Made by a program: the position numbers and the translations under genes. A stretch of DNA of 13,652 nucleotides from Candidatus Nanohalobium sp. (GTDB lineage: Archaea > Nanohalarchaeota > Nanosalinia > Nanosalinales > Nanosalinaceae). Under the pieces are notes generated by a model, which made no database searches, was not told where the DNA came from, and saw only the letters and a program-made list of their open reading frames with translations. The DNA lies in NCBI GenBank assembly GCA_042217555.1, contig JBDGSL010000069.1, forward strand, positions 1 to 13,652, given 5' to 3'. Within the stretch, counting starts at the first letter, position 1, and each line of letters begins with the position of its first letter. This document shows positions 1 to 13,652 of this stretch, piece after piece.

Positions 1-1
1 C

Positions 2-583
2 GTTACTGTTGATGTTATCGTTAGGGCGACGGATAGCCAGAAAGATGAGATCAACAGCAGTGTTCAGAAATGGGTTGAGAGAAAGAAGTCGCTGGAGAAG
101 AATGTTTCCCGGATCGGCACCTTGGAGATGAGTAACGAGAACATCACAGACTTCACGCAGGCAGTTTCGAAGATGCAGCAGGCTGTTGAAAACGGAGAAT
201 ACTACAGAGCGAAGTCTTACCTTGAAAACATTGATTCAAAGTTCAGTCAGGCCTCAAATGTTTACTCCGAGAGGCTTGAAGTTCACAGGAACAAGCAGCA
301 GGGATTGATGCTGTTACTGGCCTTGTTCGGCGTCCTGGTTATCGGGGGCGGTGCCGGAGGCTACATGTTTTACAGCAGGGAAGGTATGAGTATCGAGGTG
401 CCTGAACCGGTTCAGGAGAAGTTACCGGAGGATCTACCAAGTAAAATGCCGGATGAGCTTCCGGAGGTTCTCGGCAGTCTACCTGATGCTTCGGAGCTGA
501 AGGACAAGGCTAGAAAGCTTGTTAACGAGGCTGAGGATGAGGTTGAGGAGGAGACCGGTTACAGTTTTGAAGGTTTCAGCTAG
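2..583 (+). CDS. Hypothetical membrane-anchored protein, 5'-truncated by the window edge
   Basis: Frame is open from position 2 (VTVDVIVRATDSQKDEINSSVQKW...) through the listed 122..583 ORF to TAG. It has a helical region, one TM segment (GLMLLLALFGVLVIGGGAGGYMFY) and a Pro/acidic tail. Confidence 0.85.
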   Translation, partial: VTVDVIVRATDSQKDEINSSVQKWVERKKSLEKNVSRIGTLEMSNENITDFTQAVSKMQQAVENGEYYRAKSYLENIDSKFSQASNVYSERLEVHRNKQQGLMLLLALFGVLVIGGGAGGYMFYSREGMSIEVPEPVQEKLPEDLPSKMPDELPEVLGSLPDASELKDKARKLVNEAEDEVEEETGYSFEGFS

Positions 584-924
584 ATTATCCTTTCCGCGTC
601 AGAGAAGGCTTCCTTCATCATCCCCTTGTCTCTTACTGTTGTGACCAGTTGCTGAAGTTCCTGGACGTATTTTTCTTCCTTCGCTGCCTGCTGAGCCATG
701 TCGTTGAGAAGTATACCTGTCTGCGGGTCTTCCTGCAGCCGGCTAACGATAGACTGATCTGCTCTTTTACTGTTGAGGTACTGTGAGACAGCGGGCTGTG
801 TCACGTCAAGTATATCTGCTATCTCTTCCTGGTTAAATCCGTAATCGTCCTTCAGCTTCCCTGCCAGTATGCTTCTGACAGCGGGGAGAAGTTCCTCGGC
901 CACTACCTCTGACTCAAACCTCAT
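580..924 (-). CDS. Archaeal XRE-type HTH transcriptional regulator (COG2522-like)
   Basis: The sequence EVVAEELLPAVRSILAGKLKDDYGFNQEEIADILDVTQPAVSQYL matches the LPAxR...Q.EIA..L.VTQ.AVSQYL pattern of this archaeal family. Confidence 0.85.
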   Translation of the reverse strand: MRFESEVVAEELLPAVRSILAGKLKDDYGFNQEEIADILDVTQPAVSQYLNSKRADQSIVSRLQEDPQTGILLNDMAQQAAKEEKYVQELQQLVTTVRDKGMMKEAFSDAERII

Positions 925-978
925 AGATTATAACGGTGTGATAAAAATCTTTAACCGTTGCCATCCCGGGTTTGAACA
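925..978. promoter_or_regulatory. Divergent promoter region with inverted repeat AACGGT-N16-ACCGTT
   Basis: 54-bp gap between divergent ATGs. The AT-rich core ATAAAAATCTTTAA is flanked by AACGGT (932-937) and ACCGTT (954-959). Confidence 0.5.
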
Positions 979-1263
979 ATGGCAGATCCGGGAAGTGATG
1001 AGATCAGGGAATGCAGCAGTATACTGGACAGAAGGGATGACTCACGGTCTTACATTGAGGGAAACATGGAGGAGTTCCTGGACCGGTACGGGGATAGGGA
1101 AGCAGTGGCCGTGACGACGGATGAAGGTGTTAGAGAGATTGCTGCCGTGTACGGCCCTGATTCGGAAAGCAATCAGTGGCAGGCTCTTTCAATGATCAGA
1201 GAGTTCTACAGCGAGGAGACGTACCTCAGTTCTGTTGTGAGAGAGCTGGAAGAGAGAAAATAG
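979..1263 (+). CDS. Small acidic hypothetical protein (94 aa)
   Basis: ATG-started ORF with acidic composition like its neighbours. It fills the gap between flanking genes and is followed by an A-rich spacer. Confidence 0.7.
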   Translation: MADPGSDEIRECSSILDRRDDSRSYIEGNMEEFLDRYGDREAVAVTTDEGVREIAAVYGPDSESNQWQALSMIREFYSEETYLSSVVRELEERK

Positions 1264-1289
1264 CAGAAAAAAGAGAGATTAACGGGTTT

Positions 1290-1631
1290 TTAATGGTCTG
1301 CTTGCTGTACGTCACGTGAAAGCTTTTCTACATCCGCGCTTAAAGCTTCGAGTTTCCGGGCAACTCTCTCCTTTTCCTTGATGATGTTTTCCACTTTTTC
1401 GTATTTGCGTGCGGCCTGATCGAGGTGGTGTTTTTCGACGTATGCTGCGTCTGTTTCCATCATGTTGTCGATGATTTCCTCTGCGATCTCACCTAGAAGA
1501 AGGTTTAATCCGTAGTATACGTTGCTTCTTACGTACTGTCCTTCTGAGGCTTTGTCTCTTATCATCCTTTTGATTCTTGCGTGTGTGAATGGAAGGTCTT
1601 CTACTTCAGTATTGTTTGGGACTTCTACCAT
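1290..1631 (-). CDS. Histone-fold protein with C-terminal coiled coil (coiled-coil histone type)
   Basis: LPFTHARIKRMIR resembles the archaeal histone alpha1 motif (LP.A.I.R). It is followed by loop YVRS, a long alpha2 (VYYGLNLLLGEIAEEIIDNM), YVEKHHLDQAA (equivalent to TV...D...A) and about 35 aa of heptad-like helix. Confidence 0.8.
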   Translation of the reverse strand: MVEVPNNTEVEDLPFTHARIKRMIRDKASEGQYVRSNVYYGLNLLLGEIAEEIIDNMMETDAAYVEKHHLDQAARKYEKVENIIKEKERVARKLEALSADVEKLSRDVQQADH

Positions 1632-1706
1632 GTTATCACAACTTAGAATCCGGTTTAGAAGCTTTTAATGTTTCCGTAATCTATAAACCTGTTCAGTTAC
1701 AGGTAA

Positions 1707-1940
1707 ATGTTTATGGTTGACTGGCAGGCTGTTGATCTCGGTTTAAGTATACTGGTTAAAACCGTGTTTCTCGTGGTCTTTGTGGTTTCTCTGTACGTTT
1801 TGAAGCGTCTGGATGAGATGGCTCGGTCGGCTGAGAGATCTGCGGAGTCGATAGAGAGAACTGCTGAGGACATCGGACGTTTCATGTCGTTGATGAGGGT
1901 TTTGCCTTTCATTGGACCTGAGCGTGATAGGGATGAATGA
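1707..1940 (+). CDS. Small single-pass membrane protein with short coiled coil
   Basis: TM segment LGLSILVKTVFLVVFVVSLYVL is followed by a heptad-like SAERSAESIERTAEDI. An SD-like AGGT lies at 1701-1704. An alternative ATG is at 1713. Confidence 0.75.
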   Translation: MFMVDWQAVDLGLSILVKTVFLVVFVVSLYVLKRLDEMARSAERSAESIERTAEDIGRFMSLMRVLPFIGPERDRDE

Positions 1941-2160
1941 CCTGCTTGAGGCTGCTCAGGGCCGAGAGGATGACTCTTCCGGTGACCGGTACGAGAAGTT
2001 GAAGAAGGAGGAGGCGGGTACTGATGAGAAGGACCCGGCCAGGGAGAGGTATGACGAGTTGAAGGAGAAGGCCAAGAAAGAGTATGAGGAACAGGAGAGG
2101 AGGAAGGAAGAAGAAACTGATGATGAAGAGGACGAGGAACCTGGTTTCGTAACTTATTAA
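1933..2160 (+). CDS. Small highly charged hypothetical protein (75 aa)
   Basis: ATG at 1933 overlaps the upstream stop (ATGAATGA), typical of translational coupling, so it is preferred over the TTG at 1912. It has an internal repeat DRYEKLKKE/ERYDELKEK. Confidence 0.7.
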   Translation: MNDLLEAAQGREDDSSGDRYEKLKKEEAGTDEKDPARERYDELKEKAKKEYEEQERRKEEETDDEEDEEPGFVTY

Positions 2161-2187
2161 ACTTTTTTACAAGTTTTAATTCCCTGT

Positions 2188-3681
2188 ATGGATTTTGAGA
2201 GAGTTCCTAAGATAACGAAGTATATGGCACTGACGTCCTCTCCGCCCTGAAGGACGGAGGTTCCCAATAATGGAAACAACCATCCAAACACAACGGACTT
2301 CGGAACATCCGAAGCTTCAGAGGTTTACACTCCCCCTACCACACGCTTTGATATACAGGGAACATGCTTCCAACAAGGATTGTTCAAGACACCGCCAGCA
2401 GTGCCCCAGTACTACCAGCACCACCACATATTCAATGCGGCAGGAGTATAGCCCGGTCCCCAATCAATACAGATATCGGTTTAAACACTTAAAAACAGAC
2501 AGGGCGATTCCTCTCCGAGCTAAAACACGGAACCTCCTCACCCCAAACAGGTGAAAATGCTTTTTGCCTGGTTTGGCAGAAACACTGTATGGAACTTTCT
2601 ACCGGTTTTCTTCAAGAATAACATGGATTCCGTGTTTCTTGTAGGTGTCCTGACTTCGGTTCCGAGCTTTGTCACGATTTTGTTGGATATACCTGTAGGG
2701 AACCTGGTTCAGAGGGCTGGTGAGAAAGTTGTGATCTACATGGGTTTTATCTCTGCTCTTTTCCCTCCACTGTTATTTTACGCAGGTATCGTTCCAATGT
2801 TCTTCCTGGGAAAGTTTATGGAGGGGGTTGGCAAGGCGTTCATCTGGAACGGTGGCTGGAGCCTGATCTTGAAGAGCTCTGACAGTGATGTTGAGTCTGA
2901 AAATGTTTCAGTCTTCCTGCTGGGTGTTAATCTCTCTGTAATCATCGGCCCGATTATCGGAGGGTTTCTCTTGGCAGGTTACGGTTTTAACCTGCTTTTT
3001 ACTATCTGGGCTGGTACCTGGCTATTATCGATAGCATTGTACTATGCGTATATCGGTACTGAGAGAGGGGATGAGGGCCTGAAAGAAGGTCTGGATCACC
3101 TGGAGAGAAGAAGGACCTACATGGATGACTGGCATCACTTGAAGGATCACTGGATTGATCTGAGGAAGGTTCTCTCACTTACATTCCTGTACTCGATCAT
3201 CTTCTCGTTTTACTGGGTGGCGATACCTCTTATCCTTAACCAGATGAAGGCAGATTACACGATGATGGGCCTGGTATTCGGGGTAGCGGCTCTTCCAAAG
3301 GCCTTCCAGTTCGTGTTCGGAGACATGGCTGACAAGTATGGTGAGGAGAGAATCATAGCAGCTATGTCTTTCCTTCTTATCCCGACACTGTTTTCGATGT
3401 CTTTAACTGAAAGTAAACTTTTGATCGGAGGCCTCTTCTTTATGGCACAGCTCTTTACCTCGGGTATTGTCCCTGCAGTACACTCCAAGTTTGACTCTGC
3501 GATCCCGGATGATATAGAGGGCGAGATGACAGGTTTCAATGAACTGGCGAAGCACAGTGGGCAGACGATTGGGCCTGTTCTTGCCGGCACACTTGCCTCG
3601 ATCTGGAGTATCAAAGCCTCTTTTATGGCTGCAGCAGGTGTGACTGCTTTAATCCTGATAACCACATTAGTTGATTTTTGA
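2188..3681 (+). CDS. MFS transporter interrupted after codon 14 by a 321-bp element (join 2188..2229, 2551..3681; 390 aa restored)
   Basis: About 12 hydrophobic segments with MFS motif-A-like loops (GNLVQRAGEK, GDMADKYGEER) and IGPIIGG/IGPVLAG. The upstream ATG at 2188 gives MDFERVPKITKYMA in the same frame as VKMLFAWFGRN. With the element present, reading from 2188 stops at TGA 2248. The gene is either disrupted or expressed from GTG 2551 / ATG 2557. Confidence 0.9.
2230..2465 (-). ncRNA. Putative structured RNA (TnpB omega-RNA/reRNA-like) inside the element
   Basis: Several stems pair well only on the minus strand because they use G-U pairs (2394-2419; 2456-2461 with 2358-2363; 2439-2446 with 2333-2340). 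There is a perfect hairpin at 2298-2314, TATA-like boxes upstream, and the region ends at the IS right end. Folding was by eye and boundaries are approximate. Confidence 0.6.
2480..2495 (-). promoter_or_regulatory. TATA-like promoter inside the element
   Basis: Minus-strand TTTTTAAG (2488-2495) and TTTAAA (2480-2485) lie about 20-30 nt upstream of the first stem. The same motifs precede genes at 6303, 7654 and 12164. Confidence 0.5.
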
Positions 3682-4410
3682 CAGTTCCGGAAAGTCAAAC
3701 AGGCCTGCCTCACGTGATACGGCCAGGGCCTTCATTGAATTTTTATCTATGAACTCGCGCAGGATAGGTGAGAGAAGCTCGCTTGAAGGCATGTTGTTCA
3801 CACCGGATCCGTTTGAGATAGTGGAGAAAGCCGGCATCACTATCAGAGCCTTTCCGTTGTCGTTCCTGCCGTACAGGAAGCAGTCTACTTTTTCCTTCAC
3901 TCCTACATCGTCTTTTAACTCCAGAGCAGGATGTTCATGGCCTATAACCACTGTCTCAAAGTCTTCATCGACTTCAAGGTCTTCCAGTGAGATATGGCCG
4001 TGGGTGAAGAGAACTTTGTCTTCCAGAAAGTATTTCTTCAGCTCGTATCCTTTCTCTTCGATAATTGATTCTATAAATGTATCGTGGTTGCCTTCTATAA
4101 GGATCAGTTCCTCGAAAAGATCTTCCGCCTCCTCTATGAACTCTTCTATCTCCTCTTTCTCCGAGTACAGACTGGTTTTGAACTCGTTTTTCAGATCGCC
4201 GTTGACAAGCAACCTTGTTGCGTCAGTCCGTTTCTCCAGTTCATGTAGATCTTCCAGTAGTTCATCAAGCTGGAACTCTGGCACGTAACTTCCTTTCGAT
4301 GTCATTCCTCCTTCTAGGCCTAGGTGAAGGTCCGATAGTACGAGAAGGTTCATTCCGGAGTGGTACAGCGCCGGTTTTCTGTCAACAGTTTCAAACCCGT
4401 AGATTTTCAC
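3667..4410 (-). CDS. Calcineurin-like metallophosphoesterase (SbcD/Mre11-related, COG1407-like)
   Basis: Motifs SDLHLG, NGDLK, GNHD, THGH, GHEHP and MPAFS. GTG at 4410 (VKIYGFETV) is preferred because the listed 4458 start overlaps the DUF58 gene; the start is uncertain. Confidence 0.9.
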   Translation of the reverse strand: MKIYGFETVDRKPALYHSGMNLLVLSDLHLGLEGGMTSKGSYVPEFQLDELLEDLHELEKRTDATRLLVNGDLKNEFKTSLYSEKEEIEEFIEEAEDLFEELILIEGNHDTFIESIIEEKGYELKKYFLEDKVLFTHGHISLEDLEVDEDFETVVIGHEHPALELKDDVGVKEKVDCFLYGRNDNGKALIVMPAFSTISNGSGVNNMPSSELLSPILREFIDKNSMKALAVSREAGLFDFPELSKIN

Positions 4411-4436
4411 AGGGGTTAAGAAGAACTCTATCTTTT

Positions 4437-5294
4437 TTACCTGTTGATCTCCTGCCATACCTGGAAGAAAGACTGGAAGAACTCCTCTCCTGTGGATATA
4501 CGTGTGTATTTTGCGTTGTTCTTTGCTGCTGTCTCTTCAAGTTTTCTTGTGTGCTGTGTCAACCTGTCTTTGTACCTGTTCTTAACTTTTTTCGACAGGT
4601 ATGTCCTGATACTGGAGCTTGATTCCGGGTCTTCAAGTATCTTGTCTCCTTCCATCTCTGGAGATATTTCCTGCTGTGAAAGAGTGTTTACAAGCAGTAC
4701 GTCGCATTCCTGAAGGTTTTTCACTGCATCTTCTACCTTCTTCACGTCTACCAGGAAGTCAGATAGTATGACTACCACCGACTTGTTTTTTATTCTTGAG
4801 GAGTATTCTGTAAGGCATTCTGCTACCTGGCTTTCAGGTGTTTTCCTCAGTTCGTTCAGGGTTTCAACCAGCTGTGTAAGGTTGCCGTGTCTGCGGGCTG
4901 ATGTAAGATCTGTAAGTGTCTCTGAGAAGACAGAGTACCGGAATCTGTCGTTGGTCTTGTTGGCCATGTATGCAAGTGCCAGGCCGAGTTTTGCAGCGTA
5001 CTCGTATTTGTTGACTTCTCCATAGTCCATGGAGCTGCTTCTGTCAACTACGACGTGAACTGTGACGTTTTTTTCCTCCTGAAATCTCTTGATGAAGTAT
5101 TCGCCTGTACGTGCGTAGGCCTTCCAGTCCATCTTTCTGATGTCGTCGCCTGGAACGTACTCCTTGTGATCCTTGAATATCATTCCCTGACCGGAATAAT
5201 CTGATTTCTGTTCTCCTTGCCGTATCTCAGCCGAGTTCTTCTTCAGCGCCCGGTGAAACCGATCTAATTCATCCAGGAAATCTATCTCTATCAC
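4437..5294 (-). CDS. DUF58 domain protein (vWA-like MoxR partner)
   Basis: GQGMIFKDHKEYVPGDDIRKMDWKAYART, VDRSSSMDYG and VVILSDFL are DUF58 signatures. It lies directly downstream of MoxR. Confidence 0.93.
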   Translation of the reverse strand: MIEIDFLDELDRFHRALKKNSAEIRQGEQKSDYSGQGMIFKDHKEYVPGDDIRKMDWKAYARTGEYFIKRFQEEKNVTVHVVVDRSSSMDYGEVNKYEYAAKLGLALAYMANKTNDRFRYSVFSETLTDLTSARRHGNLTQLVETLNELRKTPESQVAECLTEYSSRIKNKSVVVILSDFLVDVKKVEDAVKNLQECDVLLVNTLSQQEISPEMEGDKILEDPESSSSIRTYLSKKVKNRYKDRLTQHTRKLEETAAKNNAKYTRISTGEEFFQSFFQVWQEINR

Positions 5295-5337
5295 TGATTT
5301 ACACCTTTCTGAGTTATTCTGAACAGTTTTTCTCTCT

Positions 5338-6303
5338 TCATTGTTCCTCTACAATCTGTTCAACTACTTTGTCCTCTGTCAGGCCTTCCTTCTCTGCCTT
5401 GAAGCTGATTCCTATCCTGTGTCTGAGTACGGGTTTTGCCATGGCGTCGATATCACTTTCGGAAACATGGTTTCTTCCCTCTATCAATGCTCTTCCCTTC
5501 GCTGCCAGTACAAGGTTGATCGAGGCACGTGGAGAAGCACCGTAATCCAGTTCATCATTGCTGCGGGTGGCGGAGACTATCCTCACTGCTTTCTCCCTTA
5601 TGTCATCGGCTACAGGCACCTTTCTCGTGAACTCCTGCAGCTTGATCAGGGAGGAGCGGGAAAGCACTTTTTCCAGTTCCGGACTGTAATCCAGTTCCGA
5701 TGTGAAACGGTCGACAATACGGTTCTCATCTTCCATGTCCGGGTAATCCAGTTCTATCTTCATCATGAAACGATCTCTCTGCGCTTCCGGCAACGGGTAC
5801 GTTCCCTCCTGTTCGATAGGGTTCTGGGTTGCCATCAGGAAGAAAGGATCATCCAGGCTGTAGGAGTTGTTTCCGACAGTCACCTGTTTCTCCTGCATCG
5901 CCTCAAGAAGTGCGGACTGCGTCTTCGGTGTCGCCCTGTTTATCTCGTCAGCCAGAACCATGTTAGCGAAGATAGGGCCTTTCTGGAAAACGAAATCCGT
6001 TGTCTCACTGGACTCATCGATTATATGCGTACCTGTGATATCCGAAGGCATAAGATCCGGTGTACTCTGTATACGTGAGAATTCAAGGCCTAAAACCTTT
6101 GAGATCGTGGAAACCATCTTGGTCTTTCCCATGCCCGGGTTAGACTCAAGCAGTACGTTCCCATCACACAGTACGGATACCAGTACCTGTTCTATGACTT
6201 CTTCCTGTCCCACCATCACTTTCCGTACTTCCTCTTTGACCTTTGCCAGTTTCTCGTTCGCTTTCTCGTACTTTCCAACGTCATCCGTGCGTTTCAGCTT
6301 CAT
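5338..6303 (-). CDS. moxR: MoxR-family AAA+ ATPase
   Basis: Walker A ESNPGMGKT, RIQSTPDLMPSDITG, Walker B LADEINRATPKTQSALLEAMQE, ATQNPIEQEGTYPLPEAQRDRF, GASPRAS and VLRHRI. Confidence 0.96.
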   Translation of the reverse strand: MKLKRTDDVGKYEKANEKLAKVKEEVRKVMVGQEEVIEQVLVSVLCDGNVLLESNPGMGKTKMVSTISKVLGLEFSRIQSTPDLMPSDITGTHIIDESSETTDFVFQKGPIFANMVLADEINRATPKTQSALLEAMQEKQVTVGNNSYSLDDPFFLMATQNPIEQEGTYPLPEAQRDRFMMKIELDYPDMEDENRIVDRFTSELDYSPELEKVLSRSSLIKLQEFTRKVPVADDIREKAVRIVSATRSNDELDYGASPRASINLVLAAKGRALIEGRNHVSESDIDAMAKPVLRHRIGISFKAEKEGLTEDKVVEQIVEEQ

Positions 6304-6328
6304 ACCTAAAGACTGGTTTCTGAATGAA

Positions 6329-6334
6329 TTTAAA
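6329..6334 (-). promoter_or_regulatory. TATA box for moxR (near-leaderless transcript)
   Basis: TTTAAA 25 nt upstream of the ATG at 6303, preceded by purine-rich GAAAGGAAG (BRE-like). Confidence 0.55.
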
Positions 6335-6341
6335 CTTCCTT

Positions 6342-7085
6342 TCAGTCCATCTCACTGATCGCCAGGCTGTACCTCCGTGCAAGCCTGACATCTTCCGGCA
6401 TACCCGGGTCAGCAGCGTGGAAAGCGAACTCCCTTCCATCTACCGAACCAGTCTCCACAGAGCCCTGGCCTTCCGCGTTCCCGGTCACGTTGATCCTTAG
6501 ATCTGTTGAGACAGCGTCTATACTTCTTTTCTCACCGTATATCTCGGAAGCGTTTTTCAACACCTTCTTTTCATCTTCCAGCAACTGCTCAGGGTCTAAC
6601 TGTGAGAATATCTGCTGGCTTTCCTTCTGAACCTGGAAGTCAACTATACCGGAGAGCGCAGTCAGAAAGCTCAGGAAACCTATCACAAGTATCTTCTGAA
6701 TTATCTCAGTACTGGGAATGATGCTCTCAGAGGTCACAGTTCTAGCCCTATCCATCAAGTCATCAAACATTGCCTGGGAGACGATGTTCTGGTTATCAAG
6801 GTTATCCCTTGCAGTCCTCAGAATCTCCTGGAGCTGAGGATTCTCCTCCTCATATATCTCCAGACTGTACTTTCGCGACCTGTTCACCCAGTCCACCAAG
6901 AGAAAAACCAGGGTCAGACCTGTCAGAACACGGTAGTGAAGACTCTCAGAGACAAGCGTAAAGTTAAGAAGAAAAAGCAACAGGTTAACAGACAGGAAAA
7001 CCAGTAAAGAATCAAGAGCTGCCTGAATCAAATTAAACTTGATAAACTCTCTTCTCAACCGTTTAAGCAGTTTCTCAACCCTCAC
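6342..7085 (-). CDS. Hypothetical membrane protein (about 3 TM) of the MoxR/DUF58 locus
   Basis: GTG start overlaps the upstream gene. Hydrophobic segments LLVFLSVNLLLFLLNF, VLTGLTLVFLLVDWV and ILVIGFLSFLTALSGIV are present, with a conserved-looking EEENPQLQEILRTARDN. Confidence 0.8.
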   Translation of the reverse strand: MRVEKLLKRLRREFIKFNLIQAALDSLLVFLSVNLLLFLLNFTLVSESLHYRVLTGLTLVFLLVDWVNRSRKYSLEIYEEENPQLQEILRTARDNLDNQNIVSQAMFDDLMDRARTVTSESIIPSTEIIQKILVIGFLSFLTALSGIVDFQVQKESQQIFSQLDPEQLLEDEKKVLKNASEIYGEKRSIDAVSTDLRINVTGNAEGQGSVETGSVDGREFAFHAADPGMPEDVRLARRYSLAISEMD

Positions 7086-7563
7086 TGGAGTTCACCTCAT
7101 GGCCGTGACGCGTACACCACTCGCTTTCATCATCTGAGGGAGAAAGCCGGGTACATACAACTGCAAGAGAAGTGTTAAGCCTTTCAACCGTTTTTGACAT
7201 GTTCGGCTCTGCTCTCTCCTCCTCAAGCCGGTTTCTCAAATCCTTCACGGTACTGTTCCTCTCACCAAGCATATCTCTAACCCTCTCCAGTTCAGAACTT
7301 TTATCCTCTACAACCTTCTTCAAACGAGACACATTATCTTTCAAAGAGCTTAAACGTGCAGTCCTGTTCGATACAACTGCTTCAAGTCTTTCTACCTCCC
7401 TTGACTTCTCCTGCAAGCTCTGATTTATTTCCCTTTTAATGTCGTGTGCTTCCGACAGCTTATCCTGGTATACAACGGAGACTCCTGCCAGCAGAGACAG
7501 GGCTGCGACCGTGGAGATAAGCAGAAGCGGGTTAAGCCGTCTCTTAAGTATCGGTGTGGACAT
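7075..7563 (-). CDS. Membrane-anchored coiled-coil protein (162 aa)
   Basis: Basic N-terminus, TM/signal segment PLLLISTVAALSLLAGVSVVY, a long heptad region with several N-x-S/T sequons, and a C-terminal Cys pair. Confidence 0.8.
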   Translation of the reverse strand: MSTPILKRRLNPLLLISTVAALSLLAGVSVVYQDKLSEAHDIKREINQSLQEKSREVERLEAVVSNRTARLSSLKDNVSRLKKVVEDKSSELERVRDMLGERNSTVKDLRNRLEEERAEPNMSKTVERLNTSLAVVCTRLSPSDDESEWCTRHGHEVNSSEG

Positions 7564-7653
7564 CTCTACATCAACAATGGTTTCCGGCCGGTTTTAACTT
7601 TTTAGACAGTATACTATTTTTAAGTAGAAGCAGTTTCAATTACTTTCTTGAAT

Positions 7654-9300
7654 ATGAGCCATGGAGGCAGCCTTCCAGACACCTGCAAGTTCGGACACAT
7701 AATCGAGTCCGAGGGAGGAAACAAAGGATTGAAGAAAAAGATCAGGAAAGGAGAAATAGAAACCCTGTCCGACCTGAGAGAAGAAGACGCAGGCATAATA
7801 GACCTTCTGGGAAAATGGAAACACATCAAGGTATCTGCAGGAAGCCAGGGAGACGGTTTCAAAGCCGTATTTATCGCTGTAGACGAACTTGATACAGGTA
7901 AAGACTTCAATACTCACAAAGTAGACGAGTCTATACATATATCGCCACAAAGCAATTTTCACAGCGAGTTCATGCAGAGGAAGCAGCAGGCCGAGCAGAA
8001 TATCAAGCAGACGATGCAGAGCTACCAGCAGCTTATAAAGCAGAAGCACATGCTGGAACACGATGTCAGAAAACTGAGGAGCCGTGTAGAGGCGATAGAG
8101 TCAAAGGATGAGACATTGCTTAAAGGCGACTTTATCGAGCTTGTGGACGGCGCCGGACAGAGCCCACGTCAGGGAGGCGACCAGATGAGTTTGAAGGCGT
8201 ACCGCGACCAGAACATCTATCCTTCTATCGTAGCGGACTTCAACGAGATGGAATCTGTAGACGACCTGAAGACAGCCAAGCAGAAGGCCGAGGATGCAGA
8301 AGACAAAGACCCTGAGGACTTCAGGGACGGCGCGCTAGCTGAACTGCCGACGAACGAGAAAGCTGTGTTGAAGAAGAAGTACAGGATGTACCAGCAGTGG
8401 AAAGACCTGTACGGTTCAGAAGTCTCCCGGAAACTGGACGAACTGAAAGGCCAGCTGAGGAACGTGGAACGAAGTATCGAGGAGACAAAAGAATGGCTTA
8501 AGCCGTACGTCAGGGACGTATCGATGATAAACAAGATGGGTGACGACCAGGCAAATCTGACAGGCCCAACCAATATACGTGGAAACTCTACGATGATCAG
8601 AAGCCTGGACTACATACTGTACAAAGGTATGCGGCTGGAAGACGGAGAACTGACGTATGCAGAAGGCGAGGAAGCCACACATTACAGAGTAGTATACATC
8701 AAAGGAGTTAACGCCAACCTGGCCGGGTTTTCACAGCCACAGTCACCAGCTGAAGGACCTTCCGCAGGCATCGTCCAATGGTTCCCGGCGTTCGTATGCA
8801 AACACGTGTTCGAGAACATATTCAAGCCAAGAATCAACGAACACGAAAACAAAGTAGAGGAAGTTATGGAAGACTATGTCGGAGGATTCAAACCCTCCAA
8901 AGAAGGAAAAACACTCAGAGATAAACGCCAGGAAGAAGAGATGTCAGTAAGAGAACTCAGAGAAAAAATAGAGGAAGAACTAGAGGAAGAAAACGTACCT
9001 GTAGAGCTCTCAGCCCAGATAAGACGGATAGAAGACGGTATGGAACCTGTCAACACTCTTAACGGAAAATACCTGGAAGCCATAGACAGCATACTTGACA
9101 CCGAGTTCACAGAAGACGAAGACAACAGAGACAATGAAATGGTCAGCGGACTGCAGGAAAAACTTCTGAAGTTCACAGGGAAAACCGACCCCTTCTACAT
9201 GGAAAACCCTGAACAAGGCCTGATAGAACACGAAGTAGACCTCAGATACGACTACTACTGGGGATTCAAAATAGGCCTCGGACTTTACACAATGAAGTGA
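7654..9300 (+). CDS. Uncharacterised coiled-coil protein (548 aa) with an XRE-like HTH near the C-terminus
   Basis: Long ORF; ATG 7654 is preferred over TTG 7648, with TATA-like TTTTTAAG at about 7617-7624. It has two coiled-coil stretches and the segment GKTLRDKRQEEEMSVRELREKI...SAQIRRIEDG. Confidence 0.85.
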   Translation: MSHGGSLPDTCKFGHIIESEGGNKGLKKKIRKGEIETLSDLREEDAGIIDLLGKWKHIKVSAGSQGDGFKAVFIAVDELDTGKDFNTHKVDESIHISPQSNFHSEFMQRKQQAEQNIKQTMQSYQQLIKQKHMLEHDVRKLRSRVEAIESKDETLLKGDFIELVDGAGQSPRQGGDQMSLKAYRDQNIYPSIVADFNEMESVDDLKTAKQKAEDAEDKDPEDFRDGALAELPTNEKAVLKKKYRMYQQWKDLYGSEVSRKLDELKGQLRNVERSIEETKEWLKPYVRDVSMINKMGDDQANLTGPTNIRGNSTMIRSLDYILYKGMRLEDGELTYAEGEEATHYRVVYIKGVNANLAGFSQPQSPAEGPSAGIVQWFPAFVCKHVFENIFKPRINEHENKVEEVMEDYVGGFKPSKEGKTLRDKRQEEEMSVRELREKIEEELEEENVPVELSAQIRRIEDGMEPVNTLNGKYLEAIDSILDTEFTEDEDNRDNEMVSGLQEKLLKFTGKTDPFYMENPEQGLIEHEVDLRYDYYWGFKIGLGLYTMK

Positions 9301-9306
9301 AACACA

Positions 9307-12054
9307 ATGGACTTCATACTGAAACGGTTAAAAGACAAGTTTGGAGACGAAGAAGGAGACGAAGAAAGAAACGGTTTCCCCGACCTAAACTACCTGATCG
9401 GAGAATCATCCGCAATGGACATGGGAGAGTTCCCAACACCAATGGACCAGAGAATAGGACAGGCATCAATGGTAGGCGGAGAACTGATGGAACTCCAGAT
9501 CACCAACCCCGCCACATTCGAACTGGAAGGCAACTCCATGATAAGAACCATCGACCAGCTCGGCCTCGACGTAACACTCCACCCAGACATGAACGCAGGA
9601 TTCTGCACAGCAGAAAAAAGCGCCAGAGGAGAAGAATACGGCTACGACACAGTCGAACAATACTTCACAAACTACCTACAAGAACTCGCATACTTCAAAA
9701 AAAGAGTCCAAGAACAAGGCGGAGAAAAACCCTTATTCAACATCGGCCGAATGAACCCACACATATCCACCTCCCCAATGCCTCCTCTCGACGAAAGAAT
9801 GGCCAACGACGTAGGAGTAGACCCATTCGGATTCGAGATAGGCAACGGAGACCAAGACGCGATGAAAGCCAGAAACCACAGAGGGCAAAACATCTGGGAA
9901 AACAAAGAGTTCCTCAAACGAGTATACTACACATTCTTCGTAGAAGAAGTAGAATTCGCATTCCAATACTACAGCATGTTCGGCCGATACTCAAACAAAT
10001 TCGAAAAAATATGGGAAGACGCACAGAGAGAAGCTACAAATAAATTCTACAAACACAGAACCGAACAACTACCTGATAGATTATACAATGAAGTTCAAGA
10101 GAAAATCAAGATTCTAAGGACTGCTCAGGCACAAGATAGAGGGATAGAAACCGACTGGTTGGACATACTAGACGATAAGACAATCCAATTTCCTTTCTAT
10201 ACTGTGGTCACTGAGTCCAAAACGGAGGAATTCGAAGATCCTACCGGCAATACTAGAGAAAGAATATCAGAAGTAGAAATTACAGACATACAAACAGAGT
10301 ATCGAGAAGTTCCTCCAGAATTCCTAAGAGAAAGAGGCTTCCGAAGCTTCCAGCAAATGTCTCAAGCCGTTCACAGTGTAGAAAACATGAATCAGATACC
10401 GCAAGAAATGTTCGAAAACATAATAGTCGATATCATAGACGAAAACGACGTAGACGTCAGCCATTTATTGAGGCTTGGCGCCAGGGATACTTTAGACGAG
10501 AAATTTGCCGAAGACATGGATAAAACACGTGAAAGTCTCTATAATTCACTCAAGTCAGGTTTTAACGAGCTTTGGACCGGCGATGAAATAATTTCCATAG
10601 ACGCAAAAATAGCAGCTCTAGAGAATCATCACGATATTCAACCGAGAAGGATTCAGGAGATTGCGTATGAGGTTGGTATTGAGGGAGATAAGACGTTAGA
10701 TCATCATGCTGAGAAAGTTTTCATGGGAGAGCCTGAGTATTTCGAGACGGAGGGGCCGGAGGAGGATCTGGAGCTTGACAAGCATAAGGAGCTTTTGAAG
10801 AACCTGATTCAGAACTTTGAAAGGGAGATGTGGAAGGAGTCGAATCTTTTCTACAAGATTATCCCGGCCTGGATGAGTCAGGCCAATAAGCTTCAAAACG
10901 ACAAGCATAACGGGTGGAAAGCACCAGAGTTCATCTGGGAAACTATCGTTGAGGACAAGTGGGAAGATCGTGACGACGTTAACCTGGATTTAACTTCTCC
11001 TCGTAATGGCATCTTTGACGACGATGACGAAGATACCTATCACTACCTTGATCTGTTGGAGGAGAGTGAGGAGTTCCGTATGGATGTGGCTGCGGCTGTC
11101 GGTGCTTGTTATGCGTGGGGGCATTATACGCAGAGGAAGGTTCAGTTTGATTTGAAGGGCCGTGACTTCGGTTTAAGTGATGAGGAGGCTCAGGAAGTTG
11201 AGGGCGAAGGCTGGACCTGGATCGAGTGGACGAACCGTTTTGGTCTTGGCGTGAATCTGGAGACTATGGCGGGCAGTCCTCAGATGCGTTTCAAGGTGTG
11301 GAGGCCGAAGGATATCTCTGTGACAGCTCATGCCATCAACCTTACTGCCAGGACCAAGCTGGAGAGGGATGGTGAGCTAGGTGGATTAGATCATATGCAT
11401 GAGGAGTTGGATGGGTGTCCTGCGAAGTTCACGATCGATATGGAGCATGTAGCGACTTTGGGCGCGCCGCCTATGCATGAGATGGAGGAGTTTATGCAGC
11501 AGGAGGAAGAGTTGGCAGGTTCCGACTGGAAGCTTGATATTGACGAGGATAAGCCTGTTGCCAAGATAATGAGGCAGATACATCTCATAGATCCTGGTGT
11601 AGAATCTCAGAGAGGAACACACCATGGAGCCATTGAGAGAGGGAACAGGCAACTTTACACGTGGCTTTACCGTTTTGTAGAAGAAGGATTTGCGCGTAAC
11701 GAAGACGAGCCTGCTACGATCCTCTTCGAACTTGCGGAACACAAGGGAGAGTCCAGCTACGTAATGAGGATTATGATGGATCTTATACAGCTTGGAGTAG
11801 AACCTGAAGACCTTGACCCCTCACGCGTCGACCCGGGCAGCAAACCAGGTTCAGAGGAGGAAGCACTTATCGCCCGCTTCTACGGAATCGACAGAACAAA
11901 CTACAACCGTGAATGGGCCAAGATAGAAGAACACGCATTCGACCCACTGAAAGGCTTGCTGGAAGCTGAAGAGTTTGACTACAGCTACTCAGGAAGAGCT
12001 GCAGTAGAGAACGACAACCGGCCGCAGGAATGGAATTCAGAGGAGTACCGGTAG
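9307..12054 (+). CDS. Large TIM-barrel protein of the xylose-isomerase-like / AP-endonuclease-2 superfamily, with a big internal insertion
   Basis: Strand-end motifs appear in superfamily order: VTLHPD, MNPHIS, [about 490 aa gap], VNLETM, FTIDMEHV, QIHLID, HHGAIERGN, ILFE. It starts 6 nt after the previous stop. Confidence 0.75.
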   Translation: MDFILKRLKDKFGDEEGDEERNGFPDLNYLIGESSAMDMGEFPTPMDQRIGQASMVGGELMELQITNPATFELEGNSMIRTIDQLGLDVTLHPDMNAGFCTAEKSARGEEYGYDTVEQYFTNYLQELAYFKKRVQEQGGEKPLFNIGRMNPHISTSPMPPLDERMANDVGVDPFGFEIGNGDQDAMKARNHRGQNIWENKEFLKRVYYTFFVEEVEFAFQYYSMFGRYSNKFEKIWEDAQREATNKFYKHRTEQLPDRLYNEVQEKIKILRTAQAQDRGIETDWLDILDDKTIQFPFYTVVTESKTEEFEDPTGNTRERISEVEITDIQTEYREVPPEFLRERGFRSFQQMSQAVHSVENMNQIPQEMFENIIVDIIDENDVDVSHLLRLGARDTLDEKFAEDMDKTRESLYNSLKSGFNELWTGDEIISIDAKIAALENHHDIQPRRIQEIAYEVGIEGDKTLDHHAEKVFMGEPEYFETEGPEEDLELDKHKELLKNLIQNFEREMWKESNLFYKIIPAWMSQANKLQNDKHNGWKAPEFIWETIVEDKWEDRDDVNLDLTSPRNGIFDDDDEDTYHYLDLLEESEEFRMDVAAAVGACYAWGHYTQRKVQFDLKGRDFGLSDEEAQEVEGEGWTWIEWTNRFGLGVNLETMAGSPQMRFKVWRPKDISVTAHAINLTARTKLERDGELGGLDHMHEELDGCPAKFTIDMEHVATLGAPPMHEMEEFMQQEEELAGSDWKLDIDEDKPVAKIMRQIHLIDPGVESQRGTHHGAIERGNRQLYTWLYRFVEEGFARNEDEPATILFELAEHKGESSYVMRIMMDLIQLGVEPEDLDPSRVDPGSKPGSEEEALIARFYGIDRTNYNREWAKIEEHAFDPLKGLLEAEEFDYSYSGRAAVENDNRPQEWNSEEYR

Positions 12055-12123
12055 TTAATTCTACATCAACAAAAACCAACAGTAAAAGTTTTTCTACCTC
12101 AAAGTAACAAATATTTAGTAAGG

Positions 12124-12145
12124 TTTTTAAGGCTGCGGTTTTAAA
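12124..12145 (+). promoter_or_regulatory. Tandem TATA-like boxes upstream of the nucleotidyltransferase gene
   Basis: TTTTTAA (12124-12130) and TTTTAAA (12139-12145) precede the ATG at 12164. Confidence 0.5.
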
Positions 12146-12163
12146 CTAAGATCATGTGGTACC

Positions 12164-13429
12164 ATGAGTTCTAAGGATAAGATGAAGGAGATGCGGGAGA
12201 AATCTCAGGAAAGGAGGATGGAGAGCGCTCAGGAGTTCTCTGACAAGCTTCTTGATAAACTGGGGGATAAAGTGAAGGTTGTTGCTGTGTGGGGTAGCGT
12301 GGCGAAAGGAGAGCATGGCCACGACTCTGATATCGACACCCTTGTTGTTTTAGATGATACTAAGTTACAGAAGGATGTTCCTGATGATGCGAAGAAAAAG
12401 ATAAGGAGAAAGGTTACCAACCTGGCGAAGGAGACGGACGACAGGATCACTATACAGTACTTTCCTTTCCTAACGGAGTTCTGGGACTCACTGAGAAAGG
12501 GCGAACCTCTTGCCATTGAAGCTGTAAGAAATGGAGAAGCAGTGTACGATACCGGGATCTTCATGCCGGCGAAGAGGCTTCTAGAGAGAGGAAAAATCTC
12601 CGGGACACAGGAATCAGTGAAGAAGCGTTTGAAGCTTGGAGCCGCCGGCTACAAGAAGGCGGAGAAGACTATGCGGTCCTCACTTCCTCACAAGCTTGAG
12701 CAGGCGATGGCGAACGCCGGTCAGGCACCTATCATGCTTTCCGGGGCGAATCCTCCTCCGAAGGAGAAGGTTCCTGAGAAGCTTGAGGAGATGTTCGTTG
12801 AAAAAGACATGCTTGAGGAAGAGTTCGTTGAGAAAGCTCAGGAGATATACGACTTCGGGGACAGAGGAGAGAAGAACCCTGATGAGGTTAAGGGCGAGGA
12901 ACTTGAGGAGATGATGCAGAAGACTGACGACTTCGTCCGAAGGATGCACAAGCTGGTCTCCCAGATGGGAGCAAGAAAAAAGGTGAAAGGCATTGTCAAC
13001 GACTACAAGAAGTTCTTGAAGGCCAATGTCGCCGCCCTGAAAGCACAGGATGTAGAACCTCCGGAAGACAAAGACGATCTTCCAGAGGTAGTTGCGGAAA
13101 ACCTTGATGTAGACGATGAACACGTGGAGATGTTCAACCGATGGGAGGAAGTCGTGGAAAAGGTCAAGGACAAAGACATGGAATCCGTTGAAGACAAGGA
13201 AATCTACGAACTGAAGAACGAAACCAAAGAGTTCGTCAAGAAAGTATCCAAGAACTACCAGAAGATGAAGGAAGAAAAGGCAGAAGAAGCAGAGAAAATG
13301 GCTCCAGACATGGACACAACCAGCGTCGCCAAAGCCGCAGACACAGAAGAAATGATCCCCAACCTCCAGCAAAAAGCAGAGAAAGAAGCAGAAAGCAAAG
13401 ACGAAGAAGAAAAAGAAGAGGAGAAATAG
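12164..13429 (+). CDS. Pol-beta-superfamily (MNT-like) nucleotidyltransferase fused to a HEPN-like helical domain and an acidic tail
   Basis: VAVWGSVAKGEHGHDSDIDTLVVLDD carries the GS...DxD motif. It is followed by a helical region (KLEQAMANAGQAPIMLSGANPP...TDDFVRRMHKLV) resembling HEPN/NTase substrate-binding bundles. Confidence 0.85.
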   Translation: MSSKDKMKEMREKSQERRMESAQEFSDKLLDKLGDKVKVVAVWGSVAKGEHGHDSDIDTLVVLDDTKLQKDVPDDAKKKIRRKVTNLAKETDDRITIQYFPFLTEFWDSLRKGEPLAIEAVRNGEAVYDTGIFMPAKRLLERGKISGTQESVKKRLKLGAAGYKKAEKTMRSSLPHKLEQAMANAGQAPIMLSGANPPPKEKVPEKLEEMFVEKDMLEEEFVEKAQEIYDFGDRGEKNPDEVKGEELEEMMQKTDDFVRRMHKLVSQMGARKKVKGIVNDYKKFLKANVAALKAQDVEPPEDKDDLPEVVAENLDVDDEHVEMFNRWEEVVEKVKDKDMESVEDKEIYELKNETKEFVKKVSKNYQKMKEEKAEEAEKMAPDMDTTSVAKAADTEEMIPNLQQKAEKEAESKDEEEKEEEK

Positions 13430-13622
13430 ACCTCTTCCCTCCTCTTCATTCTCTTTCCCCTTCCAGGAAGAAGTACTTGTGGACGTGTCCACGTCCAAGG
13501 CATCTACTTATTCCCTCAGCTCTGATTATCACTTCTGCAGCGTCTACTTACGTACTCCTTCAGGAACTAAAAACCTATCCAGAATAAAACTTAAAGGAGA
13601 AGAAATTAGGAGGTCCGAATCT

Positions 13623-13652
13623 CTACTCTTCCTGCATCTCCTTAATCTTCTT
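13623..13652 (-). CDS. 3' end of a gene entering from beyond the window (...KKIKEMQEE*)
   Basis: Minus strand reads AAG AAG ATT AAG GAG ATG CAG GAA GAG TAG, followed by a pyrimidine-rich, terminator-like tract. Only nine codons are visible. Confidence 0.5.
   Translation of the reverse strand, partial: KKIKEMQEE

Follow-up and report, generated by a model that had tools for sequence, protein, structure and literature searches.

The window that we analysed, a stretch of 13,652 nt that constitutes contig C66 of genome G000 (1.31 Mb, 94% complete) and is present in salt-lake metagenome runs, contains a 321-bp element without a protein gene. The small genome and its acidic proteins suggest a nanohaloarchaeon. 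With a probability of roughly 0.6, we explain the element as a recent PATE-like insertion with a conserved TnpB omega-RNA scaffold downstream of a TATA-like box, which would borrow both TnpA and the TnpB encoded on contig C1 of the same genome. A protein-free element with a promoter, a guide RNA of ~230 nt and a flank-derived guide had been proposed in a first-pass annotation of this DNA. Our analysis supports that proposal, and the left end, right end, TATA region, RNA length and guide boundary given there are confirmed. The element and its host gene comprise the following parts (window coordinates).

2230-2550, minus strand: whole protein-free IS200/IS605 element, 321 bp, identified by an empty-allele joint, the uninterrupted MFS gene of relatives and the lack of TnpA or TnpB similarity.
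2551-2554, minus strand: target tetranucleotide TCAC outside the left end, predicted TAM, from the sequence.
2513-2536, minus strand: 4-nt DNA guide (2536-2533) and, directly after it, the left-end hairpin (2532-2513), from the sequence and the resemblance of this hairpin to that of the right end.
2240-2263, minus strand: right-end hairpin with UUCA loop (2259-2240) and DNA guide GAAC (2263-2260), matched by right ends elsewhere.
2230-2234, minus strand: right-end terminus GUCAG, a transposon-encoded motif and 3' arm of a pseudoknot, from the empty-allele boundary and the pairing.
2210-2229, minus strand: host flank predicted from the sequence as guide, antisense to MFS codons 8-14.
2188-2229, plus strand: first 14 codons of the MFS gene, cut off from the rest, matching the N-terminus of 13 orthologues.
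2551-3681, plus strand: rest of the MFS transporter gene, an ORF with a Pfam MFS_1 match (E = 6.5e-37).

One contig of metagenome run X2 joins position 2229 to 2551 and skips exactly 321 bases. This joint fixes the ends of the element, the evidence being borderline given the 30 letters on the short side of the joint. The empty allele has a depth of 5.2 compared with ~18-20 for the filled allele, and it is the empty MFS allele that the first pass had named as the target, seen in this one run. On the minus strand, it places the insertion 3' of TCAC without target duplication (2229/2551). From 2188 on, the sequence of the left flank is MDFERVPKITKYMA; host sequence continues on the right at 2551, and the element lies after codon 14 of the MFS gene, at a position where 13 of 13 orthologous loci have one unbroken frame. 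A restart of the MFS gene at 2551 or 2557 is possible. The residues around the insertion are KYMA-VKMLF (2218-2229, 2551-2562), as compared with KYLS-[ALV]-[VI]-[FY]-[LFM] in the 13 orthologues, and the lysine and the new ATG directly after GGTGA are perhaps an adaptation to an older insertion.

Six-frame searches of the element detected no TnpB remnant (best E of 1.7 against a profile of 195 TnpB proteins) and no TnpA remnant (best E of 1.5), with a positive control at 2.7e-11. By these searches, the interior is not a decayed tnpA or tnpB gene. We take the 94-aa plus-strand ORF at 2270-2554 to be the antisense shadow of the RNA. An IStron or other self-splicing element was rejected, since no Rfam intron matches and the MFS sense strand folds no better than shuffles.

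As in PATEs, a subterminal hairpin with a 4-nt DNA guide before it is present at either end. The right-end hairpin of the first pass is confirmed by 79.5% of paired cells in the alignment and by its matches to the right ends behind tnpB genes and of H. salinarum VNG_R6334. The rule by which the 4-nt DNA guide pairs with the target is known from IS608. TCAC is common to a second copy of the element (see below), the C1 element and 9 of 10 Thermococci-phylum elements. Of the TAM predicted earlier (TTCAC/TCAC), TCAC is the conserved target and putative TAM, and the fifth base is variable. The principle of DNA guide-target pairing is stated by Meers et al. (2023, bioRxiv 10.1101/2023.03.14.532601).

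Elsewhere in the window, a conserved 113-aa protein is encoded at 1290-1631 on the minus strand (75-85% DNA identity in relatives), which has no Pfam match and looks histone-fold-like by eye. Two adjacent acidic proteins of 550 and 915 aa without Pfam matches are encoded on the plus strand (7648-9300 and 9307-12054), and MoxR-like ATPase and vWA-like genes, assigned by eye, lie nearby on the opposite strand (4437-6303).

The RNA cassette has the following parts.

2230-2465, minus strand: predicted omega-RNA scaffold of about 235 nt, from its fold, homologues and alignment.
2488-2495, minus strand: TATA-like box TTTTTAAG, with the same motif and spacing in the window, C1 and G001.
2423-2441, minus strand: hairpin H1, loop UGAAU, with a pair probability of 0.92 and 6/7 pairs with changes in C1 and G001.
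2386-2407, minus strand: hairpin H2, whose loop holds a pseudoknot arm, from the alignment and an alignment-free search.
2394-2398, minus strand: pseudoknot 5' arm CUGGC, pairing with 2234-2230, from covariation in 11 sequences.
2341-2367, minus strand: hairpin H3 with arms 2367-2361 and 2347-2341 and a bulged tip, from an RNAalifold consensus of three sequences with both-side changes.
2298-2314, minus strand: hairpin of the first pass, with a pair probability of 0.95, 7/7 pairs with changes in C1, 5/7 in G001, and absent in shorter members.

A TTTWTAAG box lies 53-54 nt ahead of the H1 loop in the window, C1 and G001, and from this conserved spacing the RNA is predicted to start near 2465. 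The TATA region (2480-2497) is TATA-like on the plus strand too, the strand that would drive tnpB in the layout of the presumed parent, so the cassette may also promote transcription outward, toward the downstream gene. The minus strand folds better than its shuffles (z of -3.3), and the plus strand does not (z of -0.8). The G-U strand asymmetry that had been read as selection on RNA is largely compositional, since the mean energies of the shuffles are -82 (minus) and -56 kcal/mol (plus).

In Rfam, the 3' half of the scaffold resembles HgcC (RF00062) with 34.6 bits (E of 6.4e-5), which is under the 50-bit gathering cut-off. By score the window RNA is therefore a relative of HgcC and not a member, and it is ~100 nt longer. 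No other family, including sot0042 (RF02656) and HEARO, matches the element at E <= 1, with the exception of snoR53Y on the plus strand at E 0.3; sot0042 itself matches halobacterial loci only. The comparison with Rfam and omega-RNA models proposed in the first pass thus gives an HgcC-like RNA below the cut-off, with a pseudoknot as in published omega-RNAs.

Homologous RNAs are found in G000 itself, on contigs C1, C12, C15 and C29, and the others come from relatives. A sequence-only model matched 9 of the 70 genomes of the class, with a gain of two sequences beyond the seed. Conservation halts at the right-end terminus in all homologues and gives way to a variable flank, a feature of omega-RNAs. 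The 26 loci that a gapped pattern picked out in metagenome contigs include no homologue, and of 39 loci with a 16-nt motif in viral contigs, not one fits the RNA model. BLAST searches of plasmids and phages returned right-end hairpins and nothing more.

We aligned 11 sequences with MAFFT, fitted to no structure and with the kinship among the sequences inflating the pair counts; C76 was omitted from the alignments as too divergent. The pseudoknot between 2398-2394 and 2234-2230 is paired in 55 of 55 cells. Two of its five pairs changed on both sides, one changed on one side and two are invariant. None of 500 shuffles reaches its covariation score, whereas 82 of 500 reach the count of both-side changes, and the covariation at the terminal pair may stem from as few as one or two events among kin. 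An alignment-free search, which 2-17% of random tails would match, finds the pseudoknot loop in 10 of the 11 members. The exception is L130, whose 5-mer pairs and for which the hairpin search finds no stem. The same search finds the loop in seven of nine Thermococci-phylum RNAs at stem 6 and in two more at stem 5, as well as in H. salinarum and N. magadii, where a third pair type occurs; it gave no match in C76 or L111. The covariation that the first pass looked for is thus present, and it shows, at the level of sequence, a loop-to-terminus pseudoknot.

All 8 pairs of H2 are formed in the window, C1, G001 and L127 with compensatory changes, and 7 of 8 in C29b. In the remaining six MAFFT rows H2 is out of register (3-4/8), and the alignment-free search recovers five of these. 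By eye, other members also have hairpins around the H1 loop motif. As pseudoknot partner, the UGAAU loop of H1 was considered and rejected, as it does not covary with the terminus, unlike the H2 loop. Variation within the population bears on the same helices: X2 variants at 85% likeness (2364, 2408 and 2423) in three of three cases turn a G-U pair of H3, H2 and H1 into G-C, the 2364 variant by a change of U-G to C-G in H3. The nominal p is 0.005 for a post hoc test with near-identical variants, two of them on one contig, and the pair 2408-2385 was taken from the single-sequence fold and not from the consensus. The variant positions are unpaired in the earlier structure model.

The sequence motifs named in that model are all in place and can pair as written, and its hairpin at 2314-2298 is borne out by the values listed above, including those for the C1 paralogue. 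Three of its five helices find no such support. The GGGGAC/GTTCCC stem (2461/2358) has a pair probability of 0.00 and 0-5 of 6 pairs in homologues. The proposed CTCCTGCC/GGTAGGGG pseudoknot is complete (8/8 pairs) in the window, while each of the 10 homologues forms 0-2 of the 8 pairs, with the columns partly gapped in distant members; its pair probability of 0.04 is a weak argument, since the folding model excludes pseudoknots and the supported pseudoknot scores 0.06. The GCTGGTAGT/ACTGCTGGC stem (2419/2394) has a probability of 0.32 and 1-6 of 9 pairs, and it competes with hairpin H2 and the supported pseudoknot. Such helices are cheap, since the window RNA has 42 possible 8-bp G-U-tolerant helices compared with a shuffle mean of 27. 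The earlier structure as a whole, which includes two true hairpins and fits the window row perfectly by construction, still beats column shuffles.

By analogy with TnpB biology, the flank at 2210-2229 would serve as the guide of this RNA. The filled right junction reads TCAG, not TCAC, and genome G000 holds no further TCAC+12-nt seed site for the guide. Among 54 viral 16-mer matches to the guide, none adjoins the target motif and none covers all 20 nt. These results weigh against the suggestion of the first pass that dispersed copies form a distributed guide array, which we considered in the form of a domesticated array with selected targets. G000 does contain five or more protein-free RNA elements, and their flanks differ. 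However, each guide is the element's own flank, the orphan RNAs are 47-55% identical to the window RNA and have a different terminal motif, and the insertion is absent from relatives, so that a purposeful array is the least probable of the explanations that we considered.

The predicted guide is antisense to MFS codons 8-14; the first pass had described the RNA as antisense to the MFS 5' end, but what it overlaps is a frame interrupted by the element and not an intact gene. The RNA could in principle be a regulator, either as a decoy for TnpB or TnpA or as an antisense RNA to MFS read-through transcripts. By its sequence, it would be complementary to any transcript reading through from the MFS promoter, and Gomes-Filho et al. 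(2015, PMC4615843) speculated about a role of PATE RNAs as TnpA competitors. We nevertheless consider regulation highly improbable and the antisense role unsupported: the antisense position follows from the orientation of the insertion, the second copy sits at an unrelated gene, and the element is missing from the MFS gene in 13 of 13 relatives.

The evidence for a second copy comes from run X1, possibly the source of assembly G000. In this run, unitig 2230-2558 has a depth of 64.5 compared with ~39 for its flanks, and the right-end 30-mer recurs unchanged on another contig (depth 38.8), where it adjoins a different flank. In addition, contig C23 of G000 ends on the same 8-nt target as the window, a TCAC site. 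From the excess depth, the other flank and the C23 end, it is very likely that a second, collapsed copy exists. Its site lies 6 nt ahead of the start codon of the unrelated gene; no placement of its right flank was found in the G000 assembly. The 8 nt that both insertion sites have in common (window 2551-2558 and the C23 end), ATTTTCAC, extend four past the core target and possibly reflect an extended pairing between left end and target. G000 has one Y1 tnpA, intact-looking and located on contig C11, and the same element type occurs in two congeners, with right ends 85-88% alike over 34 nt. The element would probably be mobilised by Y1 TnpA in trans, and the putative second copy would imply recent movement.

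The first pass had also called for a homologous RNA linked to tnpB, and such a pair is present on contig C1. The C1 RNA is the closest to that of the window, with 68% identity over 215 nt (62-68% overall) and a z of 13.1 compared with 1.7-9.8 for the others, and it ends at the right end of its element (C1:44945). The C1 tnpB gene (C1:45223-46317), intact-looking and coding for 364 aa, is on the opposite strand and starts ~50 nt past the 5' end of the RNA. The tnpB gene is thereby upstream of and divergent from the RNA, and beyond it lies a left end in inverted orientation whose target is TCAC. The protein keeps Asp180, Glu268 and Asp348 (D180, E268 and D348), which are invariant in 23 homologues, as well as the zinc finger, and is probably catalytically intact. 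The complete inverted-tnpB element (G000:C1:44945-46351; L008/L062) lies on the stop codon of a GTP-binding protein gene, where its right end supplies a new TGA, and the orthologous site in G002 (L034) is empty.

G001 has the inverted layout at another site, with a broken tnpB gene. All 10 loci of a related group, in 8 of 133 Thermococci-phylum genomes, share this layout, and HgcC is found above the cut-off beside three of the four inverted Thermococci-phylum tnpB genes tested. In a quick tree, a branch with SH-aLRT 99 separates the 11 inverted TnpBs from 13 labelled canonical, of which two are probably IS607-type; 25 proteins without DNA were left out of the count. By this tree, the inverted layout appears to mark one TnpB clade. 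The canonical layout, with an RNA co-oriented with tnpB and overlapping its 3' end, is absent from the window, which has no tnpB, and from its closest relative, and distant homologues of the RNA lie behind the canonical tnpB genes L065, L067 and L069. Scans with the TnpB alignment gave two close loci of 23 in genomes and none of seven in viruses, and the TnpBs found by tblastn in plasmids are all below 35% identity. We did not find the inverted tnpB layout in the literature searched, although supplements may cover it.

Many unplaced TnpB relatives have an N-terminal extension that is the RNA read antisense. The antisense strand of these RNAs is often open and in phase with TnpB, and gene callers add 55-90 spurious N-terminal residues; cases are the window frame 2270-2554 (plus strand) and P0002, P0004, P0006-P0008, P0020, P0022, P0029-P0031, P0033 and P0035-P0038. 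The spurious extension is a convenient marker of the inverted layout.

In two further TnpB elements of G000 (C11 and C12), the left end points by eye to TTAT, an assignment for which we assume the DNA-guide pairing rule. The genome also has TnpB elements at C1:40497 and C75, and among those whose left end could be read (the inverted C1 element, C11 and C12), the C1 TnpB is the only one shown to share TCAC.

The window element likely originated from an element of the inverted-tnpB clade. Since tnpB is on the opposite strand there and the RNA is already a separate gene, loss of tnpB leaves a complete cassette. The C1 element is a relative rather than the direct parent, because the two RNAs have no more than 62-68% identity and the left-end hairpins are not alike, and its TnpB may not load the window RNA. 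The window RNA also has a 20-nt stretch in common with the canonical-orientation omega-RNA L065, which counts against the favoured explanation.

Several of these observations would also fit a passive mini-element, moved by TnpA in trans, whose RNA is used by no TnpB in the cell and whose fold is intact because tnpB was lost recently or the element came from another host. One third of the window RNA differs from the C1 RNA, the left end is unlike that of C1, other orphan scaffolds lack partners, and the inverted-element copy of G001 is already decaying. Closer parents also seem to exist: read antisense, the window RNA matches the spurious N-terminus added to P0022 (62% over 24 aa). Nevertheless, the promoter spacing and all core helices are kept, the population variants stabilise helices, and a TnpB of the right clade and target is encoded in the same genome. 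We therefore regard passive transposition as rather unlikely, and as the strongest competitor of the reading in which the RNA works with the C1 TnpB in trans.

The apparently protein-free elements at G000:C12:~34790-35154, C15:3965-~4345 and C29:21670-~22060, and those at L127 and L130, also carry long omega-RNA scaffolds of the same family. A cognate TnpB of the L065, L067 or L069 type for the C12, C15 and C29 elements was not found in the 94%-complete G000. Scaffolds of such type may persist without a partner, which counts against the trans reading. The three elements (C12:35135-35154, C15:3965 and C29:21670) terminate in TCAC, which is the TAM predicted for the C1 TnpB. Should this TnpB accept their RNAs, the filled right junctions of these elements would become self-targets. 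A further stretch of ~420 bp between IS605-like ends (G000:C29:~39480-39900; L121) has an unrelated interior with no match to the RNA model and adjoins tRNA-like sequence.

In the explanation that we favour, transcription would begin near 2465, cross the right end and stop ~16-20 nt into the flank, and the RNA would load the C1 TnpB in trans. Y1 TnpA would excise the element as single-stranded DNA and rejoin the flanks. The loaded complex would then cut TCAC+flank, which is present only after excision or in empty chromosomes, and spare the TCAG junction. Repair from a filled copy would restore the element and hence retain it at its site, as Meers et al. (2023, bioRxiv 10.1101/2023.03.14.532601) describe for Geobacillus elements. 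The empty allele that persists in X2 counts against retention by TnpB.

We examined the insertion sites of 12 inverted loci, 11 of which have both ends. Read on the tnpB strand, the inverted elements begin with CTGA, with GTGA beyond (GTGG at one locus). At 7 of 11 loci, an upstream frame of 226-441 codons stops at the TGA of CTGA; 7 of 11 have an ATG 4-6 nt past GTGA, and in most Thermococci-phylum loci the left end gives a purine-rich run ahead of GTGA. Either a stop or a ribosome-binding-site context is present at 10 of 11 and both at 4 of 11, compared with an either-context background of 7.3% of 7875 GTGA sites in G000 and 26 of 270 in Thermococci-phylum loci. By their sequence, the ends of the inverted elements would rebuild host stop codons or ribosome-binding sites at 10 of 11 loci. 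Much of this enrichment could result from purifying selection against insertions that are disruptive, and the scored set consists of inverted elements. The window copy is an exception to this pattern, as it sits inside a gene, with an ATG only 2 nt beyond GTGA.

A wider and tentative reading, which we consider somewhat unlikely, is that an archaeal TnpB clade separated the nuclease from its guide RNA, now encoded back to back, as a form of stealth insertion, and sheds active guide cassettes because the RNA gene is self-contained. The target on the tnpB strand would be the GTGA common to TGA stops and archaeal ribosome-binding sites, so that the right end would restore the stop and the left end the ribosome-binding site while the inverted tnpB rides in the host operon. 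Shed cassettes, fully promoted, would home to empty alleles with one shared TnpB, and the leftover divergent promoter may restart the downstream host gene.

Trans-acting, guide-bearing protein-free elements are already published. Protein-free IS200/IS605 elements with omega-RNAs that need TnpB in trans are described by Meers et al. (2023, bioRxiv 10.1101/2023.03.14.532601), and H. salinarum VNG_R6334, which is expressed, and sotRNAs by Gomes-Filho et al. (2015, PMC4615843). Like the PATEs of Meers et al., the window element has left and right ends and no protein gene, with TnpB and TnpA presumably both in trans. Unlike those bacterial elements from Geobacillus, it is archaeal, has a TATA box and has a likely parent whose tnpB faces away from the RNA. 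It shares with VNG_R6334 the left end, a short promoter region, a long RNA, the loop-to-terminus pseudoknot and the right-end UUCA hairpin (89% over 36 nt). The interior of VNG_R6334 differs in being sot0042-like and its terminus is TCAA instead of TCAG; its RNA ends 18 nt into the flank past the right end, whereas the window RNA is predicted from sequence. The pseudoknot is the one described for H. salinarum omega-RNAs in PMC12558985 and parallels that of ISDra2 (PMC10097598). As reported there, haloarchaeal and ISDra2 omega-RNAs overlap the 3' end of tnpB, in contrast to the window and C1 RNAs, which are separate genes with a promoter-like box. Standalone omega-RNAs without this overlap are reviewed in PMC10691335, and Phok et al. 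(2011, PMC3124441) describe P. abyssi sRk48/52 and sRkB/C as promoter-driven repeated RNAs related to OrfB elements.

The cassette adds a clean archaeal example to this known class. As a recent, polymorphic element with probably two copies, one candidate TnpA and one candidate TnpB, it offers a natural test of trans-acting TnpB guides. The inverted layout gives HgcC RNAs, long unassigned, a partner, and a TnpB with a separate RNA gene needs no processing of the RNA out of its own mRNA. The C1 element would represent such a naturally non-overlapping pair, a 364-aa nuclease and its RNA with a predicted TCAC TAM.

Follow-up and report, generated by a model that had tools for sequence, protein, structure and literature searches.

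The window, a stretch of 13,652 nucleotides that constitutes contig C66 of a 1.31-Mb genome (G000, 94% complete), contains an MFS transporter gene interrupted by a 321-bp element that is, by every sequence feature tested, a PATE, that is a non-autonomous IS200/IS605 element. The PATE is real and recent and probably active. It is inserted in the gene after a TCAC target, and we think it rather probable that it descends through loss of tnpB from an archaeal clade of elements in which tnpB and its omegaRNA are arranged back to back, and that it would now work as a self-contained guide cassette favouring its own retention. A bolder version, put forward tentatively and with somewhat less than even confidence, is that the PATE is a ready-made guide-RNA gene of an undescribed archaeal IS605 clade in which a Cas12f-like TnpB is transcribed in the direction away from an HgcC-type omegaRNA with a separate promoter. 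On this view TnpA and TnpB come in trans, and the PATE is driving through a conserved single-copy transporter gene of a natural population and has been caught in mid-sweep with both alleles present. The features concerned are listed with their strand and, in brackets, their basis.

2188..2229, plus strand: MFS codons 1-14, the native N-terminus (orthologue collinearity 19/19, translation)
2210..2229, minus strand: predicted omegaRNA guide segment, host DNA antisense to MFS codons 8-14 (from TnpB biology as given in the available part of PMC10055086)
2230..2550, minus strand: 321-bp PATE, no target-site duplication (orthologues, contig joint 2229 to 2551)
2230..2263, minus strand: right end, with guide GAAC, 8-bp hairpin with TTCA loop and cleavage site TCAG (sequence, clade flanks)
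2230..2470, minus strand: predicted omegaRNA scaffold, extending to the right end from an approximate 5′ start (Rfam, homology, fold, covariation)
2270..2554, plus strand: 94-codon ORF, antisense to the omegaRNA (no Pfam match)
2479..2495, both strands: TATA-like boxes (2495 minus, 2488 plus), predicted divergent promoter region (motif scan)
2513..2550, minus strand: left end, with 14-nt leader, guide GAGG (2536-2533) and imperfect hairpin (2532-2513) (sequence)
2551..2554, minus strand: target TCAC, kept in the flank, left cleavage site and predicted TnpB TAM (sequence, empty joint)
2551..3681, plus strand: MFS remainder, 376 codons, intact (Pfam MFS_1, E 6.5e-37)

The interrupted transporter gene

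The MFS_1 gene at 2551-3681 was found as a single copy in G000 (one match in the genome search); relatives of it are present in 33 of the 40 other genomes searched, and its protein is 61-63% identical to orthologues from the genus. Removal of the 321 bp at 2230-2550 gives an ORF of 390 codons from ATG 2188, with the element site after codon 14 and the TCAC target at codon 14/15, while in the filled allele translation of the native frame ends after 20 residues, inside the right-end hairpin. Among the strongest matches returned, all 19 orthologous loci share an N-terminal motif, 14 codons of which precede the junction without a gap (15 start with ATG and 4 with GTG), and the insertion was found in none of them. 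The first-pass annotation, made from the window alone, had described an intact non-autonomous IS200/IS605 element of 321 bp splitting the MFS gene, with precise excision restoring the ORF, and the collinear orthologues, in an alignment of the kind that it had suggested, bear out the insertion and the restored ORF. It had also used the reading frame as evidence for the boundaries; the ORF is indeed restored, but many nearby in-frame deletions are also open, so the frame alone cannot fix the ends, and they are fixed instead by the 19 orthologues together with a metagenomic contig that joins 2229 to 2551.

An ORF of 376 codons from GTG 2551 remains behind the plus-strand TATA-like box of the element, and so the insertion may fall short of a full knockout. 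The Pfam MFS_1 match begins at residue 4 of this ORF.

Ends of the element

Read in minus-strand order, the left end has TCAC (2554-2551, outside the element), 14 nt, GAGG (2536-2533) and an imperfect stem of eight positions (2532-2513), and the right end has GAAC (2263-2260), an 8-bp stem with a TTCA loop (2259-2240), 6 nt and TCAG (2233-2230, inside). As first claimed, the left guide GAGG pairs with TCAC and the right guide GAAC with TCAG under an IS608-type rule, and the IS608 guides and sites quoted in support match the available part of PMC5934647, a source that gives the IS608 sites along with two of the three guide pairs. Three defined guide pairs at both ends would arise by chance with a probability of about 2.4e-4. 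The third of these pairs is that at the fourth position of guide and site. The hairpins claimed for both ends are present, but as isolated DNA they fold no better than shuffles (z -0.83 and -1.03). Both ends have subterminal imperfect palindromes, terminal inverted repeats are absent, and neither target-site duplication nor microhomology is present at the junctions, the former having been foreseen and now borne out by the seamless empty joint and the orthologues. The left end aligns with those of three loci of the tnpB clade described below (L074, L058 and L076), of the tnpA-bearing element on contig C11 and of a further PATE on contig C29, so that related ends, for which a search had been proposed, do exist in a tnpA element and in the clade. 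At the other end, in 38 distinct clade flanks, sequence conservation ends directly after the right-end motif.

There is no transposase gene in 2230-2550. The sole ORF there, of 94 codons, is likely incidental, though its stop overlaps GTG 2551; its first 23 amino acids match a gene-caller N-terminal extension of a tnpB relative (P0022, E 7e-7). Across 2534-2554, bases of the left end are able to form a short hairpin with the flanking target sequence, and this hairpin spans the cleavage site.

Filled and empty alleles

DNA of the window is present in two salt-lake metagenome runs of one study, X1 and X2, of which X1 may be the source of the G000 assembly; the window stretch was not found in run X3, which is no proof of absence. 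X1 has the filled allele only and X2 has both. A single X2 contig joins 2229 to 2551, skipping the 321 bases with 0 ambiguous letters at both likeness settings and retaining TCAC, which is also common to both PATE copies and to a tnpB-bearing relative on contig C1; at a depth of 5.2 and with 30 letters on its short side it is borderline by the search rule. The corresponding filled junction has a depth of 18.1, these being rough depths and not cell shares. Since the X2 flank contigs (1500-2229 and 2556-3800) have no differing letters, the empty allele does not come from a distant strain. It may be ancestral rather than excised; the two states look alike.

In X1 the element is represented by a single contig of 329 nt, which has a depth of 64.5 and shows no differing letters; its joints lead to two right-end flanks (39.6 and 38.8) and to two left-end flanks (38.2 and 35.9). 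An identical second copy, of the sort that the first-pass annotation had proposed to look for at another TCAC, is present; its left flank is the terminus of contig C23 in G000, immediately ahead of a small conserved gene, and its right-end flank was not found in G000. The two sites share 8 nt ending in TCAC, an 8-mer present at 40 of the 8519 TCAC sites in the genome, and the 4 nt more than the TCAC rule needs could, on the strength of these two sites only, reflect extended target pairing. X2 has in addition a variant copy with three substitutions (window 2364, 2408 and 2423), two of which turn predicted U-G pairs of the RNA described below into C-G (energy from -92.4 to -96.9) and one of which breaks a predicted U-A pair. 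In the 49 other genomes of the family that were searched no further full copies were found, only end matches of 33-34 nt in 3 of them, and no junction of right end to left end, as in a circle, is among the joints listed in the runs. That the insertion is recent, as initially proposed, is supported by the identical second copy and by the empty allele in the sister run, the latter also supplying the empty junction that had been predicted.

A predicted omegaRNA and its promoter region

What the first-pass annotation missed is an internal predicted omegaRNA, which takes up most of the element and would bias the locus towards staying interrupted. On the minus strand, 2217-2330 scores 34.6 bits (E 4.7e-6) against Rfam HgcC (RF00062), and as the gathering score is 50 the RNA is not a formal member of the family. 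The sole extended match of the element in G000 is C1:44945-45149, with 68% identity over 215 nt. The RNA from 2470 to 2230 folds at -92.4 kcal/mol (z -3.29, with none of 200 shuffles as good), and the z of its C1 counterpart, -1.21, does not set that RNA apart from shuffles. Compensatory change is seen at 21 of 63 predicted pairs in an alignment of four homologues, a count made with no shuffle control, and an RNA model built from four sequences finds L058 and L074, both outside its training, at 64.4 and 56.6 bits; it matched 2 of 69 other genomes, one of them a training sequence. Other Rfam matches in the window, to snoRNA and lncRNA families, were rejected as chance.

The TATA-like boxes of the PATE align with the position of the C1 TATA box (alignment with C1, L061 and L057), and from sequence the region is predicted to be a divergent promoter such as would lie between tnpB and omegaRNA in the parent clade. 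A sigma-70 promoter scan was set aside, the host being archaeal. For the guide segment at 2210-2229, a 14-nt match with at most 1 mismatch occurs in G000 at the MFS locus only, and in the empty allele the segment would directly adjoin TCAC.

A clade with tnpB and omegaRNA back to back

The C1 relative (G000:C1:44945-46351; L031, L045) is an element of 1407 bp whose tnpB, on the plus strand, ends in the left-end hairpin beside the TCAC target, and whose right end and omegaRNA occupy the minus strand. The TnpB has 364 amino acids, Pfam OrfB_IS605 and Cas12f1-like_TNB domains and, by eye, all three RuvC acidic motifs; its best solved relatives are of Cas12f type. A flanking GTPase gene regains the length of its relatives (5 of 5) once the element is removed, which confirms the ends independently. 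The right end of the element supplies the stop codon of that GTPase gene.

A profile from an alignment of 23 homologues found 43 clade loci in metagenomes and 13 in the genome_contigs collection, among the titles of which are Thermococci, Methanophagales, Methanosarcinales, Archaeoglobaceae and Micrarchaeota. A single-protein scan of genome_contigs had given nothing where the alignment scan did match; viral_contigs gave no clade match and plasmids only TnpB matches of about 30%. Among 48 loci with enough upstream DNA (clade matches plus C1, some of them duplicates, and with L046 dropped as a duplicate of L057), the right-end tail is upstream of tnpB and antisense to it in 45 and upstream on the sense strand in 1, and the right-end motif is downstream of tnpB in none of 41 clade loci, by a pattern tuned after viewing the same loci. 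The canonical IS605/IS1341 layout, with omegaRNA and right end downstream on the same strand, is thus not that of the parent clade. As a control, 2 of the 4 other tnpB genes of G000 match the right-end motif downstream and none does so upstream. That the clade ends are merely mislabelled was considered and rejected, given the variable flank past the upstream end (over 38 distinct flanks, positions inside the end show 1.0-2.0 bits of conservation and those beyond it no more than 0.28) and the TCAC flanking at both resolved empty sites. Of 9 clade loci tested, 7 match HgcC, in each case upstream of tnpB and antisense to it, and 3 of these score above threshold. In the literature searched, mostly open-access main text, no back-to-back parent layout was found, and the layout is absent from the available parts of PMC10691335 (where 'opposite' and 'antisense' occur 0 times), PMC4615843 and PMC12558985.

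Because its left end is close to those of L074 and L058 and the RNA model finds both, the PATE is most simply a clade element minus its tnpB, and derivation from the back-to-back clade by tnpB loss is, on comparison of sequences, likely. It is not a direct derivative of the C1 element, the left end of which differs. With the back-to-back layout in 45 of 48 loci, loss of tnpB would leave a self-contained guide cassette.

Clade left ends tend to lie close to genes: an ATG-led ORF starts 3-12 nt later at 17 of 33, compared with 20 of 271 background sites. The boundaries in this survey were hand-picked, and from the 48 loci (L048-L100 range) 8 in which no end was found and 7 that were duplicate or doubtful were dropped. 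TCAC is the complement of the archaeal ribosome-binding core, GTGA, and at several loci the element end completes GGAGGTG. Location at ribosome-binding sites may reflect survival bias or a safe-harbour habit. At L074, beyond the left end, the element is set in a tandem repeat with an 11-nt unit, and the repeat runs on through the empty site.

Proposed mechanism and alternatives

The sole tnpA-bearing element in the genome is on C11; its tnpA (132.5 bits, no stops) is intact, and the tnpB of the element contains an N gap and seems to be out of frame. The left hairpin of this element (C11:15170-15260, L030) resembles that of the PATE and carries a 57-nt palindromic insert in its loop, an insert that can be likened to the small repeats that target such hairpins in Haloquadratum. 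A candidate pair, intact tnpA on C11 and intact clade tnpB on C1, is therefore present in one genome. In the available parts of the sources, excision by TnpA leaves no scar, the empty joint is then a substrate for TnpB cutting and the element is brought back by recombination, and PATEs often carry omegaRNAs for which TnpB is needed in trans (PMC10055086); standalone omegaRNAs function in trans (PMC10691335), and related standalone RNAs were mapped to their own BRE/TATA promoter (PMC3124441).

In the guide-cassette reading that we prefer, TnpA would act in trans on the single-stranded ends, with scarless excision or insertion, and the internal TATA box would drive the omegaRNA past the right end, so that some 20 nt of the MFS gene, read as the reverse complement of 2210-2229, would become its guide. 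TnpB of the C1 type would load this RNA and cut at TCAC plus guide, a target found in the empty allele only (with the predicted TAM taken to be identical to the TnpA target), and repair templated by a filled copy would bring the insertion back. With TnpB cutting the empty allele and repair proceeding from the filled copy, the locus would flicker but drift towards filled, which would be selfish retention and not a host switch. The C1 TnpB may fail to load the PATE omegaRNA, however, as identity is only 68% and the left ends differ, and the persistence of the empty allele in X2 (5.2 versus 18.1) speaks against retention, since efficient cutting should deplete it. Also counting against the guide-cassette reading are the HgcC score under the gathering threshold, the shuffle-like fold of the C1 counterpart, covariation drawn from four sequences, an empty joint seen in a single contig, and the 57-nt insert in the left hairpin of the tnpA element itself.

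The same low identity to the sole cognate-type omegaRNA of the genome, the coexistence of empty and filled alleles and the abundance of PATE-like remnants in G000 and in halophiles (PMC3119063, available part) would also suit a passive PATE, moved by TnpA in trans, with an omegaRNA that is silent or has no compatible TnpB and an empty allele either ancestral or excised; the full-length scaffold with compensated stems, the retention of its TATA-like box and the presence of an intact clade TnpB make this rather unlikely. Compatible with the guide-cassette explanation is a near-neutral rewiring, in which the former tnpB promoter of the element points outward and would drive a transporter lacking no more than its first 14-16 residues from GTG 2551 or ATG 2557. 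The plus-strand box at 2488, the intact 376-codon ORF with its Pfam match from residue 4, the dominance of the filled allele in X1 and X2 and the frequent placement of clade left ends at ribosome-binding sites of downstream genes (the 17 of 33 above) accord with it, against which by eye there is no clear ribosome-binding site at the usual distance from either start, and the lost residues, conserved in 19 of 19 orthologues, abut helix 1. We regard rewiring as somewhat unlikely.

The role suggested in the first-pass annotation, a reversible switch of the transporter, here in the form of a domesticated on/off device worked by regulated TnpA excision, is not supported: nothing points to regulated excision and the empty allele may be ancestral. 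Excision would restore the MFS ORF exactly, X2 has both alleles where X1 has the filled one only, and tnpA is intact; yet any scarless element restores the frame automatically, an identical copy is present at an unrelated site and the insertion is in 0 of 19 orthologous loci. We consider a switch very improbable. Least credible of all is an assembly artefact with a repeat mis-joined into the MFS gene. In the assembly graph the two copies of the element are collapsed into one, and no listed run piece spans the whole stretch, but the junctions of flank and element are crossed by X1 records (1500-2259 and 2529-3800) and an X2 record (2200-2263) by no more than 22-34 letters on their shorter side, the TCAC rule is obeyed at the site, and the flanking sequences are two halves of one gene.

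The locus is a complete natural test case: its ends are known exactly, both alleles are present, and the one small genome has candidates for TnpA and for the cognate TnpB, so that the trans action proposed for PATE-borne omegaRNAs can be tested directly. With a back-to-back parent, one deletion would be enough to produce a guide-only element that has a promoter of its own. The same layout links the HgcC RNA family with one particular TnpB clade and draws attention to a compact predicted nuclease of 364 amino acids whose guide need not come from its own mRNA.

Other elements and genes

Further PATE-like or solo-end elements of G000, with other interiors, are at C29:39480-39900, C15:3965-4380, C12:34760-35150 and C29:21670-22000, with more such sites at C76:18650, C12:42359 and C78:5990-6040, the last of which looks like a core deletion of about 50 bp with left and right ends fused. 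Elsewhere in the window, 7648-12054 has two large acidic ORFs (550 and 915 amino acids, no Pfam match) adjoining a MoxR AAA / DUF58 / DUF7502 cluster and a nucleotidyltransferase gene, and 1290-1631 has an ORF of 113 amino acids, with no Pfam match and by eye a likeness to the histone fold, of which high-depth relatives about 83% alike are present in the runs.

Comparison with known systems

PATEs and standalone omegaRNAs are already known. Those of Haloquadratum walsbyi, as described in the available part of PMC3119063, are alike in near-terminal palindromes, absence of terminal inverted repeats, target duplication and transposase, identical copies at new sites and core-deleted relatives in the genome; the present case differs in its host, which from genome size, habitat and acidic proteins is probably a nanohaloarchaeon, in a parent traced to a back-to-back tnpB clade and in having an empty allele within one population. 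IS608 of Helicobacter pylori likewise keeps its target outside the left end on the 5′ side, has a 4-nt guide 5′ of each hairpin and leaves a scarless donor joint, with TTAC/AAAG and TCAA/GAAT in place of TCAC/GAGG and TCAG/GAAC, and the PATE is without tnpA and tnpB (PMC5934647, as available). Standalone and PATE-borne omegaRNAs share with the present one a scaffold at the right end, a guide derived from the flank and predicted cutting of the empty site, but in the available parts of the same sources (PMC10055086, PMC10691335) omegaRNAs are downstream of tnpB or overlap it on the same strand, whereas in the present case the cognate tnpB is directed away from the RNA, for which a separate promoter is predicted. 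HgcC (RF00062) and Pyrococcus sRk48 and sRk52 have the same right-end UUCA tetraloop and are transcribed as standalone copies from a BRE/TATA promoter (PMC4615843, PMC3124441, in the parts available); the PATE RNA is longer than HgcC and below its gathering threshold. These RNAs are related in the same sources to the sense 3′ end of tnpB, in contrast to the clade loci that pass the HgcC threshold, in which the match is upstream of tnpB and antisense to it.
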